In this document: positions 1 to 50,759 of the stretch, piece by piece | Layout of the letters: the number at the start of each line of letters is the position of its first letter | Numbering within the stretch: position 1 is the stretch's first letter | Source of the DNA: Escherichia phage MikeNSara | Sequence record: OR896827.1 | Reading direction: 5' to 3' (one strand) | DNA: 50,759 nucleotides | The notes under the pieces: model-generated | Seen by the model: the letters and a program-made list of their open reading frames with translations, nothing else | Told to the model about the DNA's origin: nothing | Database searches by the model: none | Made by a program: the position numbers and the translations under genes

Positions 1-1569
1 ATGATCATATGGGAAGATTTGACGGCGGCGCAAAAGCGAGCCATTAAAGAAATCAGTGAGCATTCATTCGAAAAGATGATCAGAATCTGGTTCCAATTAT
101 TGCAGGGGCAAAAATTCCAGAGCAACTGGCATTTTAGCTTATTGTGCAGTGAGGTAGAGAAGATCATCAATGGAGAGTCGCAGAATGTGATTTTCAACAT
201 TACGCCAGGTAGCGGTAAGACTGAGATTTTCTCGATCCACATGTCACCCTACGCGTCATTGAAAAGCCGAAAGGTGAGAAATCTTAACCTTTCGTTTAGT
301 GATGGCCTTGTCCAGCAAAACAGCAACCGGATAAAGGAGATTATTGGTTCTCCTGAGTGGCAAGAGCTATGGCCTGGTAAACTGGCAAAGGCGAGCGCTA
401 AAGATCTGATAGTCACCGAAGGCGGCAAGGTTAAATTGCAAGTTAACTCACGTTCTATTGGCGGCCAGGTAACAGGTTTGCGTGGCGGCTATATGGACGA
501 TGGTTTTACTGGTATGCTGGTTCTTGACGATCCAGACAAGCCGGATGATATGCTTTCTAAGGTCAAGCGTGAGGCGATCCACATGCGGTTAAAAAACACA
601 GTGCGATCGCGTCGAATGAAAGACACCACGCCGATTGTTATGGTGCAACAGCGACTACACGTTAATGATTCCACCTGGTTCATGCTTAATGGCGGGATGG
701 GTGGCATTGAGTTTAAAGTTGTGAGCATTCCGGCGCTGGTTACGAAAGAATACCGCGAAACGCTTCCTGATTGGTTGAAGCCTGAATTTGATCGTGATGT
801 GCTGTCAAGTAAGCCAGTGATGATAGATGGCGTCGCTCATTATTCATTTTGGCCTGCGAAGGAAAGCGCGGAGGAGTTGCTTGCATTGCGCAATGCAGAT
901 CCTTACACGTTCGCCAGCCAATACCAACAGCAACCAATCGCGCTTGGCGGTAACGTGTTTAAAACAGAGTGGTTCCAGTATTACGGCAGCGGAGAAAAGT
1001 GCGCACTACCAAAACCGGATCGCTTTGAATACACATTTATTACTGGAGATACCGCGCAGAAGGCCGGAGAGCTTAACGACTATTCGGTTTTTTGTTATTG
1101 GGGGATGTATAAGAATCGCGTTTACTTCATTGATGGCATTCGCGGAAAGTGGGAAGCGCCGGATCTTGAATTAAATTTTATTGCCTTCGTTAACCAGTGC
1201 TGGAAGCGCAATAAGGAGTGTGGCAGCTTGCGACGTATCCACATTGAGGATAAGGCCAGCGGCACGGGTTTGATTCAGGGGGCCAAAAAGAAGATCCCGA
1301 TTGATATAAATCCCGTTCAGCGAAGCAATGACAAGGTGACGCGAGCAATGGACGCCGCGCCAGTAATGAGGGCAGGACGTGTGGCGCTGCCAGAAAATCA
1401 CCCAATGCTGCCTGAGATACTGGCAGAGGTTGCAGCATTCACTTTTGATGATTCTCATCCCCATGATGATATTGTCGATAATATAGTTGATGCTGTTAAC
1501 GTCGAAATGAATTTGGCAGATGATCCGGTAGCAAGGATGAAAAAGCTGGCAGGTCTACGCAATAAATAG
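1..1569 (+). CDS. terminase large subunit
   Basis: 522-aa ORF with P-loop (TPGSGKT) near N-terminus and nuclease-like C-terminal half; sits immediately after the terminase-small-like ORF when the window is circularised; ATG at position 1 may be the true start. Confidence 0.8.
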   Translation: MIIWEDLTAAQKRAIKEISEHSFEKMIRIWFQLLQGQKFQSNWHFSLLCSEVEKIINGESQNVIFNITPGSGKTEIFSIHMSPYASLKSRKVRNLNLSFSDGLVQQNSNRIKEIIGSPEWQELWPGKLAKASAKDLIVTEGGKVKLQVNSRSIGGQVTGLRGGYMDDGFTGMLVLDDPDKPDDMLSKVKREAIHMRLKNTVRSRRMKDTTPIVMVQQRLHVNDSTWFMLNGGMGGIEFKVVSIPALVTKEYRETLPDWLKPEFDRDVLSSKPVMIDGVAHYSFWPAKESAEELLALRNADPYTFASQYQQQPIALGGNVFKTEWFQYYGSGEKCALPKPDRFEYTFITGDTAQKAGELNDYSVFCYWGMYKNRVYFIDGIRGKWEAPDLELNFIAFVNQCWKRNKECGSLRRIHIEDKASGTGLIQGAKKKIPIDINPVQRSNDKVTRAMDAAPVMRAGRVALPENHPMLPEILAEVAAFTFDDSHPHDDIVDNIVDAVNVEMNLADDPVARMKKLAGLRNK

Positions 1570-1585
1570 CACTAATTGCTAAAAA
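1566..1585 (+). repeat. degenerate copy of the 20-bp motif (no canonical spacer/-10)
   Basis: ATAGCACTAATTGCTAAAAA overlapping terminase stop TAG; followed by TATAAT after only 4 nt and then an intrinsic terminator. Confidence 0.5.
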
Positions 1586-1598
1586 GTTATATAATCAA

Positions 1599-1624
1599 GG
1601 CTGGATTTTTCCAGCCTTTTTTAT
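1599..1624 (+). terminator. intrinsic terminator
   Basis: GGCTGGA-loop-TCCAGCC stem followed by T-run. Confidence 0.6.
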
Positions 1625-1639
1625 TATGGAGATTTGACG

Positions 1640-2932
1640 ATGAGCGAAAAAACAAGGCTAGTTAAGGCCGATGGATACAACGAGATTTTCAAGGGTAGCA
1701 AGGGTAATGGGCGTGTAGAGTTGCCTTTCTTTATGCAAGGGTTCGAATACACCACGCACGCTGATTTTTACATTCGCGACGGCCTAGCAAAACGAATTAT
1801 CGACGTTGTTCCAGAAGAAATGGTGACGCCTGGATTTAATATTGATGGCGTGGAAGATGAGGAGAGTTTTAGATCTTTGTGGGATGAGAAGCGACTAAAC
1901 GATAAAATCATTGATGCGCTTTGCTGGTCGCGTCTTTTTGGTGGCGCTGCAATCGTGGCAATCGTTCAGGATGGCAGGTCGTTAAAGTCACCTGTAGCGC
2001 CTGGTGCAATCCTTGAAGATGTTCGCGTTTACGATCGCTTTCAGGTTAGGGTAGAAAAGCGCGAAACTAATCCACGCAAGGTACGATATGGTGAGCCATT
2101 AATTTACACCATTGCACCTGGTGCCGACTTGCCAGAATACCAGGTTCACTATTCGCGAGTCTGTATCATCGACGGTGAGCGGCTACCGAATCAGCGACGT
2201 CAGTCAAATGATGGTTGGGGTGAGTCGATCTTGAATAAGCGACTTGTTGAGGCCATTTGTGATTATAACTACTGCGAAAACTTAGCAACTCAATTGTTGC
2301 GACGTAAGCAACAGGCGGTATGGAAAGCTAAAGGTCTTGCTGATCTTTGTGATGATGATGATGGTGTTAACGCCGCACGTTTGCGCCTTGCTCAAGTTGA
2401 TGATGAGGGTGGCGTAGGCCGTGCGATCGGCATTGATGCGGAAGATGAGGAATATGATGTTTTAAATTCTGATATTTCCGGCGTCGATTCATTCCTGGAA
2501 AAGAAGATGGATCGCATTGTATCTCTTTCCGGCATCCATGAAATCATCCTCAAAAATAAGAACGTTGGCGGTGTTAGCGCGAGCCAAAACACGGCGCTTG
2601 AAACCTTCTACAAGCTGATCGATCGAAAGCGAAAGGAAGAATACAAACCAATCCTTGAATTTCTGATCCCGTTCCTGATTCAAGAGGAAGAATGGAGTAT
2701 TCAGTTTGCGCCGTTAAGCGTTCCCAGCGAAAAGGACCAGGCCGAGATCTTGAACAAGAATATTGATTCTTTGAGCAAGGCTATTGACGGTCAATTCATG
2801 GATACAGAGGAGGCGCGCGACACATTGCGAGCCATTGCGCCTAACGTTAAACTAAAAGACGGCAATAACATTAAATTACCTGAGCAGGACGTAGAGCCGG
2901 AGCCAGGAACAACCGAGGGTAACGATCAATGA
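1640..2932 (+). CDS. portal protein
   Basis: ~430-aa ORF directly after terminase; start moved from TTG 1634 to ATG 1640 with GGAG 8 nt upstream; acidic C-terminus typical of portals; position in morphogenesis order. Confidence 0.7.
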   Translation: MSEKTRLVKADGYNEIFKGSKGNGRVELPFFMQGFEYTTHADFYIRDGLAKRIIDVVPEEMVTPGFNIDGVEDEESFRSLWDEKRLNDKIIDALCWSRLFGGAAIVAIVQDGRSLKSPVAPGAILEDVRVYDRFQVRVEKRETNPRKVRYGEPLIYTIAPGADLPEYQVHYSRVCIIDGERLPNQRRQSNDGWGESILNKRLVEAICDYNYCENLATQLLRRKQQAVWKAKGLADLCDDDDGVNAARLRLAQVDDEGGVGRAIGIDAEDEEYDVLNSDISGVDSFLEKKMDRIVSLSGIHEIILKNKNVGGVSASQNTALETFYKLIDRKRKEEYKPILEFLIPFLIQEEEWSIQFAPLSVPSEKDQAEILNKNIDSLSKAIDGQFMDTEEARDTLRAIAPNVKLKDGNNIKLPEQDVEPEPGTTEGNDQ

Positions 2933-3684
2933 TAGTGAAAGGCGTCGTTAAACAATGGCGCTTTCCTGAAGCAAGCGAGCGGCAATTGCGCCGCTCAATT
3001 CAGGAGGCGATAAGGGATCTTGTTGTGCTGATGCGCAGCAAAACAAAGGAAATGAAATTTGACGCGGACACCGAAGAAATCAACGCCGCAGAGGATGAGA
3101 TTAGTAGCTTCGCGTTAAAGCTAATAGCTGGCATCGCCGCATCACTTCCGGCTATCGGCCTTGCTGTTTATAAATTCAACGCAAAGCAATTTATTAACGT
3201 AGCGAAATCAACGGGAGGTAAGTCAAATTCAGCCGTTATCATCCTTATGGCTATTGGGGCCAATGCGAATGAGAGTTGGTATAGGACGCTATACGGTCAA
3301 TGGCATGACATGACGATCGCATCTCTTCAAAAACTATTTGGAAACATCGTGTCTGACTGGTCAACCAATATTAGATCGGCAAACTTTCGCGGAATGAGAG
3401 ATAGTCAGGTTAATGAATTGGCTGGTAAGAGATTTGCAGTGTATAGCTCTTGGGGTAAGACAAGGGCTGAAAATATCATAGGCGCTTGGAATAGTAGACT
3501 CATGCGCCAGCGTCTTTATGATGCAAAAGTAACTCATTATTTTTGGCATGGTATGCTTGATGACAGAGAACGATTGCAGCATGTACAATGGGAAGGTAAG
3601 CGCATTGCGCTAGATTCTGAACATGATTTTCCTGGTGAGCCTTTCGGTTGTCGTTGTTGGGCCATACCAGATTGGAACAGTTAA
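2929..3684 (+). CDS. head morphogenesis protein (Mu F / SPP1 gp7-like)
   Basis: ATGA overlap with portal stop; C-terminal HxxH...GxxxCRC pattern resembles Mu-F minor head protein family; position after portal. Confidence 0.65.
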   Translation: MIVKGVVKQWRFPEASERQLRRSIQEAIRDLVVLMRSKTKEMKFDADTEEINAAEDEISSFALKLIAGIAASLPAIGLAVYKFNAKQFINVAKSTGGKSNSAVIILMAIGANANESWYRTLYGQWHDMTIASLQKLFGNIVSDWSTNIRSANFRGMRDSQVNELAGKRFAVYSSWGKTRAENIIGAWNSRLMRQRLYDAKVTHYFWHGMLDDRERLQHVQWEGKRIALDSEHDFPGEPFGCRCWAIPDWNS

Positions 3685-3694
3685 GAGGTGTTAA

Positions 3695-4810
3695 ATGAAG
3701 GCAAAACAAAGATTTGATAGCGCCAAAGTAAAGGCGCACTTTGATGATAACGGTTTTTTAGTTGATCGCCCTATCGTGGCGCGAATTGGTTTACAAGTCT
3801 ATCAGACTCCTTTCGGTGAGCGCAGAGAATTTCGTCCGGCGTCCGAAGTATTCAAGGCCGACTCACTCGCCACCTTCGCAGGGAAGCCAGTCACGGTTGG
3901 TCACGTTACGGTAACTCCAGAAAACGCCGAAAAGGTTGTGGTTGGTTCTTGTGCTGGCGCTGGTGTGCCGAACGGGATCGGCGTAGAGGTTCCGTTAAGC
4001 ATTTACTCAAAACGAGCAATCGAAAGCGCGAAGAAGCGAGACACGGCTGAAATTTCAGTTGGTTATACATCGGTTGATATTGATAAACCAGGCTGGGGCA
4101 ATAATAAAACTGGTGAGTACGTTTTCGATGAGGATGTTAGCGAAGACTGGAAACCTGATTCTCCTGATTGGGTTAAGTTTGATGCAATCCAGACTGAAAT
4201 CAAGGTAAACCACATCGCGTTAGTTTTCCGAGGTCGAGCTGGCATTGCAAAATTAAACCTTGATAGCCAGCAAGATTTTCCGTATAGTGACGATGTTATT
4301 AACAACAAAGAGGATCAAATCATGACTGTAAAAATTAAACTGGATGGCGCTGTAGAATTTGATGTGCCGAAAGCAGTTGCGGATCACATTGAAACGCTTA
4401 AAGCTGATGCCAAAGCACAGAAAGAAAAGGCGGACAGCCTGGAAGCTGAGCGAGACGCACTGCAAACCAAAGTAGATGGCATTCAGGATCAGATTGATGC
4501 CGCAGTCAAGAAGGCCAAAGAAGATGCCGAGCAATATGCTCAATTAGTGGCAGACGCTAAAGAGTTAGGCATCAAGTGCGACGGCCTGGATGCGAAAGCA
4601 ATCAAGGTTGCATACATTAAAGAAGTTATGGGCAATGACGTTTCCGATAAAACTGATGCCTATATCGAAACAGCTTTCGACATCGCCAAAAACTCTGATA
4701 AAATGGCGGCGCAGCGTAAGAGCATTAAGGGTGACTCTTTCGCGAATGAAAAACAGGATGAAGCAGGTTCTAAGCTGAATCCTAACGCTCGTTTTGAGAA
4801 ACTGAAATAA
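3695..4810 (+). CDS. putative scaffold / prohead core protein
   Basis: RBS AAGAGGTG; C-terminal third is K/E/A/D/Q-rich predicted coiled coil typical of scaffolds; sits between head-morphogenesis and capsid genes. Confidence 0.5.
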   Translation: MKAKQRFDSAKVKAHFDDNGFLVDRPIVARIGLQVYQTPFGERREFRPASEVFKADSLATFAGKPVTVGHVTVTPENAEKVVVGSCAGAGVPNGIGVEVPLSIYSKRAIESAKKRDTAEISVGYTSVDIDKPGWGNNKTGEYVFDEDVSEDWKPDSPDWVKFDAIQTEIKVNHIALVFRGRAGIAKLNLDSQQDFPYSDDVINNKEDQIMTVKIKLDGAVEFDVPKAVADHIETLKADAKAQKEKADSLEAERDALQTKVDGIQDQIDAAVKKAKEDAEQYAQLVADAKELGIKCDGLDAKAIKVAYIKEVMGNDVSDKTDAYIETAFDIAKNSDKMAAQRKSIKGDSFANEKQDEAGSKLNPNARFEKLK

Positions 4811-4822
4811 GGAGTAATTAAA

Positions 4823-5332
4823 ATGGCTAAAATTGGAGCAAGTTATTTTGACACTATGGCGCGTGCGCTTCCTGGTCAGGTATCCGACACGTCAGCATAT
4901 AACATCGACGGCGCTTGCGTTCTTGACAAGGAAGACGGCATCCCAATCCTGGTTGGCGTGGCTGTTAAGCTAAAAGGCGTTGACTCAATGGGTAATAAGC
5001 TGATCGACGCTATTTCTGGTGGTGGTGATGTTCCTTATGGCGTTGGCGTTCGTTCGCACTTTCAAACCACGACTGATAATGGTCGAATGGTTTATGAGGC
5101 TGGCGGCGGAATCAACGTTATGACCGAGGGCCGTGTTTGGATGATTGGCGATGATTCCGATAAAAGCAAAAAGCCAGAATATCGTGAGCCTGTAAAAATT
5201 GATGAAAACTCTGGCAAGGTGAAAAGTGCTGGCGCTATCAATACAAACTGGGTTTACACTGGCGATAAAACCACTTTTGGAACTGGTAATAATATGTTGA
5301 CTTTGTTTGAAGTTCAGGTCTTCCCAAGCTAA
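4823..5332 (+). CDS. capsid-associated structural protein (decoration-like), paralog 1
   Basis: RBS GGAG; shares YNIDG and RG.VW motifs with the next ORF; followed by intrinsic terminator. Confidence 0.45.
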   Translation: MAKIGASYFDTMARALPGQVSDTSAYNIDGACVLDKEDGIPILVGVAVKLKGVDSMGNKLIDAISGGGDVPYGVGVRSHFQTTTDNGRMVYEAGGGINVMTEGRVWMIGDDSDKSKKPEYREPVKIDENSGKVKSAGAINTNWVYTGDKTTFGTGNNMLTLFEVQVFPS

Positions 5333-5336
5333 AATC

Positions 5337-5362
5337 AAGGCGCTCGCTTGAGCGCCTTTTTT
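5337..5362 (+). terminator. intrinsic terminator
   Basis: AAGGCGCTC-GCTT-GAGCGCCTT stem plus T6. Confidence 0.7.
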
Positions 5363-5382
5363 ATTATGTAAGGAGAAATGAA

Positions 5383-6165
5383 ATGGCTAAAGATTATTCA
5401 TCTGTTATGGGTCTTTCTTGTCCTGGTTGTTTGGTTGATTCTACTCGCTACAATATTGATGGTACTGGCGTTTGTGGTTCTGAATCGATCATTGCTGGTA
5501 AGGTTGTTTTCTTTAAGGAGAGAATCGGCGGTTACAATATATTTGTTGACCACAAAGAGGAGGACGCTGTGGTTGCGGGTGTTGCGCTAAGGAGCAACAT
5601 AACAACGACAGTTAACGAGGAAGACGGGTATTCCGACTACAAGGAAGGAGACGCCATCAACATTTTGACAAGAGGTGTTGTATGGTGTGTAACTCAAACA
5701 ATTGAATCTCCCCCTGAGCATGGGGATCTTGTTTATGTTAACAATGATGGTTTTGTAGCAAAGAGTGATGGCGATGAAATCGTCGATGGCTGGATTTTTA
5801 CTGGTGACTTCTACAAGTTTGATGAAACAATAAACATAGTCGGAGTCAGAATAACGCCGCTTTATCATAGAAAATATCTTCTCACTGGTGCGATCATTGA
5901 GGCTGAAAATGGATACATAGAGGGAACAGAGACGATTGATAACGTACAATTAAAGGTGACAGTTGTTCCGACTTGGGCCGATGACAAAACTGGTCAGTGG
6001 ACAATTACAAATCCACAAGATCCAATGGTTGCCAGTGTTAGTCGAACAGGCCTTGTTGTTCCTACTGGTGTGGGAGGTAGAGTTAACGTCAACTGGACTG
6101 CTAATGATGGTTCTGGAGTTGCTGACCAGTTTGATATTGTATTTACGAAAACCGCTGGCGAATAA
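5383..6165 (+). CDS. capsid-associated structural protein with C-terminal Ig-like domain, paralog 2
   Basis: RBS AAGGAG; N-terminal half paralogous to 4823..5332 (YNIDG, RGVVW); C-terminal beta-rich T/V/G region resembles Ig-like (Big_2-type) decoration domains. Confidence 0.45.
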   Translation: MAKDYSSVMGLSCPGCLVDSTRYNIDGTGVCGSESIIAGKVVFFKERIGGYNIFVDHKEEDAVVAGVALRSNITTTVNEEDGYSDYKEGDAINILTRGVVWCVTQTIESPPEHGDLVYVNNDGFVAKSDGDEIVDGWIFTGDFYKFDETINIVGVRITPLYHRKYLLTGAIIEAENGYIEGTETIDNVQLKVTVVPTWADDKTGQWTITNPQDPMVASVSRTGLVVPTGVGGRVNVNWTANDGSGVADQFDIVFTKTAGE

Positions 6166-6190
6166 CTAATAGCATAAAAAAACATTGCAC

Positions 6191-6209
6191 GTTTAACAAA
6201 AAGTGCTAT
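6191..6209 (-). repeat. 20-bp motif copy in reverse orientation inside late operon
   Basis: GTTTAACAAAAAGTGCTAT on + strand (complement of motif), immediately upstream of terminator 6216..6241; no good -10 at expected position. Confidence 0.5.
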
Positions 6210-6215
6210 CATCTA

Positions 6216-6241
6216 GGCCGTTACATTTAACGGCCTTTTTT
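6216..6241 (+). terminator. intrinsic terminator
   Basis: GGCCGTTA-loop-TAACGGCC stem plus T6. Confidence 0.65.
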
Positions 6242-6255
6242 ATGGAGGAAGCAAA

Positions 6256-7227
6256 ATGACTAAAAAATATGATGAACTAGATGCTACGATTGTGGCGAAT
6301 CATTTGCAGATTCAGGGTGTTAAGTCCGACGCTTCTGATATGGGTATTTGGACCGCTCAAGAGCTACACAAGATCCGCTCTACCGCATACGAGAAAGAGT
6401 ATCCGGCAGGTTCCGCGCTTCGCGTATTCCCTGTAACAAACGAGCTTTCTGATACTGACAAGACTTTCGAATATCAGACTTTTGATAAGGTTGGCTACGC
6501 GAAAATTATCGCCGACTACACCGATGATCTGCCGACTGTGGACGCGTTGATGACTTCTGAGTTTGGCAAAGTGTTCCGCCTGGGTAACGCTTATCTGATC
6601 TCCATTGATGAGATTAAAACAGGTCAGCGAACTGGCAAGAGCCTGTCAACTCGCAAGGCTAACGCTGCGCAAAATGCGCATGATCAGTTGATTAACTTCC
6701 TGGTGTTCAAAGGTTCCAAGCCTCATAAGATCGTTTCCGTTTTCGATCATCCTAACCTTACGAAAATTGTTTCTAAAGGCTGGATGAGCCAGGACGGCAA
6801 TACCAAGTTCCCGGAAGTGGCAAGCGATGAACTGGAGGCCGCAATCGAAACGATCGAGGAAGTAACCAAAGGTCAGCACCGCGCGACCAATATCCTGATC
6901 CCGCCGTCCATGCGCAAAGTCCTGACGGTTCGAATGGAAAATACCACTGAAAGTTATCTGGAATACTTCCAGAAGCAAAACGGCGGTATCACTATCGACT
7001 CTATCGCAGAGCTTGAGGATATTGACGGCAAAGGTACGAAAGGTTGCTTGGTTTACGAAAAAGATCCAATGAACATGAGCATTGAGATTCCAGAAGCGTT
7101 TAACATGCTTCCGGCGCAGCCAAAAGACCTACATTTCAAGGTTCCTTGCACTTCCAAGTGTACTGGCCTTACGATTTATCGTCCGTTTACGATGGTGCTC
7201 ATTACCGGCTTGAAAAAAGCTGAGTAA
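6256..7227 (+). CDS. major capsid protein
   Basis: 323-aa ORF with strong RBS GGAGG, bracketed by intrinsic terminators (high-expression unit); position in head module. Confidence 0.65.
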   Translation: MTKKYDELDATIVANHLQIQGVKSDASDMGIWTAQELHKIRSTAYEKEYPAGSALRVFPVTNELSDTDKTFEYQTFDKVGYAKIIADYTDDLPTVDALMTSEFGKVFRLGNAYLISIDEIKTGQRTGKSLSTRKANAAQNAHDQLINFLVFKGSKPHKIVSVFDHPNLTKIVSKGWMSQDGNTKFPEVASDELEAAIETIEEVTKGQHRATNILIPPSMRKVLTVRMENTTESYLEYFQKQNGGITIDSIAELEDIDGKGTKGCLVYEKDPMNMSIEIPEAFNMLPAQPKDLHFKVPCTSKCTGLTIYRPFTMVLITGLKKAE

Positions 7228-7238
7228 TTAGATAACAT

Positions 7239-7269
7239 GGGGAGCCTTAAGGGTTCCCCTTTTTTTTTA
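7239..7269 (+). terminator. intrinsic terminator after major capsid gene
   Basis: GC-rich hairpin followed by T10. Confidence 0.7.
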
Positions 7270-7286
7270 TTTATGGAGTGCATAAA

Positions 7287-7553
7287 ATGAGCAAAAATTT
7301 AAAACTTAAAGTAACTGGCGTTTGCATGATTATTATGGACGGTAAGCGTTATCATCCTGGTGATGAAGTTGAAATTGAATCTGAACGCATTAATGATTCC
7401 GCAATTGAATACCTGATCGCTCGCGGTGATGTGGAAGTTAAAGACAATTCCGAAATTAACGAGCAAATCAAGGCGAAAGCGGAGAAGAAGCGCAAAAAAG
7501 ATCCTACCGAGGGCAAGAGCCGCAAAGAGCTAGAGGACGGCGGCGAATATTAA
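7287..7553 (+). CDS. hypothetical protein (lysine-rich C-terminus)
   Basis: ORF after capsid gene; start moved from GTG 7278 to ATG 7287 with GGAG upstream. Confidence 0.45.
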
Positions 7554-7558
7554 TAATT

Positions 7559-7580
7559 GGGGCGCTTATGCGCCCTTTGT
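7559..7580 (+). terminator. possible weak terminator
   Basis: GGGCGC-TTAT-GCGCCC stem with short T-run. Confidence 0.4.
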
Positions 7581-7599
7581 CACATCTGGAGAAAACAAA

Positions 7600-8019
7600 A
7601 TGGTAGATGAATTTTACACAGACGCTGAAATCATGCAGCAAATCGTAAAGTTAGCGCCGCCAATGCAACAAGTTGATCCCGATTTAATTGTGGCATGGAT
7701 TGAGCTTGCTAAAGAGTTTGTTTGCAAAAAGCGGTTTAAAAACTCATACCCGAAAGCGGTTGCGCTTTACACTCTTCACCTTATGACCTTAGACGGGGCA
7801 ATGAAACAGGAAGGTGAAAGCGTAGAAAGCTATTCCCGCCGCGTCGCCTCGTTCACTCTGACTGGTGAGTTTAGTCAGACGTTTGATCGAATCTCTTCCG
7901 ATACAAGCGGAAAGCAGATCCGACAAACGCCGTGGGGCAAAATGTACGAAGTGTTAAACCGTAAGCACGGTGGCGGTTTTGGCCTTGTAACTGGATTGCG
8001 CCGGAGATGTTGCCGATGA
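7600..8019 (+). CDS. head-tail connector-like protein
   Basis: ORF with RBS; position between capsid and tail genes. Confidence 0.45.
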
Positions 8020-8387
8020 ACTACAATGAGATTGCAAGAATGGCTACGGCTGGGATTAACTTTTTCAGCGACGCTAACGGTATGTTTAAGTGCATCACGC
8101 AGCAGGGTGGAGTTGAGATTATCGGCGGAGAGGAAGTTACCAAGCCGGAGATTTCAGTGATGATAAAGGGGCTTGTTAGATCCCCTAGAACTAGAGAGGT
8201 TGACGGTGAAACAATCCGAGTAACCGACAAGTTGGGGATATTCACCAATGAAACTGAGATCAAAAATGGTTATCAGATTGAAATTGATGGCGAACGTTAT
8301 GTTGTCGTTGAAGCAAGACCAGTCAGGCAGACTAACATCACGGCGGCTTATCGTCCGATATTAAGGAGGATTGCTGTGCATGGCTGA
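8016..8387 (+). CDS. head-tail adaptor-like protein
   Basis: ATGA start/stop overlap with upstream gene; position. Confidence 0.45.
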
Positions 8388-8823
8388 TAACTATAAGATC
8401 AGGGAATTTCACGGTGATATAAGCAGGTGGATTGATTCAGTAAGCAGCGGCCTTGTTGATTGCGTTGAAATGTTCGCGACAAACGTCCACGAGGATCTTG
8501 TAAATCGCTCGCCAGTTGATACGGGCCGATATAAAGCCAACTGGCAGATAACAGCAAACAAGCCGCCGCTATATGCGCTCAACCAATACGATCGCGATGG
8601 TAGTAAAACCATTGCAGAAGGCAAGCGAGCAATATATGCAATCATGCGTGGCGGTGGCGCGGTGCGGTCAATCTATTTTTCAAACATGCTCATTTACGCC
8701 AACGCGCTTGAATACGGTCATTCAAAACAAGCGCCGTCCGGCGTACTTGGAATCGTGGCGGTAAAGCTGCGATCTTATATGGCTAAGGCAATAAAGGATT
8801 CGAGGGCAAAAAATGCACTATGA
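8380..8823 (+). CDS. neck / tail completion protein (HK97 gp10-like)
   Basis: RBS AGGAGG 9 nt upstream of ATG 8380; NRSPVDTGRYKANW motif typical of HK97 gp10 family. Confidence 0.5.
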   Translation: MADNYKIREFHGDISRWIDSVSSGLVDCVEMFATNVHEDLVNRSPVDTGRYKANWQITANKPPLYALNQYDRDGSKTIAEGKRAIYAIMRGGGAVRSIYFSNMLIYANALEYGHSKQAPSGVLGIVAVKLRSYMAKAIKDSRAKNAL

Positions 8824-9214
8824 TTTAATGTTGGCGGCAAGAAAGGCGCTGGCGGCTGAATATGAATCACGATTTAAGATAGCCTATGAAAACGTTGATT
8901 TTGTGCCGCCTGGAGATGGTTCTATGTGGTTAAAATTTAACTACATGGAAGCAGACACGGATCGCATATCTCTTGATAGAAAATGTGTTTCTTATATCGG
9001 TTTGGTTCAGGTTGGCATTGTCATTCCTCCTGGCGGTGGCACTGATAAAGCGCGTTTGCTGGCTAAAGAGATTGCGAGATTTTTCTATGATGGTAGAATG
9101 CTTGAAACTGGCTATATTAGCGAGGGGGCAAACGTCCACGCATTACTAAAAAGTGAAACAGGTTGGTTATTGCCGATCCGTTTCAGTGTTAGGCTTGACA
9201 CAAAGGAGGAATAA
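8813..9214 (+). CDS. tail terminator-like protein
   Basis: ORF overlapping upstream stop; position immediately before major tail protein. Confidence 0.45.
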   Translation: MHYDLMLAARKALAAEYESRFKIAYENVDFVPPGDGSMWLKFNYMEADTDRISLDRKCVSYIGLVQVGIVIPPGGGTDKARLLAKEIARFFYDGRMLETGYISEGANVHALLKSETGWLLPIRFSVRLDTKEE

Positions 9215-9216
9215 TC

Positions 9217-9879
9217 ATGCACTTGCCTAATGGTTCTCAAATTTTCATCGGCGTTAATATGGGTGAGCCTATTCAGGCTACGGCTATTTCAAATGCTGAT
9301 GATCCTGTTTTTACGACTGCAAACACTCAAAGCATCAAAAAAGGCGCTTATGTTCTTATTGAAACATCTTCCTGGGGCAAACTTGTTAGTCGCGTGCTTC
9401 GAGTTAAGGAGGTATCAGATGATGCAAGCGTTACTCTTGAGGGTGTAAGCACGAAAGACACCAATGTTTTTCCGGCTGGTTCTAATACCGCAACTTTCCG
9501 AGAAGTAAAATCTTGGGTAGAGATTCCTTGCGTACAGGATCTTGCGCAGGACGGCGGCGAGCAACAGTATTACACTTATCAGTGTTTGGCTGATGACCAG
9601 GAGCAGCAGTTACCGACCTATAAGAGCGCCGTTTCTCTTACCTACACTTTCGCGCATGAATATGACAACCCTATTTATCCGATCTTGCGCGAGGCTGAGG
9701 AATCCGGCGACGTAACCGCTTTGCGTATGTACGTTCCGAAAGCTAAAGAGATGCGTTGCTGGGCTGGCGTATTGTCCTTTAATGACATTCCGCAAACCAC
9801 TATGAACGAAATGGAAACTGTTTCCCTTTCCGTATCTCTGAAAGGTAGATTTACGTTCTTATCTTCCGACATCAATTAA
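9217..9879 (+). CDS. major tail protein
   Basis: RBS AAGGAGGA; 220 aa; followed by strong intrinsic terminator and then the chaperone with frameshift site (canonical V-G-GT-H order). Confidence 0.65.
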   Translation: MHLPNGSQIFIGVNMGEPIQATAISNADDPVFTTANTQSIKKGAYVLIETSSWGKLVSRVLRVKEVSDDASVTLEGVSTKDTNVFPAGSNTATFREVKSWVEIPCVQDLAQDGGEQQYYTYQCLADDQEQQLPTYKSAVSLTYTFAHEYDNPIYPILREAEESGDVTALRMYVPKAKEMRCWAGVLSFNDIPQTTMNEMETVSLSVSLKGRFTFLSSDIN

Positions 9880-9882
9880 AAC

Positions 9883-9906
9883 AAGGGGCGTTGCGCCCCT
9901 TTTTTC
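9883..9906 (+). terminator. intrinsic terminator after major tail protein gene
   Basis: AGGGGCG-TTG-CGCCCCT stem plus T6. Confidence 0.75.
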
Positions 9907-9944
9907 ATTCCTGTAAAATCAATCTATCAAATAAATCAATTCCA

Positions 9945-9964
9945 CTTTTAACAAAAAGTGCTAT
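9945..9964 (-). repeat. 20-bp motif copy in reverse orientation inside late operon
   Basis: CTTTTAACAAAAAGTGCTAT on + strand between major tail terminator and chaperone gene; -10-like TAGATT weak. Confidence 0.5.
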
Positions 9965-9978
9965 AAGGAGATCTTGAG

Positions 9979-10296
9979 ATGGCAAAGATGAAACTAACGT
10001 TAGGCCCACTGCCTGATTTTAAGCTACCTGTTTCTTTCGTGCTTCCAAATGGTGATGAGCAAGTTATTGTTTTTACCGTGCGCCACAAGAAGGCAAGCGA
10101 GATTCACGAACGATACACGGCAGAAAAGCCGATGAGCGACGTAGAAATGATCACCTTCCTTGCTTCCGGTTGGGATCTGGAAGATGAATTTAACGAGGAA
10201 AACGTTGCTAAATTGCTGGATTATTACCCTTCTGCGTCATTATCGCTGACTGGTCATTATATGAAAGCACTTGCGGGGCAGCGGGTAAAAAACTAA
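9979..10296 (+). CDS. tail assembly chaperone (lambda G-like)
   Basis: RBS AAGGAG; 105-aa acidic protein immediately upstream of tape measure; ends just after slippery heptamer A_AAA_AAC. Confidence 0.65.
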   Translation: MAKMKLTLGPLPDFKLPVSFVLPNGDEQVIVFTVRHKKASEIHERYTAEKPMSDVEMITFLASGWDLEDEFNEENVAKLLDYYPSASLSLTGHYMKALAGQRVKN

Positions 10297-10613
10297 AGCG
10301 GGCGGTTTACCTGTTTTACCTCAAGCCGCCAACTGACGCACAATTAGAGGCCGTCGGCCTATCCCGTTCAGACTACGAAGGGGAGGAGCCGCCGGAGGTA
10401 ATTTTTGATGAATCAATGTTTCAATCTTGGGATCTGTTTTGCGCTATGCAGACGCAATGGAGGTCGACTAGCGGCAGTGTGTATGGGTTCGACTATAACG
10501 TTTTGCCTATGCTTTTTGACATTTACAAGATTGAGGATCGGGAGATGGCGCTAAATGATTTGCGCATCATGGAACAAAAGGCGCTAGAAATGATTCATTC
10601 AAACAAAACATAA
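9979..10613 (+). CDS. tail assembly chaperone frameshift product (lambda GT-like, -1 shift at 10287..10293)
   Basis: The -1 frame is open from 10293 to stop at 10613 with no intervening stop; heptamer AAAAAAC sits 1 nt before the 0-frame stop; GC-rich hairpin potential just downstream. Confidence 0.55.
10287..10293 (+). other. -1 programmed ribosomal frameshift slippery heptamer A_AAA_AAC
   Basis: X_XXY_YYZ heptamer in 0-frame of chaperone gene, 1 nt before its stop; -1 frame open to 10613. Confidence 0.6.
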
Positions 10614-10634
10614 GCGCCGCAAGGCGCTTTTTTA
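10612..10634 (+). terminator. intrinsic terminator after chaperone frameshift ORF
   Basis: AAGCGCC-GCAA-GGCGCTT stem plus T6. Confidence 0.65.
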
Positions 10635-10652
10635 ATATCTGGAGGTTTTAAA

Positions 10653-13334
10653 ATGGCTGAGAAATACGCTGGCCTAACGCTAGGCGTTGACGTGTCGCAG
10701 GTCAATAATGCTGTTAAATCATTGCAGCAATTCAAGAAGGCAAACGACGACGCAAAAAAAAGCGTTAATGAATTTGTTGATTCTGAGGTTGTGGCGCGAC
10801 AGCAAGCTAAACAGTTTGCCGAAGAATTGGCGCGCCAGAAAGCAGAATTTAAGAAAATCCAGGAGTCAATTGATCCCACCGCGTCAAAGATGGATAAGCT
10901 GCGAAAGGCAGCGACACAGCTTGATGCGCTATGGAAAAAGGGTATTGTTCCTGATGAGACTTTTTTTGAGCTTGGGGCAATTCTTGAGACACAGCAAAAC
11001 AAGCTGATCGCAACCAAAAAAGCGATGACAGAGGAAGGCCGCGCGGCGCTTGAGGAATCAAAGAACAAAGCGCGTGCAGCGGAAGAGGCTAAAAAATTCA
11101 TCCAGGCTTTGCGTGAGCAGGAAGAAGCAGCCGGAAAAAGCAAGTCTGAATTGCTGGAAATGAAAGCGGCACAGCTTGGAGTTAGCCAGGAGGCAGCACC
11201 TTACATCGCAAGACTGAAAGAGCAGGAAAAGCAGATCCAAAAACTTGGGATTTCTACAGGCCAATACAATCAAGCAATGAAGCTATTGCCAATGCAGATC
11301 ACAGACGTGGTGACTTCACTTGCTTCTGGTATGCCTGTTTGGCTGGTCGCAATCCAGCAGGGCGGACAGATTAAGGATTCTTTTGGGGGCGCATCCAATG
11401 CTTTAAAAGCGTTGCTATCTTTCCTTAATCCGGTAAACGTGGCGTTTGGCTTACTTTCCGGCACGCTGGCAATTGCTGCATATAATGCCTACAAAACACA
11501 GACAGAGTTTGAGGCAATTAAAAAAACCGTTCAGGAAACAACTGGCTTGACTGGTGATTTTGCCGAAAAGATTGCTACCGGAATCCAGGAGCTTTCCGAC
11601 AAGACAGGCGAAAGCGCAGAAGATCTGGCAAAGGCTTACATCACCACGAAAGACGGCGCGAGCGAGGCGATTAAAAAACTGGTTGACGTTGGCATGACTT
11701 ATGATGATGCAAAAAAGAAAGTCAACGAGTACAAAGGCGCGTCTAGCTTTGTCAGCTTGAATAACGAAATTGCAAACCACAAAAACAAAGTCCTTGAGTT
11801 GGGCGACTCGTGGTATGAAGTTTTGAAAGCGAAGCGTGATTACGCTTCCCCGTCCGGCGGCCTGTTAGGTAAAGAGCTTGGCTATGTTAATCCTATGCTT
11901 AAGTTTGCACTTAACACTTATGAAGACATTGGAAAGGTCGTAAAAGATGCGAATAAGGACATGGCTGAACGAGCGGAGCGAATCGACAAAGAAAACCTTG
12001 CCTTGAACAGAGTGAGAGCAGCACAGGAGGCTTTAAACAAAGCCATTGAAGATCAGAAGGGCGTGGCGCGTTCGGCTGATGAAGAACTGAAAAAGCGCGC
12101 GGCTGAAAACGTGGAGTTCAGACGCAAAGAGCTTGAGGAGATCAAGAAGCAGGAGCAGAAAAAGAAAGAGGCTAAAGGTGGAATAGTTCGCGGCCCTACT
12201 GAGCAGCTTGATAAAGAGTTGTACGTTTTAAAAGCGCAACTGGAAACTCTTAAAGAGCATCGCACTGTTAACGATGTTATTTCTCGCCAGCGTAAATCTT
12301 TATGGAGCATCGAAAAGCAGATCGAGATCCTGGAGGGTGCGCAGAGCAAGCGTAAATTGACAGGAGCGGAACAGGCGCTACTAAACGAGCAAAAAGCCGT
12401 TCTTGAAATGGCAAGGCAAAAGGCTGAATTAGGGGATCAGATTGTTTTGCAGGAGCGCAAAAACAAGCTGGAGCAAGATAGCATTAAGTTTATCCGTGAA
12501 ACGCAGGCGGCTATTGATGTGCTTGGCCTTAAGCAACTTGGCTACACTGAAAAGCAGATCGAGCGTGAGCTAGAGTTACGCAAGCTGCGCACCGACTACG
12601 AGGCGCAAGGAGGAAGCGTTAGCGATGAAGTTTTTCAGCAAATGGAGGCGAAACTTAAGCAGTATTATCAGACACAGGATGAGGTTCAAGGCAACTGGTT
12701 GGCAGGAGCAAAAAACGCATGGGAGCTATTCGCGGAAGATGCAAACAATGCCTATGGCAATGTTCAGCAGATCGCAAGCGAGGCGTTAAACGGCCTTACA
12801 AACCAATTAGCGAATTTTATCGCTACTGGCAAGGCAAACTTTAAAGACTTCTCGACGGCTATCATCAAAATGATTATTCAGATGATCACGAAAATGGTTG
12901 TCTTTAATGCGTTATCTGGCCTGATGGGTGGTCAAACCTGGACGATGGGGAGCTTGCTTAAGAACATTGGCGGATTTGCTGGCGGTGGATACACTGGCGA
13001 CGGCGGGAAGTATGAGCCAGCCGGAATTGTCCATAAAGGTGAATTTGTCATGACGAAGGAGGCGACGCAGCGTATCGGGGTAGGCAACTTGTACCGCATG
13101 ATGCGAGGCTATGCTAACGGCGGCGCGGTTGGTAGTTCCGGCTATACTGGCGGTGGAGTTGTCACTGGTGGAGCACCTCAATTTAACATCGGTGGGATTG
13201 ATGTTAGCATCAATAACGGCAGCGATCCGAAGGGCATCGAAACTGGCGTTAAGATGATCTTTACTGATATGATTAAACGTTCCTGTATGCAGGGCGGAGA
13301 GGTTTACGAATTTGTTATGAGCAAGCGAGGTTGA
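10653..13334 (+). CDS. tail tape measure protein
   Basis: 893 aa, long coiled-coil A/E/K/Q-rich N-terminal region, central hydrophobic segment, glycine-rich C-terminus; follows chaperone pair. Confidence 0.85.
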   Translation: MAEKYAGLTLGVDVSQVNNAVKSLQQFKKANDDAKKSVNEFVDSEVVARQQAKQFAEELARQKAEFKKIQESIDPTASKMDKLRKAATQLDALWKKGIVPDETFFELGAILETQQNKLIATKKAMTEEGRAALEESKNKARAAEEAKKFIQALREQEEAAGKSKSELLEMKAAQLGVSQEAAPYIARLKEQEKQIQKLGISTGQYNQAMKLLPMQITDVVTSLASGMPVWLVAIQQGGQIKDSFGGASNALKALLSFLNPVNVAFGLLSGTLAIAAYNAYKTQTEFEAIKKTVQETTGLTGDFAEKIATGIQELSDKTGESAEDLAKAYITTKDGASEAIKKLVDVGMTYDDAKKKVNEYKGASSFVSLNNEIANHKNKVLELGDSWYEVLKAKRDYASPSGGLLGKELGYVNPMLKFALNTYEDIGKVVKDANKDMAERAERIDKENLALNRVRAAQEALNKAIEDQKGVARSADEELKKRAAENVEFRRKELEEIKKQEQKKKEAKGGIVRGPTEQLDKELYVLKAQLETLKEHRTVNDVISRQRKSLWSIEKQIEILEGAQSKRKLTGAEQALLNEQKAVLEMARQKAELGDQIVLQERKNKLEQDSIKFIRETQAAIDVLGLKQLGYTEKQIERELELRKLRTDYEAQGGSVSDEVFQQMEAKLKQYYQTQDEVQGNWLAGAKNAWELFAEDANNAYGNVQQIASEALNGLTNQLANFIATGKANFKDFSTAIIKMIIQMITKMVVFNALSGLMGGQTWTMGSLLKNIGGFAGGGYTGDGGKYEPAGIVHKGEFVMTKEATQRIGVGNLYRMMRGYANGGAVGSSGYTGGGVVTGGAPQFNIGGIDVSINNGSDPKGIETGVKMIFTDMIKRSCMQGGEVYEFVMSKRG

Positions 13335-13336
13335 TA

Positions 13337-13687
13337 ATGAAGCTGGATCAGTTTAAGTGGTGTACGCAGGTTCAGAATGGCGGCGGGGCCATGACGTCAT
13401 CGAATAACGATCGAGAGATTGCATTCGGTAACGGATACACACAGGTAGCATCTGGAGGTTTTAACACAATCCGGCGAGAGTTTAGCATTGTTTACGTTGG
13501 GCTTGACTACAGAGATGTTGTCAATTTCCTGAATGAGCACAGGCTAAAACCTTTCTTGTGGATCATGCCTGATGGAAGCCCTGGATTGTTCAGGGTGAAA
13601 AGCGGCAGCGTCGGCCTTACTCCACTGTCGCCAACCGTTCAGGAAGTAAAAGCCACTTTTACGGAGCAATTTACATCAATGCAGTAA
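13337..13687 (+). CDS. minor tail protein (lambda M-like)
   Basis: Start moved to ATG 13337 just after tape measure stop; size and position match lambda gpM. Confidence 0.65.
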   Translation: MKLDQFKWCTQVQNGGGAMTSSNNDREIAFGNGYTQVASGGFNTIRREFSIVYVGLDYRDVVNFLNEHRLKPFLWIMPDGSPGLFRVKSGSVGLTPLSPTVQEVKATFTEQFTSMQ

Positions 13688-13691
13688 TTTA

Positions 13692-13716
13692 AAGCCGCCT
13701 TTGTGCGGCTTTTTTC
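13692..13716 (+). terminator. intrinsic terminator
   Basis: AAGCCGC-loop-GCGGCTT stem plus T6. Confidence 0.65.
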
Positions 13717-13749
13717 TTGATGTTACAATGAGCAAAAAGGAGGTAGAAA

Positions 13750-14511
13750 ATGGCTAATAAAGAATCAGGTAGAGTTGAATTTGAGAACTGCCTACAAAGT
13801 TTGTACCCAGGAGAAATTATAACGCTTGTAGAGATTGACGGGACGAAGTTCGGGGCAAATATTTACCGATTTCACAATGAGAACATCTCTTATACTGCCG
13901 AAGAATTAATGCAAGCGCAGCAAACCGGAATCTTGCCGCCGAAAGATATTATTTTCCAGGGTGAGGTTTACGGAGCGCGGCCTTTCGGTGTGAGCGGGAT
14001 TAACTTCACAAGTAACGGCAGGGCAGATAAGCCTCAGCTTATAGTGTCAAACCTTGACAGCAGGGTTAGCGCCATGATCAGAAATTACAATGGCATGATG
14101 CAAGCAAAGGTGACTTTCTGGATTACGGCAAAGGAATTTATAGGAGAAGGCGGAGCAATCAAAGATGGCGCTTACAGAAAATTGGTTTATTACATTGAGC
14201 GCCCAAGCCAGTATAATAGAGAGGTGGCGAAATTTGATCTGACATCGCCTTACGATATGGATGGATTAATGATCCCGCCGCGCATCACTCAAAGCGTTTG
14301 CTATTGGGCGCAAAGGGGGTGGTACAGGAGCGGAAAGGGTTGCTCTTATAACGGATCGGCAATGTTCGATAAAGACAATAAGCCAGTAACAGATCCATCA
14401 CAAGACTATTGCGCCGGAACTGTAACGGCTTGCAAATTGAGGTTCGGTCAGCAAAACGAATTGGATTTCGGCGGTTGCGCGGTTGCTTCACTGCTACGGA
14501 GGAATCAATAA
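13750..14511 (+). CDS. minor tail protein (lambda L-like)
   Basis: RBS AAGGAGG; ~250 aa; position between M-like and K-like genes. Confidence 0.7.
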   Translation: MANKESGRVEFENCLQSLYPGEIITLVEIDGTKFGANIYRFHNENISYTAEELMQAQQTGILPPKDIIFQGEVYGARPFGVSGINFTSNGRADKPQLIVSNLDSRVSAMIRNYNGMMQAKVTFWITAKEFIGEGGAIKDGAYRKLVYYIERPSQYNREVAKFDLTSPYDMDGLMIPPRITQSVCYWAQRGWYRSGKGCSYNGSAMFDKDNKPVTDPSQDYCAGTVTACKLRFGQQNELDFGGCAVASLLRRNQ

Positions 14512-15242
14512 TGATTAGTGCAAAAATTAAACTTGAAATAATGCAGCACGTTAAAGAGGAATACCCTAAAGAGGCTTGCGGCGTCATAACTCAAAAGTCA
14601 CGGGTACAGAAATATCACCGCATAACCAACGTGCATGACGATCCAGAAAATCATTTTGAAATGGACGCTGTAGAATACGCTGAATCGCTCGACAAAGGCG
14701 AATTAATCGCGGTGGTGCATTCCCATTGCGGGGATGGTGCTAGCACGATACCGAGCGCGCACGACTCATGTATGTGCGATGAAATGGGTGTGTCGTGGAT
14801 TATAGTGTCATGGCCCGAAGGTGATATGAGAATTGTCGAGCCGCAGGAGAGGCCGCTTATCGGTCGCCCGTGGTCGCTTGGGTCGTTCGATTGCTGGGGT
14901 CTTATCATGGCGTGGCATAAACAGCACGGAGTAGTATTGAATGACTTCCGAAAGCCTTACGAGTGGTGGAAGTCAGAATATGGTGAAAATCTTTACCAGG
15001 ATAATTATTTAAAAGAGGGATTTATTGAAACTAACGAGCCTCCAAAGCCTGGCGATATGGTTATCATGCAACTATCATCGCCAGTCTGGAATCATGCGGG
15101 TATATATTTGGGAAACAACCAGCTATTACATCATGCGTTTGGAAAGCTATCTCGCATTGACTTGTATTCTGGATGGTATCAGGAGCACACTGTAAAAATT
15201 TGCCGACATAAGGATCTGAAATATGACATTGAAAGTAATTAA
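14511..15242 (+). CDS. tail assembly protein (lambda K-like; MPN/JAB + NlpC/P60 domains)
   Basis: Start moved from upstream non-ATG extension to ATG 14511 (RBS GGAGG); N-terminal HSH...D metalloprotease-like motif and C-terminal Cys/His NlpC-P60-like region (FDCWGL...H). Confidence 0.7.
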   Translation: MISAKIKLEIMQHVKEEYPKEACGVITQKSRVQKYHRITNVHDDPENHFEMDAVEYAESLDKGELIAVVHSHCGDGASTIPSAHDSCMCDEMGVSWIIVSWPEGDMRIVEPQERPLIGRPWSLGSFDCWGLIMAWHKQHGVVLNDFRKPYEWWKSEYGENLYQDNYLKEGFIETNEPPKPGDMVIMQLSSPVWNHAGIYLGNNQLLHHAFGKLSRIDLYSGWYQEHTVKICRHKDLKYDIESN

Positions 15243-15819
15243 GCTATCTGGTTCCCTGGGGCGTAGATTTGGCGTCTTTCACAAAATGGCGGTTGACTCA
15301 TACCCCGAAGCAATACGCGCGCTATCTTCCCAGGTTGAAGGGTTCAAAGACTACATGCAAAGCGAAGTAGGATCGCGCATGAAGTATGCTGTATTCGTTG
15401 ACGGTAAAAACGTTGGTCAGCATGATGAAAAATCATGGAAGTGCGCGCGAGAGGTTAGAATAATTCCCGTTCCAACTGGTTCTAAGTCCGGCGGCCTGTT
15501 CAATGTTGTTTTTGGCGCTGTAATTATGGCTACTGCGTTCATTACTGGTGGTGCAAGCCTTGCGGCTATGGGCGCTTTTGCATCTTCCGCATTTATGATG
15601 GGTGGTGCTATCGCGCTGGGGGGTGTCATGCAAATGATTTCGCCGCAGCAGGGCGGAATGAAACTGCAAAGCCAATCAGCAGAAAACAGGCCTTCTTACG
15701 CTTTCGGCGGTGCAGTAAATACCACGGCGGCAGGTTATCCGGTTCCTTTGCCATATGGATATAGGACGGTAGGCGGCGCGATCTGGTCGGCTGGCAGCTA
15801 CGCAGAAGATAAAGCATAA
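15223..15819 (+). CDS. tail assembly protein (lambda I-like)
   Basis: Overlaps K-like gene 3' end; glycine/alanine-rich hydrophobic C-terminal half as in gpI. Confidence 0.65.
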   Translation: MTLKVIKLSGSLGRRFGVFHKMAVDSYPEAIRALSSQVEGFKDYMQSEVGSRMKYAVFVDGKNVGQHDEKSWKCAREVRIIPVPTGSKSGGLFNVVFGAVIMATAFITGGASLAAMGAFASSAFMMGGAIALGGVMQMISPQQGGMKLQSQSAENRPSYAFGGAVNTTAAGYPVPLPYGYRTVGGAIWSAGSYAEDKA

Positions 15820-15825
15820 AAAAAT

Positions 15826-15849
15826 ACCCGCCTTGCGCGGGTTTTTTTG
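15826..15849 (+). terminator. intrinsic terminator
   Basis: ACCCGC-loop-GCGGGT stem plus T7. Confidence 0.7.
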
Positions 15850-15897
15850 TGCCTTTATAATGTGTAAACCAAGAAACAGCACAAAAGGTTAAAAGTC

Positions 15898-18800
15898 ATG
15901 GCTAAATATATGATAAGCGGCAGTAAAGGGGGCGGTCAAAAGCCCTACGTGCCAAAAGAGATGGAAGATAACCTGATCTCGATAAACAAGATTAAAGTTT
16001 TGCTGGCTGTATCTGATGGCGAGTGCGATCCAGATTTTACGTTGCGTGATCTTTATCTTGATGATGTTCCGGTTATTGCCAGCGATGGCACTGTTAACTA
16101 CGAGGGAGTTACGGCTGAATATAGGCCAGGTACGCAGACGCAAGATTACATCCAGGGTTTTACTGACACATCAAGTGAGGTTACAGTTGCCAGAGATATT
16201 ACCGGAGACAATCCTTATGTTATTTCTGTTACAAATAAAAACCTATCTGCGGTAAGAATAAAGATCCTGATGCCAGTAGGCATTAAAACAGAGGATAATG
16301 GCGATCTTGTTGGCGTAAGGGTTGAGTATGCCGTAGATATGGCTGTTGATGGCGGTTCTTATAGCGAGGTTATGAGAGATGTAATTGACGGCAAGACAAG
16401 ATCAGGATACGACCGCAGCAGAAGGATTGATCTTCCTAAGTTTGATGAGCGCGTTTTAATCAGGGTTAAGCGACTTACCCCAGACAGCACATCTTCAAAG
16501 GTGACTGATAAAATCAAACTGCAAAGTTACGCTGAGGTTGTGGATGCAAAATTCCGTTATCCTCTGACTGGCCTTGTATTTGTAGAGTTTGACAGCGAAT
16601 TGTTTCCTACACAAATCCCTAACATTTCTATAAAAAAGAAATGGAAGATTATTAATGTGCCAAGCAACTATGATCCAATATCAAGAGAATATCACGGGTC
16701 ATGGGATGGGACTTTTAAAAAAGCGTGGTCAAATAATCCTGCATGGGTTCTTTATGATCTGGTGACTAATCAGCGTTATGGACTTGACCAGCGAGAGTTA
16801 GGAATACAGATCGACAAGTGGAGCTTATACGAGGCAGGCGTTTACTGTGATCAGAAAGTTCCAGACGGTAAGGGCGGTACAGAGCCTCGCTACCTATGCG
16901 ATGTGGTGATCCAGAATCAGGTTGAGGCTTATCAGCTAATCCGTGACATTTGCTCAATCTTTCGCGGAATGAGCTTTTGGAATGGTGAGAGCTTATCAAT
17001 CGTGATTGATAAGCCGCGCGATCCATCATACGTGTTTACTAATGAAAACGTCATCAACGGTGATTTTCAGTACACAACCGCAAGCGAAAAAAGCATGTAC
17101 ACGCAATGTAATGTGACGTTTGACGACGAACAAAACATGTATCAACAGGACGTCGAGGGGGTTTTTGATACTGAGGCGGCATTACGATTTGGATACAATC
17201 CAACAAGCATTACAGCGATCGGGTGTACACGCAGGAGCGAAGCGAATCGTCGAGGTCGGTGGGTTTTGAAAACAAACCTTAGAAGCACTACTGTAAACTT
17301 TGCTACTGGACTGGAGGGGATGATTCCATCCATAGGTGATGTGATTGCTATCGCTGATAATTTTCAGAGCAGCAATCTAACGTTAAATCTTTCGGGCCGA
17401 GTAATGGAAGTTTCAGGCTTGCAAGTTTTCGTTCCGTTTAAAGTTGATGCGCGTCCTGGTGATTTTATTATCATCAATAAGCCGGACGGCAAGCCAGTTA
17501 AGCGAACGATCTCAAAGGTGAGCGCGGACGGAAAAACCATTGAGTTAAATATTGGCTTTGGTTTTGATGTTAAGCCAGACACTGTTTTTGCGATTGACCG
17601 TACTGACCTTGCGTTGCAGCAATACGTTGTGACCACTATCAGCAAGGGAGATGACGAAAACGAGTTTACCTATTCAATCACGGCTGTGGAGTACGATCCG
17701 AACAAATACGACGAGATTGATTATGGCGTAAACATTGATGACAGGCCTACTTCAATTGTTCAGCCTGACGTGATGGCAGCGCCGGAGAATGTTCAGATCT
17801 CATCTTATTCTCGCGTCGTGCAGGGTGTTAGCGTTGAAACTATGGTTGTTTCATGGGATAAGGTTCCTTACGCATCGCTTTATGAAATGCAGTGGCGAAA
17901 AGGTGATGGTAACTGGCTGAATACGCCGCAGACCGCTAACAAAGAGATAGAGGTAGAAGGAATTTATTCAGGCAACTACCAAGTAAGGGTGAGATCCGTT
18001 TCTGCAAGCGGTAACACTTCCCCGTGGTCAAAGATTGCAACAGCTACCCTGACAGGTAAAGTTGGCGAGCCAGGAGCGCCGATTAATCTTACAGCTTCTG
18101 ATAATGAAGTTTTTGGCATTCGTGTTAAATGGGGTATGCCGGAAGGATCAGGAGATACGGCTTACATTGAGCTTCACCAATCGCCAGATGGAACGGTGGA
18201 AAACTCAAGTTTGCTTACGCTGATCCCGTATCCTCAATATGAGTATTGGCATAGCACGTTACCAGCGGGTAAAGTTGTATGGTATAGAATCCGTAGCGTT
18301 GACAGGATCGGCAATGTTTCAGGCTGGACTGACTTTGTTCGTGGCATGGCGTCAGATGATGTTGAATCTGTTTTAGGCGACATTCTTGACAAGATTTTTG
18401 ATACCGAAGCTGGTCAAGAAATCAAAGAGAACGCCATAGACAGTGCCAACAAAATCAAAGACCAAGCGCAATCAATCATCCAGAACGCATTGGCAAATGA
18501 TTCTGATGTTAGAGTTATGAAAAAGGAGAATGGGAAACGGAAAGCTGAATTTAGGCAATCTATACAGATGATTGCTGATGAAACAGAGGCAAGGGTAACA
18601 GCGTTAACGCAATTAAAAGCAGAATTTGATGAGGAGATAACTAGCGAAGTAACAAGACTTGATCAGGCGATCGCAACAGAATCAGAAACGCGAGCAACAG
18701 CTATAGAGGAATTAAAATCACAGATTGGTGATGATATTCAGGGGCAGTTAACGAGAGTTGAGGAAGCGATTGCAAGCGAAACAGAAGCGCGCGTTTCTGC

Positions 18801-19323
18801 CGATACTGCATTAACGGCAAAGTTTGGTGATCTTGAGTCAGCACTTACTGAAAAACTTGATTCATGGGCTGGCGTTGATTCAGTTGGTGCTCAATATTCA
18901 ATGAAGCTGGGCCTAACCTATAACGGTCAGCAGTACAGCGCCGGAATGGTTATGCAGTTAACGCAATCACCGCAAGGATTAATATCACAGATTCTGTTTG
19001 ACGCTAACAGATTCGCGATCATGACAAGTTCTAGCGGAGGGGTATATACGCTTCCTTTCGTGGTTGAGAATAACCAGGTTTTCATCAATAGCTTACTTGT
19101 GAAAGATGGTTCAATAACTAATGCTATGATTGGAAACTTTATTCAGTCAAACAATTTTGTTCAAAATCAGCAAGGTTGGAGGCTTGATAAAAACGGAATA
19201 TTTGAAAACTACGGATCAACTCCAGGAGAGGGAGCTACTAAATTCACCAACGAAGGATTGAAGGTAAAAGATGCAAGCGGAGTATTGAGGGTTGAAGTCG
19301 GAAGGATTACCGGAAGCTGGTAA
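15898..19323 (+). CDS. central tail fibre / host specificity protein (lambda J-like)
   Basis: 1141-aa ORF closing the tail operon; conserved J-like N-terminal region, fibronectin-III-like repeats, divergent C-terminal region; followed by bidirectional terminator. Confidence 0.85.
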   Translation: MAKYMISGSKGGGQKPYVPKEMEDNLISINKIKVLLAVSDGECDPDFTLRDLYLDDVPVIASDGTVNYEGVTAEYRPGTQTQDYIQGFTDTSSEVTVARDITGDNPYVISVTNKNLSAVRIKILMPVGIKTEDNGDLVGVRVEYAVDMAVDGGSYSEVMRDVIDGKTRSGYDRSRRIDLPKFDERVLIRVKRLTPDSTSSKVTDKIKLQSYAEVVDAKFRYPLTGLVFVEFDSELFPTQIPNISIKKKWKIINVPSNYDPISREYHGSWDGTFKKAWSNNPAWVLYDLVTNQRYGLDQRELGIQIDKWSLYEAGVYCDQKVPDGKGGTEPRYLCDVVIQNQVEAYQLIRDICSIFRGMSFWNGESLSIVIDKPRDPSYVFTNENVINGDFQYTTASEKSMYTQCNVTFDDEQNMYQQDVEGVFDTEAALRFGYNPTSITAIGCTRRSEANRRGRWVLKTNLRSTTVNFATGLEGMIPSIGDVIAIADNFQSSNLTLNLSGRVMEVSGLQVFVPFKVDARPGDFIIINKPDGKPVKRTISKVSADGKTIELNIGFGFDVKPDTVFAIDRTDLALQQYVVTTISKGDDENEFTYSITAVEYDPNKYDEIDYGVNIDDRPTSIVQPDVMAAPENVQISSYSRVVQGVSVETMVVSWDKVPYASLYEMQWRKGDGNWLNTPQTANKEIEVEGIYSGNYQVRVRSVSASGNTSPWSKIATATLTGKVGEPGAPINLTASDNEVFGIRVKWGMPEGSGDTAYIELHQSPDGTVENSSLLTLIPYPQYEYWHSTLPAGKVVWYRIRSVDRIGNVSGWTDFVRGMASDDVESVLGDILDKIFDTEAGQEIKENAIDSANKIKDQAQSIIQNALANDSDVRVMKKENGKRKAEFRQSIQMIADETEARVTALTQLKAEFDEEITSEVTRLDQAIATESETRATAIEELKSQIGDDIQGQLTRVEEAIASETEARVSADTALTAKFGDLESALTEKLDSWAGVDSVGAQYSMKLGLTYNGQQYSAGMVMQLTQSPQGLISQILFDANRFAIMTSSSGGVYTLPFVVENNQVFINSLLVKDGSITNAMIGNFIQSNNFVQNQQGWRLDKNGIFENYGSTPGEGATKFTNEGLKVKDASGVLRVEVGRITGSW

Positions 19324-19353
19324 AAAAAAGGGGGCATAGCCCCCTTTAATTTT
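19322..19353. terminator. bidirectional intrinsic terminator between tail operon and convergent minus-strand genes
   Basis: A8-GGGGGC-ATA-GCCCCC-TTT; A-run upstream and T-run downstream. Confidence 0.7.
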
Positions 19354-19966
19354 AATCATAGTGTGATGCATTTATAACCAAAACAGATGAGGCGGTGTAA
19401 ATACCAACAGGTCCAGGGGTTTGTGCAACCTGCCTGGAAAAAGAGTAGATCCCGTTACCATACGCGGCAGCTTGAGACTCAAAAATCATAAATCCACCTA
19501 AAGCCGGATTAGGTACAGAGTTTAACGCTGTTAGTGATGGCATTATTGCGCAAGGGTAGCCCAGGTTAACATCAAACGCGATCCCGCTCACACCAACTTG
19601 CTTTGCATCAAGCGGCCTCATTTTTCCATGATAAACCATTTCACCATGAGCGTTATAAAACGCTATGCCGTGACTACCTGGAGGAGTCACCATGTTACTA
19701 AAAGCATAAACAATAACCTCCCCTTGATTATCAGATCTATCAATTCTTATTGCGTGCCTTCCACCATTGTTAAATTGCGTAAATGATATGTATGATTTAG
19801 CAGTCAATCTAACAAAGAAAAAACATACCCTATCAACAGGAATTGACGAAGTAAAAACGGTTCCGGTATTAGCAGATATTACGGCCCGATCAATTAGATT
19901 AACTGGAGTGAAATCTGGACTTAACCATAACGATCCGTCTGGTTTTTTTATGCTCATCCCGTACAT
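19352..19966 (-). CDS. hypothetical protein (tail-region accessory)
   Basis: Minus-strand ORF converging on J terminator; start moved from TTG 19978 to ATG 19966; N-terminal motif shared with upstream 92-aa ORF. Confidence 0.5.
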   Translation of the reverse strand: MYGMSIKKPDGSLWLSPDFTPVNLIDRAVISANTGTVFTSSIPVDRVCFFFVRLTAKSYISFTQFNNGGRHAIRIDRSDNQGEVIVYAFSNMVTPPGSHGIAFYNAHGEMVYHGKMRPLDAKQVGVSGIAFDVNLGYPCAIMPSLTALNSVPNPALGGFMIFESQAAAYGNGIYSFSRQVAQTPGPVGIYTASSVLVINASHYD

Positions 19967-19968
19967 TA

Positions 19969-20247
19969 TCACCCCCAAAAAGTATATATATATCTTGAAT
20001 CAGATCCAGAAAGTCCACTCCATGTAACGGTGTCGCCACTTACTCCTAAGCTTGGTGCGCCAGGGTCGCCACCGCGCCAGGAATTCATGCCAACATATAT
20101 TGCTTTCAATGATTTACCTGGCGGCCTGTTTTGGTAAGTCTTGCTACCTGATGGCTGAGTGAATTTATCAAGAAAGAAAACAGGCGTTAAAAGTCCTGTA
20201 ACTTCCCTCCCTCGATCGTCATATATTGCATAACCATATTGCGCCAT
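19969..20247 (-). CDS. hypothetical protein
   Basis: RBS GAGGTG; TAATG overlap with lipoprotein gene stop; N-terminal D.G...TPV..LD motif shared with 19352..19966. Confidence 0.5.
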   Translation of the reverse strand: MAQYGYAIYDDRGREVTGLLTPVFFLDKFTQPSGSKTYQNRPPGKSLKAIYVGMNSWRGGDPGAPSLGVSGDTVTWSGLSGSDSRYIYTFWG

Positions 20248-20516
20248 TAATTACACCTCAAATCAATAAATTTACTTTCATTTTGCCAGCGGTTGATAAA
20301 TTTAACTTCTTTATTGTCAACGCTCAACCTGTATTGCTTTTGGCTGAATCTGTTTTCGCGGACTGCATTAATTTTAACTTCATGGAATCCGTTAACAGGG
20401 AATGTTTTAACGTTAAATTTTGCCGTGCAGTCGATCTCATTGAAGTTGCCAGTAGGAGACGCTGCGCACCCGGTCAGAGCGGCTACGGTGGCGATAACTG
20501 CGATTAATTTTTTCAT
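20247..20516 (-). CDS. outer-membrane lipoprotein, Cor-like superinfection exclusion candidate
   Basis: Signal peptide plus lipobox LTGC (MKKLIAVIATVAALTGC); ~89 aa; sits next to the host-specificity gene as cor does in T1/phi80/N15; start moved from TTG 20522 to ATG 20516 with RBS AAGGAG. Confidence 0.55.
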   Translation of the reverse strand: MKKLIAVIATVAALTGCAASPTGNFNEIDCTAKFNVKTFPVNGFHEVKINAVRENRFSQKQYRLSVDNKEVKFINRWQNESKFIDLRCN

Positions 20517-20547
20517 CTTCAATACTCCTTAGTTGTCGTTTCCTGTA

Positions 20548-20590
20548 ACTATACACGATCCGACAAGCGGCGTTTAGCAAAAAGTGCTAC
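20548..20590 (-). promoter_or_regulatory. motif-type promoter cassette (leftward, 19-nt variant) for Cor-like operon
   Basis: GTTTAGCAAAAAGTGCTAC at 20572..20590, 18-bp spacer, -10 TATAGT on minus strand; lipoprotein ATG 20516 downstream. Confidence 0.45.
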
Positions 20591-20689
20591 TTGTTATTTT
20601 TTGTTTTTCGGTGTTATCGAATTTAAGACGGCGTAAATTTAGTGCAAATTTTAGCCAACATAAGGGCAATAAACAATCAATAAAATAGA

Positions 20690-21017
20690 TATATACATAT
20701 AAAATCAATAGTTTATTTATTTATGTATGTATATTTGTTTTTTCTTGTTATCTGTGTTTCTTGTGGTTTTGGTTGTTTGTGGTGATTTTTCTTTATGAGT
20801 ATCTGTATGTGCCATCATTCATGTGTATGTATATAATCCGGCGTATCTGAGAGAACAATGGAACAAGAAAAATAACACATATTAATCATTAACTTACGTG
20901 TCAAATTTGTTTTCTTGCCATCTGAGAACGTTTAGAAAACAGAAAAAACAAAACAACTATTGACTAAATCAACCAAATGGCTACAATGCACAAACAAAGC
21001 AACCAGGAGCATTAAAG
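20690..21017 (+). repeat. AT-rich control region, paralog A
   Basis: Shares ordered blocks with 40960..41298: TTTATTTATTTAT(G/A)T..TGTAT, TTTTGTTATCT, GTATCTGTATGTG, AACAAGAAAAA, TTGAC(T/A) promoter, AACCAGGAG RBS. Confidence 0.6.
20960..20987 (+). promoter_or_regulatory. sigma70-type promoter (TTGACT-16-TACAAT) upstream of recombination module
   Basis: Near-consensus -35 and -10 hexamers with 16-bp spacer, AT-rich upstream region; RBS and ATG 21018 about 30 nt downstream. Confidence 0.6.
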
Positions 21018-22073
21018 ATGAGTGATTTTAACGCCTACACTAGCGAAGAAATGAGCAACGAGCTTTATCATGATCCTAACGCATGGACGGCTGAATATGT
21101 CAGCGGTTCCAGCCTGGCGGAGATTTACAGCACTTGCCCGGCGTACTGGAAGTACAAGCCTCGCCAGGAAACCAAAGCACTTGTTTTCGGTACGCAGTCG
21201 CATACCAATTTTGAAAGCAAGGAGTTATTCGAAAAAACATATCGCCGCGCACCGTCGCAGGATGATTTTAAAGATCTGATCACAAGTCAAACGGCGTTAG
21301 CCTCAAAGCTGAAATCTTTTGGCCTGAAAGGTACGACGGGTAAGCAATACCCTGAATTGCTGGAAATGCTGTACAAGTGCGGTGAGGATCTCAATGTGTG
21401 GTGGCTTATCGAAATGATGGCAGAATGCCAGGCCGCAGCGGACGGCGTGCAGCTAATCGACGCGAAAGATTATGATGCCTGTGTAGCGATGCGGCGCGTA
21501 CTTGAGGCAATACCTGAGCATAATGCTTGCATGAATAGCCCAACCGCGCAGCGTGAAATGTCAATATTCGGGATCATCAATGGCGTAAAAGTTAAAGTGC
21601 GCCTTGATCACGTTGACGTAAACAAGGATGTAAAGGCCACAATCATTAACGGTTACGACGAAAAAGGCCGACCGATTTATGAAGAAGTCATCTATCCAGA
21701 AGCTGTGATTATCACTGACTATAAAACAACGGTTAGCGCAAATCCGGTTGACTTCCAGCGCCTGGCTTACAATCACGGCTATTATCTCAAAATGGCTTTG
21801 CAGCATGATTTATTTAAAAAGGCGTATCCAGACGAGGAAAGGCCAGTAATTGTGAGATTGCTTGCTCAAGAAAAGAAAGAGCCTTACTTGCCGCTCGCAT
21901 TCCGCATGAACATTGAGCAATTGAAGATCGGGCGTATCCAGTACATGAGCGTGATCAACAAGTTCAACGTTTGCCAACAGTTAGATGAATGGCCTTCGTA
22001 TGCAAACGGGCAACCAGAGATTGATCTTGATACTCCTGATTGGGTCCGCGCTCAATTCAGGCAGTATCTATGA
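21018..22073 (+). CDS. PD-(D/E)XK family recombination exonuclease
   Basis: First gene after a consensus sigma70 promoter; RBS AGGAG; (D/E)xK-type motif ...IITDYKT...; precedes Erf and SSB. Confidence 0.55.
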   Translation: MSDFNAYTSEEMSNELYHDPNAWTAEYVSGSSLAEIYSTCPAYWKYKPRQETKALVFGTQSHTNFESKELFEKTYRRAPSQDDFKDLITSQTALASKLKSFGLKGTTGKQYPELLEMLYKCGEDLNVWWLIEMMAECQAAADGVQLIDAKDYDACVAMRRVLEAIPEHNACMNSPTAQREMSIFGIINGVKVKVRLDHVDVNKDVKATIINGYDEKGRPIYEEVIYPEAVIITDYKTTVSANPVDFQRLAYNHGYYLKMALQHDLFKKAYPDEERPVIVRLLAQEKKEPYLPLAFRMNIEQLKIGRIQYMSVINKFNVCQQLDEWPSYANGQPEIDLDTPDWVRAQFRQYL

Positions 22074-22134
22074 CAAACTAAATAAATAGCTAAACTTTTA
22101 TAATGGTTGGTGATATAATTCGCCAACCAGATAA

Positions 22135-22803
<669 letters not shown>

Positions 22804-22807
22804 TAAA

Positions 22808-22830
22808 CGGGGCGCTTGCGCCCCTTTTGT
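22808..22830 (+). terminator. intrinsic terminator after erf
   Basis: GGGGCGC-TTG-CGCCCC plus T4. Confidence 0.55.
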
Positions 22831-22846
22831 CATAGGAGAAAACAAA

Positions 22847-23299
22847 ATGCACGTTATTACAGGTGAGATCCGAAAAGAGCCAAAAGTAAAGCAAATGCCT
22901 AACGGCAGCACGCTATATGTTGTTGAGCTTTCCGAACGATATAAAGACCGTGAAGGCAATTGGCAGTATACAAACTATGTATTTTTCTTTAACGCGAAAA
23001 CAGACGGCCTGAATGGTTGGTATGCTGAGGCGTTCCAGGTTGGTAAGGTTATTTCTGTTTCCTGCGACACCTTGCGGGTTGAAACGCGAGAATACAACGG
23101 AAAGATTTACAGCACCGTGCAGCCTGGCGGATTTGCAAACTTGCTATTTAGCCAGCGAGGTGAAAGCCAGCAACAATATCAGCAGCGAACGCAAGGAGGC
23201 TTGGGGCAACCACAACAGCAACAGCAACAAAACCATCAACAGCAACCACAGCAAAGCAATCAGCCTCCGATTGACTTTGACGACGACATACCCTTCTAA
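22847..23299 (+). CDS. ssb: single-stranded DNA-binding protein
   Basis: OB-fold N-terminal domain, Q/G-rich linker, acidic C-terminal tail DFDDDIPF; start set to ATG 22847 with RBS AGGAG. Confidence 0.85.
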   Translation: MHVITGEIRKEPKVKQMPNGSTLYVVELSERYKDREGNWQYTNYVFFFNAKTDGLNGWYAEAFQVGKVISVSCDTLRVETREYNGKIYSTVQPGGFANLLFSQRGESQQQYQQRTQGGLGQPQQQQQQNHQQQPQQSNQPPIDFDDDIPF

Positions 23300-23303
23300 T
23301 AAC

Positions 23304-23336
23304 AAAAATCCCCGCACAAGCGGGGATTTTTTTATT
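23304..23336. terminator. bidirectional terminator between ssb and convergent tail fibre gene
   Basis: AAAAATCCCCGC-ACAA-GCGGGGATTTTTTT. Confidence 0.75.
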
Positions 23337-25467
23337 CTGTATCTGTTGGATTGTTGATTAATTTCGCTACCGCTTTTTTTAGATCCTCTATCTCTTTCTC
23401 CATTTTCTCAATTTTGTTTCCCATGTAGACCATAGCGCAAGCCATATCAGCCATTATAACGTTATTGTCAAGAGCTAGTGTATCATCTGCTTTGTCAACC
23501 ACAATCTGACGATCCACATATTCTTCACCTTCATCATTAACGCCTATAACATCTGCAAAAATGTCCCCTCCAGGTATTAGCTTTACATATTCAGGATCTA
23601 TTTTTAACAGATCCTGCGCTATCATCCCGAATCGCTGGATGTTGCTTCCATTGTATTTAAACATTGTCGGCATCCACTGCATAACGCGATCATAGCTTTC
23701 CTTTCCATCTGTATAAATTATATCGTGCTTTAAATCTCTGTCAGAGTTAGCGGCCTTTTGAAAAATGAAATTTCCACTTGATGACCATGTGGTTATATCG
23801 TTTGATACTGGATTAAACTGGAAGTTACAGAAAAAATCATGATCACCACGAAGCCTTAACGAGCAAAGAGGCCATGCATTATTACCTTGTGAGATAAGAC
23901 CCCAAGTTGCACGAATCGGGTATCCACCAGTTGATTGTGTAGCCCAAGATAATCCAGGACACCAGCCGCCATCATTATTGGTTATAATTTCACCCCAAAC
24001 AAGAGCATTACCCCAATAATTTGGATCGTCCCACCCCATTTGTTGAGTTCTTCCGGTGTATTGAGCAGAATGCGTTCTGCCGTCAGGGTAAAACTTGTGC
24101 ATATAGCTTTGAACACCATGCTTATACAGTTCAATCCCAAAAGACTCAATTTGGGTAGAGCCACCTCTGATCAAACCTGCGATAGCGTAATCGTCATACC
24201 AGTTGTAACGACTTACACCAGTCCATGTGCTGATTGGTGGATTCATAATTGAAAACAATTGCGACGCATTTCGCTCATTCCCATCTACATAAATACCAGC
24301 CCCAGGAGCTAAGGAAATGCTTTTCGCTCCTGAAAAAGCACCATTTTCATTAAACTGATAATACTGTGATGCCCCATTATGAAATACGCCTATTGTATGC
24401 TTTCCTACGCCTAATTGAGTTTCAAAATAAGACTGAGAAGATCCAATATCTTCACCTTGTGTATTCTTTAGTTTTGAATGGTATATACCTGCGTTTGCAG
24501 TAGTTGCATTTTCCGTTTCGTTTTCAACATTAAGACTCAAAAACTTTGGTGAATGTTTTTCGCCAAGTCCTATATTGTTTCTGATGCCATTTGCGTCAAT
24601 AGCTCCAGTGCCACCAGAAGAAATAGCTAAAGGAACAGTTTCAAATGACCCATACCCTGATACGTCCCTCTGGAAAACAAGAAGACCATCATCTCTGATA
24701 ACAAGCCTATATTCTCTATTTCTAGAGTACAAGATAGTATGCACGTAGTCCTGAAAAAATGAATCAATGCTAAGCGTCCGGCGAGCTTCATCAATGTCAG
24801 AAAGATCTTTAAGGTTCTGATCCTTATGCACTAGATTTTCAGGATTTACCTGTTGCGCCCACTGGCGAGCTTCATCACGCGCAGTTTCAGCGCCAGCCTT
24901 TGCATTATTTGCCTCAACGGCATGATTGCCAGCAGTATCGCGCGCCAGTTCAGCCTGATCGCGAGCATCAAAAGCCTCCTGTTTAATAGCTTCCGTTTCT
25001 GCAATAGCAGAATCCTTTATCTGTTGAGTGTCATTTTTTAATTGTTCAGTGGCTGCGCGATCTGTTGCTACTTGTTGCGCAGATTCCTTAGCTTGATTCA
25101 CCAGATCCTTTAAGCCATCCAAATCAAAATCTTTAAAAAACTCTATTGCTTCTGCAATTTCTGTTTCCTTGCTCTGGTAATAACGCAAAGTTTCCGCTAC
25201 ATCCTGCGCAAGCCCGTCAACCGTTAACGAGTCATGAAGCAAGATCAGGTAATTTGTCTTCTGGACTACCGCGCCGCCAGTAGTAATTGCGCGAATGCTT
25301 GTATCGCTAATCACTTCTGTGATCACAGCAGCTTGCAAAGGTTGAGTGAGAAAGAAAATGGTTGCACCTGGGCGAATCAATGTTAATTGCTCGCGCCATT
25401 TTGTGTCGTAACCAGTTACATAACCTTGAGCGTCCATAGACGCTTGGCCTTGTCTGTAAATCGCCAT
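23332..25467 (-). CDS. tail fibre protein with C-terminal intramolecular chaperone (peptidase S74-like) domain
   Basis: C-terminal ~130 aa ([13 protein letters not shown]...[15 protein letters not shown]...coiled coil) resembles auto-cleaving chaperone domain of endosialidase/T5 L-shaped fibres; start moved from GTG 25491 to ATG 25467 (RBS AGGAGG); flanked by bidirectional terminators. Confidence 0.7.
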
Positions 25468-25484
25468 TTGTAAAATCCTCCTAA

Positions 25485-25504
25485 ATAGCACTTTTTGCTA
25501 ATGA
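25485..25504 (+). repeat. 20-bp motif copy (variant) next to tail-fibre start, no canonical -10
   Basis: ATAGCACTTTTTGCTAATGA; expected -10 position reads TTTCAA. Confidence 0.45.
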
Positions 25505-25532
25505 CAATTCAGATAATAGCATTTTCAAATGC

Positions 25533-25558
25533 AAAAAAAAACCCCGCATAAGCGGGGC
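25533..25558 (-). terminator. intrinsic terminator after primase gene (minus strand)
   Basis: CCCCGC-ATAA-GCGGGG preceded on + strand by A9, i.e. T-run on minus strand. Confidence 0.7.
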
Positions 25559-25573
25559 AATACTAGCGGAGTT

Positions 25574-26503
25574 TTATAGTAGTGATTCGGGCTTGTAGAG
25601 TTTTCTTTCTACGCCCTGTTTAAAATTATCGTCAACAGGCATCATTATGTCAAGACCTCTTTCCTCTGCCGCGATTATCACATCACGATCATCTTTCCGG
25701 CAGACTACTCGCATTCTTCTTTCTCCTTTATATCTATGCGCAACCATTTCAAGATTTGAAGGAGTAAAGCAAGCCCACACCTCTTGACCAGTTGATAAAT
25801 GAACATGCTGGGAATCAACCCAATCAAGGCACAAATAGATCGTCTTATCTGTGCTACCTGTTTTAACAACAGATCCGCGCGTGTAGTCGCGAGCTAAAAA
25901 CCAATCCTTTCCATCCTCATCAATGAAAAGCACGTTACACATTTCATCATCAAGCCCGTCATCATGCACCAAGTGACAAGGTAGCGCGTGAATGTATCGA
26001 CCATCCTTGACGCCGCAATCATAATGACAACCTTCCGTCGGATATATCCCCTCATAAACGCTTAAAGGTGTGCGATCGAATTTTAATGTTTTTGCCATCA
26101 CTTTTTCGCAGCATTCATGACTTGCCTGTTTCCCGAACAAGTAACCAGAAGAACGCGAAGCGCGTTTGTTTGCTCTGATCCTGTAATCCTGCGGCACTTT
26201 TCCGAGGAAGCGACCCAAAATATTGATGGCCTCGCTGTAAGGTTCGCCAGTTAATTTCATTAACCAACCGATCCCCGTGTCGTTACCGCATACGTTGCAG
26301 ATAGCGCCGCCGTCGCCCTCTTCATTTAGCTTATCAGTCCATCTAAAACGATCCTTGCCGCCGCAGTGTGGGCAAGGCTGATGCTTTTTGTTGAAAACAT
26401 CGCTATGCAGTCCGCAAATGCTTTGTAGTGCTTCACGCCATAACCCCTTCATATATGGCAAAACATCTTCTTTCTGATAGGTCATAAAGTTTTCAGTATT
26501 CAT
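25574..26503 (-). CDS. DNA primase (zinc-ribbon + Toprim-like)
   Basis: CxxC...CxxC zinc ribbon (CPHCGGKDRFRW ... CNVCGN) followed by acidic Toprim-like region (DEDGKDW, DD); start moved to ATG 26503 with RBS GAGG; intrinsic terminator downstream. Confidence 0.7.
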   Translation of the reverse strand: MNTENFMTYQKEDVLPYMKGLWREALQSICGLHSDVFNKKHQPCPHCGGKDRFRWTDKLNEEGDGGAICNVCGNDTGIGWLMKLTGEPYSEAINILGRFLGKVPQDYRIRANKRASRSSGYLFGKQASHECCEKVMAKTLKFDRTPLSVYEGIYPTEGCHYDCGVKDGRYIHALPCHLVHDDGLDDEMCNVLFIDEDGKDWFLARDYTRGSVVKTGSTDKTIYLCLDWVDSQHVHLSTGQEVWACFTPSNLEMVAHRYKGERRMRVVCRKDDRDVIIAAEERGLDIMMPVDDNFKQGVERKLYKPESLL

Positions 26504-26558
26504 GGCAAACCTCAATAAAAAAGCCCAGCAAATATTATCATTTCGCTGGGCCTTATCA

Positions 26559-27035
26559 TTAGCTATTCGTGCTGTTATCACCTTTGTAGAATCGTCCGCC
26601 TGGTTCGTAGTCTGAATTTTTGACTACGCGCAACATTTCGTATTTGTCGCAACGGGTAGTAAGAGGCTTGCCGTTAGAATCAAACCGCAGATCTGGACGA
26701 CAAAATGATGCGCGGTATCCTTTGCACCCATTATATTTGTAGTCGTTATGCACCTTTTGTGCTCCAGCGGCTGAAATCATACCACGCTTTCGCCACTGGT
26801 TAACGACTTGCTGAGATACGCGCAGACGTCGGGCCATAGCAGGAACACCGCCGTAATACTCGATCAGAATGTCAAGGCGAGATTTCAGACTTGCTTTTAC
26901 CTCATCTCGCAGGATAAGAAATCCGGTTCGGTGTTTTCGTGGCTTTTTGTCTTTACCTCGTCGCGTTCCGTTGTTACCGTTAATAGTGCGCTTGTCGATC
27001 TCACCAGTAGATACTGCAATTCGTGCATCTTTCAT
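26559..27035 (-). CDS. HTH DNA-binding protein (Cro/YdaS-like)
   Basis: RBS GAGGTG; central helix-turn-helix GGVPAMARRLRVSQQVVNQWRKRG; basic N-terminus. Confidence 0.5.
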   Translation of the reverse strand: MKDARIAVSTGEIDKRTINGNNGTRRGKDKKPRKHRTGFLILRDEVKASLKSRLDILIEYYGGVPAMARRLRVSQQVVNQWRKRGMISAAGAQKVHNDYKYNGCKGYRASFCRPDLRFDSNGKPLTTRCDKYEMLRVVKNSDYEPGGRFYKGDNSTNS

Positions 27036-27046
27036 CTAGTCACCTC

Positions 27047-27090
27047 ATAGCATTTTTTGTTAAAACAGTTTATTGTAATGAGTCTATTAT
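27047..27090 (+). promoter_or_regulatory. motif-type promoter cassette (20-mer + 18-bp spacer + TATTAT)
   Basis: ATAGCATTTTTTGTTAAAAC followed after 18 bp by TATTAT; helicase ATG 27123 downstream. Confidence 0.55.
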
Positions 27091-27122
27091 ATACTCCAAA
27101 TGGCATTTTTTAAAGGTTTAAG

Positions 27123-29120
27123 ATGATTCCAAATATCGAAAAACAAATATCAGCGTTAGGCGAGGCAGTAATAAAAAGCATCCAAGAGCGATTCACGGTT
27201 GGCAATATAGTGCCTTATCCTTATCAGTGCGTTGCGTATGCCGAGATCGCAAAGCGCATGAAAAACTATGAGCATCCTTTCTTTGTTAAGGCTTCTGTGT
27301 CGGCTGGCAAAACATTGATGTTTGCGATGGTTGCGGCGCAATGCCGCAAAATGGGATTGAAAATGATGGTCCTTGCTCGCCAGGCTGAAATTGTTGATCA
27401 GGATTCGGAAGAGATCAGCAATCTTGGCGTGCCAAACTCAATCTATTGCGCCGGACTGAAAACAAAAAGCGCATACTTTCCGATCGTAGTCGGTTCTGAG
27501 GGCACTGTAGTAAACGGATTGTTTAAGTCTTTAGGTGATTATGTTCCGCACGTTATCGGTATTGATGAATGTCACCAGGTGGATTGGGAGGATCTCGCGG
27601 ACGCGATAGAAAATAATGAATCTTACCAGCAGATGACCACTAAGAAGGATTTGCCTGTACTGATTGGAGAAGAACAGCAATTTGATTCCAATGGCGATCC
27701 AATGTTCGGAACAGGGCGCACACAGTACACGGTAATAATCATGGAAATGATGCGCAGGTGTCGCGAGGCATACGGGCACGAATTGCGAATATTCGGTATG
27801 ACTGGATCTGAATTTCGCGGCGTGGTTCCAATACTGGTTGAAGATAAGAACAAAAAGGGATTCTGGCGTGAGCAGGTGACTAACATAGACACAAACTACT
27901 TAATCAAATTCGGTTCTGTAGTGCCAACAAATTTCGGCGACGTAGGCGACCTGGGGTATGACCTTTCAGAGTTCGAAGCCAGTAGCGAGGATGGCGTTTC
28001 AGACTTTGACGCTAAAACATTGCGCAAGATGGAAGAAAAAATCCATCAAGACGCAACAATGACACAGAAAATCATGGCTAAAGTCCATGAGATATGCAAA
28101 GACAGGAACGGAGTTTTAGTTACATGCGCAGGGGAAAGACACTGCAAGGAGGCCGCCGCCGCACTGCCGCCAGGCGTTGAATACAGGATCATAACTGGCA
28201 AGACTGGAGATAATCAGCGTAAAGAGTGGCTGAGGGAGGCATACGAGGGAAAAGTAAAATACATCTTCCAGGTACAGGCGCTTACCACTGGCGTTAACGT
28301 TCCGTTTTGGGATACTTCTGTAATACTGAGAAAGATAGGATCTCTAACATTGCTTATCCAGCTTTTGGGGCGCGGTATGCGACTGCTTAAGCAATGGCAC
28401 ATTGAGCAGGGATTCAAGAAAAAAGACCATCTTGTATTGGATTTTGCCGGTACTATGGATGAGTTAGGGGATTTGTATTTCGATCCAATCCTTGAGCAAG
28501 CGCAATTCCAAAAGAGATTTACAAACGGGAAAGAGCCTAAGACTTGTCCGATATGTGGAACGCTAAACAGCTTTTACGCTCGCCGATGTATGCACGTAGA
28601 CGATAACGGGAAGAGATGCGAGCATTTTTGGACTTACAGAATTTGCGAGGACCAGGTAGATCCGAGAACGAAAAAGATAATCAAGCGCGGTTGCGGAACA
28701 AAAAACGACGTAGTGGCGAGAGTATGCCGTTGTTGCGATATTTCTCTTGTCGATCCTAACGAGAAGTTAAGCGGCAAGCACTACACCAAAAACGATTGGT
28801 GCAACGTTAAATCTTTCCGCGTTGATATGACGAAAAACCAGAAAGGAATTGTTTTTTGCTATGAGCTTGAGGCCAACGGCGACACGTTCAAGGCATACGA
28901 AAGATTTTTCCCTGAGTCAGAAAGCAACATTTGCCGTACGATATGGAGAAAAATAGCATTGCAGCACATACCGGATCGCAAGATTGCTGGTATGGTGGCG
29001 AGCTATAGAAATGCGCGCAAAATAATGTCATACGCTCATCACATCATGCCTCCTGTACGCGTAACGCATCGCAAAAACGGCAAAGGTGAGGATAACATTG
29101 CAAAACGGGAGTTTGTTTAA
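27123..29120 (+). CDS. superfamily 2 DNA helicase (DExH) with C-terminal zinc fingers
   Basis: Walker A-like SAGKT, DExH box (GIDECHQ), C-terminal Cys clusters (CPICG, CRCC); preceded by motif-type promoter. Confidence 0.8.
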   Translation: MIPNIEKQISALGEAVIKSIQERFTVGNIVPYPYQCVAYAEIAKRMKNYEHPFFVKASVSAGKTLMFAMVAAQCRKMGLKMMVLARQAEIVDQDSEEISNLGVPNSIYCAGLKTKSAYFPIVVGSEGTVVNGLFKSLGDYVPHVIGIDECHQVDWEDLADAIENNESYQQMTTKKDLPVLIGEEQQFDSNGDPMFGTGRTQYTVIIMEMMRRCREAYGHELRIFGMTGSEFRGVVPILVEDKNKKGFWREQVTNIDTNYLIKFGSVVPTNFGDVGDLGYDLSEFEASSEDGVSDFDAKTLRKMEEKIHQDATMTQKIMAKVHEICKDRNGVLVTCAGERHCKEAAAALPPGVEYRIITGKTGDNQRKEWLREAYEGKVKYIFQVQALTTGVNVPFWDTSVILRKIGSLTLLIQLLGRGMRLLKQWHIEQGFKKKDHLVLDFAGTMDELGDLYFDPILEQAQFQKRFTNGKEPKTCPICGTLNSFYARRCMHVDDNGKRCEHFWTYRICEDQVDPRTKKIIKRGCGTKNDVVARVCRCCDISLVDPNEKLSGKHYTKNDWCNVKSFRVDMTKNQKGIVFCYELEANGDTFKAYERFFPESESNICRTIWRKIALQHIPDRKIAGMVASYRNARKIMSYAHHIMPPVRVTHRKNGKGEDNIAKREFV

Positions 29121-29539
29121 TGGCTATAACTGATAAAGGCGATTATCTTGAGTTTTACGAAAGGGATCCAACCGACACGAGAAGGGAAGTTAATCACCAG
29201 ATAGATAGTTTTCAGTGGTTGACTTATGCTCATCCTTATTTGCTGGCGTGGCATACGGTAAACGAGAATGAGAAGTCTAAAGCAACGGCGATGATTGATC
29301 AGCAGTCCGGCTTGGTTAAGGGAGTAAGCGATTTCATCATCCTGATTGGTTTAAACGGAAAATACCCCTTTGCAGCGATTGAGATCAAACGAGTGAATAA
29401 ATCAGGCAAGGGGAAAGCATCACCAGTCAGCGATGAACAAAAGGCTTTTTTGCGTCGCGTTCGCAGCTTAGGAGGATTCGCTGCGGTAGCCTACGGATTC
29501 AATCAGTTTAAGTTGGCTATTGAATACATGCTTAAATAG
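29120..29539 (+). CDS. VRR-NUC domain nuclease
   Basis: TAATG overlap with helicase; PD-(D/E)XK core GVSDFIILIG...AIEIK and SDEQKAFL typical of VRR-NUC. Confidence 0.65.
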   Translation: MAITDKGDYLEFYERDPTDTRREVNHQIDSFQWLTYAHPYLLAWHTVNENEKSKATAMIDQQSGLVKGVSDFIILIGLNGKYPFAAIEIKRVNKSGKGKASPVSDEQKAFLRRVRSLGGFAAVAYGFNQFKLAIEYMLK

Positions 29540-29579
29540 CACTTTTTGTTAAAACTGGCGCGATGGATTGCGCCATAAT
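29536..29579 (+). promoter_or_regulatory. motif-type promoter cassette
   Basis: ATAGCACTTTTTGTTAAAAC, 18-bp GC-palindromic spacer, CATAAT; overlaps VRR-NUC stop; Dam ATG 29619 downstream. Confidence 0.55.
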
Positions 29580-29618
29580 TCAATAACACGAGATGGCTTT
29601 TAATAGCGGAGAAATGAA

Positions 29619-30344
29619 ATGGCTAAAGATATTTTAGATAAAGACACCCATGACGCATTCGTTAGCTTTGAGCAGTTGGAGAGAGAAACGTTTATAGGGA
29701 ATGCCCTTGCAATTGGAGGCCATTACCATGCAGTAAAGCCAAATCAATATTATAAGGTAAGCGGCAACCGATACGCTGGAAGCACCACGCCTGACGTTGT
29801 GCGCGATATGTGGAGCACGCCTCAAGAGATCGTGGAGTGGATGGAATCAGAATTTGGTGAATACGATCTCGACGCGGCAGCAAGCCAGGAAAACGCAGTT
29901 TGCGAGAAGTTCTATAGCAAGGAAACAAACTGCTTAAAGCGTTGGTGGGGTAGCAACAAGCACGTATGGCTTAACCCGCCGTACAGCAACCCAACTCCAT
30001 TTATCAAGAAAGCAATTGAGCAAATGGAGCACAACAACCAAATTGATGTTTTGTTGCCAGCCGACAACTCTACAGCATGGTTTTATGAGGCGCAGAAAAA
30101 CGCGGCTGAAATCATCTGGATCACTGGTGAGGTTTACGAAGAGGGTGGAGTAGAATACTCCCGCACCGGAAGAATTGCCTTTGTGTCTGGATTGACTGGT
30201 GAGCCTGTGCAGGGAAACAACAAGGGAAGCGTGATTTTTGTCATGCGCAAACTTAAAGAAGGCGAGGAGCAGAAAACGCGATACGTTAAGATCAGCGATA
30301 TTTGCCCTTCTGTAACCGAACGTCGCGCACGCAAACGGAGCTAA
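29619..30344 (+). CDS. dam: DNA N6-adenine methyltransferase (phage Dam family)
   Basis: WSTPQ, DLDAAAS and catalytic NPPYS motifs of phage Dam-type MTases; RBS GGAG; motif promoter upstream. Confidence 0.8.
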   Translation: MAKDILDKDTHDAFVSFEQLERETFIGNALAIGGHYHAVKPNQYYKVSGNRYAGSTTPDVVRDMWSTPQEIVEWMESEFGEYDLDAAASQENAVCEKFYSKETNCLKRWWGSNKHVWLNPPYSNPTPFIKKAIEQMEHNNQIDVLLPADNSTAWFYEAQKNAAEIIWITGEVYEEGGVEYSRTGRIAFVSGLTGEPVQGNNKGSVIFVMRKLKEGEEQKTRYVKISDICPSVTERRARKRS

Positions 30345-30348
30345 CACG

Positions 30349-30606
30349 ATGGAAAAAGAGAGAAGCGTTTATTTAAATGAAACTGGCGAGTGGTTGTTAT
30401 TTCGCGCTATGGTGTGCGATGCACTTGATAAAAACCCTAACGTGAAAAAGATGATTGATTGCGATCCGTGGGAATTTTCAAGCGCATTAGATATGAGCTT
30501 TGAGGAGACAAGAAAACTCCCGCTTGAAAAATGGCACGAACAAATCAGAAATGACATGCAAGAGTTTGTTGATTCGTGGAATTTTCAGCACGGAATGATC
30601 CACTAA
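30349..30606 (+). CDS. hypothetical protein
   Basis: ORF with RBS ACGGAG; stop abuts 20-bp motif. Confidence 0.5.
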   Translation: MEKERSVYLNETGEWLLFRAMVCDALDKNPNVKKMIDCDPWEFSSALDMSFEETRKLPLEKWHEQIRNDMQEFVDSWNFQHGMIH

Positions 30607-30649
30607 TAGCACTTTTTGTTAAAACGCCCGGCCTAGTGTCGGGCATAAT
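30606..30649 (+). promoter_or_regulatory. motif-type promoter cassette
   Basis: ATAGCACTTTTTGTTAAAAC, 18-bp spacer gcccggcctagtgtcggg, CATAAT; the same spacer occurs inverted at 33829..33846. Confidence 0.55.
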
Positions 30650-30681
30650 TATTTCAACGAAGCAAACATGAGGAAATAAAA

Positions 30682-30861
30682 ATGGTGGTATTCGATAAAC
30701 GCGCTTTTAATCTTGCTCAAGAAGTAGCAAAAGGTTCAGTAGAGGGCGGATCAAAGGAAGGATTCCAGTTTGATTGGGGAATCGCGATGTTCTTACTGAA
30801 AGTTGCATACGGTCACGCGCCAATTGAACAAGCGGAGGCATATTATAAGCATGAAGGTTGA
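30682..30861 (+). CDS. hypothetical small protein (59 aa)
   Basis: Not in ORF track (<60 aa); ATG 30682 with RBS GAGGA, ~30 nt downstream of a motif-type promoter. Confidence 0.4.
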   Translation: MVVFDKRAFNLAQEVAKGSVEGGSKEGFQFDWGIAMFLLKVAYGHAPIEQAEAYYKHEG

Positions 30862-31093
30862 GCAAGGAAGAGATGCGGTATGGAATCACGCTAAAGAATG
30901 CGGTATTGCCGACGATATAAAGAAGATCGCGCAATACTTTGATATTGCAGATGTGAGCATAATTAGCGGCGACAAGATGACTTTCCTCAAGGAAAGGCCG
31001 CGAAAAATGGTAAGAGTTCCAGCAGTTCCAACAAAAATTGATTTCAAAGAGGCAATGGCTAAAATCCGAGAGCCTCGCAAATATTATAAATGA
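30851..31093 (+). CDS. hypothetical protein
   Basis: ORF overlapping previous small gene; track start was TTG 30803, ATG 30851 preferred. Confidence 0.4.
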   Translation: MKVEQGRDAVWNHAKECGIADDIKKIAQYFDIADVSIISGDKMTFLKERPRKMVRVPAVPTKIDFKEAMAKIREPRKYYK

Positions 31094-31187
31094 GGATAGT
31101 TATCATGTGGCGCTTGTTTGTTCTACCGTTACCCGTTATCATCGCTGTTACAGTTATGTACCATATAGTAATGAGATAGGTAGCAGA

Positions 31188-32303
31188 ATGAAAAATGTAA
31201 AAATTACAGATGAGCAATTCAAGATCGAACGGGCGGCGGGTAAGACATATAAACAGATCGCTCAAGAGTACGGGATGAATGTGAGAAGCGTCGAGCGTCG
31301 CGCTGCGCGTCTTGCAAAACAAGGACAGGTGTCAACCATTGGAGCGCCTGGTTTTGGTGTTCATGGTGAGTCAGTAATGACAGACAAAGAAGGCAATATA
31401 ATCCTCAAGTGGACAAAAACCAGCAAGGACAAAGAGCAATTAGAAGCATTGATGCGCGCAGCAATGGAGGCGTTTAGCGAGGAAGTGCCGCGATTAGATC
31501 CAGTTCCATTGCAGGAGCGTAACTATAATGAAACGCTTTCATTGTATCCGATCTTTGACATGCACTTAGGAGCTATGGCCCATAAGCACGAATGCGGAGA
31601 AAATTGGGATACAGCTACGGCTGAGCGCGTTATGAATAACTTTATCGACTATGCTTTGATGTGCGCACCGGACAGCGAAAAGGCTGTTATCCTGATTGGT
31701 GGCGATATGCTGCATAGCGACGGCCTGGAGGCTGTGACACCTGCAAGCGGTCACGTACTTGATCAAGATAGCCGATATGCAAAATTGGTTTACGTTGCAA
31801 TCCGCGCAATGCGTCGCGCAATTAATAAAATGCTGTTAAAGCATAAACATGTTGAGGTCCAGATCGTAGAGGGCAATCACGACCAATCAGGAATGATTTG
31901 GCTACGCGCAGCAATGGCGGCAGCATATGAGAACGAGCCGCGCGTTTACGTTGATGTTTCTCCTCGCGTTGTTCACCACACGCAATACGGAAAAACTTTC
32001 CTTGCGTACCATCACGGGCACACAGTGCGCAAACCTGAGACTTTGCTAATGATGTGCGCGTCAGATTGGCGGGAGGACTTCGGAAACTCAAAAACGATGT
32101 ATGCGCACGTAGGGCACTGGCATCACCAGACAGTGACGGAAACGTCGCTTGGGATCGTGGAGGTACATAGCACCCTGGCGGCAAAAGACGCATACGCCGC
32201 GCGAGGTGGCTGGAGATCTCGACGCCGTGCGGCGGTTATCATTTACGACAAAGAGCATGGAGAAGTCGGGCGATTTGTTCACTATCCAGAAATGATGAAT
32301 TGA
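31188..32303 (+). CDS. HTH-containing calcineurin-like metallophosphoesterase
   Basis: N-terminal HTH (KTYKQIAQEYGMNVRSVERRAARLAKQG) fused to phosphoesterase motifs DMHLG, GGDMLHSD, GNHD, HHGH, GHWHH; start moved from TTG 31038 to ATG 31188. Confidence 0.6.
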   Translation: MKNVKITDEQFKIERAAGKTYKQIAQEYGMNVRSVERRAARLAKQGQVSTIGAPGFGVHGESVMTDKEGNIILKWTKTSKDKEQLEALMRAAMEAFSEEVPRLDPVPLQERNYNETLSLYPIFDMHLGAMAHKHECGENWDTATAERVMNNFIDYALMCAPDSEKAVILIGGDMLHSDGLEAVTPASGHVLDQDSRYAKLVYVAIRAMRRAINKMLLKHKHVEVQIVEGNHDQSGMIWLRAAMAAAYENEPRVYVDVSPRVVHHTQYGKTFLAYHHGHTVRKPETLLMMCASDWREDFGNSKTMYAHVGHWHHQTVTETSLGIVEVHSTLAAKDAYAARGGWRSRRRAAVIIYDKEHGEVGRFVHYPEMMN

Positions 32304-32350
32304 TGAATTTTTATTTAAATCAATGACAAATTAAATCAAAAACTTGCAAA

Positions 32351-32378
32351 GGGGCGGCGTTTGTCGCCTCTTTTTTTT
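32351..32378 (+). terminator. intrinsic terminator before lysis cassette
   Basis: GC-rich hairpin followed by T8. Confidence 0.6.
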
Positions 32379-32448
32379 GTTTAATTTTTTACCATGTGCG
32401 TTTATCATGCGGTCAATATATTGACTTTAATTAATATGGAGAATAAAA

Positions 32449-32664
32449 ATGAAAGATTTTATTAACGCAGCTACCGCCGGATCTGGCGGTTCATCTATCG
32501 CAAGCGCCGCTACAGGGCAGTTAACCATTGCTATTGCCAGTTTTGTTTTAATGGCTGCATTCGGTGCGTGGGGCGCTTACCTTCGCTGGCGTGATAGTAA
32601 AAAATTCCACGAGGCGATCGAAAAAGGTGATATTCAAAAAGCTATTGAGATCAGGGGCAAGTAA
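32449..32664 (+). CDS. holin (pinholin-like, two TMDs)
   Basis: 71 aa; weakly hydrophobic G/A/S-rich TMD1, hydrophobic TMD2, charged C-terminus; immediately upstream of SAR endolysin. Confidence 0.7.
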
Positions 32665-33155
32665 TGAGCATAAAGAACAGGGTAGCGGCGGCGGCCTTTG
32701 GCGTTGCGGTTGCCTTGACTTCTCCACTTCTTGAAGAGATCGAAGGGGTAAGATACAAGCCATACAAAGATATTGCGGGAGTATGGACGGTTTGCGCAGG
32801 AATCACCGGACCAGATGTTATCCTGGGGAAAACGTACACTAAAAAAGAGTGTGATGATTTGTTGGCTAAGCATATCCATGTTGCTAAAAAGGAAGTTGAC
32901 AAGCAGGTTAAGGTTGACATTCCTGATAGTATGCGTGCAGCAATGTACTCATTCACTTATAATGCAGGCGTGGGAGCTTTCAGAAATTCAACAATGCTGA
33001 AACTCATCAACCAGGGGAAATTAAACGAGGCTTGCGATCAGCTTTATCGTTGGACGTATTACCATAACCCCAAAACAGGAAGGCGCGAGAAGTCTAAAGG
33101 CTTACTTAACAGGCGCAAGGTCGAATACAAATATTGCACAATGGATCTGAAATGA
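32664..33155 (+). CDS. SAR endolysin (GH24 lysozyme, phage 21 R / P1 Lyz type)
   Basis: N-terminal Ala/Gly-rich signal-anchor-release segment then [23 protein letters not shown] (E-D-T catalytic triad) and [10 protein letters not shown]; close resemblance to phage 21 R recalled from memory. Confidence 0.85.
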
Positions 33156-33547
33156 TGAGGAAATTTTTACTTACACCAATCGCAATGGCGGTGATCTTGT
33201 CTGGATGTTCAAGCGTTACGCCACTGACCGGATTAATCGGCAGTAAGCCGGAAATCACAGCACAGGCTGGCGCGGAGAACGTGAGGCAGGCAGTTGGCAT
33301 TACAGCAAAGCAGGACGCCAGCACAAAACAGAAAACCACAATAAAGGAATCTGCGGTTGACAAGGTGGACACGTCCAGCAAGAAGCATTTCACAACATCA
33401 ACCATTCAGGCCAATACCATCAAGGCAGACAAAATTCAGGTCGTGCAGGGTAATAACGGCAGATGGTACGATCCAATAATCATATGCGTGGTTGTGTTAA
33501 TTGTGCTGATTTGTCTTTACTGGAGAGAAAAGAAAAAGGAGGCTTAA
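33152..33547 (+). CDS. unimolecular spanin (u-spanin, T1 gp11-like)
   Basis: N-terminal lipoprotein signal with lipobox LSGC plus C-terminal transmembrane helix ([16 protein letters not shown]) and basic tail; overlaps endolysin stop (ATGATG); last lysis gene. Confidence 0.7.
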
Positions 33548-33564
33548 TGCCTCCTTTATTTTTA
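33530..33564. terminator. bidirectional terminator between spanin gene and convergent leftward early operon
   Basis: AGGAGGC-TTAAT-GCCTCCT with A-rich upstream and T-rich downstream flanks; overlaps spanin stop. Confidence 0.7.
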
Positions 33565-33786
33565 TGCGTCGGGCCACATATGAGTTTCGTTTGTTGGCTT
33601 GTTCGATTCGTCGTACCGCCTTACTTCAATGCTGCAAGTGTCGCCGTACATTTCTGCAATCTTGCGCTCATTTTCAACCGCCGATTGCTCACTCCATCCA
33701 AAATCCCTGTCGTAAATTGTCGGTATTTCAGCAGAAGATCCGTTGTCATGATTATATACGCGAACTACTAAAAACTTGCTGGACAT
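33562..33786 (-). CDS. hypothetical protein
   Basis: Minus-strand ORF ~35 nt downstream of motif-type promoter 33823..33866. Confidence 0.5.
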   Translation of the reverse strand: MSSKFLVVRVYNHDNGSSAEIPTIYDRDFGWSEQSAVENERKIAEMYGDTCSIEVRRYDESNKPTNETHMWPDA

Positions 33787-33822
33787 AATTTTACCTTTTG
33801 GTTGTTTCGTTTCGATGAAACA

Positions 33823-33866
33823 AATATACCCGACACTAGGCCGGGCGTTTTAACAAAAAATGCTAT
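33823..33866 (-). promoter_or_regulatory. motif-type promoter cassette (leftward)
   Basis: 20-mer 33847..33866 (one A/G change), 18-bp spacer identical to that of 30606..30649 cassette, -10 TATATT; gene ATG 33786 downstream. Confidence 0.55.
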
Positions 33867-34057
33867 TCCATACGCTTTACCGTAACCAGTAATACACCAT
33901 CATCATTGCATAAAACATGTTCAGTGGTGCTAAAAGCGCGCATATCTGAATAAAGTAGCGTAAGTAAAGCATGAATAAAATCCTCATGTGATATTGAATT
34001 TACGGCGCAGTGCTTCAAGATCTTGTCTATTAGCTTTTGCCTGGAACAATTCATCAT
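33863..34057 (-). CDS. hypothetical protein (uncertain)
   Basis: ORF whose stop is the TAG inside the 20-bp motif, as for other genes; GGGAG upstream of ATG; overlaps 3' end of 33984..34379 by 74 nt. Confidence 0.3.
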   Translation of the reverse strand: MMNCSRQKLIDKILKHCAVNSISHEDFIHALLTLLYSDMRAFSTTEHVLCNDDGVLLVTVKRME

Positions 34058-34379
34058 CGCCCATCTCCCCTATTCTCGCCATATCCCTGATCCAGTCGTT
34101 GCGCATACCATCCAGGCTATACAATTCGAATCCGAAAGGCCGCTTTGATGATCCTTTGGACCAGTATTTTCCGCAGACCCCATCTATATAACCAGCCGTC
34201 ATCATTCTTGCGCAAAATTCCTTAGATGCAAGGCTGGCGAACATTCGCGGCGTAAGTCCGGCGGCCCGCGCGAGCCGCTCGCATTCTCTATGCTGATAGA
34301 TAAATTTGGCTATGTGCTGCCTGTTAAACCAGTCGTATGACTCACACCATTTATACAGATCAAGCAAAAACATAATCAT
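33984..34379 (-). CDS. hypothetical protein
   Basis: ATGA overlap with upstream ATPase gene stop. Confidence 0.5.
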   Translation of the reverse strand: MIMFLLDLYKWCESYDWFNRQHIAKFIYQHRECERLARAAGLTPRMFASLASKEFCARMMTAGYIDGVCGKYWSKGSSKRPFGFELYSLDGMRNDWIRDMARIGEMGDDELFQAKANRQDLEALRRKFNIT

Positions 34380-35956
34380 CCCAGCAGTATTGGATTGACA
34401 AAAATAACACCATTAATCACGCAAACATAATTTCTTTCTTCCAGCATTGGAAGCAAGTGCCCTTCTATCCTCTTCATTACGCCAGCTTGACCAACGAAAG
34501 GTTTTACCTTTCTCGCTGATTCGTACAGGGCGCGAATATTCAGAATCCCTTTATTAGCCTTGCCGTGTCTAGTGATCAATTCAATCAATTTGCCCATTTC
34601 AGCATCATCACCAGCATAACCAGAAGCATTGGCGGCGCTAATGTATGTTTTGCTCAATTCCTGAAACATGATCAGCGCCTCTTGCATTGTTTCCACGTCG
34701 ATCTCTTTCGACTTCTGCGGGTATCCAGCAGGATTAAACCAATTGCGGATAACATGCAGGACGGAAGCAAGCCTGATCACCTGTTTATCCATTTTACCCA
34801 GCGCACCGCGTAACATTGTATGAGAATACTTTCCGCCGTCTGCAAGATGCGGTTCCATATCCTGGCGAGCAATGTTGAGCACTCGCATAGCTGAACGGCT
34901 TATTTTCAGCGATATATTTGATTCGCTCATGATGTTATGCACCAATTGATAATATTGGGCCTTCAATTCAGGATCCACCGCCTCATAGGTAGAATCACCA
35001 TTTTCATCAATGAATGAGCGACGGCCTAAGAATGATTCCTCACGGACCAACAAAAAGCGCTCACTCACACCGATACCGCGCGATCCAGCGTCCATGATTC
35101 CGCTTATCGTTTCATCCTGGGCTATAACGCTCATACATCCAAGCGCGCGAAAACTCATGTTATTGTCAGCATTAGCACGGGCAATTGATACGTGACCATT
35201 ATCCCACGCCTTAAGCACTAGCTCGCTGTTAGTCTTCCTTTCGCTATTGGCATAGGTCAAGCCTAACAGGCTGTTAATACTTGTTGCTTCGTCAGATATT
35301 ACGGCAAAGTTACCTTGCTTGTTGTTGATTTTCGCCAAGCCTTCTGGAGTGGTATCTGAAACAGGGAAAGTTATATCACACATCTTTTCCAGCTTCTCCT
35401 CCAGATCCTCTTTTTCCTGGTATAGAGATTCCATATCAGCGCCTGATCTTTCGCTTTTCATCTCCTTTGCAAGACCTGCCAACTTTGCCTGTATTTTCTT
35501 TCTTTCCTTGCGGCGTTGCTCGTTGATCTTCTCAACTTCCGCAATCATCGGAGCAATAGCCATACTGTTGATCGCAGATTTACCAGTTGACGGCGGCTGG
35601 CTTGTAACGACGTAAAGCGCAGTCGGCTGATCGGTTCCGTGATAGTCAACCGTAAAGCGTCCAAGCATAGCGGCAGAAATGCAGCCGATAAAGTGCATGT
35701 AAGCCGATGATTCAGGAAATTGAACGGATCGCGCAATACTGCGTGATAACTTGCCGACAACATCAATATCATTACCAAGAGAAATAACGGGGTAGCGATC
35801 GTGACCGCTATTTACATCCTTCACGTCGCCCCAAAAGCTGGACGACTGGCGATAGCCGTTAGCCTGAATTGATACGCGAACTGGTGAAAGGTTCTGGCTT
35901 TCAGCCATAGCGATTATTTGCTGTGGAGTTAATTTGTTCGTTTCTAATGAAAACAT
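34376..35956 (-). CDS. P-loop ATPase (DUF3987-like, putative replication/helicase-associated)
   Basis: Walker A-like SQPPSTGKSA and Walker B-like FAVISDEA; 526 aa; RBS AAGGAG; motif promoter upstream. Confidence 0.5.
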   Translation of the reverse strand: MFSLETNKLTPQQIIAMAESQNLSPVRVSIQANGYRQSSSFWGDVKDVNSGHDRYPVISLGNDIDVVGKLSRSIARSVQFPESSAYMHFIGCISAAMLGRFTVDYHGTDQPTALYVVTSQPPSTGKSAINSMAIAPMIAEVEKINEQRRKERKKIQAKLAGLAKEMKSERSGADMESLYQEKEDLEEKLEKMCDITFPVSDTTPEGLAKINNKQGNFAVISDEATSINSLLGLTYANSERKTNSELVLKAWDNGHVSIARANADNNMSFRALGCMSVIAQDETISGIMDAGSRGIGVSERFLLVREESFLGRRSFIDENGDSTYEAVDPELKAQYYQLVHNIMSESNISLKISRSAMRVLNIARQDMEPHLADGGKYSHTMLRGALGKMDKQVIRLASVLHVIRNWFNPAGYPQKSKEIDVETMQEALIMFQELSKTYISAANASGYAGDDAEMGKLIELITRHGKANKGILNIRALYESARKVKPFVGQAGVMKRIEGHLLPMLEERNYVCVINGVIFVNPILLG

Positions 35957-35984
35957 TCGTTAGCTTCTCCTTTGTGGGCCGTAA

Positions 35985-36028
35985 ATTTTAACGGCCCAAT
36001 ACTACCCCGTTTTGTCAAAAAGTGCTAT
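35985..36028 (-). promoter_or_regulatory. motif-type promoter cassette (leftward, variant)
   Basis: GTTTTGTCAAAAAGTGCTAT at 36009..36028, 18-bp spacer, -10 TAAAAT; ATPase gene ATG 35956 downstream. Confidence 0.5.
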
Positions 36029-36246
36029 TTGATCCGCTCTATTGCAACCAGAAGTCGATCAGGCTGGCGGTCGCTGTAGCATTCTCCTGTAATCCCATCC
36101 TTAAACGTAAAGTAAAGCGCCTTATGATATGAAAAACCAATCAGCCAACCTACCGCCGTTTTTTTGATGGGCCTGACTATATCGCCAGGCTTGAAAGTCT
36201 TTGTGGTAGAATGCGTTACTTTGTAACGGTTTTCACTGTTTATCAC
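36025..36246 (-). CDS. hypothetical protein
   Basis: GTG start overlapping upstream stop (GTGA), RBS GAGGG; stop is TAG of motif 36009..36028. Confidence 0.45.
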   Translation of the reverse strand: MINSENRYKVTHSTTKTFKPGDIVRPIKKTAVGWLIGFSYHKALYFTFKDGITGECYSDRQPDRLLVAIERIK

Positions 36247-36629
36247 AGATATTTGCCCTCAAAAAGATAACAGCCGCCAGCAGAGAATCCGACCTCTTCA
36301 CGGTACAGGTTCCAGCGGTCGCCGCACTCATCAAAAACATAACCCGCAACGCTTCCAAGCGGTCGCCCTTTCTCGATCTGGTATCGCTTGCCCTGCTTAA
36401 AGTGCTTTTTGCACGGCATGTTATGATCTACAAACGTGCAAAGAACGGTTTTTGTGTTAATGGCGCGGTAATCATCTCGGTTTGCTGGAAGCCAGCGGCT
36501 ACCCTTAACAAGCGTCTTAACCTGGAACTCTTCCACCTCGATCACATCATTACTTCCTGCAATCTTCTGATAAACCGTTTTAAAACGTCCTTTCATCAAT
36601 ACGTTGGTTTCATTACAGATAACATTCAT
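36243..36629 (-). CDS. hypothetical protein
   Basis: RBS AAGGAG; ~30 nt downstream of motif promoter 36659..36702. Confidence 0.5.
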   Translation of the reverse strand: MNVICNETNVLMKGRFKTVYQKIAGSNDVIEVEEFQVKTLVKGSRWLPANRDDYRAINTKTVLCTFVDHNMPCKKHFKQGKRYQIEKGRPLGSVAGYVFDECGDRWNLYREEVGFSAGGCYLFEGKYL

Positions 36630-36658
36630 GATTAGATCTCCTTTGTTTGTTCGATGTG

Positions 36659-36702
36659 ATTATGCCAGGTTTTTACACCTGGCTTTTAACAAAAAGTGCT
36701 AT
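36659..36702 (-). promoter_or_regulatory. motif-type promoter cassette (leftward)
   Basis: 20-mer 36683..36702, hairpin-forming 18-bp spacer, -10 CATAAT; gene ATG 36629 downstream. Confidence 0.55.
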
Positions 36703-37409
36703 TTTGAGTTTGACTCAAAGACGGCGCGAGCAAAGCCGCGCGGAGTGAGAGAGCGGATCATCTTTGTGCGCGATGACTTGCCGCCAGTTTTGGCCCAGCC
36801 TGGATTATCTTTGTCTTCCTCTTTCGGCAGGATTAAAGCGCGTGGAGGAATAACAAAGCCGTTGCCAGTCCAGAGGCACGTTTTCTTAAAATAGCGATCC
36901 CGCGCCGGAATAATATCAGGGAAGTCGGGATGTTTATCATCTTCCGGCAGATAGCCAGCGTAATCGCACGGATGGAACGTATAATCAGGCTTTCGCCATA
37001 ACGTTGACAACTTGCCAACCGGATTTTCGATCATGTAAGGAACGCCGAAATAATCAGCTATATCAGCCGCGATCCTGCAAGTGTCGGCGGCCTCATCCTG
37101 GAACGATGGATTCTCAAGGCGTTTTTTGGCCCAATGGCGAGATCCGCTATTTGCAAGGTCAGTGCACGGCGGAAATGCCATAATAAAGTCAGGAATGCCC
37201 CATTCCTCCCAGCGCGCGCGGTGGTAAAATCTTTCATCAATCCAGACGTTAACATATTCGATATTCTCATGCTGTATGCGCACTGACTGGTAATCACCGT
37301 GATCGCCGCCGTCAGCATTAAAGCAAATGCACTTATAGCCATTATCAGCCCAATCTTTAACGGCTTTACCAGATCCATCAAATAGGGAGAATATTAAACC
37401 TTTATACAT
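36699..37409 (-). CDS. putative DNA (cytosine-5)-methyltransferase-like protein (short form)
   Basis: FSLFDGSG (motif I-like), PPCTD (PC motif), ENPVG (ENV motif); only ~236 aa; start moved to ATG 37409 with RBS GAGGT. Confidence 0.5.
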   Translation of the reverse strand: MYKGLIFSLFDGSGKAVKDWADNGYKCICFNADGGDHGDYQSVRIQHENIEYVNVWIDERFYHRARWEEWGIPDFIMAFPPCTDLANSGSRHWAKKRLENPSFQDEAADTCRIAADIADYFGVPYMIENPVGKLSTLWRKPDYTFHPCDYAGYLPEDDKHPDFPDIIPARDRYFKKTCLWTGNGFVIPPRALILPKEEDKDNPGWAKTGGKSSRTKMIRSLTPRGFARAVFESNSK

Positions 37410-37419
37410 CGTAATTACC

Positions 37420-37644
37420 TCAAAACGGAAAACAGCGCGCACAACCAGGATCGAAATCGCATCCACAATCATTAACAATCATAGTGGGATCTGCAAATAT
37501 TGCGCTTGATTCAAGATCCATATCCATATCACCTAAAGCCTCATCAAGAGTCTTAATTTTATATGCCACTTCAAGCGCCGCCTCTTTATTTAGTCCGGCA
37601 TCTTCTGCCATTTGAAGGCGTTCAAAAAATCCGTCTTGACTCAT
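37420..37644 (-). CDS. hypothetical protein
   Basis: RBS AAGGAG; acidic; C-terminal CGCDFDPGCARC cysteine cluster. Confidence 0.5.
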   Translation of the reverse strand: MSQDGFFERLQMAEDAGLNKEAALEVAYKIKTLDEALGDMDMDLESSAIFADPTMIVNDCGCDFDPGCARCFPF

Positions 37645-37757
37645 CGCATAATCTCCTTAATAACAACCAAGATAATAGCCAGGCCAGCAGCAGTAACCAA
37701 AAAGCCAGCCGCGCCAATAATCGAATAAAAAAAGAAATCAATAGCTTTATCCATCAT
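37641..37757 (-). CDS. hypothetical small membrane protein (38 aa)
   Basis: Not in ORF track; RBS GAGGTG; single hydrophobic helix; stop overlaps next ATG (ATGA). Confidence 0.35.
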   Translation of the reverse strand: MMDKAIDFFFYSIIGAAGFLVTAAGLAIILVVIKEIMR

Positions 37758-37799
37758 TTTTCACCTCATTTAAAAGGCGGCAAAACGCCGCCAGATTAA

Positions 37800-38027
37800 T
37801 TAAAGAGCGCGCCAACTTTGAATATAGAAAGCGTTTTCTTCCAGTAATTCTTTTACCTGATCTTTATTGTATTTGCGCACCTTGCCGCCTGGATGGATAC
37901 CAATAAGATAGCCGCCTTTGCCCTCGGTGATAGTGATTTGGCTAATTCCGCAGGACTTATCAAGTTTTACAGCCACGCGGTGATGAGCGTCAATAGTTGC
38001 CATAATGTTTAAAACTTTTGCTTTCAT
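37800..38027 (-). CDS. hypothetical protein
   Basis: RBS GAGGAT upstream of ATG 38027. Confidence 0.5.
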   Translation of the reverse strand: MKAKVLNIMATIDAHHRVAVKLDKSCGISQITITEGKGGYLIGIHPGGKVRKYNKDQVKELLEENAFYIQSWRAL

Positions 38028-38135
38028 TTAAATATCCTCAATTGAAATATGAATGACGTGGCGCTCTTTTTCCGTCGCCGCCGTAATGGTCATTTGCAAC
38101 CGCCACCATCCAAGCGTTTTTGAAAATAAATAGCC

Positions 38136-38348
38136 TCATTTCTTATTTTTCAGCTTAAATTTATGACTTGGAACACCAGCGCCAATATACCCATCGTTGT
38201 ATTCCATTAAATAAAGGTGAATACCATTATCTGAAATTACATGAGGATCTTCTTTGAGATTTCCCATTAGTGGATATTCTTTTCCGCGCGTAAATTTCCA
38301 AATTGAGTTATAAGTTTCTACGCATTTAAGTTTTAATTGCTTTGCCAT
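38136..38348 (-). CDS. hypothetical protein
   Basis: ATG overlapping upstream stop. Confidence 0.45.
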   Translation of the reverse strand: MAKQLKLKCVETYNSIWKFTRGKEYPLMGNLKEDPHVISDNGIHLYLMEYNDGYIGAGVPSHKFKLKNKK

Positions 38349-38629
38349 TATGCGATCCCAGTTACGTTAAAACTTACAGCCCTTGTTGCGCTAAATACAT
38401 AAGCATCAACAGCGCCGCCAAATACACGAATTTTACCCTGGCCGTACTGCGCATTCATATTTCGCCAAACCGTTCTATTAGAGCAGAATGCGCTACCAGT
38501 CTTAATAAGCGTATCCATCTCTTTTCTTAGATCGCGATAGTCAAGCCAGAATCTAAAGGCGCGCTGTTTAATTCGCGCCGCCTTGATTTTTTCTCTTGCG
38601 CTATTGAAATCATTCTTTTCGTATGCCAT
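38348..38629 (-). CDS. hypothetical protein
   Basis: ATG overlapping upstream stop. Confidence 0.45.
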   Translation of the reverse strand: MAYEKNDFNSAREKIKAARIKQRAFRFWLDYRDLRKEMDTLIKTGSAFCSNRTVWRNMNAQYGQGKIRVFGGAVDAYVFSATRAVSFNVTGIA

Positions 38630-38826
38630 TAAATGATCTCCATGTATGTTTCAAAGCCATTTAACTTGAACAGGCCGTTTTCACATTTGCGCACGTTCCA
38701 AGTTAGCCCTGAGTGGTACGCCTCCATATCATCAAGGTCAATGGTGATTTCAGCACCTTTCTTAAACAAACCTTTTTCGTGAGACTTGTCGCGCTTAACA
38801 ACTTTAACATCAACCTGATTTTCCAT
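38629..38826 (-). CDS. hypothetical protein
   Basis: ~30 nt downstream of motif promoter 38858..38901. Confidence 0.5.
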   Translation of the reverse strand: MENQVDVKVVKRDKSHEKGLFKKGAEITIDLDDMEAYHSGLTWNVRKCENGLFKLNGFETYMEII

Positions 38827-38857
38827 CTTTAAATCCTCGTTTGTTGTCGATGCGCAT

Positions 38858-38901
38858 AATATACCAATCAGAGGCGCATCGGTTTTAACAAAAAGTGCTA
38901 T
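38858..38901 (-). promoter_or_regulatory. motif-type promoter cassette (leftward)
   Basis: 20-mer 38882..38901, 18-bp spacer, -10 TATATT; gene ATG 38826 downstream. Confidence 0.5.
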
Positions 38902-39179
38902 TCAACAACAGATCCAGTTAAAGAGATAAGTGCTCTTGTGATCTTGTGTCTGCGATACTTACGCGCAACAACAGGAAGATTTTCACCGCTTTGATGCCCA
39001 AAAGTGATCGGCAACTCTTCTCCTCCAGACATACCGAACTCAGTGTGTGTTGGTTTGTTCCGCCAACCCTGGATAAAACCGAAACGGTCACGAGTTATGT
39101 ACCTGTAGTTGTTAGGTAGGGGCAATTGTATCCCCTCAAAATCCACTGTGTCGGTGTAGCTGTAAAACTTAGAACTCAT
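38898..39179 (-). CDS. hypothetical protein
   Basis: Start moved from TTG 39194 to ATG 39179 (RBS GGAG); stop is TAG of motif. Confidence 0.45.
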   Translation of the reverse strand: MSSKFYSYTDTVDFEGIQLPLPNNYRYITRDRFGFIQGWRNKPTHTEFGMSGGEELPITFGHQSGENLPVVARKYRRHKITRALISLTGSVVE

Positions 39180-39321
39180 AGTCAACAACTCCAAATTCGT
39201 TTACGATTTGCGCCTTGTAGAAGCCGCCATTTTTCGCCAGGTTGTAACAAGCGGCTACGGTTTCAAATTCGCGCGCTTCCGGCTGGCTGTTTTCGTTTTC
39301 CCAGGTAATCAGAGTAACCAT
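39169..39321 (-). CDS. hypothetical small protein (50 aa)
   Basis: Not in ORF track; RBS GAGGA 8 nt upstream of ATG 39321, ~27 nt downstream of motif promoter 39355..39398. Confidence 0.4.
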   Translation of the reverse strand: MVTLITWENENSQPEAREFETVAACYNLAKNGGFYKAQIVNEFGVVDYEF

Positions 39322-39354
39322 TTTCAAATCCTCGCATTCGTTGTCGATGCGTGT

Positions 39355-39398
39355 AATGTACAGGAATGCGAGGATTGAGTTTTAACAAAAAGTGCTAT
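39355..39398 (-). promoter_or_regulatory. motif-type promoter cassette (leftward)
   Basis: 20-mer 39379..39398, 18-bp spacer, -10 TACATT; small gene ATG 39321 downstream. Confidence 0.55.
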
Positions 39399-39662
39399 TT
39401 AGTCCAGGAATTCGATTTCACGCTCTCCAGTTAACGGATCCACAAGCCAGAATCCAAGCGGTTCGCCGTGAACACCGCCATAGAATCCAAGCGCCGTCAG
39501 ATCTTCACCTTTAACGAATACCAGATTCCCGCTACGGCTTACGTGAGACACGTTAACGATAACCGGAAATGTGCGATCCTTAAATGCAGGCCGCAGGGCG
39601 TAGCATCCGTTGTTGAGTAAACGTGCTTTGCGCTTAACTGGAATAGGTGCATTAATTTTCAT
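39399..39662 (-). CDS. hypothetical protein
   Basis: RBS AAGGAG; stop abuts motif. Confidence 0.5.
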   Translation of the reverse strand: MKINAPIPVKRKARLLNNGCYALRPAFKDRTFPVIVNVSHVSRSGNLVFVKGEDLTALGFYGGVHGEPLGFWLVDPLTGEREIEFLD

Positions 39663-39888
39663 GGTTATTACTCCTTATCGTAAAGATTTAAAGACGTATA
39701 GTTTATTGCGGTAACTATATATCCGCATTGTTATTTCTCGCAGTGCAATATATTCCTTCCTGTTTTCCGGCAGACTGGCGAGCAACAACAGGCAGTATTT
39801 ATAAGCGCGGTCAAGATTCCTTTCCGTGCCCCTGCAATATCCCTTGTTGCGCCTGGAGCGGTACAGCCATAACAATTTCTTGAACATT

Positions 39889-40098
39889 TCAGATACGCCC
39901 ATACAGATCACAGACTTCGTTGATAAAACAGCGTTGAGACTCTTTATCCTGCTTCTCAAACATCGCACGGCACTCATAGCGGTGATTATGCACGATGACA
40001 ACAACCATATTTTCAGGTGCTGACGGGTGACGCGCGGAAGCATCGCAGATTGAAACATCCATACCCATCTCATGTGCTTTCTTGATCACATCCAACAT
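39889..40098 (-). CDS. hypothetical protein
   Basis: Start moved from TTG 40122 to ATG 40098 (RBS AGGAG). Confidence 0.45.
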   Translation of the reverse strand: MLDVIKKAHEMGMDVSICDASARHPSAPENMVVVIVHNHRYECRAMFEKQDKESQRCFINEVCDLYGRI

Positions 40099-40352
40099 TT
40101 TTTCTTCTCCTGCAATAAGCAAACATCATTGATAAAATCAGCACGGCCCTTAATGTTGCTGATGTGGAACGTCTTTTCAGCGTACAGGCCATCACCTTCA
40201 ATCACGATCATTACGCGAGTCGGTTTATTCACGGGCGCACACGAAAAGAGTGGTCGCGCCGGAAGAAATTTAGTAGCCACATCCAGGTTAGCCCTGGCGG
40301 CCCTGCAAAATGCCTCCGCCAGATCCAAATCATTTTCGGTAATCACCGCCAT
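40086..40352 (-). CDS. hypothetical protein
   Basis: RBS GAGGAG; ATG overlaps upstream stop. Confidence 0.5.
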   Translation of the reverse strand: MAVITENDLDLAEAFCRAARANLDVATKFLPARPLFSCAPVNKPTRVMIVIEGDGLYAEKTFHISNIKGRADFINDVCLLQEKKKCWM

Positions 40353-40624
40353 TACTTCTTGATCTCCTCACTGATAAATTTCAGCACCTGACGCAAGAAA
40401 ACCTCGTTGTTGATAGTCGCTGGCAATTCTTCTTTCACTTCTTGCGGCAGATAGATATTGCCGTGCCAGGTCAAGCAATCGTAGTTGATACGATAAGAGC
40501 AAAGCCACTCGCAATCGTTATCTGCTTCCCAAATGCAGAGTTGCAGAACATCGCCAAAATCTTCAACAGTCAGATCCAGACCGTGACGCTTAGCGAAATT
40601 GAAAGTGGTTTTGCTGATGTTCAT
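40352..40624 (-). CDS. hypothetical protein (first gene of leftward early operon)
   Basis: RBS AGGAG; ~30 nt downstream of motif promoter 40659..40702. Confidence 0.5.
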   Translation of the reverse strand: MNISKTTFNFAKRHGLDLTVEDFGDVLQLCIWEADNDCEWLCSYRINYDCLTWHGNIYLPQEVKEELPATINNEVFLRQVLKFISEEIKK

Positions 40625-40658
40625 TGCTATCTCCTGAGCGGTTCGTTTCGATGTGTGT

Positions 40659-40702
40659 AATGTACCCGATCAGACGGCCTGAGTTTTAACAAAAAGTGCT
40701 AT
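40659..40702 (-). promoter_or_regulatory. motif-type promoter cassette (leftward)
   Basis: Reverse complement of canonical 20-mer at 40683..40702, 18-bp spacer, -10 TACATT (as read on minus strand); ATG 40624 downstream. Confidence 0.55.
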
Positions 40703-40733
40703 TTGACGGTTAGCGCCAGGATTGTGATCGAAA

Positions 40734-40824
40734 TAATCAAAAGTAATCATTCGTAATCAAATCACGTCAAAATGATGATTGCCTTTGCAAATTTGATGAG
40801 AAAAGTAATCACGTTTAATCATTG
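40734..40824. promoter_or_regulatory. iteron-like cluster of (G)TAATCA repeats
   Basis: At least six copies of TAATCA / AGTAATCA within ~90 bp, just upstream of the leftward motif promoter. Confidence 0.4.
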
Positions 40825-40959
40825 GTTGCAGGGGAGATAGTGAAACCTCCTCCTCTTGCCTCACTTTTCCGCCTGGCTGTCAGTGGTTGTTATGTTCCGT
40901 TCCCGCCTGTTCTTTTGTTGACCTTCCGCAAAATACGATAACAAAAAATAACAAACAAT

Positions 40960-41298
40960 ACCTATATAATACATTGAAAAATAAGGATTATTTATTTATA
41001 TGTATCTATATATTCTCTTTTGTTATCTTGGTTATTGTGGTATTTGGTGGGGGTATATAGTTTTTGTGTATCTGTATGTGTGTATGGGTATGTAGGGGCA
41101 TATATATCTATATGGCACTTTCCGCGAGAAAACTTCGATAACAGGCAATGATAACATTGATTTATAAGGAAAAATAACGCCTATATTGTTATTGTGCCAC
41201 CATATAAAATTGATAAAACACGCGGGAACAAGAAAAAACAGTTGACACATTAAATAGCATTATTGATAATGCCCACACCTAACAACCAGGAGGCAGAA
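40960..41298 (+). repeat. AT-rich control region, paralog B
   Basis: See paralog A; alternating purine-pyrimidine TG/TA tracts and A-tracts upstream of consensus sigma70 promoter. Confidence 0.6.
41242..41270 (+). promoter_or_regulatory. sigma70-type promoter (TTGACA-17-GATAAT) for rightward early operon
   Basis: Consensus -35, 17-bp spacer, GATAAT -10; A-tract upstream; ATG 41299 about 28 nt downstream. Confidence 0.65.
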
Positions 41299-41763
41299 AT
41301 GAGCGAGCAATCATTCACTGACACGCTGCGCCGTGCCGCTATTATGCTGGCTAATGGCGAGGAAGAGACGATCAAGATTCCTGACGCGTATTTGCAGGTC
41401 CACATGTTCGGCAAGAAGTCGGCAAGCAATCCGGCGGCCTACATTCGCCAGATCATGAGTCGAGTGCCAGAAGTCGCCGAGCGGGGGCGCGTATCCGTTA
41501 CCCGTGGCGTTTACGGGCCGGAAGATGAAAACTTCGGTAGCACTTTCTACGAGGTGCGGATTGTTGAAGGCCGTCGCAAGGTTTACAACAAAGAGGCACT
41601 GGAAAGGGCAGTACGCCAGGCTAAGCGCAAGGTTGCAGAGGCGATCATTGATATGTCACCCAACCTGGCAAACTATGCGCCGGAAGAGTACGAAACATTA
41701 TCAAAGGCCGTCGCTGACTTTCACGCGATGATCAAAAAAACTTTCCTGGAGGATGAGCAATGA
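41299..41763 (+). CDS. hypothetical early protein (first gene of rightward early operon)
   Basis: Start moved to ATG 41299 with RBS AGGAGG; ~25 nt downstream of TTGACA-17-GATAAT promoter. Confidence 0.55.
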   Translation: MSEQSFTDTLRRAAIMLANGEEETIKIPDAYLQVHMFGKKSASNPAAYIRQIMSRVPEVAERGRVSVTRGVYGPEDENFGSTFYEVRIVEGRRKVYNKEALERAVRQAKRKVAEAIIDMSPNLANYAPEEYETLSKAVADFHAMIKKTFLEDEQ

Positions 41764-42032
41764 AAAAGGCATTAATCAGTGTTTTGGTGGCAATGGCATT
41801 CCTGACCGGATGTAAAGAAGATGGCGCGCATGTTGGCAATGTGCAGATGGCTAACCCTGGCGATGACTACAACGTAAGGGAGCTATTCACCGCTGACGGA
41901 TGCACTGTTTACCGATTCTATGACGATCGCACTGTTTACTTTACCAACTGCAAGGGCGCGACTAGCTGGGAAGCATCGAAAAGCAATGGCAAAGGCACGA
42001 CAACAGAATATATGACCGTAGAAACAAAATAG
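41760..42032 (+). CDS. putative lipoprotein
   Basis: ATGA overlap; signal peptide with lipobox LTGC (MKKALISVLVAMAFLTGC). Confidence 0.55.
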   Translation: MKKALISVLVAMAFLTGCKEDGAHVGNVQMANPGDDYNVRELFTADGCTVYRFYDDRTVYFTNCKGATSWEASKSNGKGTTTEYMTVETK

Positions 42033-42072
42033 CACTTTTTGTTAAAACGCCAGGCGCAAAGCCTGGCATAAT
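42029..42072 (+). promoter_or_regulatory. motif-type promoter cassette
   Basis: Canonical 20-mer overlapping stop of 41760..42032, palindromic 18-bp spacer, CATAAT. Confidence 0.55.
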
Positions 42073-42104
42073 AGCCTCATCGAAACGAGATTGAGGAAAC
42101 AAAA

Positions 42105-42290
42105 ATGGCACGTCGCATCACCAAAGACCTTAAAGTCCTGAACAAAGAAAACGTAGTTAAAATCCTGGTTATCTGGGGCTACAACGAAGAAACAGCAAAG
42201 CAGAAGGTAGAGGCAGGTTATGATCTGGCTGTAAAAGCAATGCCAAACGACGACGCCAAAGGCATTGCAAACTATGTAGCGTTCTTTTAA
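42105..42290 (+). CDS. hypothetical protein
   Basis: RBS GAGGAA; downstream of motif promoter 42029..42072. Confidence 0.5.
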   Translation: MARRITKDLKVLNKENVVKILVIWGYNEETAKQKVEAGYDLAVKAMPNDDAKGIANYVAFF

Positions 42291-42305
42291 TTAGCAGGTG
42301 AATAA

Positions 42306-42491
42306 ATGAAAACGAAATTAGCCCATAAATCAGAAATCAAGATCGGCGATACTGTGATTCACAACGGCGAGCTTAGAACGGTTGGCAAAGAGTCAATAAG
42401 CCACGATGAATTTATGGGGATCTTGTTGTTCGGTGACTCTTATCGTCTTGGTTACAAGATGGTTGAGCTTGTGGAAGAGGTAAAATTCTAA
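42306..42491 (+). CDS. hypothetical protein
   Basis: RBS AGGTGA. Confidence 0.5.
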   Translation: MKTKLAHKSEIKIGDTVIHNGELRTVGKESISHDEFMGILLFGDSYRLGYKMVELVEEVKF

Positions 42492-42535
42492 ATAGCACTT
42501 TTTGTTAAAACTCGAAAACGATAACCAGGCATAAT
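42492..42535 (+). promoter_or_regulatory. motif-type promoter cassette
   Basis: Canonical 20-mer, 18-bp spacer, CATAAT; gene 42590 downstream. Confidence 0.55.
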
Positions 42536-42589
42536 AAATCACATAGGGCGGCACGGCGTCGCCCACAAAACCAATCAGGAGAAAGCACC

Positions 42590-43480
42590 ATGTTAAAACT
42601 TACTGACATTAAATTCCCGATCACCTTCGAATCTCGCGGCGTTGGTCATTTCATGTTTACAGACGAGAAGACATGCACTAAGTTTAACGAATACGGAAGT
42701 CCAAACGCTTCAACAATGGAGATTGAACACTTCATTGAAGCGCACAATAAACACTACAACTCACTCAGAGACTACGGTTACGCAATGCCAGGCTACACCT
42801 GTTTCCACTACAAGCCATATAAAGGCCAGGTGTTGCCAGTGCGCTCACCGGAACGCGCAGAGATTCCGATGGTCAATATGAAAACCTGCGACTACAAAAA
42901 GCTGTGGTGCTTAAGTGTGGACAATATCAAGTATCCGATCACGTTCCACACGACTGGTAAGTCAACGATTCGCTACACATCACGCGACAATGGCGTTTAT
43001 AGCGATGGTACGAAATCAGAGTTGAAAGTTGATTTCTTTGTCAACGGTCACAACAAATTCAATCCGCACAACGAAGAGGATAAAGTGTACTACGTGGAAG
43101 ACATTACAAAACACTTGTTTGGAGAAACTCCATTCGGCGGCGGAAAGACGTCAATTCAAAAAATCATTGGCGAGGAGATCCACAAAGCGGCTGCCGAAAT
43201 GAAAGCGCCTGGAGGCTGGCGTATTGATAAGAGCGCCTTTGCAAATCAAGAAATCGTAACGCAGGGCGCGATTGAAGATATGCCAGTTGCAGCCACGCTA
43301 AAAGGAGTCCGGCTTGATGATGGTGTGTGGTTTGAATTAACGGCTACACCAAAGACGATCGAGATTCATGATGATGTTGTTATCCTCCTGCTTCACTACG
43401 GCGGCACTAAAAATCGGACTGTTGCAGGTGAGATCAGCATCAAGCGCGGAACGATGGTTAAGTGGAAGGTAAAGATTTGA
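42590..43480 (+). CDS. hypothetical protein with internal tandem duplication
   Basis: RBS AGGAG; two ~55-aa modules share IK(F/Y)PITF ... F(I/V).(A/G)HNK pattern. Confidence 0.55.
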   Translation: MLKLTDIKFPITFESRGVGHFMFTDEKTCTKFNEYGSPNASTMEIEHFIEAHNKHYNSLRDYGYAMPGYTCFHYKPYKGQVLPVRSPERAEIPMVNMKTCDYKKLWCLSVDNIKYPITFHTTGKSTIRYTSRDNGVYSDGTKSELKVDFFVNGHNKFNPHNEEDKVYYVEDITKHLFGETPFGGGKTSIQKIIGEEIHKAAAEMKAPGGWRIDKSAFANQEIVTQGAIEDMPVAATLKGVRLDDGVWFELTATPKTIEIHDDVVILLLHYGGTKNRTVAGEISIKRGTMVKWKVKI

Positions 43481-43556
43481 GTTTGTTCACTGCGGCGCAC
43501 GTCGCCGCATGGATCGGATTGTTTGCCTACCTGTTTAGATTTTATTGAGGTGAGAG

Positions 43557-43709
43557 ATGGCTACCTGGATTTTGCTGATTCTTATGATTGATGGCGGCGT
43601 TGACCATATCGAAATGAATAGCCAGCAATCTTGCATTGAGGCACGAGAGCAGATCAAGAACAACAACAGGTTTTATGCGTACACTCACACGCTATGTATT
43701 AAGAAATAG
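43557..43709 (+). CDS. hypothetical small membrane protein (50 aa)
   Basis: Not in ORF track; RBS GAGGTGAG; hydrophobic N-terminus; stop is TAG of motif 43706..43725. Confidence 0.35.
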   Translation: MATWILLILMIDGGVDHIEMNSQQSCIEAREQIKNNNRFYAYTHTLCIKK

Positions 43710-43748
43710 CACTTTTTGTTAAAACTCAAATGTGGGGCCAGGTATAAT
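43706..43748 (+). promoter_or_regulatory. motif-type promoter cassette
   Basis: Canonical 20-mer, 17-bp spacer, TATAAT; gene 43779 downstream. Confidence 0.55.
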
Positions 43749-43778
43749 GGCCTCACTTTCAACGAAGGAGATCAAACG

Positions 43779-43997
43779 ATGTACATTAAAAAGAAGATGA
43801 AATGCGTTTCCGTTAACTATGCTTGCTCTGGCATGTTCAAGCCTGGCGAAATCTATACGGCGCAAAAACTGAAATCATCAACCGGATCTTTTTACGTGAG
43901 CAATAGTAAGGGGCATCGCATGTTCCTGAACGGCGGCGAAGGCACTAAGGTTATGGCACACGCTATGGTAATGGCTGAATTTGAGGAAGTGAAATAA
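43779..43997 (+). CDS. hypothetical protein
   Basis: Start moved to ATG 43779 with RBS AAGGAG, ~30 nt after motif promoter. Confidence 0.5.
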   Translation: MYIKKKMKCVSVNYACSGMFKPGEIYTAQKLKSSTGSFYVSNSKGHRMFLNGGEGTKVMAHAMVMAEFEEVK

Positions 43998-43999
43998 TC

Positions 44000-44209
44000 A
44001 TGGACCAGAACAAAACAGCAAAATATAAATTCACTGACGACTACGGAGACACTATCGACGTTTATCAGCGTGGGAATCAGATCTTTATAGATGGCACTTT
44101 CGAATATGGCCGGATGCCAGACTTTCGGGGAATACTTTCGGCAGATAGCGCGCGACGCATGGCGAACGTGTTAAATAAACTGGCGGCAAAGATTGAGGCG
44201 ATGCAATGA
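44000..44209 (+). CDS. hypothetical protein
   Basis: ORF immediately after upstream stop. Confidence 0.45.
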   Translation: MDQNKTAKYKFTDDYGDTIDVYQRGNQIFIDGTFEYGRMPDFRGILSADSARRMANVLNKLAAKIEAMQ

Positions 44210-44742
44210 AAAAATACACTTTCGAACTGTGGGGCAAGAAGTACGAATTAATGACCAGTAAGCCGATTGTTATCGTTGACCTGGACGGCACACTATCGGA
44301 CGGATCGCATCGTTTGCATTTGCTGCCAACTGAAAACTTGCACCTTACGGAATCGTGGCGCGAGTTTAACAGGGTCGCCGCCGGAGATTCACCTATTAAA
44401 AGCACTATCGCGGTTATTAACGGTTTATGGGTGTCGGGATTTGCCATCGTCATCTTGACCGGACGCAGCGACGAGGTTCGCTATGAAACCTGCAAATGGT
44501 TGAATGAGAACGGCGTGAAGTTTGACGAAATCATCATGCGCCGCCAGGAGGACAACCGAAAGGATACGGTTATTAAAGAAGAAGCCTTGCGCGCTATTGG
44601 CCTGGACAACATTGTTTGCGCCTTTGACGATTCGCCTAACGTGGTTAAGCACTTCCGCAGCTTGGGGGTCACAACCTATCAGGTCACGGAATACGACAAG
44701 CCACACGCTCACATACAATCTCACGGCGTGGAGAAATTATAA
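44206..44742 (+). CDS. HAD-superfamily phosphatase (T4 Pnk phosphatase-domain-like)
   Basis: HAD motif I VIVDLDGTL, motif II ILTGR, C-terminal FDDSP; overall pattern resembles the 3'-phosphatase domain of T4 polynucleotide kinase (from memory). Confidence 0.6.
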   Translation: MKKYTFELWGKKYELMTSKPIVIVDLDGTLSDGSHRLHLLPTENLHLTESWREFNRVAAGDSPIKSTIAVINGLWVSGFAIVILTGRSDEVRYETCKWLNENGVKFDEIIMRRQEDNRKDTVIKEEALRAIGLDNIVCAFDDSPNVVKHFRSLGVTTYQVTEYDKPHAHIQSHGVEKL

Positions 44743-44934
44743 ATGGCTGACTTTATGCATCAAATGATTGTTGTATTTAAGGGCAGTGAAGATGAAGAGG
44801 TTCGCGAATGCTTCACCATTGAGAAATCATACAGCGCATCTTTAACCAGTTTTGGCAACATATCTATGATTGATGATAATGGCGATCCGTGGATTTTTGA
44901 AGATGATACGGATTGCTTTGAGATTAAAGAATAG
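44743..44934 (+). CDS. hypothetical acidic protein
   Basis: RBS GGAG; strongly acidic 63-aa product; stop is TAG of motif. Confidence 0.45.
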   Translation: MADFMHQMIVVFKGSEDEEVRECFTIEKSYSASLTSFGNISMIDDNGDPWIFEDDTDCFEIKE

Positions 44935-44974
44935 CACTTTTTGCAAAAACAGATTATCGGGCTTGCGGTATAGT
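44931..44974 (+). promoter_or_regulatory. motif-type promoter cassette
   Basis: ATAGCACTTTTTGCAAAAAC, 18-bp spacer, TATAGT; gene 45006 downstream. Confidence 0.55.
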
Positions 44975-45005
44975 AAGCCCATCGACAACGAAAGAGGAAA
45001 CGGCG

Positions 45006-45305
45006 ATGTTAGTACGCAATGCGATGTATAAAATCAAATCTGATGAGCGTGTCCACCTGTTTCATGTGAACGAGCACGGCGACCTTTCGATCGCGATGTA
45101 CCGTAACGACCGAGGCGGTTGCGAGGAATCAATAGGCGGTAAAGTGCATCCAATGTTTTTCATGTTCCGCCACAAGGCCGATCAATACAGCCATCACAAC
45201 CACTGGATCGGTGACTTGCTGCAATATGGGAAATTGGTTGCGTCGCACGTTGTAGATCCTGGCAAGTTAACCAGCCGCCAGCTTCGCAAAATGGCGCGCA
45301 AATAG
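45006..45305 (+). CDS. hypothetical protein
   Basis: RBS GAGGAA; downstream of motif promoter 44931..44974. Confidence 0.5.
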   Translation: MLVRNAMYKIKSDERVHLFHVNEHGDLSIAMYRNDRGGCEESIGGKVHPMFFMFRHKADQYSHHNHWIGDLLQYGKLVASHVVDPGKLTSRQLRKMARK

Positions 45306-45345
45306 CACTTTTTGTTAAAATCAACTTTACGGCCTGCGGTATAGT
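45302..45345 (+). promoter_or_regulatory. motif-type promoter cassette
   Basis: ATAGCACTTTTTGTTAAAAT, 18-bp spacer, TATAGT; gene 45377 downstream. Confidence 0.55.
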
Positions 45346-45376
45346 AGGCCCATCAACAACAAACGAGGATTAAATC

Positions 45377-45640
45377 ATGGCTAACAAGATCGAGTTTTTT
45401 AAAGCGGTAGACATTATTGATGGCGCGCCTAGCTTCTTCGCTATCCATTCTATTGACGGCAAGGATATTGGGTACAACGTTATCCGTCGAGATGGAATAT
45501 CAAAACTTAGTGACCTGGTAGGCCATATTGTGTCAATCGGGAAATGCGCATGGCCCGATTCGCCACGAGAGCCGCGCCGCCGCGACATGATTAATCCTGA
45601 ATTGCTTTACACGCTGGTAGTAGAGGGAGAAAATAAATGA
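45377..45640 (+). CDS. hypothetical protein
   Basis: RBS GAGGA; downstream of motif promoter 45302..45345. Confidence 0.5.
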   Translation: MANKIEFFKAVDIIDGAPSFFAIHSIDGKDIGYNVIRRDGISKLSDLVGHIVSIGKCAWPDSPREPRRRDMINPELLYTLVVEGENK

Positions 45641-45822
45641 TTTGGTTACTTGCTTTTTTGGTTGTTTTTCTTTACATTTCAGGCTTGTTTACGTTCCGCG
45701 CGTTGGTGAAATATTCTGACGCGACAGACAAAGACGATAAAATCGTTCTCGCTTTCTGGTTTGTTTGGGTGTGGTTAGCAATTTACGAGATCATCAGAGA
45801 CAAACAGAAATTTGAGTGGTGA
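45637..45822 (+). CDS. hypothetical membrane protein
   Basis: ATGA overlap; two hydrophobic helices. Confidence 0.45.
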   Translation: MIWLLAFLVVFLYISGLFTFRALVKYSDATDKDDKIVLAFWFVWVWLAIYEIIRDKQKFEW

Positions 45823-45878
45823 TTCTTGCTATGGCGCATTCATGCAGTGCGCCATGTTGAGAAAACCTAAAGGGGGAA

Positions 45879-46031
45879 ATGATGCGTAACTTTGAAAAAA
45901 TCATTACCAAAAAGAAGCGTCGCGGGTACGATGAGCATGTGGAGCTTGTGAAAAAGCAACGCAAGAAGCGCAACGAAGACAAGAAGCGCGGGAAAAAATT
46001 TAATGCGATTTTTCGCTATGGAGGAAACTAA
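45879..46031 (+). CDS. hypothetical small basic protein (50 aa)
   Basis: Not in ORF track; RBS AAGGGGGA; K/R-rich. Confidence 0.35.
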   Translation: MMRNFEKIITKKKRRGYDEHVELVKKQRKKRNEDKKRGKKFNAIFRYGGN

Positions 46032-46223
46032 ATGCAATTGCCACCATTTAACGAAAAAAGCGAAGAGATTGCCAAAACTGCATGTCACCTTCGAGAGCTT
46101 GCCGACATGATAGAGCGCGGTCAGGTTATGATTGTCAATATGACTATCAAAAGCGAGAATAGAAATTTCAAGGTTTTAAGCGAGACAACAGAAATTACCG
46201 TCTTGAAAGCAAGGGGAGAGTAA
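46032..46223 (+). CDS. hypothetical protein
   Basis: TAAATG junction with previous small ORF. Confidence 0.45.
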   Translation: MQLPPFNEKSEEIAKTACHLRELADMIERGQVMIVNMTIKSENRNFKVLSETTEITVLKARGE

Positions 46224-46225
46224 TC

Positions 46226-46816
46226 ATGAAACGAGACATTATCATCCTTAATGGGCCTCCAGGTTGCGGGAAGGACACTATTGCAGCTTACCTAACAGGC
46301 CATCGTTACCCAGCGGTTAAGGCATCATTCAAGCAACCTATGTTCGACATTGCTTTTTCTATGCTTGGCCCGACTCGATACGATGAATTTATGGACCTGT
46401 ACAACGACCGAGAGCAAAAAGAAAAGCCTCAAGTTATCTTAGGCGGCAAGTCACCTCGACAATTCATGATCTGGATTAGCGAGGATGTAATGAAGCCAGT
46501 TTTTGGAGATCACTATTTCGGGCGTCGAATGGTTGAAGAGATTCACGAGATGTACCGAGATTTGGAGGTTGTGATCAGTGATGGCGGATTCCCCGAAGAA
46601 ATCAAGCCGCTCGTTAAGGCGGGGCATGAGGTGCATATTTGCCGATTGCATCGAGACGGCTTCACGTTTGCTGGCGATTCGAGAGACTACATTGACCTGA
46701 GCGGTTATCACTATCGAATCCATCACTATGATTTCCACTTGCAGGACGGTAAGCCGGAACTGGCTGTAAGCGAGATCGTCAATGCAGTCAAATGGAAGCA
46801 CACACAGATTAAATAG
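46226..46816 (+). CDS. P-loop nucleotide kinase (dNMP-kinase-like)
   Basis: Walker A GPPGCGKDT at N-terminus; overall pattern reminiscent of T4 gp1 dNMP kinase (from memory); RBS GGGGAGAG; stop is TAG of motif. Confidence 0.6.
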   Translation: MKRDIIILNGPPGCGKDTIAAYLTGHRYPAVKASFKQPMFDIAFSMLGPTRYDEFMDLYNDREQKEKPQVILGGKSPRQFMIWISEDVMKPVFGDHYFGRRMVEEIHEMYRDLEVVISDGGFPEEIKPLVKAGHEVHICRLHRDGFTFAGDSRDYIDLSGYHYRIHHYDFHLQDGKPELAVSEIVNAVKWKHTQIK

Positions 46817-46856
46817 CACGAATTGCTAAACGCGGGGTTATCGGCCCCGCTATAAT
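46813..46856 (+). promoter_or_regulatory. motif-type promoter cassette (variant 20-mer)
   Basis: ATAGCACGAATTGCTAAACG, 18-bp palindromic spacer, TATAAT; gene 46887 downstream. Confidence 0.5.
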
Positions 46857-46886
46857 GCTCGCATCAACAATCAAGAGGAAATCACA

Positions 46887-47267
46887 ATGGTTAACATCCG
46901 AAAAATCCGCGTCGGCACTAAATTCTTAGTTACTTATGCAATTCCAGAGAGCGGAATGAAGAAGGGCCAGATTGTTAAGGTTGATAGCAAAAGGTTCGGG
47001 ATCCCTGGTATCAATGGCTATCTAATCAATAGAGATCTTGGATTCGACGGATTCGCTATCCGTGCGCTTGAGGGTATTGTTGCCACTCTTAAACGAATCA
47101 CTAATCATCGCGGCTGCCCAATCAAGACGATTAAAGCGCCAATAAATTACGGCAAACTGGATAATCGTCGAATCCGCCGCCTGGCGCGTAACGCGTTAAA
47201 ATTCCGTGGCGTAGGCGATGATTTCTACTATGGATACAAGAGGATTGCGCGCAATGCTGGCAAATAA
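46887..47267 (+). CDS. hypothetical basic protein
   Basis: RBS AGAGGA; downstream of motif promoter 46813..46856. Confidence 0.5.
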   Translation: MVNIRKIRVGTKFLVTYAIPESGMKKGQIVKVDSKRFGIPGINGYLINRDLGFDGFAIRALEGIVATLKRITNHRGCPIKTIKAPINYGKLDNRRIRRLARNALKFRGVGDDFYYGYKRIARNAGK

Positions 47268-47366
47268 CAATAACGCAACGAATCCTAAGCCACCTTTTGA
47301 TTTTCATTCCGCAATGATTGCGGTATTATCAATGCTACTTTTTCTTTATAGCATGAGGGCGCTACT

Positions 47367-47615
47367 ATGGTTTTTAACGCATTGAAACGACTGTTTAAGC
47401 CGGAATACCGGATCGTATTTTGCCGCGACTGTTCTACTTATCATGTGCAGCGACGCAGCTTAGGCGGCAATTGGCACTATGTTACAGACGACTTTTTCGG
47501 CATCATTGCCACTGAATTTAAGTATTACAGTGATGCTTATATGTACGTGAAGAAGCGCCACCGCTTACGCAAGTGTCGTTTTTCCGTGCTGATTCACGTT
47601 AATGATTGTTACTGA
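47367..47615 (+). CDS. hypothetical protein (Cys-containing, possible zinc-binding)
   Basis: RBS GAGGG; CRDC...HRLRKC pattern. Confidence 0.45.
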   Translation: MVFNALKRLFKPEYRIVFCRDCSTYHVQRRSLGGNWHYVTDDFFGIIATEFKYYSDAYMYVKKRHRLRKCRFSVLIHVNDCY

Positions 47616-47622
47616 GGTGAAA

Positions 47623-47805
47623 ATGAAAACTGGTATTATTATTCTTTTCCTGATCCTTTTCGGTAGCCATTTAACCATTAACTATGAGGGCATTATGGCC
47701 TTTTGGGGCAACTTGATGGTTTTTGCCGCTGGTTCAATTACTGGCTACTCTGACGGGAAAAAGGACGGCGTTCGCAAGATGCTGATGGGACTTAAACAAA
47801 AATAA
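47623..47805 (+). CDS. hypothetical membrane protein
   Basis: Start moved to ATG 47623 (RBS GAGGTGA); two hydrophobic helices. Confidence 0.4.
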   Translation: MKTGIIILFLILFGSHLTINYEGIMAFWGNLMVFAAGSITGYSDGKKDGVRKMLMGLKQK

Positions 47806-47816
47806 GGGGATCTGAA

Positions 47817-48107
47817 ATGGCAAACAAAACTTACCGCAAACTACTGGTTAACGCTTTTGAAAACATCGCGCAGTCTAACAAGTGGAACGACTCTAAACAC
47901 TCGCCAGTCACAATGAAGCGCGTCGGATTCAAAAATGCTCGTTCATGGGCGCGAGCTTTCGCAGCTTGCTATATGCCGGATGGTGGACTAGGAGCGATGG
48001 ACGATTTTTTGATCAACATGATAGAGGAAGCTGCGCGAGAGGATCGACCGCTGACACAGCGAGATTTTGATGACTTCGCGCGCGATGAGCTTTACTATCT
48101 GAGCTAA
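47817..48107 (+). CDS. hypothetical protein
   Basis: RBS AAGGGGA; stop abuts motif 48107..48126. Confidence 0.5.
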   Translation: MANKTYRKLLVNAFENIAQSNKWNDSKHSPVTMKRVGFKNARSWARAFAACYMPDGGLGAMDDFLINMIEEAAREDRPLTQRDFDDFARDELYYLS

Positions 48108-48150
48108 TAGCACTTTTTGTTAAAACTTCCGCAAGGGCATTTGATAAAGT
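48107..48150 (+). promoter_or_regulatory. motif-type promoter cassette
   Basis: Canonical 20-mer, 18-bp spacer, TAAAGT; gene 48183 downstream. Confidence 0.5.
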
Positions 48151-48182
48151 GCCCTTATTGAAGCGAAACAGAGGAAAGCGCA

Positions 48183-48395
48183 ATGAAAATCAAAATCACC
48201 AAAATCGACACCATCAACGGCGACGGATCAATCACTCTTGAGCAATGCGGTTTGGTTGTTGGTGATGTGCTGGAAGTTGATGGACATTTCAGCGACGGAT
48301 CTTATTGTGTTATTGCGCCGCGTAACAGCGAGTTTATCAAGGCTGGCGACAATATTAGTGTTAACCATGACGAATGCGAGGTAGTAGAAGAATGA
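48183..48395 (+). CDS. hypothetical acidic protein
   Basis: RBS GAGGAAAG; downstream of motif promoter; net strongly acidic. Confidence 0.5.
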   Translation: MKIKITKIDTINGDGSITLEQCGLVVGDVLEVDGHFSDGSYCVIAPRNSEFIKAGDNISVNHDECEVVEE

Positions 48396-48655
48396 TCACG
48401 ATTAACCTGTCAGAGCAGCAAGCGCGCATTATGTTGTCGGCCTTCGGTTGGCGAGACAATGACGGTTTACAGGCCACAGTTAAAATTTATGAGCCAGTGG
48501 CGCGTGAGGTTTTCAGCCAGCTAGAACACGCATTTGATCCTGCTGGGACTGAGCAAGCGGAAACTGCCGCATGGTTCGGAGAGAACGGATACAGAGATCA
48601 GCAAGTCGAAAACTGGAAGCGCATAAACGAGACTATGGAGGAATCAGGTTTATGA
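48392..48655 (+). CDS. hypothetical protein
   Basis: ATGA overlap with upstream stop. Confidence 0.45.
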   Translation: MITINLSEQQARIMLSAFGWRDNDGLQATVKIYEPVAREVFSQLEHAFDPAGTEQAETAAWFGENGYRDQQVENWKRINETMEESGL

Positions 48656-48966
48656 TTTACATTCACTACTACCAAATCGGAACTAACGAGAACAAAAAAG
48701 AGCATCGTTTCATCCACGATGATTTGGACAAGGCAAAGGCCCAGCAACAGGTTTTAGGCGGCGTCATTCAGGCTTTTGAGCCTGTAGAAGATATTGAGTA
48801 CCGCGAGCATTTAAAAGATGTTGTTATTGATGAGATCTCTTGCTTGATTGATGATATGACAAATCACGGCCCTGGTTCCCCGTGGGAAGACGCAGGATCT
48901 GTAACGTGGGACAAGGCCAAAATTAAGACGCTAAACAACTTTCGAGAGATTCTCGACGGTTTTTAA
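48652..48966 (+). CDS. hypothetical protein
   Basis: ATGA overlap; RBS GGAGGA. Confidence 0.45.
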   Translation: MIYIHYYQIGTNENKKEHRFIHDDLDKAKAQQQVLGGVIQAFEPVEDIEYREHLKDVVIDEISCLIDDMTNHGPGSPWEDAGSVTWDKAKIKTLNNFREILDGF

Positions 48967-49036
48967 TTAAAAACTCATAGCCGTTAGAGCGCCTCAATCG
49001 CATTCTAACGAGCTATTTTTCTGGTAAGGTGATTTA

Positions 49037-49165
49037 ATGGATGAGTACAAACAACCTTCGCAGTGGTGCAAAGAGAAGCAAGAAGAGGCACTGGAGCGCG
49101 GAGATGTGGAAGAAGCTATGAACTATTTCAAACTTGCGGAAGAATGGAAGGGGAGAGGATACTGA
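49037..49165 (+). CDS. hypothetical small protein (42 aa)
   Basis: Not in ORF track; RBS AAGGTGA; stop overlaps next ATG. Confidence 0.3.
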   Translation: MDEYKQPSQWCKEKQEEALERGDVEEAMNYFKLAEEWKGRGY

Positions 49166-49395
49166 TGTTCGGCATGAATGAGGCGCAATTCAACGCAGCT
49201 AAACGCCAGGCTAAAAAGTGCGGCGAGGCGATGAAAGCGGATGTGGAAAAGCGCGGGAAGTATGTTGATGAAGTAATGAAGGGCATCATTGCAGAACACT
49301 ACCAGCCAATCGCGCCAATGTTGACGATCACTCAATTCATTTGGCTATGTGGTTACTTGCGTGGACGTTGGGGGAACGCTTTCGACAGGGAATGA
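49165..49395 (+). CDS. hypothetical protein
   Basis: Internal ATG of track ORF 49063..49395 chosen; TGATG coupling. Confidence 0.4.
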   Translation: MFGMNEAQFNAAKRQAKKCGEAMKADVEKRGKYVDEVMKGIIAEHYQPIAPMLTITQFIWLCGYLRGRWGNAFDRE

Positions 49396-49557
49396 TTGAC
49401 AACTCTTTCCTGATTGGTTAGCATGGCGTCGTTTACATAAGAGCGGCTTAGTCCGAACGCGTGACGCGATAGTCACACAACAACGGCGATATGCAGGAGG
49501 TTTTTGCAATGCAAAATAATCCGTAAGACGTATCGCCTTTTTTAATGGAGATTCAAA

Positions 49558-49791
49558 ATGATCAAATACAAATTAACCGTTTCTTTCCGTGATACCGTTA
49601 TTCATCCTTTCTACAATAGCTTTGTTAACAGCTTTACAGTAGAAGTTACAGAGGATCAGCTAGACGGTGACGAAACTTGCATTTCTATTGGAAATGTTGC
49701 TTACCCGATTCACAACATTACCAGCATTAAGCGTGAGGTTGTCGCTGATGAATTACAAAGTGAAGATGACGATCCGGCGAATGGGGCGTAA
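49558..49791 (+). CDS. hypothetical protein
   Basis: RBS GGAG upstream of ATG 49558. Confidence 0.5.
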   Translation: MIKYKLTVSFRDTVIHPFYNSFVNSFTVEVTEDQLDGDETCISIGNVAYPIHNITSIKREVVADELQSEDDDPANGA

Positions 49792-49933
49792 TTGCCAATC
49801 ATGCAAACAGGAATATGAATGCGTAGTTGATGCTCTTGATGAACTGGAAGCAGTAGCAAAAGCAAAAGAGCAATCGGGCGCTAATCCTGAAACACATCAA
49901 TTTTCAATTAACCTTGTGAGGGCTTTACAATGA
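49781..49933 (+). CDS. hypothetical small Cys-rich protein (uncertain)
   Basis: Internal ATG of track ORF 49667..49933; CQSCKQEYEC motif; weak RBS. Confidence 0.3.
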   Translation: MGRNCQSCKQEYECVVDALDELEAVAKAKEQSGANPETHQFSINLVRALQ

Positions 49934-50154
49934 TCGCATTATCTTTCTGCATTGGTTTTATCATGGCTATCATTATCTTTTCCGTTGTCATGCGCTTTGC
50001 TTATAAGTTCGTGATTAATAAAGGTTGGTACGCTTCTGCCATCTGGAGCGAAAAACAAAAGAAATGGCTTGTCCGTGGTCAATACCTGATGATCGGTAGC
50101 AAGATCCTAAATTCCATTCGAGCCAAAGATGGGAAAGTAAAATATACAGCTTAA
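49930..50154 (+). CDS. hypothetical membrane protein
   Basis: ATGA overlap; N-terminal hydrophobic helix; followed by intrinsic terminator. Confidence 0.45.
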   Translation: MIALSFCIGFIMAIIIFSVVMRFAYKFVINKGWYASAIWSEKQKKWLVRGQYLMIGSKILNSIRAKDGKVKYTA

Positions 50155-50157
50155 AAA

Positions 50158-50183
50158 TCACCCGCCGCACGGCGGGTTTTTTA
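50158..50183 (+). terminator. intrinsic terminator before terminase small subunit gene
   Basis: CCCGCCG-CA-CGGCGGG plus T6. Confidence 0.7.
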
Positions 50184-50232
50184 TTGCCCGTTGTTTGGTA
50201 TAATCAGGCATCTAACCAAAGGAGGATTAACA

Positions 50233-50759
50233 ATGGCTAAAAACGTTGAGCCTGCTGTAAAGGCATTAAATTTCAAAGAGTTATATAATAAAACCTATGG
50301 CGATATTGTTACGCTAAACAACCGCCACAAGTACACGCCGGAACAGGTTTTTGATATGGCGATCCGCTATTTTACGTGGGCCGAAGAGAATCACATCCAG
50401 GCGGCTGAAACAGCTTCCTTTCAGGGTGACGTGTACGAGAGCAGAGTTTACAAGCCTCGCGTTTTCACGGTTAACGGATTCAGCTTGTATCTCGGCGTTA
50501 CTGAGGCGGCTGTAAGCAAATGGCGTAAAGAGCCTGGATTCTGCGATGTGATGGAGTTTGTTGATAAAGTAATTTACGAGCAAAAATTCCAGCTTGCGGC
50601 AAATAACATGATTAACGCTGGATTTATCGGTAAAGAGATCGGAGTAGAGAAGCCAGCAACAGTGAGCGTTGAAGCGAGCGCGGCAGCTAATGCAAGCATT
50701 GACGCAGTAACTGCCGATGAGGTGAAAGAGGCTGTGATTGATATTCTGGAGCAACTTTA
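50233..50759 (+). CDS. terminase small subunit (3' end runs off window; closes on base 1 if circularised)
   Basis: RBS AAAGGAGG; open frame from ATG 50233 to window end with no stop; HTH-like segment FTVNGFSLYLGVTEAAVSKWRK typical of small terminase DNA-binding domains; the last two bases TA plus window base 1 (A) form an in-frame TAA. Confidence 0.6.
   Translation, partial: MAKNVEPAVKALNFKELYNKTYGDIVTLNNRHKYTPEQVFDMAIRYFTWAEENHIQAAETASFQGDVYESRVYKPRVFTVNGFSLYLGVTEAAVSKWRKEPGFCDVMEFVDKVIYEQKFQLAANNMINAGFIGKEIGVEKPATVSVEASAAANASIDAVTADEVKEAVIDILEQL

What the first reader, a model, noticed from the sequence alone, without database searches (positions are those of the whole stretch)
31188..32303. 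HTH domain fused to a calcineurin-like metallophosphoesterase
The protein has a clear N-terminal helix-turn-helix followed by all signature phosphoesterase motifs (DxH, GDxxH, GNHD, HHGH, GHxH) of the Mre11/SbcD-calcineurin fold, with no Rad50/SbcC-like partner nearby. It sits with Dam and small unknown genes just upstream of the lysis cassette. A DNA-targeted phosphoesterase or nuclease could act in DNA processing or repair, or could degrade host defence nucleotide signals; the function is not evident from sequence.
Basis: inference. Interest (0 to 1): 0.6.

Follow-up and report, generated by a model that had tools for sequence, protein, structure and literature searches.

The report
DNA-binding metallophosphoesterase of T1-like phages
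The gene is real and encodes a DNA-binding domain fused to an intact metal-dependent phosphoesterase, but it is a long-annotated core gene of T1-like phages whose exact job, most likely cutting or trimming DNA during infection, has never been measured.

Summary
Window 31188-32303 (+) encodes a 371-aa protein with an N-terminal sigma-70 region 4 / LuxR-type helix-turn-helix, a short beta-hairpin and helix linker, and a calcineurin-like metallophosphoesterase (MPE) domain. All five motifs are at the stated places and are 94-100% conserved across 150 distant relatives. No Rad50/SbcC partner exists in the window.

It is not new. The window is a Warwickvirus (Drexlerviridae), about 97% identical in DNA to phage tiwna. 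The protein is a full-length member of PHROG 704 ("DNA repair exonuclease"), found in 2041 phage records including T1 itself (ST16, 56% identical). The RefSeq note for Klebsiella phage Sushi already names both domains.

One experiment bears on function. In phage Bas1, mutations in the 59%-identical syntenic ortholog bas01_0050 allow escape from the DRT7 defence, and expressing that gene is toxic to E. coli.

The gene usually ends the replication operon. In three phage lineages it sits directly before a PNKP-type phosphatase and a dNMP-kinase-like gene. Phage T5 A1 is an analogue, not a homologue.

Best reading (0.5): a stand-alone, helix-turn-helix-tethered DNA nuclease that processes or degrades DNA. 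The anti-signalling idea has no support.

The parts
31188..32303 (+). CDS for the helix-turn-helix-metallophosphoesterase protein, 371 aa (PHROG 704)
   Evidence: ORF and translation. PHROG 704 match E=6.6e-149 over the full length. 97.5% nt identity to tiwna gp55. The ATG start is supported by homolog N-termini and by short upstream open frames in relatives.
31209..31319 (+). N-terminal tri-helical helix-turn-helix (residues 8-44), sigma-70 region 4 / LuxR-GerE type
   Evidence: Helices at 8-16, 21-28 and 32-44 in the AlphaFold2 model. Sigma70_r4_2, HTH_28 and HTH_23 match residues 16-47. Family-level hits are Sigma70_r4_2 in 14 of 54 members (best 1.5e-9) and GerE in 6 of 54 (best 2.4e-8). 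The family profile hits PDB GerE at E=0.005.
31356..31478 (+). Linker module (residues 57-97): beta-hairpin plus helix, with conserved G69 and W75; function unknown
   Evidence: Secondary structure (strands 57-65 and 71-79, helix 82-97; pLDDT about 57-64). G69 is 90% and W75 is 93% conserved in 150 representatives.
31527..32297 (+). Calcineurin-like binuclear metallophosphoesterase domain (residues 114-370)
31557..31565 (+). Motif I, D124-M-H126
   Evidence: 98% and 99% conserved.
31701..31715 (+). Motif II, G172-D173-M-L-H176
   Evidence: D173 100% and H176 96% conserved.
31719..31787 (+). Family-specific insert (residues 178-200, SDGLEAVTPASGHVLDQDSRYAKL) with near-invariant D178, T184, L191, D192, D194 and R196; a candidate substrate-binding loop
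   Evidence: Conservation. pLDDT is below 50 for residues 179-192. The substrate-binding role is inferred.
31872..31883 (+). Motif III, G229-N230-H231-D232
   Evidence: N230 and H231 100% conserved.
32010..32021 (+). Motif IV, H275-H276-G277-H278
   Evidence: H276 100% conserved.
32112..32123 (+). Motif V, G309-H310-W-H312
   Evidence: H310 94% and H312 98% conserved.
32348..32373 (+). Intrinsic terminator closing the transcription unit that ends with this gene
   Evidence: 11-bp stem with 6 GC pairs followed by a T-run. RNA fold energy is -17.6 kcal/mol. Equivalent terminators are annotated after the orthologs in T1 and KpV52, and after the MPE-HAD-kinase trio in Sushi.
27123..29120 (+). SF2 helicase, first gene of the same rightward unit (context)
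   Evidence: Pfam ResIII and Helicase_C; tiwna gp49.
29120..29539 (+). VRR-NUC nuclease (context)
   Evidence: Pfam VRR_NUC, E=4.8e-10.
29619..30344 (+). Dam N6-adenine methyltransferase (context)
   Evidence: Pfam Dam, E=9.8e-62.
30349..31093 (+). Three small conserved ORFs of unknown function (30349-30606, 30682-30861, 30851-31093)
   Evidence: PHROGs 2676, 2180 and 2817, all of unknown function; tiwna gp52-54.
44206..44742 (+). PNKP-type HAD phosphatase. It is encoded directly after the MPE gene in Webervirus, Kagunavirus and vB_YenM_39, but lies elsewhere in this window
   Evidence: Pfam HAD_PNKP, E=4.2e-21. PDB hits Pnkp1 and T4 PNK phosphatase domain, E=3e-6 to 2e-5. 55% identical to the K1G gene that follows the MPE. 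Adjacency.
46226..46816 (+). P-loop kinase (PHROG 139, 'deoxynucleoside monophosphate kinase'), third gene of the trio in other lineages
   Evidence: PHROG 139, E=1.7e-50. 51% identical to the K1G gene. Adjacency. The substrate class is unresolved.

Best explanation
The gene encodes the Warwickvirus member of a very large phage family (PHROG 704): a binuclear metallophosphoesterase tethered to DNA by its own helix-turn-helix. Shown here: the HTH, linker and MPE architecture; a complete and strongly conserved metal site; the absence of a Rad50/SbcC partner; and the position as last gene of the helicase/VRR-NUC/Dam unit, closed by a strong terminator. [quoted passage not shown] Inferred: the enzyme is a Mn2+/metal-dependent DNA exo- or endonuclease with Mre11/SbcD/DP1-type chemistry. 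The N-terminal sigma-70 region 4 / LuxR-type HTH would hold it on DNA, replacing the Rad50-type clamp. In mid-to-late infection it would trim or degrade DNA ends or host DNA. That would feed recombination-dependent replication, dNMP salvage, or both, as T4 gp46/47 does. This would explain its repeated operon link to a PNKP-type phosphatase and a dNMP-kinase-like protein. Its products or DNA ends, or the protein itself, would be what DRT7 responds to.
Confidence: 0.5

Rival explanations
1. It is an end-healing phosphoesterase. The MPE domain would remove 2',3'-cyclic phosphate, 3'-phosphate or other blocking groups from broken RNA or DNA. It would work with the PNKP-type 3'-phosphatase and a 5'-kinase, like the phosphoesterase module of Clostridium thermocellum Pnkp, to repair damage inflicted by host nucleases.
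For: The gene is directly followed by a HAD_PNKP phosphatase and a P-loop kinase in three lineages. The HAD protein matches the phosphatase domains of T4 PNK and Pnkp1. The F358 homolog lies next to a DNA ligase. That CthPnkp uses an MPE module for end healing is established knowledge recalled from memory, not tested here.
Against: The tiwna annotation, to which the window is about 97% identical, lists no ligase gene, and none of the window's long ORFs is one. The HAD protein would already supply the 3'-phosphatase activity. The kinase is filed as a dNMP kinase by PHROGs. An HTH suits duplex DNA better than tRNA. Toxicity on expression is not expected of a repair enzyme.
Confidence: 0.13
2. 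It is a small-molecule phosphodiesterase or pyrophosphatase. It would act on cyclic (oligo)nucleotide immune signals, Ap4A, NAD or (d)NTP pools, serving anti-defence or reshaping nucleotide pools.
For: The MPE superfamily includes cyclic-nucleotide phosphodiesterases and nucleotide pyrophosphatases; MJ0936, Rv0805, the Ap4A hydrolase and YfcE are all among the fold hits. The link to a dNMP-kinase-like gene and a HAD phosphatase is a nucleotide-metabolism context.
Against: An HTH has no obvious role for a soluble small-molecule enzyme. There is no PADLOC hit, though PADLOC holds defence-system proteins rather than anti-defence proteins, so this says little. Acb1 and Apyc1 have other folds, as recalled from my own knowledge. 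Losing the Bas1 ortholog helps the phage against a defence instead of exposing it. The gene is co-transcribed with DNA enzymes.
Confidence: 0.1
3. It is a transcription or takeover factor. The sigma-70 region 4-like HTH would bind promoter DNA or RNA polymerase to switch gene expression near the lysis and late genes, with the MPE domain in an accessory or sensing role.
For: The N-terminus matches sigma-70 region 4 and LuxR/GerE. The gene recurrently lies at the border with lysis, terminase or head genes. T5 A1 is reported to interact with RNA polymerase. Toxicity would fit interference with the host polymerase.
Against: The catalytic residues are 94-100% conserved over very long distances, so catalysis is the selected function. 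The F358 homolog lacks the HTH altogether, while the MPE core is kept. The Bas1 gene is dispensable, which is unlike a late-gene activator.
Confidence: 0.07
4. It is a replisome accessory subunit resembling the PolD DP1 or eukaryotic polymerase B-subunits. It would act as a proofreading exonuclease or a scaffold recruited to the host polymerase at the phage fork.
Confidence: 0.05

Closest known systems
PHROG 704 orthologs in T1-like phages: T1 ST16, tiwna gp55, Sushi gp37, Bas1 bas01_0050
   Same: Same protein family over the full length, with the same HTH-MPE architecture and the same locus between the Dam region and the lysis cassette. Identity is 56% to T1 ST16, 59% to bas01_0050, and 99.7% to Kalemo.
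   Different: Nothing structural differs. In Webervirus the HAD phosphatase and kinase genes follow directly, whereas in this window they lie about 12-14 kb away. The RefSeq start codon for tiwna is 27 codons too early.
Phage T5 A1 (with A2 and Dmp)
   Same: A1 is a predicted metallophosphatase and is toxic to E. coli. It pairs with a DNA-binding function, which is separate (A2) in T5 and fused as an N-terminal HTH in other A1 homologs. It is encoded next to a nucleotide phosphatase. It acts without a Rad50 partner.
   Different: It is not the same family. Profile-profile alignment covers only 36 columns around motif III (E=7e-4, probability 26%), and the two proteins fall in different PHROGs, 1745 and 704. 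A1 is 556 aa, essential and pre-early. The T1-type gene is dispensable in Bas1 and lies at the end of the replication operon.
Mre11/SbcD (including T4 gp47) nucleases
   Different: No capping domain, no Rad50/SbcC/gp46 partner, and no significant sequence-profile match (SbcD E=0.31). An N-terminal HTH is present instead.
Archaeal PolD small subunit DP1 and eukaryotic polymerase B-subunits
   Different: No polymerase partner is encoded (none in the tiwna annotation or among the window's long ORFs) and no OB domain is evident. Unlike the eukaryotic B-subunits, the active site is intact.
PdeM / Pseudomonas putida MPE (ligase-associated Mn2+-dependent DNA nuclease)
   Same: A small stand-alone MPE encoded with a helicase and other nucleic-acid repair genes. 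There are weak matches to TIGR04123 and to PDB 6nvo 'Nuclease MPE'. The F358 homolog lies next to a ligase.
   Different: It scores far below the family cut-off (16.9 against 150 bits). PdeM has no HTH (recalled from my own knowledge), and the tiwna annotation, about 97% identical to the window, lists no ligase.

Membership tests
Calcineurin-like metallophosphoesterase superfamily | Five motifs carrying the binuclear metal ligands (DxH, GD, GNH[DE], H, GHxH) | tested here: met
   All five motifs are located. They are invariant in 29 close homologs and 94-100% conserved in 150 representatives.
Calcineurin-like metallophosphoesterase superfamily | Alpha/beta sandwich MPE fold | tested here: met
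Calcineurin-like metallophosphoesterase superfamily | Pfam PF00149 score above the gathering threshold | tested here: not met
   16.8 bits against a 21.5-bit cut-off, E=0.0098. Only 9 of 54 family members match at E<0.01. The family is too divergent for the Pfam model, so membership rests on motifs and fold.
Calcineurin-like metallophosphoesterase superfamily | Metal-dependent phosphoester hydrolysis | not testable with these tools
   Needs purified protein.
PHROG 704 (phage 'DNA repair exonuclease') | Full-length profile match | tested here: met
   E=6.6e-149, residues 5-370 on profile positions 3-389 of 390.
Mre11/SbcD nuclease | Rad50/SbcC-type ATPase partner encoded with it | tested here: not met
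   None of the window's 10 ORFs of 350 codons or more is such a protein. None is annotated in tiwna.
Mre11/SbcD nuclease | C-terminal capping domain after the MPE core | tested here: not met
Mre11/SbcD nuclease | Sequence-profile membership | tested here: not met
   The family profile against PDB gives SbcD E=0.31. There is no NCBIfam SbcD or Mre11 hit.
T5 A1 family (PHROG 1745) | Sequence-profile similarity across the catalytic domain | tested here: not met
   hhalign of a 54-sequence profile against a 34-sequence A1 profile aligns only 36 columns around motif III (E=7e-4, probability 26%). BLASTP gives E=0.23.
T5 A1 family (PHROG 1745) | Degradation of host DNA on expression | not testable with these tools
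   Only toxicity of the Bas1 ortholog is reported. The fate of the nucleoid was not examined.
PdeM (TIGR04123, ligase-associated MPE) | NCBIfam score above the cut-off, and an adjacent ATP-dependent ligase | tested here: not met
   16.9 bits against a 150-bit cut-off. No ligase is listed in the tiwna annotation, to which the window is about 97% identical.
PolD DP1 / polymerase B-subunit | OB domain plus a cognate polymerase catalytic subunit | tested here: not met
   No polymerase is listed in the tiwna annotation or found among the window's long ORFs. The N-terminal part of the protein is an HTH plus a hairpin, not an OB fold.
Phage anti-signalling phosphodiesterases (Acb1, Apyc1) | 2H-phosphoesterase fold (Acb1) or metallo-beta-lactamase fold (Apyc1) | tested here: not met
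   The model has an MPE fold. The folds of Acb1 and Apyc1 are taken from my own knowledge. Activity on cyclic nucleotides was not tested.
Sigma-70 region 4 / LuxR-GerE HTH | Profile match to the HTH families, and a tri-helical core | tested here: met
   This protein alone is sub-threshold (18.3 against 25.7 bits). Family members reach 1.5e-9 (Sigma70_r4_2) and 2.4e-8 (GerE). The family profile hits PDB GerE at E=0.005. The three helices are in the model. DNA binding itself was not tested.

The most novel reading that the evidence does not exclude
The HTH-MPE protein is the host-chromosome-degrading nuclease of T1-like phages. It would be a fused functional analogue of T5 A1 plus A2, and possibly the product behind the classical T1 host-DNA-degradation function (the gene 2.5 assignment is from memory and unverified). 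Together with the PNKP-type phosphatase and the dNMP kinase, it would form a three-enzyme line from DNA to dNDPs. The DNA ends or breakdown products it makes would be the signal that the DRT7 reverse-transcriptase defence senses.
Probability: 0.22. Interest if true: 0.6.

Novelty: already known. Interest (0 to 1): 0.33.

Why it matters
The family is one of the most widespread phage enzyme families without a measured function. It occurs in 2041 of 50,697 phage records and has 4617 clusters at 50% identity with E of 0.001 or better. It has just been tied to a bacterial defence, as the determinant of DRT7 sensitivity in Bas1. Knowing its substrate would clarify three things: how T1-, HK578- and Jersey-type phages handle host and phage DNA without a Rad50-type partner; what DRT7 senses; and whether the recurring MPE, PNKP-phosphatase and kinase cluster is a salvage line or an end-repair kit. 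For this window, however, nothing is new. The gene is 99.7% identical to deposited, annotated proteins.

Tried and rejected
1. A direct sequence search of the PDB found nothing.
2. A family-profile search of the PDB found only HTH proteins above noise; SbcD (E=0.31) and 'Nuclease MPE' (E=0.58) were at noise level.
3. NCBIfam gave only sub-threshold hits, and PADLOC gave none.
4. I tested homology to T5 A1 by BLASTP, by profile against a single sequence, and by profile against profile. Only the motif III region aligned, so the two were rejected as the same family.
5. A Foldseek search of viral predicted structures returned only uncharacterised phage MPEs.
6. I tried to decide whether the neighbouring P-loop kinase is a dNMP kinase or a polynucleotide kinase, using PDB sequence and profile searches. 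Only P-loop matches came back, so this is inconclusive.
7. The first attempt at search for related loci with the diverse alignment failed for lack of a conserved stretch. A 10-sequence alignment worked but returned mostly close relatives.
8. Literature searches for escapers or for other functional data on the family found only the DRT7 preprint. Its supplement as held contains no list of the Bas1 mutations.
9. The two m6dAMP-sensing defence papers concern the defence systems' own calcineurin-like proteins and T-even denA, not this family.
10. The promoter-like matches around the gene are no more frequent than in shuffled sequence (10 found against 14.9 expected), so no promoter is claimed.

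Full report
**1. What is at the coordinates**

Window 31188-32303 (+) is an ATG-to-TAA ORF of 371 codons. A longer frame is open from TTG 31038. RefSeq calls the tiwna ortholog from the GTG that corresponds to window 31107. That extension is not conserved. All 28 aligned homologs begin at the shared MxxxKITDEQ. In ten relatives only 0-10 in-frame codons are open upstream of that Met.

**2. Where the window comes from**

The window is a T1-like phage. The gene is 97.5% identical in DNA to Escherichia phage tiwna (Drexlerviridae, Tempevirinae, Warwickvirus). The protein is 99.7% identical to that of phage Kalemo. An identical copy lies on an IMG/VR contig (L016).

**3.

The five metallophosphoesterase motifs are at residues 124-126 (DMH), 172-176 (GDMLH), 229-232 (GNHD), 275-278 (HHGH) and 309-312 (GHWH). 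This is far more than chance:
- The ligand positions are invariant in 29 homologs that are 60-86% identical.
- They are 94-100% conserved in 150 cluster representatives that are only 33-56% identical.

The N-terminal helix-turn-helix is sub-threshold for this single protein (Sigma70_r4_2 E=0.0018). Across the family it is secure:
- Sigma70_r4_2 matches 14 of 54 members, down to 1.5e-9.
- GerE matches 6 of 54, down to 2.4e-8.
- The family profile finds GerE and LuxR-type regulators in the PDB.
- The model has three helices at 8-16, 21-28 and 32-44.

Between the two domains lies a beta-hairpin plus helix (residues 57-97) with conserved G69 and W75. It has no recognisable relatives. A family-specific insert after motif II (residues 178-200) carries near-invariant D178, T184, D192, D194 and R196. 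It is modelled poorly, and I take it as a candidate substrate loop; that is inference.

**4. Surroundings**

Upstream on the same strand are an SF2 helicase (27123-29120), a VRR-NUC protein (29120-29539), Dam (29619-30344) and three small conserved ORFs of unknown function. Directly after the gene is a strong intrinsic terminator at 32348-32373, with an 11-bp stem, a U-run and a fold energy of -17.6 kcal/mol. The holin, endolysin and spanin genes follow.

The gene therefore ends the replication and DNA-metabolism unit and is not part of the lysis cassette. No Rad50/SbcC-like ORF exists. The window's ten ORFs of 350 codons or more are terminase, portal, protease, tape measure, tail tip, exonuclease VIII, helicase, the target, a DUF3987 helicase and the tail fibre. 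Against tiwna the gene shows 26 synonymous and 1 non-synonymous codon change, so it is under strong purifying selection.

**5. It belongs to a large, known family**

The protein matches PHROG 704, 'DNA repair exonuclease', over its full length at E=6.6e-149. Searches show how widespread the family is:
- A tblastn search finds it in 2041 phage records, of which 1959 cover at least 80% of the query.
- These include Drexlerviridae, Dhillonvirus, Guernseyvirinae, Jedunavirus and Casjensviridae, plus Vibrio, Rhizobium, Rhodobacter and Flavobacterium phages (taxonomy lines of the records fetched).
- An exhaustive HMMER search of 1.84 billion cluster representatives finds 4617 clusters at E of 0.001 or better, and 1052 at E of 1e-30 or better.

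T1 itself has the gene (ST16, 56% identical, same locus, followed by a terminator). The RefSeq note for Klebsiella phage Sushi gp37 already reads 'contains RNA polymerase sigma factor 70, region 4 type 2 and metallo-dependent phosphatase-like domains'.

**6. Functional evidence from elsewhere**

One preprint bears directly on the family (bioRxiv 10.64898/2026.02.16.706125). Spontaneous mutants of BASEL phage Bas1 that escape the DRT7/UG10 reverse-transcriptase defence carry missense or frameshift mutations in bas01_0050, described as 'a nucleic acid-targeting phosphoesterase'. The authors could not co-express it with DRT7 because it is toxic in E. coli. The equivalent lambda escapers map to gam.

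bas01_0050 lies at the same place, between the helicase unit and the holin gene. It is 59% identical to the target over the full length. By orthology, three properties of the Bas1 gene are likely to hold for this gene too: it is dispensable in the laboratory, harmful to the uninfected host, and the determinant of DRT7 sensitivity.

**7. Gene neighbourhoods**

I looked at annotated or computed contexts in about 20 lineages.

(a) The gene is usually the last gene of a DNA-replication unit, or it sits at the border with lysis, terminase or head genes. Examples:
- T1-like phages.
- KpV52: helicase, primase, MPE, terminator.
- Dhillonvirus: lysis genes, MPE, small terminase subunit.
- RcMcLean and RHph_Y21: after the lysin.
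- Vibrio phages.

(b) In lambdoid temperate phage mEp013, a 66%-identical ortholog lies between the O-like initiator and a DnaB-like helicase.

(c) In Campylobacter phage F358, a 317-aa member without the HTH follows a DNA ligase and lies near a Holliday-junction resolvase.

(d) Most tellingly, the gene is followed directly on the same strand by a PNKP-type HAD phosphatase and a P-loop kinase (PHROG 139, 'dNMP kinase'). This occurs in three lineages:
- Webervirus-type T1-like phages, where the MPE is 62% identical (19 IMG/VR loci, plus Sushi).
- Kagunavirus K1G-type phages, 46% identical.
- Yersinia phage vB_YenM_39, 40% identical.

The window has both partner genes, but elsewhere: 44206-44742 (HAD_PNKP E=4e-21; PDB T4 PNK phosphatase domain) and 46226-46816 (PHROG 139 E=1.7e-50). 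Whether the kinase acts on dNMPs or on 5'-OH ends could not be settled.

**8. A functional analogue: T5 A1**

A1 is encoded with the DNA-binding protein A2 and the dNMP phosphatase Dmp. A1 homologs outside Demerecviridae carry N-terminal HTH Pfam domains, so HTH-plus-MPE has arisen at least twice. The two families are not the same, however. Profile-profile comparison aligns only 36 columns around motif III (E=7e-4, probability 26%). The resemblance is in how the proteins may work, not in membership.

**9. Most likely mechanism**

Shown:
- The three-part architecture and an intact, selected binuclear site.
- The absence of a clamp partner.
- Co-transcription with DNA enzymes.
- For the ortholog: dispensability, toxicity and the DRT7 link.

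Inferred: the protein is a metal-dependent DNA exo- or endonuclease of the Mre11/SbcD/DP1 chemical type. Its own sigma-70 region 4 / LuxR-type HTH would hold it on DNA in place of a Rad50-type ATPase. It would trim or degrade DNA ends or host DNA in mid-to-late infection. That would feed recombination-dependent replication, dNMP salvage, or both, as T4 gp46/47 does (established knowledge). This would explain the repeated operon link to a phosphatase and a dNMP-kinase-like enzyme, the toxicity, and the sensitivity to a defence whose lambda trigger is the RecBCD/SbcCD inhibitor Gam.

I put 0.5 on 'DNA nuclease acting in phage DNA metabolism'. Within that, I put about 0.2-0.25 on host-chromosome degradation specifically. 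The lambdoid ortholog in an early replication module argues against an indiscriminate destroyer.

**10. Rivals**

- An end-healing phosphoesterase working with the HAD phosphatase and the kinase (0.13).
- A small-molecule phosphodiesterase (0.10). This is disfavoured by the HTH, by the toxicity and by the direction of the DRT7 phenotype. The PADLOC miss adds little, because that library holds defence-system proteins.
- A transcription or takeover factor that uses the sigma-like HTH (0.07). This is disfavoured by the conservation of the catalytic residues, and by the F358 homolog, which lacks the HTH.
- A DP1- or B-subunit-like replisome accessory (0.05). The tiwna annotation lists no polymerase, the model shows no OB domain, and the Bas1 gene is dispensable.

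**11. Verdict**

The finding is a correct reading of a real, strongly conserved gene, but it is already known at the level of sequence family and domain architecture. Its biochemical function remains open and is worth testing because of the family's size and the new DRT7 link. This window adds nothing beyond what hundreds of annotated genomes already contain. Interest: 0.33.

Noticed in passing
window 31038-31187: The start codon is miscalled in RefSeq. The tiwna ortholog is annotated from a GTG (window 31107, giving 398 aa), and the mechanical ORF opens at TTG 31038. Relatives have only 0-10 open in-frame codons upstream of the conserved Met, so ATG 31188 is the real start.
   Followed up: yes
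window 30626-30644 (+) and 33828-33846 (-): Two nearly identical GC-rich hairpins (GCCCGGCCTAGTGTCGGG[C/T]) score as terminator-like sites. One lies after the 85-aa ORF and one on the opposite strand beyond the lysis cassette. It may be a reused terminator module or a small repeat.
   Followed up: no
window 33535-33557: A palindromic hairpin is flanked by T-runs on both strands, between the end of the spanin gene and the leftward operon. It looks like a bidirectional terminator. Equivalent paired terminators are annotated in T1 and Sushi.
   Followed up: partly
window 44206-44742 and 46226-46816; L101:4661-5727; L003:7128-8167; L012:5720-6778: A PNKP-type HAD phosphatase and a PHROG 139 P-loop kinase directly follow the MPE gene in Webervirus, Kagunavirus and Yersinia phage vB_YenM_39. 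In this Warwickvirus window they have moved to the early region. Genes labelled 'polynucleotide kinase' in several records contain only the phosphatase domain.
   Followed up: partly
proteins P0342, P0344, P0345, P0346, P0348, P0372, P0384 (homologs of T5 A1, L015:1709-3376): Homologs of T5 A1 that are about 530 aa long and 45-49% identical carry N-terminal HTH Pfam domains (PF13384, PF13936, PF04218, PF02796) in place of the first 13% or so of T5 A1. This is a second, independent HTH-MPE fusion.
   Followed up: partly
L096:6001-7119 (Escherichia phage mEp013): A temperate lambdoid phage carries a 66%-identical ortholog between its O-like initiator and a DnaB-like helicase, inside the early replication module. 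Related copies sit on long E. coli contigs, presumably as prophages.
   Followed up: partly
search results: Records named 'Campylobacter phage' (15 by DNA, 60 by protein; for example A110b, 44 kb, 59% identical) and 'Streptococcus phage MBBL140' (77% identical) carry T1-like orthologs. The host labels are probably wrong, or the lysates were contaminated.
   Followed up: no
L005:14171-14545 (tiwna gp28), corresponding to the head-tail region of the window: A 124-aa gene among the head-tail connector genes is annotated 'ribonucleoside-triphosphate reductase' in RefSeq tiwna. This is almost certainly a propagated misannotation.
   Followed up: no

Follow-up and report, generated by a model that had tools for sequence, protein, structure and literature searches.

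A predicted T1-type lysis cassette of holin, SAR endolysin and unimolecular spanin in Escherichia phage MikeNSara

Introduction

Is the compact lysis cassette of Escherichia phage MikeNSara a rare arrangement, or is it the local copy of a module already known from related phages, and what kind of holin does it encode? Both questions are raised by an initial annotation in which three consecutive genes were read as a pinholin-like holin, an endolysin of the signal-anchor-release (SAR) kind and a one-component spanin of a type considered to be rare. Pinholins of the S21 type have two transmembrane helices, the first of which (TMD1) is weakly hydrophobic and releasable, and they form holes of ~2 nm that depolarise the membrane while retaining a cytoplasmic endolysin. 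SAR endolysins are activated in different ways, by a conformational change in R21 and by a disulfide switch in P1 Lyz. The lysis modules of T1-like phages have been described as a combination of a pinholin, a SAR endolysin and a unimolecular spanin, or u-spanin (PMC13164509, PMC11447400, PMC4319613, PMC6139136).

Results

MikeNSara is a T1-like siphophage (Drexlerviridae, Tempevirinae, Warwickvirus). The window analysed, which is the whole stretch of 50,759 nucleotides, begins at the large terminase gene and appears to be the complete rotated genome of about 50.8 kb; both halves of it match Warwickvirus phages at about 97-98% nucleotide identity. The cassette consists of three translationally coupled genes on the + strand (Table 1), with the holin stop and the endolysin start overlapping as TAATG (32662-32666) and the spanin start and the endolysin stop overlapping as ATGA (33152-33155). 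Reading of the sequence verified the three open reading frames of the initial annotation, coordinates included, together with every motif string quoted in it.

Table 1. Coordinates of the features of the MikeNSara lysis cassette and its borders (nt, positions in the window; aa, residues of the encoded protein)
Feature	Position	Strand	Basis
Intrinsic terminator closing the upstream exonuclease/replication unit; the holin starts 75 bp further on	32348..32373	+	11-pair stem, then T-run
Shine-Dalgarno-like GGAGA, 6 nt 5' of the holin ATG	32438..32442	+	read from sequence; putative function
Holin, 71 aa, T1 gp13 family	32449..32664	+	phrog_2877 holin, 3.8e-32, positions 1-71 of 71
Conserved Gly/Ala/Ser/Thr-rich N-terminal segment of the holin, aa 4-23	32458-32517	+	composition, family alignments
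Predicted transmembrane helix of the holin, aa 25-45	32521-32583	+	hydropathy; followed by a charged C-terminal tail
R21-type (class II) SAR endolysin, GH24 lysozyme, 163 aa	32664..33155	+	PF00959, 1.6e-38
SAR segment of the endolysin, aa 7-23	32682-32732	+	uncharged, Cys-free, 17 residues
Catalytic motif of the endolysin, E27-x8-D36-x5-T42	32742-32789	+	sequence
Unimolecular spanin, 131 aa, T1 gp11 family, starts MMRKF	33152..33547	+	phrog_1804 Rz-like spanin, 4.3e-46
Lipoprotein signal of the spanin, aa 1-19	33152-33208	+	lipobox LSGC; Cys19 at 33206-33208
Predicted periplasmic domain of the spanin	aa 20-107	+	spanin 33152..33547
Predicted C-terminal inner-membrane helix of the spanin, aa 108-124	33473-33523	+	hydropathy
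Bidirectional intrinsic terminator overlapping the spanin stop codon	33535..33557	both strands	called on + and -

A megablast search with positions 32300-33700 returned 78 phage records with at least 80% query coverage, the top matches being Escherichia phages Poky, tonijn, tonnikala and FritzSarasin at 98-99% nucleotide identity over the cassette. The record of FritzSarasin (Drexlerviridae; Tempevirinae; Warwickvirus) labels the equivalent three genes holin, endolysin and u-spanin, and the cassette is also found, with its architecture unchanged, in a third subfamily, Braunvirinae (phage vB_EcoS-12210I). All three proteins have counterparts in T1: the holin is 55% identical to gp13 (71/71 residues aligned, E = 4e-29), the endolysin 65% identical to gp12 (E = 3e-79) and the spanin 44% identical to gp11 (126/131 residues aligned, E = 4e-36). 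The assignment of the genes as holin, SAR endolysin and u-spanin is supported by this homology, by profile matches far beyond chance (Table 1) and by the published descriptions of T1-like lysis modules. Judged by sequence comparison, the cassette is the standard T1-type lysis module, already annotated and with nothing new in it, in an arrangement first described in T1.

The surroundings of the cassette agree with its proposed placement between replication genes and a leftward operon, behind a terminator of its own. Its 5' flank carries genes of DNA metabolism on the + strand (helicase, Dam-like methylase and exonuclease), while the leftward operon on the 3' side comprises small open reading frames of unknown function, a gp10 homologue and a helicase on the - strand. 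The upstream terminator has a folding energy of -17.6 kcal/mol (z = -4.4), and none of 200 shuffled sequences folds as well. The downstream one reaches -17.1 kcal/mol on the + strand (z = -5.8) and -14.2 kcal/mol on the - strand (z = -4.3), and serves both the lysis cassette (+) and the leftward operon that converges on it (-). A scan for sigma-70 promoters gave 3 sites against 4.2 expected, the sole hit upstream of the holin overlapping its start codon; as this is the level of chance, no promoter is claimed for the holin.

The third gene had been taken for a spanin of the rare T1 gp11 type, carrying a lipoprotein signal and a transmembrane helix in one polypeptide. Both elements are present, as established by motif reading and hydropathy. 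The N-terminus consists of MMRK, a hydrophobic stretch of 11 residues and the lipobox LSGC ending in Cys19, which is identical to the lipobox of T1 gp11, and the uncharged 17-residue stretch near the C-terminus has a mean Kyte-Doolittle (KD) value of 3.05 and is followed by REKKKEA. Sorting to the outer membrane through the Lol pathway needs the absence of Asp at position +2. In the MikeNSara protein, positions +2 and +3 are Ser-Ser, with no Asp at +2, and the spanin therefore has no inner-membrane retention signal. Its cysteines are residue 19, the lipidation site, and residues 112 and 121, both within the transmembrane domain (TMD), with none in the periplasmic part. The u-spanin family is defined by exactly such a lipobox signal, C-terminal TMD and lack of periplasmic cysteine, and the alignment with T1 gp11 given above lies beyond the threshold applied to the T1 family, a minimum of 40% identity across 40% or more of the length (PMC6139136). 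Members of the gp11 family are reported to have a periplasmic domain made of a short helix and then at least four beta elements, beta-rich and not coiled-coil, and nearly all T1-family u-spanins belong to cassettes with a pinholin and a SAR endolysin (PMC6139136). The MikeNSara spanin, whose homology extends along its entire periplasmic part, would be expected to fold likewise. T1 gp11 itself complements the lysis defect of lambda RzRz1 (Kongari et al. 2018, PMC6139136).

A u-spanin is to be expected at this locus, because the gene encodes a T1 gp11 homologue, occupies the matching position in the cassette and belongs to a T1-like phage. By homology, the third gene belongs to the very u-spanin family that T1 gp11 represents and is no separate rarity. 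The type given in the initial annotation thus stands, whereas its rarity does not: the protein is an expected family member, and a tblastn search of 50,697 phage records finds homologues in 1091 of them. A hidden two-component spanin was excluded: when all six frames of 32300-33700 were scanned for a lipoprotein gene embedded in another or overlapping it, the u-spanin frame alone was credible; the two non-credible hits were an antisense open reading frame and a short one in the region of the downstream terminator.

Could the third gene instead encode an outer-membrane lipoprotein with another role, such as a Cor-like superinfection exclusion protein, and no spanin at all? A weak PHROG match to the Cor protein (3.4e-4) and generic lipoprotein matches would fit this reading, which we nevertheless regard as extremely improbable. 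The spanin-family match is 42 orders of magnitude stronger than the match to Cor, the homologous T1 gp11 complements experimentally, and the C-terminal TMD is not needed by lipoproteins of the Cor type. Moreover, the gene stands last in a lysis cassette, joined to it by the ATGA overlap, and in T1 the cor gene is a separate one located elsewhere in the genome. The u-spanin assignment is accordingly the one we retain.

The endolysin begins with a basic MSIKNR, followed by the 17-residue SAR segment. An N-terminal Ala/Gly-rich SAR segment had been proposed, and these residues align with the SAR helix of the phage 21 lysozyme R21 (PDB 3HDE): the match (E = 5.5e-46) covers residues 2 to 159, SAR region included, and makes 3HDE the best solved relative of the enzyme, RrrD (4ZPU) being another. 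The E-D-T lysozyme motif that had been read from the sequence is intact, the 23-residue string quoted for it corresponding to residues 27-49. RrrD, the R21-like endolysin of the DLP12 prophage of E. coli K-12, is about 52% identical to the MikeNSara enzyme and has the catalytic triad and a Cys-free SAR helix in common with it. The two SAR segments are also close in hydropathy and composition (mean KD 2.01 with 53% G/A/S/T, vs 2.11 with 63% in RrrD); they differ in the length of the uncharged run, which is 17 residues here and 24 in RrrD, and the linker between the SAR segment and the catalytic Glu is 6 residues shorter than in R21 and RrrD. The shorter run and the shorter linker are common to the MikeNSara endolysin, T1 gp12 and the Braunvirinae enzyme.

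A short hydrophobic stretch of 17 residues and an Ala-x-Ala motif (A15-V16-A17) that follows the basic n-region might also be read as a cleavable Sec signal peptide, which would make the protein a secreted lysozyme and not a membrane-tethered SAR endolysin. This motif does not discriminate, because a similar A-I-A motif is present in RrrD, which is encoded by an E. coli K-12 prophage and is nearly identical to its homologue R21, and R21 is described as uncleaved. The segment aligns with the SAR helix of R21, which is part of the active fold of that enzyme, and premature lysis would result from the secretion of an active lysozyme. A related Drexlerviridae enzyme, from a Braunvirinae phage, has further been described as a class II SAR endolysin with Sec-dependent lysis, as seen by azide inhibition, in a 2026 preprint in which non-cleavage and release by depolarisation are not demonstrated for that endolysin (bioRxiv 10.64898/2026.09.09.750462). 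Cleavage of the N-terminus is thus very unlikely in our view, and the protein is best regarded as a SAR endolysin. Since its SAR segment is free of cysteine, the analysis points to conformational activation of the R21 type, and not to a disulfide switch of the P1 Lyz type.

The first gene is more difficult to classify. The initial annotation described the holin as pinholin-like, with a weakly hydrophobic Gly/Ala/Ser-rich first helix, and the composition of the first segment agrees with that description: residues 4-23 are 80% Gly/Ala/Ser/Thr, with a KD of 0.65 and a Hessa value of +8.6. Residues 25-45 (KD 1.83, summed Hessa about +0.6) are the only segment at clear transmembrane hydropathy, and the two segments lie within one uncharged run of 42 residues (aa 4-45), with no charged or polar loop between them. 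Among close homologues, A8, T9, G14, A20 and Q24 of the N-terminal segment are invariant, and conservation in the family also covers the motif FGAWGAY, with which the TMD ends. This family is narrow. A word-indexed search found 26 close homologues, and an exhaustive profile search of 1.84 billion proteins yielded 8 representative clusters (50% identity), none of them with a clearer two-helix layout and all with one architecture. Pfam and NCBIfam searches with the holin gave only a sub-threshold match to DUF3262 (18.9 bits vs a cutoff of 27), and PF27028.1 appears on all holin homologues in precomputed annotation only.

Class II pinholins have been predicted in T1-like phages in genome papers (PMC13164509 among them), and the pinholin-like label agrees with this prediction and with the pairing with a SAR endolysin; our literature search found no experimental paper on a T1-type holin. 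The endolysin aligns with R21 of phage 21 as given above; the holin family profile shows no relationship to EssD, the S21-like holin of the DLP12 prophage, in hhalign (probability 0.2%, E = 0.27). Nor was a dual-start holin/antiholin motif found, the ATG at 32436 being out of frame and the next Met being M35. We conclude that the holin falls outside the S21 family. It is predicted to be pinholin-like in context, a label based on that context and on hydropathy.

These properties could also be indicative of a different topology, in which the holin spans the membrane once, N-out/C-in, and its Gly/Ala/Ser/Thr-rich first 23 residues are periplasmic from the outset, serving oligomerisation or regulation and not acting as a releasable helix. 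Several observations are in line with this possibility: the confinement of transmembrane-grade hydropathy to residues 25-45, the missing loop between the segments, the lack of homology to EssD, and the single transmembrane domain noted for gp13 in the T1 RefSeq record. Conservation of the N-terminal segment is residue-specific, extending to the polar N6, T9, T22 and Q24, and is not one of mere hydrophobicity. An AlphaFold2 model likewise gives one continuous helix over residues 2-58, although its confidence is low (pLDDT 68 on average and about 54 in the N-terminal segment) and it ignores the membrane. On the other hand, TMD1 of EssD, a homologue of S21 from an E. coli K-12 prophage (the TMD1 that has been characterised is that of S21), is equally weakly hydrophobic (KD 0.70, Hessa +7.7), and low hydropathy consequently does not exclude a SAR-type helix. 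The uncharged run also has the length that a hairpin requires, the gene is, like those of pinholins, paired with that of a SAR endolysin, and two helices or a pinholin have been predicted in three papers.

Taken together, we consider the single-pass topology possible, at odds of well under even, and the pinholin-like reading is the one followed below. It is more doubtful still, though conceivable, that the T1-type holin is a mechanistically distinct single-pass N-out/C-in holin whose triggering would be controlled by the conserved periplasmic N-terminal segment.

Discussion

These analyses make it highly probable that the cassette is a conserved late lysis module of Warwickvirus, following the pinholin, SAR-endolysin and u-spanin route. 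We infer the sequence of events from characterised homologues. The endolysin would be exported by the host Sec system and then held inactive at the inner membrane by its uncleaved, weakly hydrophobic helix (aa 7-23). The u-spanin would receive its lipid at Cys19 and travel to the outer membrane, while the helix at its C-terminus would be left in the inner membrane; with a lipid in one membrane and a helix in the other, each molecule would therefore cross the periplasm through the peptidoglycan mesh. The 71-aa holin would meanwhile build up in the inner membrane and trigger at a set time, leading to the collapse of the membrane potential. This depolarisation would free the SAR helix, and the lysozyme, which would need no disulfide switch because its SAR segment lacks cysteine, would refold as phage 21 R does and degrade the wall. 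Finally, the spanins, freed from the mesh, would fuse or disrupt the outer membrane, releasing the progeny.

The cassette recurs with hardly a change in dozens of Warwickvirus genome sequences, and it has little importance beyond its correct annotation. The question of the topology, hole size and class of the holin, a type routinely labelled pinholin, is common to all T1-like phages and not particular to MikeNSara; if the single-pass reading were true, the term pinholin in T1-like annotations would be a misnomer inherited from context.

The likeness to the lambda Rz/Rz1 two-component spanin is one of role, linking the inner and outer membranes, and the MikeNSara spanin differs in being a single polypeptide, without an embedded or overlapping lipoprotein gene and without periplasmic cysteine. 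In phage 21 and DLP12 (S21/R21 and EssD/RrrD; PDB 3HDE, 3HDF, 4ZPU), the endolysin gene is likewise preceded by a small 71-aa holin gene. They also have a two-component Rz/Rz1 spanin, unlike the u-spanin of MikeNSara. Like the S21-type pinholins, the MikeNSara holin is encoded next to a SAR endolysin, with the TAATG overlap, but it is unrelated in sequence to the phage 21/DLP12 holin (S21/EssD) and has neither a dual start nor a loop between helices.

The closest relatives are the other Warwickvirus phages (tonnikala, tonijn, FritzSarasin, Poky and others), which carry the same trio labelled as holin, endolysin and u-spanin or Rz-like spanin. MikeNSara shows only point differences from them, its spanin being 96.9% identical to that of the best relative.

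In T1, the cassette (NC_005833, 42878-43982) is formed by genes 13, 12 and 11, in the same order and with overlapping junctions as in MikeNSara, and the proteins have 71, 162 and 133 residues in T1 against 71, 163 and 131 here. The two phages differ in the stretch between the exonuclease gene and the holin, which in T1 alone holds the genes of two proteins, the HNH endonuclease gp15 and the SH3-like gp14 (DUF7244), and which in MikeNSara is a 145-bp spacer with a terminator. A recent proposal gives the DUF7244 SH3-like protein an accessory part in lysis and describes it as common across Drexlerviridae without being universal there (PMC13164509); when this gene was sought, it was present in T1 as gp14 and absent from the MikeNSara sequence. 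The flanks are otherwise alike, with an exonuclease gene on the 5' side, a convergent gp10/helicase operon on the 3' side and a terminator at the spanin stop. The flanking proteins are homologous too, the exonuclease being 56% identical and the gp10 homologue 53% identical to their T1 counterparts. The T1 record annotates a terminator after its exonuclease gene 16, the homologue of the MikeNSara exonuclease gene, and another at 43966-43988, a position equivalent to 33535-33557 in MikeNSara.

Genomic setting of the lysis cassette

The window is apparently an entire genome, rotated so that terL comes first: it begins exactly with the start codon (ATG) of a 522-aa ORF, which synteny with relatives identifies as the large terminase, and its 50,759 bp match the full genome length of those relatives. 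No tRNA genes were found in the window by ARAGORN. Three small conserved genes form the end of an operon that is transcribed leftward, convergently with the lysis cassette, and the bidirectional terminator of the cassette is common to this operon. On the other side, the holin is preceded by a DNA repair exonuclease gene. The N-terminus of its product gave weak helix-turn-helix matches (Sigma70_r4_2, 0.0018; HTH_28, 0.0065), with a weak metallophosphoesterase match C-terminal to them, an arrangement of profile matches that suggests a nuclease fused to a DNA-binding domain.

Features flanking the lysis cassette and at the start of the window
Feature	Position	Strand	Family or remark
Large terminase (by synteny), 522-aa ORF	1-1569		
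DNA repair exonuclease / phosphoesterase	31170-32303		phrog_704, 7e-149
Exonuclease-to-holin spacer	32304-32448		145 bp, contains terminator; T1 counterpart 42028-42759
Small conserved gene	33562-33786	-	phrog_27210
Small conserved gene	33863-34057	-	phrog_9539
Small conserved gene, T1 gp10 homologue	33984-34379	-	phrog_2794

Distribution of the cassette and its protein families

The holin family is very narrow: a set of 1.84 billion proteins contains 8 clusters of it at 50% identity. All homologues of the holin carry PF27028.1 in precomputed Pfam annotation; a scan of the holin itself, with a Pfam release that lacks this family, returned just one DUF3262 match, below threshold. Homologues of the T1 gp11-type u-spanin were also present in Klebsiella phage genomes of 43-45 kb, such as NC_047811 (KpV74) and MT090077 (CX1), with 80% of the length aligned at ~47-49% identity, and the family is thus not confined to T1-like siphophages.

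A T1-like lysis cassette was also observed in ~20 GenBank records named "Campylobacter phage" with C. jejuni as the stated host, including MG065681 (A139), MG065667 (A127) and about 18 more, at ~76-77% nucleotide identity over 94% of the window cassette. This host label is odd for Drexlerviridae-like genomes, and may reflect coliphage contamination or a mislabelled host.

Comparison with phage T1

In T1 (NC_005833), the exonuclease and holin genes are separated by those for the HNH endonuclease gp15 and for gp14, an SH3-like protein assigned to DUF7244 (PF23896, 8.8e-29). In the window, only the short terminator-containing spacer lies between the exonuclease and holin genes, and tblastn found no homologue of gp15 or gp14 anywhere in the window (E > 1). 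DUF7244 has recently been proposed as an accessory part of the Drexlerviridae lysis module (PMC13164509).

What the first reader, a model, noticed from the sequence alone, without database searches (positions are those of the whole stretch)
34376..35956. Large P-loop ATPase of unknown role heading the leftward early operon
The 526-aa protein has Walker A (PPSTGKSA) and Walker B (VISDEA) motifs and resembles proteins that accompany phage primases, although here it is encoded about 9 kb from the primase/helicase pair. It may be a replicative helicase or loader, or an ATPase involved in DNA entry or defence evasion.
Basis: inference. Interest (0 to 1): 0.4.

Follow-up and report, generated by a model that had tools for sequence, protein, structure and literature searches.

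The report
MCM-like DUF3987 helicase of T1-like phage
The gene is real and encodes a DUF3987-family, MCM-like ring-helicase ATPase that most likely unwinds the phage's DNA at the replication fork; near-identical phages already annotate it as a DNA helicase, so it is an ordinary, known kind of gene.

The parts
34376..35956 (-). CDS of 526 aa plus stop codon: DUF3987-family, MCM-like AAA+ helicase, at the genome position of T1 gene 9
   Evidence: ORF and translation. Pfam PF13148 at 151 bits, E 5.9e-44. PHROG 2373 'DNA helicase', E 3.6e-244. 100% protein identity to the phage Kalemo 'DNA helicase'. T1 ST9 'DNA helicase' occupies the same genome position.
35669..35956 (-). N-terminal helical domain, residues 1-96, function unknown; it replaces the OB/zinc N-tier of true MCMs
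   Evidence: The AF2 model shows secondary structure of helices only (11-21, 25-33, 66-78, 82-96). There is no Pfam hit in this region.
35576..35599 (-). Walker A / P-loop, QPPSTGKS (residues 120-127)
   Evidence: Q120, P121, G125 and K126 are 96/96 in alignment A3. K126 is invariant in A4, which reaches 22% identity.
35384..35575 (-). Long antiparallel helical hairpin (residues 128-191) extending the Walker A helix; a family-specific insertion
   Evidence: The model shows helices 126-168 and 172-191 at pLDDT 87-98. The region is present throughout A1 and A3 and aligns to N4 gp43 in hhalign.
35285..35308 (-). Walker B strand and motif, FAVISDEA (residues 217-224); E223 is the invariant acid
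   Evidence: Strand 217-221 in the model. S221 and E223 are 96/96. D222 is D in 47 and A in 48. Distant members carry hhSSEQG.
35147..35194 (-). Predicted pre-sensor-1 beta-hairpin (residues 255-270) with invariant R260
   Evidence: Strands 255-258 and 267-270 in the model. R260 is invariant in A3 and A4. Assigning it to the MCM PS1 hairpin is inference from motif order.
35111..35128 (-). Sensor-1 region, VIAQDE (residues 277-282), at the end of strand beta-4
   Evidence: Strand 273-279 in the model. A279 is 96/96 and Q280 95/96 in A3; Q280 is invariant in A4.
35054..35065 (-). SERF (residues 298-301): putative arginine finger R300, placed like the MCM 'SRF' motif just before strand beta-5
   Evidence: R300 is invariant in A3 and A4. 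Strand 301-305 follows it. The equivalence to MCM is inferred, not superposed residue by residue.
34742..34972 (-). AAA+ lid (helical) subdomain, residues 329-405, with R383/K388 as sensor-2 candidates
   Evidence: Helices 329-343, 354-371, 380-387 and 389-405 in the model. K388 is invariant; R383 is 83/96.
34379..34609 (-). C-terminal winged-helix domain, residues 450-526
36016..36030 (-). Copy of the phage's conserved intergenic direct repeat, AAATAGCACTTTTTG, beginning 74 nt upstream of the ATG. Its TAG is the stop codon of the upstream 73-aa gene.
   Evidence: 23 copies in the window against 3.7 expected, all oriented with transcription. Stop-codon use. The same 21-nt repeat is described in phage TLS (PMC11447400).
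35985..35990 (-). -10-like hexamer TAAAAT, in the same register (25 nt after the repeat core) as CATAAT/TATAAT in the other copies
   Evidence: Promoter function is inferred, not shown.
35975..35998 (-). GC-rich hairpin (GGGCCGT...ACGGCCC) between the repeat and the ribosome-binding site, with no T-run after it
   Evidence: inverted repeat I8. Its role is unknown.
33984..34379 (-). 131-aa ORF whose ATG overlaps the helicase stop codon (ATGA), so it is probably translationally coupled. Function unknown; found after the helicase gene only in Drexlerviridae-type loci.
   Evidence: Coordinates. PHROG 2794, unknown function. Present 6-23 bp downstream of the helicase match in 6 Drexlerviridae-type loci and absent in distant relatives.
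25574..26581 (-). Stand-alone P4-alpha/T7-type zinc-ribbon primase, the putative partner of the helicase. The true start is probably internal to the listed ORF.
   Evidence: Pfam Zn_Ribbon_Prim, E 5e-15. PHROG 510 'DNA primase', matching only the first half of a 667-position profile. Homologues lie next to the DUF3987 gene in distant relatives. The partnership is inferred.

Best explanation
The gene encodes the phage's own hexameric replicative DNA helicase, of the DUF3987 family. This is a divergent MCM-like (superfamily 6, AAA+) motor.

Shown here: family membership, an MCM-like ATPase fold with a C-terminal winged helix, invariant catalytic residues, and linkage or fusion to primases and replication genes in relatives.

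Inferred mechanism:
- The protein assembles into a ring.
- ATP is bound at subunit interfaces by K126 and E223 of one subunit and R300 of the neighbour.
- ATP hydrolysis moves the R260 hairpin along single-stranded DNA and unwinds the duplex.
- The helicase works with the stand-alone zinc-ribbon primase (25574-26581) and the host Pol III holoenzyme, because the phage encodes no polymerase.
- Polarity may be 5'->3' on the lagging strand, as measured for the only characterised member (AgaPH) and as the DnaB-N and DnaG fusions suggest.
- The winged helix and/or N-terminal domain may let it load itself at an origin that has not yet been mapped.
- The SF2 helicase with VRR-NUC would then serve fork remodelling and recombination.
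For: - Family: Pfam DUF3987 at 151 bits against a cut-off of 27; PHROG 2373 'DNA helicase'.
- Model: AF2 pLDDT 91.1, pTM 0.89.
- Foldseek against the PDB: the top 50 hits are all MCM, best E 7e-6.
- Invariant residues down to 22% identity: K126, E223, R260, Q280, R300, E306 and K388.
- Gene context: in 81 loci (75 of them distant relatives at 31-40% identity, 6 Drexlerviridae-type), a homologue of this phage's primase was found in 46, typically 20-900 bp from the DUF3987 gene in the distant ones. The SF2 helicase was found in 69, followed by VRR-NUC, exonuclease, Erf and SSB. An annotated example is Shigella phage DS8 gp30-gp21.
- Domain fusions: DnaG CHC2 zinc ribbon + DUF3987 (P0255), DnaB N-domain + DUF3987 (P0285) and NrS-1 HBD + DUF3987 (P0364). 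Many phage primase/polymerase-DUF3987 fusions appear in BFVD.
- Literature: DUF3987 was assigned to SF6 replicative helicases with a C-terminal wHTH (PMC4889955). PriCT-DUF3987 AgaPH is an ATP/dATP-dependent 5'->3' helicase that is killed by Walker A/B mutations and binds its primase-polymerase (PMC11724360).
- Partner primase: the phage's primase matches only the primase half of a primase-helicase-length profile. It therefore lacks a fused helicase.
Against: - No experiment exists on this protein or on any T1-like orthologue.
- In this phage the gene is not next to the primase (7.8 kb away).
- The canonical Walker B aspartate is not conserved in the family.
- The MCM N-terminal OB/zinc tier that organises true MCM rings is absent.
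- No sequence-level match to any solved structure or to Pfam MCM was obtained here.
- Hexamer formation, polarity, the primase contact and the origin are all untested.
- No iterons were found near the gene.
- A second helicase (SF2, 27123-29120) is encoded. The TLS literature treats that one as the replication helicase.
Confidence: 0.65

Rival explanations
1. It is a recombination or repair motor rather than the fork helicase. On this reading it is an MCM-clade ring translocase that drives branch migration or recombination-dependent replication together with Erf, the exonuclease, SSB and the SF2/VRR-NUC pair. Analogues are ComM, RuvB and MCM8/9.
For: In distant relatives the gene belongs to one block with SF2 helicase, VRR-NUC, exonuclease VIII, Erf or Sak4-like annealase, and SSB. 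ComM and MCM8/9 are among the structural matches.
Confidence: 0.15
2. It is an origin-binding initiator or loader. It would use its winged helix to recognise and melt an origin and recruit the host DnaB, but would not itself travel with the fork.
For: The C-terminal winged helix resembles those of ORC/Cdc6. The phage encodes no recognisable lambda-O/P-type initiator or loader in the region examined.
Against: The ATPase core is closest to MCM motors, not to Cdc6/ORC/DnaA/DnaC-type initiators and loaders; the ORC/Cdc6 hits cover only 80-100 residues, the size of the WH domain. The invariant hairpin arginine and the demonstrated unwinding by AgaPH fit a translocase. No iterons or other origin-like repeats lie near the gene.
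Confidence: 0.12
3. It is an ATPase for DNA entry or for evading host defence, as the first reader suggested as alternatives.
For: The only support is weak circumstantial context. The gene lies in a block of small accessory genes, and the 128-aa gene two positions upstream is the orthologue of the SECphi27 trigger of Mokosh type I.
Against: There is no PADLOC-type or anti-defence signature. All family, fold, fusion and context evidence points to replication. The gene is conserved across phages of many hosts as a core gene.
Confidence: 0.03

Closest known systems
DUF3987 (PF13148) helicases, e.g. AgaPH (PriCT-DUF3987) of Seonamhaeicola sp. S2-3, and T1 gene 9 product
   Same: Strong Pfam match. 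Shares the Walker A lysine and Walker B glutamate, the C-terminal small winged-helix domain, and the link to primases. AgaPH is oligomeric, ATP/dATP-dependent, unwinds 5'->3' and binds its primase-polymerase (PMC11724360). T1 ST9 occupies the same genome position.
   Different: It has no PriCT domain; a 96-residue helical N-domain takes its place. The partner primase is a DnaG/P4-alpha-type zinc-ribbon primase, not an AEP, and is encoded 7.8 kb away. No biochemistry exists for this protein.
MCM replicative helicases (archaeal MCM, eukaryotic Mcm2-7; superfamily 6, AAA+)
   Different: It has no N-terminal OB-fold/zinc tier. It carries a long helical hairpin after the Walker A helix. The Walker A is QPPSTGKS and the Walker B aspartate is not conserved. 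There is no sequence-level match to Pfam MCM here. The characterised DUF3987 member runs 5'->3', whereas MCM runs 3'->5' (established knowledge).
Phage N4 gp43 (dns), a DUF3987-like domain followed by an AEP primase
   Same: A distant relative of the ATPase region, including the hairpin insertion and the TPE motif. Kazlauskas et al. report it as essential for N4 replication (PMC4889955).
   Different: The similarity is very weak: Pfam 24.2 bits, below the cut-off of 27, and hhalign E 4e-4 with probability 34%. N4 gp43 is fused to a primase; this protein is not.
T7 gp4 / P4 alpha primase-helicases and DnaB-DnaG
   Same: The functional logic is the same: a ring helicase coupled to a zinc-ribbon primase. 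Some DUF3987 proteins carry the DnaB N-domain or a DnaG zinc ribbon.
   Different: The helicase fold differs. Those are RecA-type SF4 or SF3 helicases; this is an MCM-like AAA+ protein. Here helicase and primase are separate genes.

Membership tests
DUF3987 (Pfam PF13148) | Match to the family HMM above the curated gathering score | tested here: met
   151.2 bits against a cut-off of 27; E 5.9e-44; residues 81-430 cover profile positions 3-350 of 364.
DUF3987 (Pfam PF13148) | Conserved Walker A lysine and Walker B glutamate | tested here: met
   K126 and E223 are invariant in 96 sequences (A3) and in 40 sequences reaching 22% identity (A4). D222 is not conserved.
DUF3987 (Pfam PF13148) | [quoted passage not shown] | tested here: met
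DUF3987 (Pfam PF13148) | Genomic association with a primase, either fused or adjacent | tested here: inconclusive
   Met in relatives: a primase homologue was found in 46 of 81 loci, and fusions exist. Not met in this window, where the primase is 7.8 kb away.
DUF3987 (Pfam PF13148) | ATP-dependent DNA unwinding by an oligomer | not testable with these tools
   Shown only for AgaPH (PMC11724360).
MCM / superfamily 6 AAA+ helicases | AAA+ ATPase core of the MCM clade | tested here: met
MCM / superfamily 6 AAA+ helicases | MCM motif set: pre-sensor-1 hairpin with a basic residue, sensor 1, SRF-type arginine finger | tested here: inconclusive
   Invariant R260, Q280 and R300 lie at the expected places in the predicted secondary structure. 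No residue-level superposition or model coordinates were available.
MCM / superfamily 6 AAA+ helicases | N-terminal OB-fold/zinc domain tier | tested here: not met
   Residues 1-96 are all-helical in the model. There is no zinc-binding motif and no MCM_N or MCM_OB Pfam hit.
MCM / superfamily 6 AAA+ helicases | Sequence match to Pfam MCM (PF00493) or to solved MCM chains | tested here: not met
   No MCM family appears at E<=1 in hmmscan. phmmer and profile searches of PDB sequences found none. Published HHsearch links DUF3987 to PF00493 at 98% probability for another member (PMC4889955).
DnaB-type (SF4, RecA-fold) replicative helicases | DnaB_C / RecA-like core | tested here: not met
   No DnaB Pfam hit. 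The leading structural matches are AAA+ proteins, not RecA-fold proteins.
AAA+ helicase loaders and initiators (DnaC/DnaA/Cdc6/ORC) | ATPase core closest to the initiator/loader clade | tested here: not met

The most novel reading that the evidence does not exclude
T1-like phages may replicate with a self-loading, single-tier MCM-like ring helicase that runs 5'->3', opposite to cellular MCM. It would dock a separately encoded P4-alpha-type primase, perhaps through the family-specific helical hairpin or the N-domain, and would capture host Pol III. The phage would then be independent of DnaB/DnaC. This would be a bacterial-virus replisome built around an archaeo-eukaryotic-type motor used in a DnaB-like manner. 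The motor would have an atypical Walker B in which only the glutamate is fixed.
Probability: 0.3. Interest if true: 0.45.

Novelty: already known. Interest (0 to 1): 0.2.

Why it matters
T1-like phages (Drexlerviridae) are abundant, are widely used in defence-system screens, and are a classic laboratory contaminant, yet their replication machinery has not been dissected. Identifying gp9-type DUF3987 proteins as the likely fork helicase gives a concrete target for genetics and biochemistry. No DUF3987 protein was detectable among the PDB sequences searched here, so a structure would show how an MCM-like motor works without the N-terminal tier and possibly with reversed polarity. As a genome-scan finding it is routine: the gene is already annotated as a helicase in near-identical genomes.

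Tried and rejected
- Sequence searches of the PDB with the protein and with a 96-sequence profile gave only chance coiled-coil hits. The MCM relationship therefore rests on predicted-fold comparison and on published HHsearch.
- A repeat search of 33.4-37.6 kb found no iterons or origin-like arrays, so no origin can be assigned near the gene. A 27-nt imperfect inverted repeat inside the gene (78% complementary) is treated as chance.
- The sigma-70 consensus scan found no more promoter-like sites than shuffled sequence gives. It missed the repeat-associated -10 elements.
- Literature searches were unproductive for host dna-gene requirements of T1, for Drexlerviridae helicase escape mutants and for the repeat sequence itself.
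- The comparison with N4 gp43 was only marginal and is not used as membership evidence.
- The first locus scan with A3 returned only close Drexlerviridae relatives. It had to be repeated with the distant alignment A2.
- DnaB-type, SF3-type and loader-type assignments were considered and rejected on fold ranking.

Full report
**1. The observation**

The ORF exists as described: 34376..35956 on the minus strand, ATG start, 526 aa. An AAGGAG ribosome-binding site lies 10 nt upstream of the ATG. PPSTGKSA occupies residues 121-128 and VISDEA residues 219-224.

The window is a T1-like coliphage.
- The gene is 99.4% identical in DNA to phage vB_Eco_Sip and 99.2% to FritzSarasin/Bas04 (Drexlerviridae, Tempevirinae, Warwickvirus).
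- The window is about 96% identical to SECphi27 over most of its length.
- The protein is 100% identical to the "DNA helicase" of phage Kalemo and 99.8% identical to the SECphi27 protein.
- In T1 itself the same genome position holds ST9, annotated "DNA helicase", 522 aa.

**2. Position in the genome**

Minus-strand genes run from about 40.7 kb down to about 33.5 kb. This gene lies near the downstream end of that block. It is followed only by a 131-aa ORF whose ATG overlaps its stop codon (ATGA), and then by ORFs of 64 and 74 aa. It therefore does not head the leftward block.

It does have its own copy of the phage's conserved intergenic repeat, AAATAGCACTTTTTG.
- The repeat occurs 23 times in the window against 3.7 expected, always oriented with transcription.
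- The copy at 36016-36030 begins 74 nt upstream of the ATG.
- As in most other copies, a -10-like hexamer follows in a fixed register, here TAAAAT at 35985-35990.
- The same 21-nt repeat has been described in phage TLS, about 76 nt upstream of start codons. Its function is unproven (PMC11447400).

The gene may thus head a small sub-unit. Whether it is "early" cannot be judged from sequence. The primase ORF (25574-26581, Zn_Ribbon_Prim) is 7.8 kb away. The SF2 helicase (27123-29120, ResIII/Helicase_C), followed by a VRR-NUC gene, is 5.3 kb away.

**3. Family**

The protein matches Pfam DUF3987 (PF13148) at 151 bits against a cut-off of 27, covering nearly the whole profile. It matches PHROG 2373 "DNA helicase" at E 3.6e-244.

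A search of 1.84 billion cluster representatives found 6261 relatives at E<=1e-3. Longer members carry extra domains:
- P0255 has a DnaG-type CHC2 zinc ribbon.
- P0285 has the DnaB N-terminal domain.
- P0364 has an NrS-1-polymerase HBD-like domain.

The BFVD fold search returns many phage primase/polymerase-DUF3987 fusions.

**4. Fold**

An AlphaFold2 model built on 96 sequences is confident, with pLDDT 91.1 and pTM 0.89. Its layout is:
- a helical N-domain (residues 1-96);
- an alpha/beta ATPase core, in which the Walker A helix is extended into a long antiparallel helical hairpin (helices 126-168 and 172-191);
- a helical lid (329-405);
- a C-terminal winged helix (450-526).

By sequence alone nothing in the PDB matches, neither for the single protein nor for the profile. 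Pfam MCM is not hit. The protein also lacks the OB/zinc N-tier of true MCMs. It works like an MCM-type motor, but I do not file it as an MCM family member.

**5. Conservation**

In 96 relatives reaching 29% identity, Q120, P121, G125, K126, S221, E223, R260, A279, G296, R300, E306, R313 and K388 are invariant. In 40 sequences reaching 22% identity, including fusion proteins, K126, E223, R260, Q280, R300, E306 and K388 remain invariant.

Placed on the predicted secondary structure, these residues fall as follows:
- the P-loop (120-127);
- the end of the Walker B strand (E223);
- a beta-hairpin before sensor 1 (R260);
- the end of strand beta-4 (Q280);
- an S-E-R-F motif just before strand beta-5 (R300), which resembles the MCM SRF arginine finger.

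These equivalences are inferred from motif order, not from a residue-level superposition.

It is Asp in 47 and Ala in 48 of 96 relatives. When it is Ala, residue 225 is Asp or Glu in 47 of 48 cases. More distant members read hhSSEQG. Only the glutamate defines the motif in this family.

**6. Context in relatives**

I fetched loci for relatives that are 31-40% identical and mapped this phage's own replication proteins onto them by tblastn. Of the 81 loci (75 distant, 6 Drexlerviridae-type), a primase homologue was found in 46, typically 20-900 bp from the DUF3987 gene in the distant ones. The SF2 helicase was found in 69, usually within 0-3 kb, followed by VRR-NUC, exonuclease, Erf and SSB.

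The annotated genome of Shigella phage DS8 (Deseoctovirus) shows the full module: gp30 helicase, gp28 primase, gp26 DEAD-like helicase, gp23 exonuclease VIII, gp22 Erf and gp21 SSB. Drexlerviridae have the same genes, but the module is split. The DUF3987 gene lies beyond the Dam, exonuclease and lysis genes.

**7. Literature**

- Kazlauskas et al. (2016) assigned phage DUF3987 proteins to divergent SF6 (MCM-like) helicases with a C-terminal wHTH. They noted that these are often fused to or adjacent to AEP or DnaG primases, and proposed them as replicative helicases (PMC4889955).
- Kazlauskas et al. (2018) list DUF3987 among the ATPase domains that replace known helicase domains in AEP fusions (PMC5862659).
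- A 2025 study showed that a PriCT-DUF3987 protein (AgaPH) is oligomeric and unwinds 5'-tailed and forked DNA with 5'->3' polarity using ATP or dATP. Walker A and B mutations abolish the activity, and the protein binds its primase-polymerase (PMC11724360).
- The TLS paper mentions only the primase and the SF2 helicase as replication proteins. The T1-like literature therefore tends to overlook this gene.
- N4 gp43 (dns) is only a marginal relative in my tests.

**8. Mechanism**

Best-supported reading (confidence about 0.65): the protein is the phage's replicative ring helicase. The inferred steps are these.
- It assembles as a hexamer.
- ATP sites form at subunit interfaces, from K126 and E223 of one subunit and R300 of the neighbour.
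- The R260 hairpin contacts DNA in the central pore.
- It cooperates with the stand-alone zinc-ribbon primase. That primase matches only the primase half of a primase-helicase-length PHROG profile.
- It uses the host polymerase, because no polymerase gene is present. This point comes from the TLS paper and from the annotation of related genomes.
- The SF2 helicase plus VRR-NUC would then handle fork remodelling and recombination.

Polarity, self-loading through the winged helix, and the role of the helical hairpin are all inferences.

Rivals:
- a recombination or branch-migration motor (0.15);
- an initiator or loader that recruits DnaB (0.12);
- a DNA-entry or anti-defence ATPase (0.03, no support).

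**9. Verdict**

The gene is a known kind of protein and is already annotated as a helicase in near-identical genomes. The "heading the operon" and "unknown role" claims are not supported. Residual interest lies in the lack of any experimental work on T1-like replication. No solved DUF3987 structure was detectable in the PDB sequence searches here.

Noticed in passing
window 36243-36629 (-): This 128-aa ORF lies two genes upstream of the helicase. It is 99.2% identical to the SECphi27 128-aa protein of unknown function. A frameshift at codon 7 of that protein (SECphi27 position 6995) lets the phage escape Mokosh type I, and its expression is toxic in Mokosh-carrying cells (bioRxiv 10.1101/2022.08.27.505566). 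It matches PHROG 2684, unknown function.
   Followed up: partly
window, 23 sites (e.g. 25483, 29534, 36016, 36690, 39386, 40690, 42027, 42490, 43704, 45300): The 15-nt repeat AAATAGCACTTTTTG occurs 23 times (up to 3 mismatches) against 3.7 expected, always oriented with local transcription. Most copies are followed, 25 nt after the core, by a -10-like hexamer (CATAAT, TATAAT, TATAGT, TACATT), often with a GC-rich hairpin in between. The spacing from the repeat's TTG is too long for a standard -35 element. The repeat is known as a 21-nt direct repeat in phage TLS, with unproven function (PMC11447400).
   Followed up: partly
window, e.g. 36025-36027, 36699-36701, 1567-1569, 29537-29539: The TAG inside the repeat serves as the in-frame stop codon of the upstream gene in about 12 copies. 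Examples are the 522-aa ORF at 1-1569, the VRR-NUC gene, the 259-aa methyltransferase and the 73-aa gene before the helicase. Gene ends and the regulatory repeat are therefore fused.
   Followed up: partly
window 35285-35308 (-), protein residues 217-224: The Walker B aspartate of the family is not conserved. It is D in 47 and A in 48 of 96 relatives. Ala at 222 is accompanied by Asp or Glu at 225 in 47 of 48 cases. More distant DUF3987 proteins read hhSSEQG. Only E223 is invariant.
   Followed up: partly
window 33984-34379 (-): The ATG of this 131-aa ORF overlaps the helicase stop codon (ATGA). Some records annotate it as 'YdbL'. It matches PHROG 2794 (unknown function) and has no Pfam hit. 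It follows the helicase gene only in Drexlerviridae-type loci.
   Followed up: partly
window 23332-25491 (-): This 719-aa ORF lies between the SSB/Erf genes and the primase, at the position of the lateral tail fibre gene of FritzSarasin (870 aa) and T1 (ST26). Similarity to SECphi27 breaks off between about 23.3 and 25.1 kb. This suggests a swapped receptor-binding gene.
   Followed up: no
window 35975-35998 (-): A GC-rich hairpin (GGGCCGT-N8-ACGGCCC) lies between the repeat and the helicase ribosome-binding site and overlaps the -10-like TAAAAT. No T-run follows it, so it is not a classical terminator. In other copies of the module the hairpin sits between the repeat and the -10 hexamer.
   Followed up: no

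What the first reader, a model, noticed from the sequence alone, without database searches (positions are those of the whole stretch)
40734..40824. Iteron-like cluster of TAATCA repeats between the divergent early promoters
At least six copies of (G)TAATCA, in both orientations, occur within ~90 bp just upstream of the leftward motif promoter at 40659..40702, inside the 674-bp non-coding divergent region. Such arrays typically bind a repressor or activator, or act as origin iterons.
Basis: seen in the sequence. Interest (0 to 1): 0.5.

Follow-up and report, generated by a model that had tools for sequence, protein, structure and literature searches.

The report
Phased TAATCA repeats at phage pac site
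A real, non-random array of five helically phased TAATCA repeats in a T1-like coliphage lies just upstream of where relatives' packaged DNA begins, so it is most likely where the small terminase binds to start DNA packaging, not an early-gene operator or a replication origin.

Summary
The window is a complete T1-like coliphage (Drexlerviridae, Warwickvirus). The repeat cluster is real but smaller than described: five exact TAATCA, all on the + strand, as 3 + 2 copies spaced exactly 10 bp (40734/44/54 and 40806/16). There is also one inverted degenerate copy (TGATTG, 40776). It is the only 10-bp-phased hexamer triple in the genome (0 of 300 simulations gave any).

Position decides the interpretation. 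GenBank records of T1, TLS, Rtp, SU57, Pocis76 and XY3 are all opened inside the homologous divergent intergenic region. A PhageTerm terminus published for MSK falls there too. XY3 carries an identical TAATCA cluster and starts at window-equivalent 40839/40840, 18 bp right of the last repeat, inside a family-conserved box GGGGAGATA|GTGAAAC.

Related motifs (YAATCA/TGATTR) are enriched at the same place in other genera (14 observed, 3.1 expected). The phage's small terminase is P22 gp3-like.

Best reading: a small-terminase recognition array of the pac site, comparable to the P1 pac hexamers or SPP1 pacL. That the cluster lies in the pac region is well supported; that the terminase binds it is inferred. 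An operator role for the adjacent leftward early promoter-like element remains a serious rival, and origin iterons are poorly supported. Covariation could not separate small terminase from the HTH regulator.

The parts
40734..40759 (+). Left sub-array: three exact TAATCA copies (40734, 40744, 40754) with exactly 10-bp spacing and different spacers (AAAG, TTCG)
   Evidence: It is the only phased hexamer triple in the window, and 0 of 300 simulations gave one.
40759..40764 (+). Degenerate copy AAATCA, half a turn out of phase
   Evidence: Read directly from the sequence.
40776..40781 (-). Inverted degenerate copy: TGATTG on the + strand, CAATCA on the - strand. It sits within ATGATGATTG, a string shared with the TLS pac region. 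T1 has the related ATGATGAGATGTGATTG.
40806..40821 (+). Right sub-array: two exact TAATCA copies (40806, 40816) spaced 10 bp, starting 72 bp after the first copy (about 6.9 helical turns)
   Evidence: In tiwna, EC125 and ityhuna copy 4 is CAATCA, which shows that the motif is YAATCA.
40831..40846 (+). Purine-rich box GGGGAGATAGTGAAAC, unique in the genome and recognisable across genera. The predicted pac end lies between 40839 and 40840.
   Evidence: Single occurrence. The XY3 record, which has an identical cluster, opens at GGGGAGATA|GTGAAACC. Pocis76 opens at the homologous GGTTGTA|GTGACG. Related boxes occur in Hanrivervirus, W011D and T1.
40684..40704 (-). The TAATCA array begins 30 bp upstream of it.
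   Evidence: 24 copies in the window against 2.8 expected. Described for TLS, T1 and Rtp in PMC11447400.
40352..40624 (-). First gene of the leftward early operon (90 aa, phrog_6147, function unknown)
40912..41240 (.). AT-rich, mosaic part of the gap (GC as low as 22%). A TATATA/GT-rich core is flanked by two TCCGC-N8-10-GATAACA copies. Candidate origin or packaging-related bend, not part of the TAATCA array.
   Evidence: Only 15 records share most of the window's 40300-41600 stretch that includes this part, whereas 60 share the TAATCA module.
41242..41270 (+). Strong sigma-70-type promoter (TTGACA-17-GATAAT, 11 of 12 matches) for the rightward early operon
   Evidence: A TTGAC-type -35-like hexamer sits at the corresponding position in the other genera.
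41299..41763 (+). First gene of the rightward early operon (154 aa, DUF7174)
50233..50759 (+). Small terminase gene (175 aa), the candidate binder of the array. Its stop codon TAA is completed by base 1 of the window, which is the start of the large terminase gene.
   Evidence: Pfam GP3_package at 3.8e-11, phrog_606 terminase small subunit, and PDB 3P9A (P22 gp3) at 1.7e-15.
26559..27035 (-). HTH protein (158 aa, weak YdaS/Cro-type HTH) next to the primase gene.

Best explanation
The TAATCA array is part of the pac (packaging initiation) region of this T1-like, headful-packaging phage. It most likely acts as the recognition platform for the small terminase.

Proposed mechanism:
- The ring-shaped, P22-gp3-like small terminase engages the five direct YAATCA repeats. 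They are spaced one helical turn apart, so all lie on one face of the DNA. The two sub-arrays are about seven turns apart, and the DNA wraps or bends around the oligomer.
- This positions the large terminase to make the first cut about 20 bp to the right, in or near the conserved box GGGGAGATA|GTGAAAC (about 40839/40840).
- Packaging then runs rightward through the early genes and the terminase genes. It ends one headful later, which generates the terminal redundancy.

Shown:
- The array is real and phased.
- It lies in the region where the relatives' genome ends and record origins lie.
- Related motifs recur there in other genera.
- The small terminase is of the pac (gp3) type.

Inferred:
- That the small terminase is the protein that binds the repeats.
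- The exact cut position in this phage.
- The wrapping geometry.
For: 1. Position.
- The T1 RefSeq record is opened in the homologous gap, 162 nt from the first leftward gene, and annotates bases 1-2800 as the repeat region, consistent with T1's terminal redundancy.
- TLS opens 195 nt into its gap. Its pac was located by restriction mapping of the submolar pac fragment.
- The PhageTerm start published for MSK (36,862, forward strand; PMC8421802) lies 222 nt into its gap.
- The SU57 record start was set from PhageTerm plus a step in read coverage. It lies 18 nt from the MSK position.
- Rtp, Pocis76 and XY3 also open in this gap.
- XY3 has the same TAATCA cluster as the window and starts 18 bp right of it.
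- PMC7718038 states that pac lies in this untranslated region in T1-like phages but has not been identified.

2. Anatomy.
- The array has 3 + 2 direct repeats at exactly 10-bp spacing, and the spacers are not conserved.
- AA/TT dinucleotide periodicity at lag 10 has z = 2.9.
- This matches the architecture of known pac sites with repeated small-terminase or PacA elements next to the cut (P1 pac hexamers, SPP1 pacL/pacR; from my own knowledge of the literature).

3. Cross-genus motif recurrence in sequence that cannot be aligned.
- YAATCA/TGATTR counts in the 170 nt right of the repeat element are 6 in the window (0.38 expected), 5 in T1 (0.64), 3 in Hanrivervirus (0.49), 3 in TLS (0.74), 2 in W011D (0.65) and 1 in Pocis76 (0.54). 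Outside the window that is 14 against about 3.1.

4. The small terminase is P22 gp3-like, which is a pac-type headful system.

5. The module 40705-40911 is inherited with the core genome.
- It occurs in exactly the same 60 GenBank records as the 98-100%-identical small terminase.
- Both immediate neighbours recombine freely. The left gene is found in 185 records, and the window's version of the right-hand stretch is largely shared by only 15.
Against: - There is no binding or cleavage data for this phage.
- How the XY3, Pocis76 and Rtp record starts were chosen is undocumented.
- Mapped or assigned ends differ by up to about 100 bp relative to shared landmarks (T1 162 nt, SU57 239 nt from the left gene).
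- P22-type small terminases are known to recognise one asymmetric 22-bp site inside their own gene, not hexamer arrays 9.4 kb away.
- The motif is weak or absent in some relatives (Pocis76 has 1, W011D has 2). These instead carry TTGCA/ATTGCA-type repeats.
- Within the 60-record clade, substitutions are not visibly rarer inside the hexamers than in the spacers.
- The HTH regulator is also at least 99% identical in 60 records (not checked to be the same 60), so covariation cannot single out the small terminase.
- The array sits directly upstream of a promoter-like element, which suits a transcriptional role equally well.
Confidence: 0.45

Rival explanations
1. The array is an operator or activator array for the leftward early operon. 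A phage regulator, or a host regulator that binds direct repeats, would occupy the phased TAATCA sites just upstream of the 21-nt promoter-like repeat element and switch leftward early transcription on or off. Candidate phage regulators are the HTH protein 26559-27035 or an early protein.
For: - The array starts 30 bp upstream of the repeat element that heads the leftward operon.
- Direct repeats at 10-bp spacing are typical of OmpR/PhoB-family regulators. GTAAT-N5-GTAAT resembles the CpxR box GTAAA-N5-GTAAA at 4 of 5 positions in each half (the consensus is from memory).
- Hanrivervirus, T1 and TLS carry palindromes, which look like operators, at the equivalent place.
- A Cro/YdaS-like HTH protein is encoded by the phage and is at least 99% identical in 60 records, the same number that hold the module.
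Against: - None of the other 23 repeat elements in the genome has TAATCA repeats next to it.
- No regulator gene is adjacent, and the flanking genes have no DNA-binding domain hits.
- The upstream region of the HTH gene has no TAATCA.
- The conserved core is TAATCA rather than GTAA.
- The strong rightward promoter is about 420 bp away.
- This reading does not explain why genome ends map here.
Confidence: 0.25
2. The TAATCA repeats are origin iterons. They would bind a replication initiator and, together with the neighbouring AT-rich segment, form the phage origin.
For: - An AT-rich stretch (GC 22-27%) with its own repeats lies 100-250 bp to the right.
- The origin of T1-like phages is unknown (PMC11447400).
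- The region is non-coding and its architecture is conserved across genera.
Against: - The repeats have a 6-bp core on a 10-bp period, not 17-22 bp iterons.
- No initiator-like gene is adjacent. The primase, the helicases and the HTH gene lie roughly 4-14 kb away.
- There is no DnaA box or IHF consensus in the gap.
- GC skew only follows the direction of transcription.
- The AT-rich part is swapped among close relatives while the TAATCA module is not.
Confidence: 0.1
3. No dedicated sequence-specific binder exists. The phased AATCA/A-tract repeats would only provide intrinsic curvature or binding for a host nucleoid protein, or they are a by-product of local sequence evolution.
For: - AA/TT periodicity at lag 10 (z = 2.9).
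- After correction over all hexamers, the count alone is only modestly unusual (21 of 200 simulations).
- No extra conservation of the hexamers relative to the spacers within the clade.
Against: - Exact hexamer identity in five copies with unrelated spacers.
- It is the only phased triple in the genome, and 0 of 300 simulations gave one.
- The same core motif recurs in other genera where the surrounding sequence cannot be aligned.
Confidence: 0.15

Closest known systems
Bacteriophage P1 pac site (PacA/PacB)
   Same: - Short hexamer repeats in two clusters (4 + 3 in P1, 3 + 2 here) within about 160 bp or less.
- The repeats are associated with the first cut of a headful-packaging phage.
- The phage encodes its own Dam-type methylase.
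   Different: - P1 hexamers are TGATCA/G. They contain GATC and are regulated by methylation, whereas TAATCA has no GATC.
- In P1 the cut lies between the clusters. Here the best-supported end (40839/40840) lies just right of both clusters, although T1's own record start would fall between them.
- The terminase proteins are unrelated to PacA.
SPP1 pac (pacL-pacC-pacR) bound by small terminase G1P
   Same: Repeated short boxes and phased A-tracts lie on one side of the cleavage site. They are bound by a ring-shaped small terminase that bends or wraps the DNA, and packaging is unidirectional from the cut.
   Different: - The box sequences differ.
- SPP1 pac lies within or next to the terminase genes. 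Here it is 9.4 kb upstream, in the early divergent promoter region.
- No right-hand (pacR-like) repeat set was identified here.
P22 / Sf6 pac recognised by gp3-type small terminase
   Same: The small terminase of this phage is a homologue of P22 gp3 (PDB 3P9A, E = 1.7e-15). Packaging is headful, with imprecise ends spread over tens of base pairs.
   Different: P22 pac is a single asymmetric 22-bp sequence inside gene 3, not a phased hexamer array in an intergenic region far from the gene.
T1-family pac region as described so far (T1, TLS, Rtp, SU57 papers)
   Same: It is the same locus: the gap between the two divergent blocks of small early genes, next to the 21-nt repeat element.
   Different: Published work places pac here only roughly. 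It proposes other determinants: an AGATTT match to P22 pac in TLS, and ATATA repeats in T1. The YAATCA/TGATTR repeats and the conserved box had not been pointed out in the papers I could read.
Plasmid or phage origin iterons and response-regulator direct-repeat operators (for example the CpxR box)
   Same: Direct repeats on one face of the helix in a non-coding control region.
   Different: - The unit length and flanking features of iterons are missing.
- The match to the CpxR box is partial, and the conserved core is shifted.

Membership tests
pac site of a headful-packaging phage | The phage encodes a pac-type small and large terminase pair | tested here: met
   The small terminase is Pfam GP3_package, phrog_606 and a homologue of PDB 3P9A. 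The large terminase gene starts at window base 1.
pac site of a headful-packaging phage | The physical end of the first packaged genome maps to the site | tested here: inconclusive
   No reads were available for this phage. In relatives the ends or record origins fall in the homologous gap: T1, TLS, Rtp, MSK (PhageTerm), SU57, Pocis76, and XY3, which has an identical cluster and starts at window-equivalent 40840. How several of these record starts were chosen is undocumented.
pac site of a headful-packaging phage | Sequence elements bound specifically by the small terminase next to the cut | not testable with these tools
   The repeats are present and phased, but binding needs EMSA or footprinting.
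pac site of a headful-packaging phage | The site is sufficient to direct packaging of foreign DNA | not testable with these tools
   This needs a plasmid transduction assay.
P1-type pac (methylation-controlled TGATCA/G hexamers) | The hexamer repeats contain GATC | tested here: not met
   TAATCA has no GATC. Only one GATC (40726) lies near the array.
Replication-origin iterons | Three or more direct repeats of about 17-22 bp with conserved full-length units | tested here: not met
   Only a 6-bp core is conserved, on a 10-bp period, and the spacers differ.
Replication-origin iterons | An adjacent AT-rich unwinding element and host-factor sites (DnaA, IHF) | tested here: inconclusive
   An AT-rich stretch is present at 40912-41250, but there is no DnaA box or IHF consensus in the gap.
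Replication-origin iterons | A cognate initiator gene containing or adjoining the repeats | tested here: not met
   The flanking genes are phrog_6147 and DUF7174, with no initiator or DNA-binding hits.
Repressor or activator operator array at a promoter | The sites overlap or closely flank a promoter core, and a cognate regulator is encoded | tested here: inconclusive
   The array lies 30-120 bp upstream of the promoter-like repeat element, whose function is itself unknown. The sigma-70 promoter is about 420 bp away. An HTH protein exists, but no link to the motif was found.
CpxR box (GTAAA-N5-GTAAA) | Both pentamers match the consensus | tested here: not met
   The best pairs are GTAAT-N5-GTAAT and GTAAT-N5-TTAAT. 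The conserved core extends 3' (TAATCA) rather than 5'. The consensus was recalled from memory.

The most novel reading that the evidence does not exclude
The phased YAATCA array plus the conserved GGGGAGATA|GTGAAAC box would be the first sequence-level definition of a T1-family pac site. In this reading a gp3-type small terminase ring reads direct hexamer repeats one helical turn apart. Different Drexlerviridae genera would have swapped the repeat type (TAATCA direct repeats, TTAATCA/GGAATA palindromes, ATTGCA/TGATTG repeats) while keeping the cut box. Because the array abuts the leftward early promoter-like element, terminase binding late in infection could also shut that operon off.
Probability: 0.3. 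Interest if true: 0.55.

Novelty: new member of a known kind. Interest (0 to 1): 0.42.

Why it matters
T1 is one of the classical T phages and a notorious laboratory contaminant. Its pac site has been mapped only roughly since the 1970s-80s, and none of the papers I could read identifies it at sequence level.

A concrete candidate, a recognition array plus a cut box, makes the question directly testable by footprinting and plasmid-packaging assays. It would help annotators orient Drexlerviridae genomes consistently. It bears on how P22-gp3-type small terminases choose DNA, and on generalized transduction by T1-like phages and their engineering.

If instead the array is an operator, it would identify the first regulatory site of the T1-family early operons.

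Tried and rejected
- **Covariation of the module with candidate binders.** The module 40705-40911 occurs in exactly the 60 records that hold a 98-100%-identical small terminase. The HTH regulator is also at least 99% identical in 60 records. BEBK14 and MatMar, the nearest genomes with a different module, are only about 78% identical genome-wide. The test therefore cannot discriminate.
- **Footprinting within the clade.** Eleven sequences are 94-98% identical, and the few substitutions are not depleted in the hexamers. This is uninformative.
- **IMG/VR scans.** A single-protein scan with the DUF7174 gene found only 2 loci. The 16-mer box gave 34 loci, mostly chance hits.
- **Rfam on the gap.** Only sub-threshold noise was found.
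- **GC skew.** It tracks the direction of transcription and is uninformative about an origin.
- **DnaA and IHF consensus.** There are no hits in the gap.
- **Lambda test of T1's reported packaging start between genes P and Q.** That report is recalled from memory. The only 3-copy TGATTR/YAATCA cluster of lambda is at 43411-43493, inside the P-Q interval, but the chance of that is about 0.07. A T1 13-mer spanning T1 base 1 matches lambda gene P. The result is suggestive only.
- **Literature.** The T1 genome paper and the Rtp paper are not held. Several PhageTerm-citing papers gave no coordinates.
- **Other YAATCA pairs.** Two further YAATCA-N4-YAATCA pairs (31874, 37466) lie in coding DNA, and I judged them probably coincidental.

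Full report
**What the window is.** The 50,759-bp window is a complete, circularly permuted copy of a T1-like coliphage (Drexlerviridae, Tempevirinae, Warwickvirus). It is 99% identical over 40300-41600 to phages NorthRox, atuna and tiwna. It starts at the large terminase ATG. The small terminase gene (50233-50759) ends with a stop codon that is completed by base 1.

**Where the finding lies.** The finding sits in the 674-bp gap 40625-41298. On its left is the first gene of a leftward block of small early genes (40352-40624, phrog_6147). On its right is the first gene of a rightward block (41299-41763, DUF7174). The same layout is kept in Hanrivervirus, Changchunvirus, Tlsvirus, Tunavirus (T1) and the Rtp-like phages.

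**The observation.**
- Exact TAATCA occurs five times in the stated interval, at 40734, 40744, 40754, 40806 and 40816. All five are on the + strand.
- The copies form a triplet and a doublet with exactly 10-bp spacing. The two sets start 72 bp apart, about 6.9 helical turns, so all copies face roughly the same side of the helix.
- The four-base spacers differ (AAAG, TTCG, CGTT), so only the hexamer is kept.

**Is it more than chance?**
- Five copies in 90 bp was never reached for this hexamer in 200 first-order Markov simulations.
- A correction over all hexamers leaves the count alone only moderately unusual (21 of 200 simulations).
- The phasing removes the doubt. This is the only hexamer-N4-hexamer-N4-hexamer triple in the genome, and none appeared in 300 simulations.
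- YAATCA-N4-YAATCA occurs five times against 0.06 expected.

**The 'motif promoter'.** It has 24 copies here. It has already been described for TLS, T1 and Rtp as an element of unknown function about 76 nt upstream of start codons (PMC11447400). The TAATCA array starts 30 bp upstream of the copy at 40684-40704. None of the other 23 copies has such an array.

**Comparative anatomy of the gap.**
- The module 40705-40911, which holds the array and the following box, is present in exactly 60 GenBank phage records at 94-98% identity.
- The left gene and its repeat element extend to 185 records.
- Only 15 records cover at least 80% of the larger 40300-41600 query, which includes the AT-rich right part of the gap.
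- The module therefore has sharp recombination boundaries on both sides.
- Outside the 60-record clade the sequence between the repeat element and a purine-rich box (window GGGGAGATAGTGAAAC, 40831-40846) cannot be aligned. It is again built from short repeats:
  - Hanrivervirus has TTATTCC..TATTCC-ATTAATCA-GGAATA..GGAATAA and a perfect TTAATCA-N2-TGATTAA palindrome.
  - T1 has TAATCA-N6-TGATTG and three further TGATTG, two of them within GTGATTGTTGC.
  - TLS has a run of TGATTG/TGATTA/TGATTT.
  - W011D and the Rtp-like phages have TGATTG plus TTGCA/ATTGCA repeats.
- I counted YAATCA/TGATTR in the 170 nt right of the repeat element. The counts are 6 in the window (0.38 expected), 5 in T1 (0.64), 3 in Hanrivervirus (0.49), 3 in TLS (0.74), 2 in W011D (0.65) and 1 in Pocis76 (0.54). 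Outside the discovery sequence that is 14 against about 3.1. The core motif is thus a family feature of this spot, although it is not universal.

**The key lead: this gap is where T1-family genomes begin.**
- The T1 RefSeq record is opened inside the gap, 162 nt from the first leftward gene. It annotates bases 1-2800 as a repeat region, consistent with T1's terminal redundancy.
- TLS is opened 195 nt into its gap. Its authors located pac by restriction mapping of the submolar pac fragment and chose the exact base by resemblance to P22 pac.
- The Rtp record opens inside its repeat cluster.
- For MSK, an Rtp-like phage, PhageTerm gave a forward start at 36,862 (PMC8421802). I find that this is 222 nt into the homologous gap, just right of the repeat cluster.
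- The start of SU57 was set from PhageTerm and a step in read depth (PMC7718038). It lies 18 nt from the MSK position. That paper states that pac lies in this untranslated region in T1-like phages but has not been identified.
- Two records from different laboratories open at the homologous nucleotide of the conserved box: Pocis76 (..GGTTGTA|GTGACG) and XY3 (..GGGGAGATA|GTGAAACC).
- XY3 belongs to the window's clade and carries an identical TAATCA cluster. Its start corresponds to window 40839/40840, 18 bp right of the last repeat.
- Transferred by distance from the left gene, the seven positions span window 40786-40863. The array spans 40734-40821.

**Best explanation.** The array is most likely the recognition part of pac. 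Pac-type phages need a small terminase to mark the concatemer next to the first cut. The known examples use repeated short elements beside the cleavage region: the P1 hexamers, and the SPP1 pacL boxes with phased A-tracts (established knowledge, recalled from memory). Here the small terminase is a P22 gp3 homologue (Pfam GP3_package, PDB 3P9A at E = 1.7e-15), which is a ring oligomer. Direct repeats one helical turn apart are what identical subunits of a ring would read on DNA wrapped around it. That last step is inference. I put 0.45 on this full statement. I put much more, about 0.8, on the weaker statement that the first packaging cut of this phage falls within about 100 bp of the array.

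**Rival: an operator or activator array for the leftward operon.**
- In favour: the array is next to the promoter-like repeat element; other genera have palindromes at the same place; direct repeats at 10-bp spacing are typical of response regulators (a partial CpxR-box resemblance); and the phage encodes a Cro/YdaS-like HTH protein.
- Against: no other repeat element has such sites, no regulator gene is adjacent, and the HTH gene's own upstream region lacks the motif.

**Rival: origin iterons.** This reading is weak. The repeat unit is too short, no initiator gene adjoins the repeats, and there are no DnaA or IHF sites in the gap. The neighbouring AT-rich segment (40912-41250) is exchanged among close relatives while the TAATCA module is not. 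That AT-rich segment, with two TCCGC-N8-10-GATAACA copies around a TATATA/GT-rich core, is itself a better origin candidate.

**What failed to discriminate.**
- The 60 records with the module are exactly the 60 with a 98-100%-identical small terminase. The HTH regulator is also at least 99% identical in 60 records. The closest genomes with another module are about 78% identical overall. This shows only that the module travels with the core genome rather than with its mosaic neighbours.
- Within-clade variation is too low for footprinting. Two natural variants were seen: TAATCG in copy 3, and CAATCA in copy 4. The second supports the degenerate form YAATCA.
- Rfam and GC skew were uninformative.
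- A side test on lambda, where T1 is reported to start packaging between genes P and Q (recalled from memory), gave only a weak hint.

**Verdict.** The 'binding array' idea is right in kind. The most probable function is packaging initiation rather than early-gene control or replication. This would be a new member of a known kind of element, and a directly testable candidate for a pac site that has remained undefined at sequence level in a classical phage family.

Noticed in passing
window 40831-40846: The purine-rich box GGGGAGATAGTGAAAC is unique in the genome and recognisable in most genera. Two unrelated GenBank records, XY3 and Pocis76, are opened at the same nucleotide inside it (TA|GTGA). 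It is a candidate pac cleavage site.
   Followed up: partly
window 40912-41250: This is an AT-rich segment with GC as low as 22% and conserved architecture. Two direct TCCGC-N8-10-GATAACA copies (about 40924-40944 and 41121-41142) flank a TATATA-rich and then GT-rich core. Its sequence is swapped even among 95%-identical relatives. It could be an origin or a packaging-related bend. An earlier paper, cited in PMC8421802, guessed that ATATA repeats form the T1 pac.
   Followed up: partly
whole window, for example 40684-40702(-), 42029-42047(+), 48107-48125(+): There are 24 copies of the 21-nt element ATAGCACnnnTTGnTAAAA, almost all oriented with the local genes. It does not fit a sigma-70 promoter: TTGTTA and a TACATT -10-like hexamer are 22 nt apart. 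The 63 bp around the copy at 40642-40704 is conserved even in Klebsiella phages. It is known from the TLS paper, but its function is still open.
   Followed up: partly
window 31874-31889 and 37466-37481: Two further exact YAATCA-N4-YAATCA pairs (CAATCACGACCAATCA and CAATCATTAACAATCA) lie on the + strand inside coding DNA, where 0.06 such pairs are expected genome-wide. The first encodes the GNHDQS motif of the exonuclease. They are probably coincidental, but they could be secondary sites.
   Followed up: partly
window 50157-50232: A GC-rich hairpin with a T-run (CACCCGCCGCACGGCGGGTTTTTT) is followed immediately by a TTGCCC-17-TATAAT promoter just upstream of the small terminase gene. This suggests a separately controlled late packaging transcript.
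   Followed up: no
window 50758-50759 plus base 1: The small terminase stop codon TAA overlaps the large terminase ATG across the ends of the window (TAATG). The window is therefore a circular permutation opened at the large terminase gene, not at a physical end.
   Followed up: yes
GenBank records MG0656xx ('Campylobacter phage A15a, C4, A118' and others): About 20 records labelled as Campylobacter jejuni phages match this coliphage's early region and small terminase at 70-90% identity. They look like T1-like coliphage sequences, either mislabelled or contaminants.
   Followed up: no
L053 (SLUR29) 745-1047: SLUR29 has an extra small gene inserted between the first leftward gene and the TAATCA array. 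It is preceded by a second copy of the same leader and 21-nt repeat element, which suggests gene cassettes are inserted by recombination at the repeat elements.
   Followed up: partly
L061 (lambda) 43411-43493 and 39898-39910: Lambda's only 3-copy TGATTR/YAATCA cluster lies in ninI, between genes P and Q, where T1 is reported to start packaging lambda DNA. A 13-mer spanning T1 base 1 (TTGTTGCATGGTG) matches lambda gene P exactly. The statistics are weak.
   Followed up: partly
window 26559-27035 (-): The HTH protein next to the primase has homologues in 801 phage records at E <= 1e-40, mostly across the family. Its position in the replication module suggests that it could be a replication or primase-loading factor rather than a transcription regulator.
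   Followed up: no

What the first reader, a model, noticed from the sequence alone, without database searches (positions are those of the whole stretch)
40960..41298. Two paralogous AT-rich control regions, each ending in a consensus sigma70 promoter
Regions 20690..21017 and 40960..41298 share the same ordered blocks: TTTATTTATTTAT, TG/TA alternating tracts such as GTATCTGTATGTG, AACAAGAAAAA, a TTGAC(T/A) -35 with 16-17 bp spacer and TACAAT/GATAAT -10, and an AACCAGGAG RBS. One drives the exo-erf-ssb module, the other the rightward early operon. These are probably the strongest host-RNAP promoters of the phage. The duplicated A-tract and alternating purine-pyrimidine upstream DNA may be curved DNA, Fis/IHF sites or a replication origin.
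Basis: seen in the sequence. Interest (0 to 1): 0.6.

Follow-up and report, generated by a model that had tools for sequence, protein, structure and literature searches.

The report
Duplicated early-promoter / origin-like module, T1-like phage
A T1-like coliphage carries two diverged copies of a ~340-bp non-coding module, each combining the genome's most easily melted DNA, short repeated protein-binding-type motifs and a family-wide conserved host-type promoter; the promoters are ordinary, but the shared upstream part is undescribed and is a good candidate for the phage's still unknown replication origin or early-gene switch.

Summary
The window is a whole Warwickvirus (T1-like) genome. A 20667-21009 and B 40942-41292 align collinearly at 62% over 355 columns (blastn E 6e-17; z 8-11 against position-preserving shuffles), and the genome holds only these two copies. 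Both lie in the two large divergent intergenic regions.

Each ends in a canonical sigma70 promoter. TTGAC(T/A)-16-TAnnnT is kept upstream of exo in 42 of 43 distinct Drexlerviridae loci. Both promoters correspond to P51 and P01, two of only three intergenic sigma70 promoters listed for phage TLS.

The upstream part is not merely AT-rich. Its cores are the two least stable duplexes, the two most YR-step-rich stretches and the two most T+G-skewed stretches of the genome. They are imperfect palindromes framed by enriched ATAACA repeats, which T1 replaces with GTAACA in both regions. The cores sit about 280 bp from the -35.

The shared part is not predicted to be curved, has no shared Fis, IHF or DnaA sites, and is neither coding nor a structured RNA.

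Best reading: two early control hubs whose shared module is an origin-type unwinding and assembly element (about 0.4). The main rival is an operator/UAS array (about 0.35). No start-site or replication data exist.

The parts
20548..20590 (-). Leftward promoter of region A, of the repeat type. The 21-nt repeat core GTAGCACTTTTTGCTAAAC is at 20590-20572, followed by an 18-nt spacer and the -10 TATAGT at 20553-20548. It serves the cor-like gene, whose ATG is at 20516.
20631..20678 (.). A-specific left flank: a local predicted curvature peak (24 degrees per turn at 20645, fourth highest in the genome) with three overlapping Fis-consensus-like sites. B has no counterpart.
20672..20749 (.). AT-rich imperfect palindrome of module A (arms 20672-20704 and 20717-20749). 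The 60-mer at 20676-20735 is the least stable duplex of the whole genome. A perfect IHF consensus lies at 20703-20715.
20592..20877 (.). Four ATAACA/TGTTAT repeats of region A: 20592 (-), 20612 (-), 20746 (-) and 20872 (+). The site at 20746 (TTGTTA) is invariant in 25 Tempevirinae sequences.
20711..20830 (+). T+G-rich (79%), YR-step-rich tract of module A. It contains GTATCTGTATGTG at 20799-20811. Its sequence varies between genera but its composition is kept.
20937..21020 (+). Rightward early promoter P_A and leader: A-tract 20937-20958 (UP-like), -35 TTGACT 20960-20965, 16-nt spacer, -10 TACAAT 20982-20987, predicted start near 20994, RBS AACCAGGAG 21001-21009, ATG 21018 (exo-erf-ssb).
40659..40702 (-). 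Leftward promoter of region B, of the repeat type. The repeat ATAGCACTTTTTGTTAAAA is at 40702-40684, followed by a 19-nt spacer and the -10 TACATT at 40664-40659. It has a conserved leader and serves the gene whose ATG is at 40624.
40705..40935 (.). B-specific insert, absent from A: GTAATCA/AATCA repeats (40733-40822), the conserved GGGGAGATAGTGAAAC block, and the highest 300-bp mean predicted curvature in the genome. It is homologous to the block where the TLS and T1 records place the packaging (pac) end. A mosaic breakpoint lies at about 40898-40911.
40930..41027 (.). AT-rich imperfect palindrome of module B (GATAACAAAAAATAA ... TTCTCTTTTGTTATC). The 60-mer at 40962-41021 is the second least stable duplex of the genome. 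It is the best-conserved block across genera.
40888..41192 (.). Seven ATAACA/TGTTAT repeats of region B: 40888 (-), 40938 (+), 40948 (+), 41021 (-), 41138 (+), 41151 (+) and 41187 (-).
40982..41101 (+). T+G-rich (76%), YR-step-rich tract of module B. It contains GTATCTGTATGTG at 41068-41080.
41225..41301 (+). Rightward early promoter P_B and leader: A-tract AACAAGAAAAAACAG, -35 TTGACA 41242-41247, 17-nt spacer (contains AAATAGCA), -10 GATAAT 41265-41270, predicted start near 41277, RBS AACCAGGAG 41284-41292, ATG 41299 (DUF7174 gene, first of the rightward operon).

Best explanation
Each region is the control hub of one of the two large divergent gene junctions of a T1-like phage.

Shown or strongly supported:
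- The right-hand ~80 bp is a canonical host sigma70 promoter. It has an A-tract, TTGAC(T/A), a 16/17-nt spacer and TAcAAT/GATAAT. A 22-24 nt leader and an AACCAGGAG ribosome-binding site follow.
- P_A starts exo-erf-ssb. P_B starts the long rightward operon of small early genes.
- The leftward genes at both junctions use a different promoter type: the 21-nt ATAGCAC...TAAAA repeat, then 18-19 nt, then a -10.
- Between the divergent promoters lies a duplicated, selectively conserved, non-coding module of about 280 bp.
- The module is an imperfect AT-rich palindrome that is the most easily melted DNA of the genome.
- It is framed by xTAACA repeats in inverted and tandem (9-13 bp) arrangement.
- A T+G-rich, flexible tract follows, and the core sits about 280 bp from the -35.

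Inferred mechanism:
- The module is an origin-type DNA-unwinding and protein-assembly element, giving two origin copies.
- A phage-encoded protein binds the xTAACA repeats. The motif variant differs between phage lineages that share the same host.
- Negative supercoiling generated behind the two divergently transcribing RNA polymerases helps open the palindromic core.
- The phage primase and helicases then load there.
- Early transcription and the start of replication would thus be coupled at both sites.
For: - Paralogy: blastn E 6e-17 and only two copies in the genome; z 8-11 against block shuffles. A-B similarity is also detectable in Tlsvirus, Hanrivervirus and T1 (z 5-10). It holds across genera after the promoter is removed.
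- Promoters: TTGAC(T/A)-16-TAnnnT in 42 of 43 distinct loci, with 18 different spacer sequences. P_B is kept in Warwick-, Hanriver- and Tlsvirus. The TLS paper lists the orthologues P51 and P01 among only three intergenic sigma70 promoters.
- Unwinding element: the A and B cores rank first and second for low duplex stability at 30, 60, 100 and 200 bp windows (z about 4.5-4.8). They also rank first and second for TA/TG/CA steps and for T+G skew. The same architecture and a core-to-promoter distance of 273-293 bp recur in most sampled Tempevirinae loci. The outliers are Stevie B at 318 bp and TLS B at 307 bp. T1 has 310 bp (A) and 235 bp (B).
- Palindrome: reverse-strand self and cross hits, E about 3e-7 to 8e-7.
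- Repeats: ATAACA occurs 4 times in A and 7 times in B, against 0.7-0.8 expected from their own composition (P <= 0.004). The rest of the genome is at chance. There are 12-13 sites at 9-10 bp spacing in Hanrivervirus B. T1 has GTAACA (5 in A, 3 in B) and no ATAACA.
- Constraint: invariant blocks across 25 sequences. Four-fold degenerate sites of the adjacent exo gene are only 34-50% identical, while the module is 68-76% identical, against a 64% block-shuffled baseline.
- Replication genes encoded by the phage itself: primase, an SF2 helicase, a DUF3987 helicase, an HTH regulator and ssb.
- The TLS authors searched for an origin and found none of lambda or oriC type.
Against: - No transcription-start, marker-frequency or binding data exist for any T1-like phage in the searchable literature.
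- The promoters point away from the core, unlike the T4 and T7 origins.
- There are no DnaA boxes and no plasmid homologues.
- Neither module abuts a helicase or primase gene. A lies 4.6 kb from the primase gene, and B lies 4.7 kb from the DUF3987 helicase gene.
- The near-constant distance and polarity relative to the rightward promoter fit an upstream regulatory region equally well.
- GC skew follows transcription only and gives no replication signal.
- xTAACA is short, and the tunzivis-type B allele carries mixed variants.
- The stability ranking is a nearest-neighbour estimate, not a supercoiling (SIDD) calculation.
Confidence: 0.4

Rival explanations
1. A purely transcriptional control module. 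The shared upstream DNA is an operator/UAS array through which one phage-encoded regulator binds xTAACA sites and switches the two immediate-early promoters on or off together. A candidate is the Cro/YdaS-like HTH protein at 26562-27035. The easily melted core could act as a supercoil-sensitive upstream element of the ilvPG SIDD/IHF type. No replication role.
For: - The module keeps the same polarity and a nearly fixed distance (273-293 bp) to the rightward -35 in both paralogues and across genera.
- xTAACA sites reach or overlap the promoter in some lineages: Stevie has TTGACGATAACA, and vojen has a site 17 nt upstream of the -35.
- One site abuts the leftward repeat element in A.
- Co-regulated promoters commonly share operator sets.
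- An HTH 'transcriptional regulator' is encoded.
- A perfect IHF site sits in the centre of A's core.
Against: - The best-conserved block is the palindromic core about 250 bp upstream, not the promoter-proximal DNA.
- In this window no site overlaps the -35 or -10 of P_A or P_B.
- IHF and Fis sites are not shared by A and B.
- The shared part is not predicted to be curved.
- 280 bp of constrained upstream DNA is unusually long for a phage promoter.
Confidence: 0.35
2. Another cis-acting DNA-transaction site, such as a packaging (pac-like) site or a recombination hot spot. The GT-rich tract would be a preferred pairing site for the Erf/exo system that builds T1 concatemers.
For: - The TLS and T1 genome records place the packaging end inside the B-type intergenic region.
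- A mosaic breakpoint lies at about 40900.
- Module A sits next to exo-erf.
- The tracts are the most T+G-rich DNA of the genome.
Against: - The pac-associated block (AATCA/TGATT repeats) lies in the B-specific insert at 40705-40935, which A lacks. It is therefore not the shared module.
- A second pac site in mid-genome would be harmful.
- The mosaic breakpoint lies outside the shared module.
- The GT tract varies in sequence, and no exact shared recombination signal is conserved in orthologues.
Confidence: 0.07
3. Nothing beyond the promoters. On this reading the upstream similarity is a decaying duplication or compositional convergence of AT-rich spacer DNA with no function of its own.
For: - A-B identity is only 62%.
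- The block-shuffled baseline for such low-complexity DNA is already high (64% in global alignment; reverse-complement score 34).
- The exact 13-mer shared by A and B is not conserved in orthologues.
Against: - z 8-11 against composition-preserving shuffles.
- Invariant blocks across genera whose synonymous sites are saturated.
- The architecture is kept in both copies throughout the family, including T1.
- ATAACA is enriched relative to the regions' own composition.
Confidence: 0.05
4. The module encodes a product: a small hydrophobic protein (ORFs such as 40887-41060 (+) or 41032-41250 (-), which some records annotate) or a non-coding RNA.
For: - NorthRox and other records annotate hypothetical CDSs inside B.
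- The + strand ORF ends in a hydrophobic stretch and has look-alikes in Hanrivervirus.
Against: - Substitutions are spread evenly over codon positions: 13/16/16, 3/2/3 and 16/14/20.
- Indels are 1-2 nt.
- Starts are TTG without a ribosome-binding site, and the ORF ends differ between phages.
- RNA folding z-scores of the modules are -1.5 to +0.7.
- There are no Rfam or tRNA hits.
Confidence: 0.03

Closest known systems
Phage TLS promoters P01 and P51 (Supplementary Table S1 of PMC11447400) and the T1-family 21-nt direct repeat
   Same: P51 (upstream of exo) and P01 (upstream of gene 1, a DUF7174 homologue) are the positional and sequence orthologues of P_A and P_B. The leftward repeat elements at both junctions are copies of the published aaATAGCACnnnTTGnTAAAA repeat.
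   Different: The TLS paper lists the hexamers only, and from in silico prediction. It does not describe the paralogy of the upstream 280 bp, the palindromic low-stability core or the xTAACA repeats. It treats the function of the repeat as unknown.
Bacillus phage SPP1 oriL/oriR (two origins sharing initiator-binding boxes next to an AT-rich segment; recalled from memory)
   Same: A pac-type siphovirus with two widely separated, sequence-related cis elements. Each combines short repeated protein-binding boxes with an AT-rich unwinding region.
   Different: In SPP1 the binder (G38P) and origin function are shown experimentally, and one origin lies inside the initiator gene. Here no binder is known and no origin activity is shown. 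Both copies are intergenic, between divergent promoters.
Herpes simplex virus oriS/oriL (AT-rich palindromes flanked by inverted initiator sites, between divergent promoters; recalled from memory)
   Same: Paralogous elements. An AT-rich palindromic centre is framed by inverted short recognition sites. Both sit in divergent promoter regions, one of them next to replication and recombination genes.
   Different: This is an unrelated virus, host and set of proteins. It is an analogy of design only.
Satellite phage P4 ori/crr and SaPI ori (iterons flanking an AT-rich region, bound by a helicase-type initiator; recalled from memory)
   Same: Short iterons (P4: TGTTCACC; here TGTTAT/TGTTAC) lie around an AT-rich stretch. 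There are two related cis regions several kb apart. The phage encodes primase and helicase proteins of its own.
   Different: The resemblance between iterons is short and may be chance. The DUF3987 helicase gave no match to solved structures by sequence. In P4 and SaPI the origin lies next to the initiator gene.
Strong phage and rRNA promoters with UP elements or upstream activating DNA (T7 A1, T5 early promoters, rrnB P1) and the ilvPG SIDD/IHF upstream activating sequence
   Same: A consensus-like -35/-10 with an A-rich tract at -40 to -60, and easily destabilised AT-rich DNA upstream.
   Different: The tract is A-rich only, not the full UP consensus. The conserved element lies 250-300 bp upstream, well beyond UP or Fis range. 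Fis and IHF sites are not shared, and the shared part is not predicted to be curved.

Membership tests
sigma70 (-35/-10) promoter | Hexamers close to TTGACA and TATAAT, 16-18 bp apart, with A at position 2 and T at position 6 of the -10 | tested here: met
   A scores 10/12 with spacer 16. B scores 11/12 with spacer 17.
sigma70 (-35/-10) promoter | Hexamers and spacing conserved in orthologues while the spacer sequence drifts | tested here: met
   42 of 43 loci have TTGAC(T/A), the spacer is always 16, the -10 is always TAnnnT, and there are 18 distinct spacer sequences. P_B is kept in three genera.
sigma70 (-35/-10) promoter | Mapped transcription start about 7 nt downstream of the -10 | not testable with these tools
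   No transcriptome or start-site data for a T1-like phage were found.
UP element | A/T-rich -40 to -60 region matching the proximal (AAAAAARNR) and distal subsites | tested here: inconclusive
   An A-tract lies directly upstream of the -35 in both promoters (AGAAAAAACAAAAC and AAGAAAAAACAG). It is conserved in Tempevirinae but absent in the T1 group. There is no T-rich distal half.
Intrinsically curved upstream DNA | Predicted curvature clearly above the genome background across the shared module | tested here: not met
   The shared part of A averages 6.2 and that of B 8.8 degrees per turn, against a genome mean of 7.4 +/- 4.0. Peaks occur only at 20645 (A-specific), at 41212, and in the B-specific insert. 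The wedge parameters were recalled from memory.
Fis/IHF-dependent upstream activating region | Consensus Fis or IHF sites at corresponding positions of both copies | tested here: not met
   A perfect IHF consensus is present only in A (20703). Fis-like sites occur only at 20631-20678. B has none.
Replication origin (unwinding element plus initiator repeats) | A DNA-unwinding element: a local minimum of duplex stability | tested here: met
   The cores are the first and second least stable segments of the genome at four window sizes. The feature is conserved in all sampled relatives.
Replication origin (unwinding element plus initiator repeats) | Clustered repeated binding sites for an initiator, flanking the unwinding element | tested here: inconclusive
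   xTAACA repeats are enriched (P <= 0.004). They occur in inverted and in 9-13 bp tandem arrangement, and the variant is lineage-specific. The binding protein is unknown.
Replication origin (unwinding element plus initiator repeats) | DnaA boxes or GATC clusters of the oriC type | tested here: not met
   There are no DnaA boxes beyond single 1-mismatch hits at background density, and no GATC in the shared modules.
Replication origin (unwinding element plus initiator repeats) | Origin activity: replication bubbles, marker-frequency peak, or autonomous or infection-dependent plasmid replication | not testable with these tools
   This needs wet-lab work or read-depth data. GC skew only mirrors transcription direction.
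T1-family 21-nt direct repeat (aaATAGCACnnnTTGnTAAAA) | Match to the consensus, intergenic, co-oriented with the downstream gene, about 76 nt before its start codon | tested here: met
   The leftward copies are at 20590-20572 (2 mismatches) and 40702-40684 (0 mismatches). They lie 74 and 78 nt before the start codons. These copies flank the shared module and are not part of it.
pac site (headful packaging start) | Coincidence with the experimentally mapped packaging end of a relative | tested here: inconclusive
   This applies only to the B-specific insert. TLS coordinate 1 is the authors' pac assignment, and the HindIII site at 5876 and EcoRV site at 2733 match their fragment sizes. TLS coordinate 1 and T1 coordinate 1 both fall in the homologous TGATT/AATCA-repeat block. 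The shared module itself does not coincide with it.

The most novel reading that the evidence does not exclude
The two modules are the long-sought replication origins of T1-like phages. On this reading they are duplicated origin/enhancer units, comparable in design to herpesvirus oriS/oriL or baculovirus hrs. One lineage-specific phage protein bound to xTAACA repeats, together with supercoiling from divergent early transcription, would open the palindromic core. The onset of replication would thereby be coupled to the immediate-early transcription programme at both sites.
Probability: 0.3. Interest if true: 0.6.

Novelty: new member of a known kind. Interest (0 to 1): 0.4.

Why it matters
T1-like phages (Drexlerviridae) are classic, abundant phages and notorious laboratory contaminants. 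Their origin of replication and their early/late transcription switch are nevertheless still unknown. The most recent reference paper on TLS looked for an origin and found none, and it lists basic regulatory questions as open.

This work narrows the search for the origin and for the early switch to two defined ~280-bp elements. It provides named sites to mutate: the palindromic cores and the xTAACA repeats. It also gives predicted start sites for the two immediate-early promoters.

These elements are practical handles for engineering T1-like phages and for building strong, compact E. coli promoter cassettes. If the module proves to be only an upstream regulatory region, the result is an ordinary, though unusually long and well-conserved, phage control region.

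Tried and rejected
- Compositional artefact: rejected by block-preserving shuffles and blastn.
- Third copy in the genome: none. The other hits are repeat-type promoters.
- Curved DNA: the wedge model shows no excess in the shared part (parameters recalled from memory).
- DnaA, Fis, IHF, H-NS-motif and GATC scans: nothing shared by A and B.
- GC-skew origin signal: the skew only follows gene orientation.
- Structured RNA: Rfam at gathering and E-value thresholds, tRNA scan and folding z-scores are all negative.
- Small protein genes inside the modules: no coding signature.
- Internal promoter-like site 20809-20837 (GTGCCA-17-TATAAT): not conserved in orthologues.
- Plasmid homologues as a hint of replicon function: none.
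- Concerted evolution of A and B: not supported. Cross-genome A-B scores are as high as within-genome scores, except in T1.
- Sequence matches of the DUF3987 helicase to solved structures: none. The HTH protein gave only weak matches to Cro-like proteins.
- Literature searches for transcription-start, origin or transcriptome data on T1-like phages: nothing usable. The 2004 T1 genome paper is not in the held library.
- A global-alignment identity comparison proved a poor measure because its block-shuffled baseline was 64%. I rely on column conservation instead.
Full report
**What the window is.** The 50.8-kb window is essentially a complete genome of a T1-like phage (Drexlerviridae, Tempevirinae, Warwickvirus). 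It is 98-99% identical to phages tiwna and NorthRox around the finding.
- Region A is the intergenic space 20517-21017. It lies between a leftward cor-like gene and the rightward exo (PDDEXK), erf and ssb genes.
- Region B is the intergenic space 40625-41298. It lies between a leftward operon of small genes and a rightward operon that starts with a DUF7174 gene at 41299.
A third divergent junction, 27036-27122, is only 87 bp long.

**Checking the observation.**
Three words occur only in the two regions: GTATCTGTATGTG, TTGTTATCT and CAACCAGGAG.
- A local alignment runs collinearly for 353-355 columns at 62-63% identity, pairing A 20667-21009 with B 40942-41292.
- Its score of 63 compares with 13.2 +/- 1.7 for dinucleotide shuffles (z 28.7).
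- The fairer control keeps composition within 10-50 nt blocks. It gives 20-27 +/- 4, or z 8-11.
- blastn gives E 5.8e-17 and finds no third copy.
- Minor corrections: TTTATTTATTTAT is 12 of 13 in B, and AACAAGAAAAA is not at collinear positions.

**The promoters.**
- The scan finds TTGACT-16-TACAAT (20960-20987) and TTGACA-17-GATAAT (41242-41270).
- Upstream of exo, 42 of 43 distinct Drexlerviridae loci carry TTGAC(T/A), an invariant 16-nt spacer and a TAnnnT -10.
- The spacer sequence itself takes 18 different forms across those loci. This is a classical footprint of a working promoter.
- P_B is likewise kept upstream of the DUF7174 gene in Warwick-, Hanriver- and Tlsvirus.
- The TLS reannotation paper reports only three intergenic sigma70-like promoters in that genome. 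P51 (before exo) and P01 (before gene 1) are the orthologues of P_A and P_B.
- The promoters are thus real in all likelihood, and already known in silico. No mapped transcription start exists.
- 'Strongest in the genome' is unproven, because sites of equal score exist at 22748, 23744 and 25653.

**A second promoter class, needed to read the regions.**
- The published 21-nt repeat of T1-like phages (aaATAGCACnnnTTGnTAAAA) occurs about 21 times in the window, against 2.75 expected. The TLS paper states that its function is unknown.
- In 18 of 21 copies it is followed, at a fixed 18-19 nt, by a -10-like hexamer such as CATAAT, TATAAT, TATAGT or TACATT. The background rate is 6.4%.
- The same holds in TLS (6/6), T1 (3/4), Stevie (2/2) and vojen (2/2).
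- The leftward genes of both A and B are served by such repeat-type promoters: 20590-20548 and 40702-40659.
- Each junction is therefore a repeat-type promoter pointing left, about 280 bp of shared module, and a canonical sigma70 promoter pointing right.

**Anatomy of the shared module.**
1. The cores, A 20676-20735 and B 40962-41021, rank first and second in the whole genome for low nearest-neighbour duplex stability at 30, 60, 100 and 200 bp windows (z about 4.5-4.8). The adjacent 120 bp rank first and second for TA/TG/CA step density and for T+G content of the top strand (79% and 76%).
2. The cores are imperfect palindromes of about 76-93 bp. Reverse-strand self and cross hits have E 3e-7 to 8e-7. 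DNA hairpin z-scores are -1.4 and -2.6.
3. ATAACA/TGTTAT occurs 4 times in A and 7 times in B, against 0.7-0.8 expected from each region's own composition (P <= 0.004). The other 38 copies in the genome match chance.
   - Sites face the core from both sides and also occur as tandem pairs 10-13 bp apart.
   - The Hanrivervirus B region has 12-13 sites at 9-10 bp spacing.
   - T1 has no ATAACA in either region but has GTAACA (5 in A, 3 in B).
4. The order of unstable core, T+G tract and promoter is kept in A and B copies of all sampled Tempevirinae. The distance from core to -35 is 273-293 bp in most sampled Tempevirinae loci. The exceptions are Stevie B (318 bp) and TLS B (307 bp).
   - T1 has 310 bp (A) and 235 bp (B).

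**Conservation.**
- Across 25 Tempevirinae sequences the A region contains many invariant blocks. These include the alternating T/A positions of the core, TTGTTA at 20745, TTTGTT at 20906, the A-tract and the promoter.
- By contrast, the neighbouring leftward gene is barely alignable.
- Four-fold degenerate sites of the adjacent exo gene are saturated at 34-50% identity. The module is 68-76% identical, against a 64% block-shuffled baseline.
- In B the best-conserved block across genera is again the palindromic core.
- A-B similarity is detectable within Tlsvirus, Hanrivervirus and T1 (z 5-10).
- It is also detectable across genera with the promoter removed. The duplication is therefore old and both copies are maintained. 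I found no sign of concerted evolution except possibly in T1.

**What it is not.**
- It is not coding. Substitutions are flat over codon positions, indels are 1-2 nt, and the ORFs start at TTG and have inconsistent ends. CDSs annotated there in some records are probably spurious.
- It is not a structured RNA.
- It is not predicted to be curved in the shared part. The wedge model (parameters recalled from memory) gives A 6.2 and B 8.8 degrees per turn, against a genome mean of 7.4 +/- 4.0. Peaks lie in copy-specific flanks.
- It has no shared Fis or IHF sites, no DnaA boxes and no GATC clusters.
- It has no plasmid homologues.
- GC skew follows transcription only.

**Interpretation.** The promoter part is solid, at about 0.85-0.9 in my estimate. 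For the shared upstream module two readings remain.
- I favour an origin-type unwinding and assembly element (about 0.4).
  - The single most conserved feature is a palindromic, maximally meltable core framed by inverted and tandem short repeats.
  - The sequence variant of those repeats changes between phage lineages that infect the same host. This argues for a phage-encoded binder rather than a host factor.
  - The core sits 250-300 bp from the promoter, beyond the usual reach of UP, Fis or operator elements.
  - It lies between divergent promoters, whose transcription should feed negative supercoils into it.
  - The phage encodes its own primase, two helicases and ssb, yet no origin has been identified in this family.
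  - Two related origins have precedents in SPP1 (oriL/oriR), P4 (ori/crr) and herpesviruses (oriS/oriL). These are recalled from memory and are analogies of design only.
- The main rival (about 0.35) is a purely regulatory array that co-ordinates the two immediate-early promoters.
  - It is favoured by the fixed polarity and distance to the rightward promoter.
  - It is also favoured by xTAACA sites that touch the promoter in some lineages.
- The two readings are not mutually exclusive.
- Minor rivals are a packaging or recombination site, a functionless remnant, and an encoded product. Together they hold about 0.15.

**Why B is longer than A.**
- B carries a 230-bp insert (40705-40935) that A lacks. 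It contains GTAATCA/AATCA repeats and a conserved GGGGAGATAGTGAAAC block, and has the highest 300-bp mean predicted curvature of the genome.
- The TLS record begins with the authors' assigned pac sequence. Its first HindIII site (5876) and EcoRV site (2733) reproduce their 5,882-bp and 2.7-kb pac fragments.
- T1 coordinate 1 is the start of the annotated 2.8-kb terminal repeat.
- Both record starts fall in the homologous TGATT/AATCA-repeat block.
- The insert is therefore a candidate packaging start.
- By inference from T1, P_B and the first ~2.8 kb of its operon would then lie in the terminal redundancy.
- A mosaic breakpoint at about 40898-40911 separates this block from the module plus DUF7174 cassette.

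**Novelty and limits.**
- The two promoters, the 21-nt repeat and the approximate pac position are already in the literature.
- I found no description of the paralogy of the upstream modules or of their physical and repeat architecture. The 2004 T1 genome paper could not be read, so I cannot exclude that it covers them.
- I classify the finding as a new member of a known kind (phage control region or origin), of moderate interest.
- All functional statements beyond sequence statistics and conservation are inference. No transcript, binding or replication data were available.

Noticed in passing
window, 21 sites, e.g. 29536-29579 (+), 42029-42072 (+), 40702-40659 (-), 20590-20548 (-): The published 21-nt repeat of T1-like phages (ATAGCAC-N3-TTG-N-TAAAA) has a function stated as unknown in the 2024 TLS paper. 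In 18 of 21 copies here it is followed, at a fixed 18-19 nt, by a -10-like hexamer (background 6.4%). The same holds in TLS 6/6, T1 3/4, Stevie 2/2 and vojen 2/2. It looks like the upstream half of a second promoter class that has no -35 at the sigma70 position and may need an activator.
   Followed up: partly
window 40705-40935 (B-specific insert); L061 1-60 (TLS); L057 1-80 (T1): This block contains GTAATCA/AATCA repeats and a GGGGAGATAGTGAAAC motif, and has the highest 300-bp mean predicted curvature of the genome. It is homologous to the place where the TLS and T1 records put the packaging end: the TLS HindIII site at 5876 and EcoRV site at 2733 match the published pac fragments, and the T1 2.8-kb terminal repeat starts there. 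It is a candidate pac site.
   Followed up: partly
window ~40898-40911: A mosaic breakpoint. Some Warwickviruses (SECphi27, JLBYU19/26, tunzivis, tonijn) are 96-97% identical to the left of this point and strongly diverged to the right. There they also carry a DUF7174 allele only 29% identical. JK16 shows the reverse pattern. The module plus first gene seems to move as a cassette.
   Followed up: partly
window, spacers of repeat-type promoters, e.g. 42048-42066, 30625-30643, 36683-36665, 46832-46850: The 19-nt spacers between the repeat and the -10 are often GC-rich palindromes (CCAGG...CCTGG, GCCCGG...TCGGGC, GCGGGG...CCCCGC). The leaders downstream share CATCGAAACGA/CATCGACAACAA ... GAGGA. 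These may be operator or processing elements. Not analysed further.
   Followed up: no
window 6191-6209 (-) and 9946-9964 (-): Two good copies of the 21-nt repeat lie in intergenic gaps of the rightward late (structural) gene block but on the opposite strand. They are followed by weaker -10-like hexamers (TATTAG, TAGATT). They may be antisense promoters or relics.
   Followed up: no
window 41252-41259 and 20977-20981; orthologues: The spacers of P_A and P_B carry AAT(A/G)GC just upstream of the -10 in many lineages (AAATAGCA in B, AAATGGC in A). This resembles the 5' half of the 21-nt repeat (AATAGCAC). One factor could conceivably repress the canonical promoters while acting on the repeat-type promoters from about -45. 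This is pure speculation.
   Followed up: no
window 25653-25625 (-), 22748-22777 (+), 27114-27086 (-): Further canonical-looking sigma70 sites.
- TTGACA-17-GATAAT, the same hexamers as P_B, lies ahead of the 719-aa gene that starts at 25491.
- TTGACA-18-TAAAAT lies inside the end of erf, ahead of ssb.
- A weaker site lies at the third divergent junction, probably corresponding to TLS P57.
   Followed up: no
L001 3058-3551 (NorthRox CDS0066-0068); window ORFs 40887-41060 (+) and 41032-41250 (-): Several public records annotate 'hypothetical proteins' inside region B. The ORFs show no coding signature (flat codon-position substitutions, 1-nt indels, TTG starts). They are probably annotation artefacts of T-rich DNA.
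   Followed up: yes
window 20631-20678: The A-specific left flank has the fourth highest predicted curvature peak of the genome (20645). It also has three overlapping matches to the Fis consensus. B has no counterpart.
   Followed up: partly
whole window: GATC is very frequent, at about 6.3 sites per kb (roughly 320 sites against about 200 expected). The phage encodes a Dam methylase (29619-30341). No GATC lies inside either shared module.
   Followed up: no
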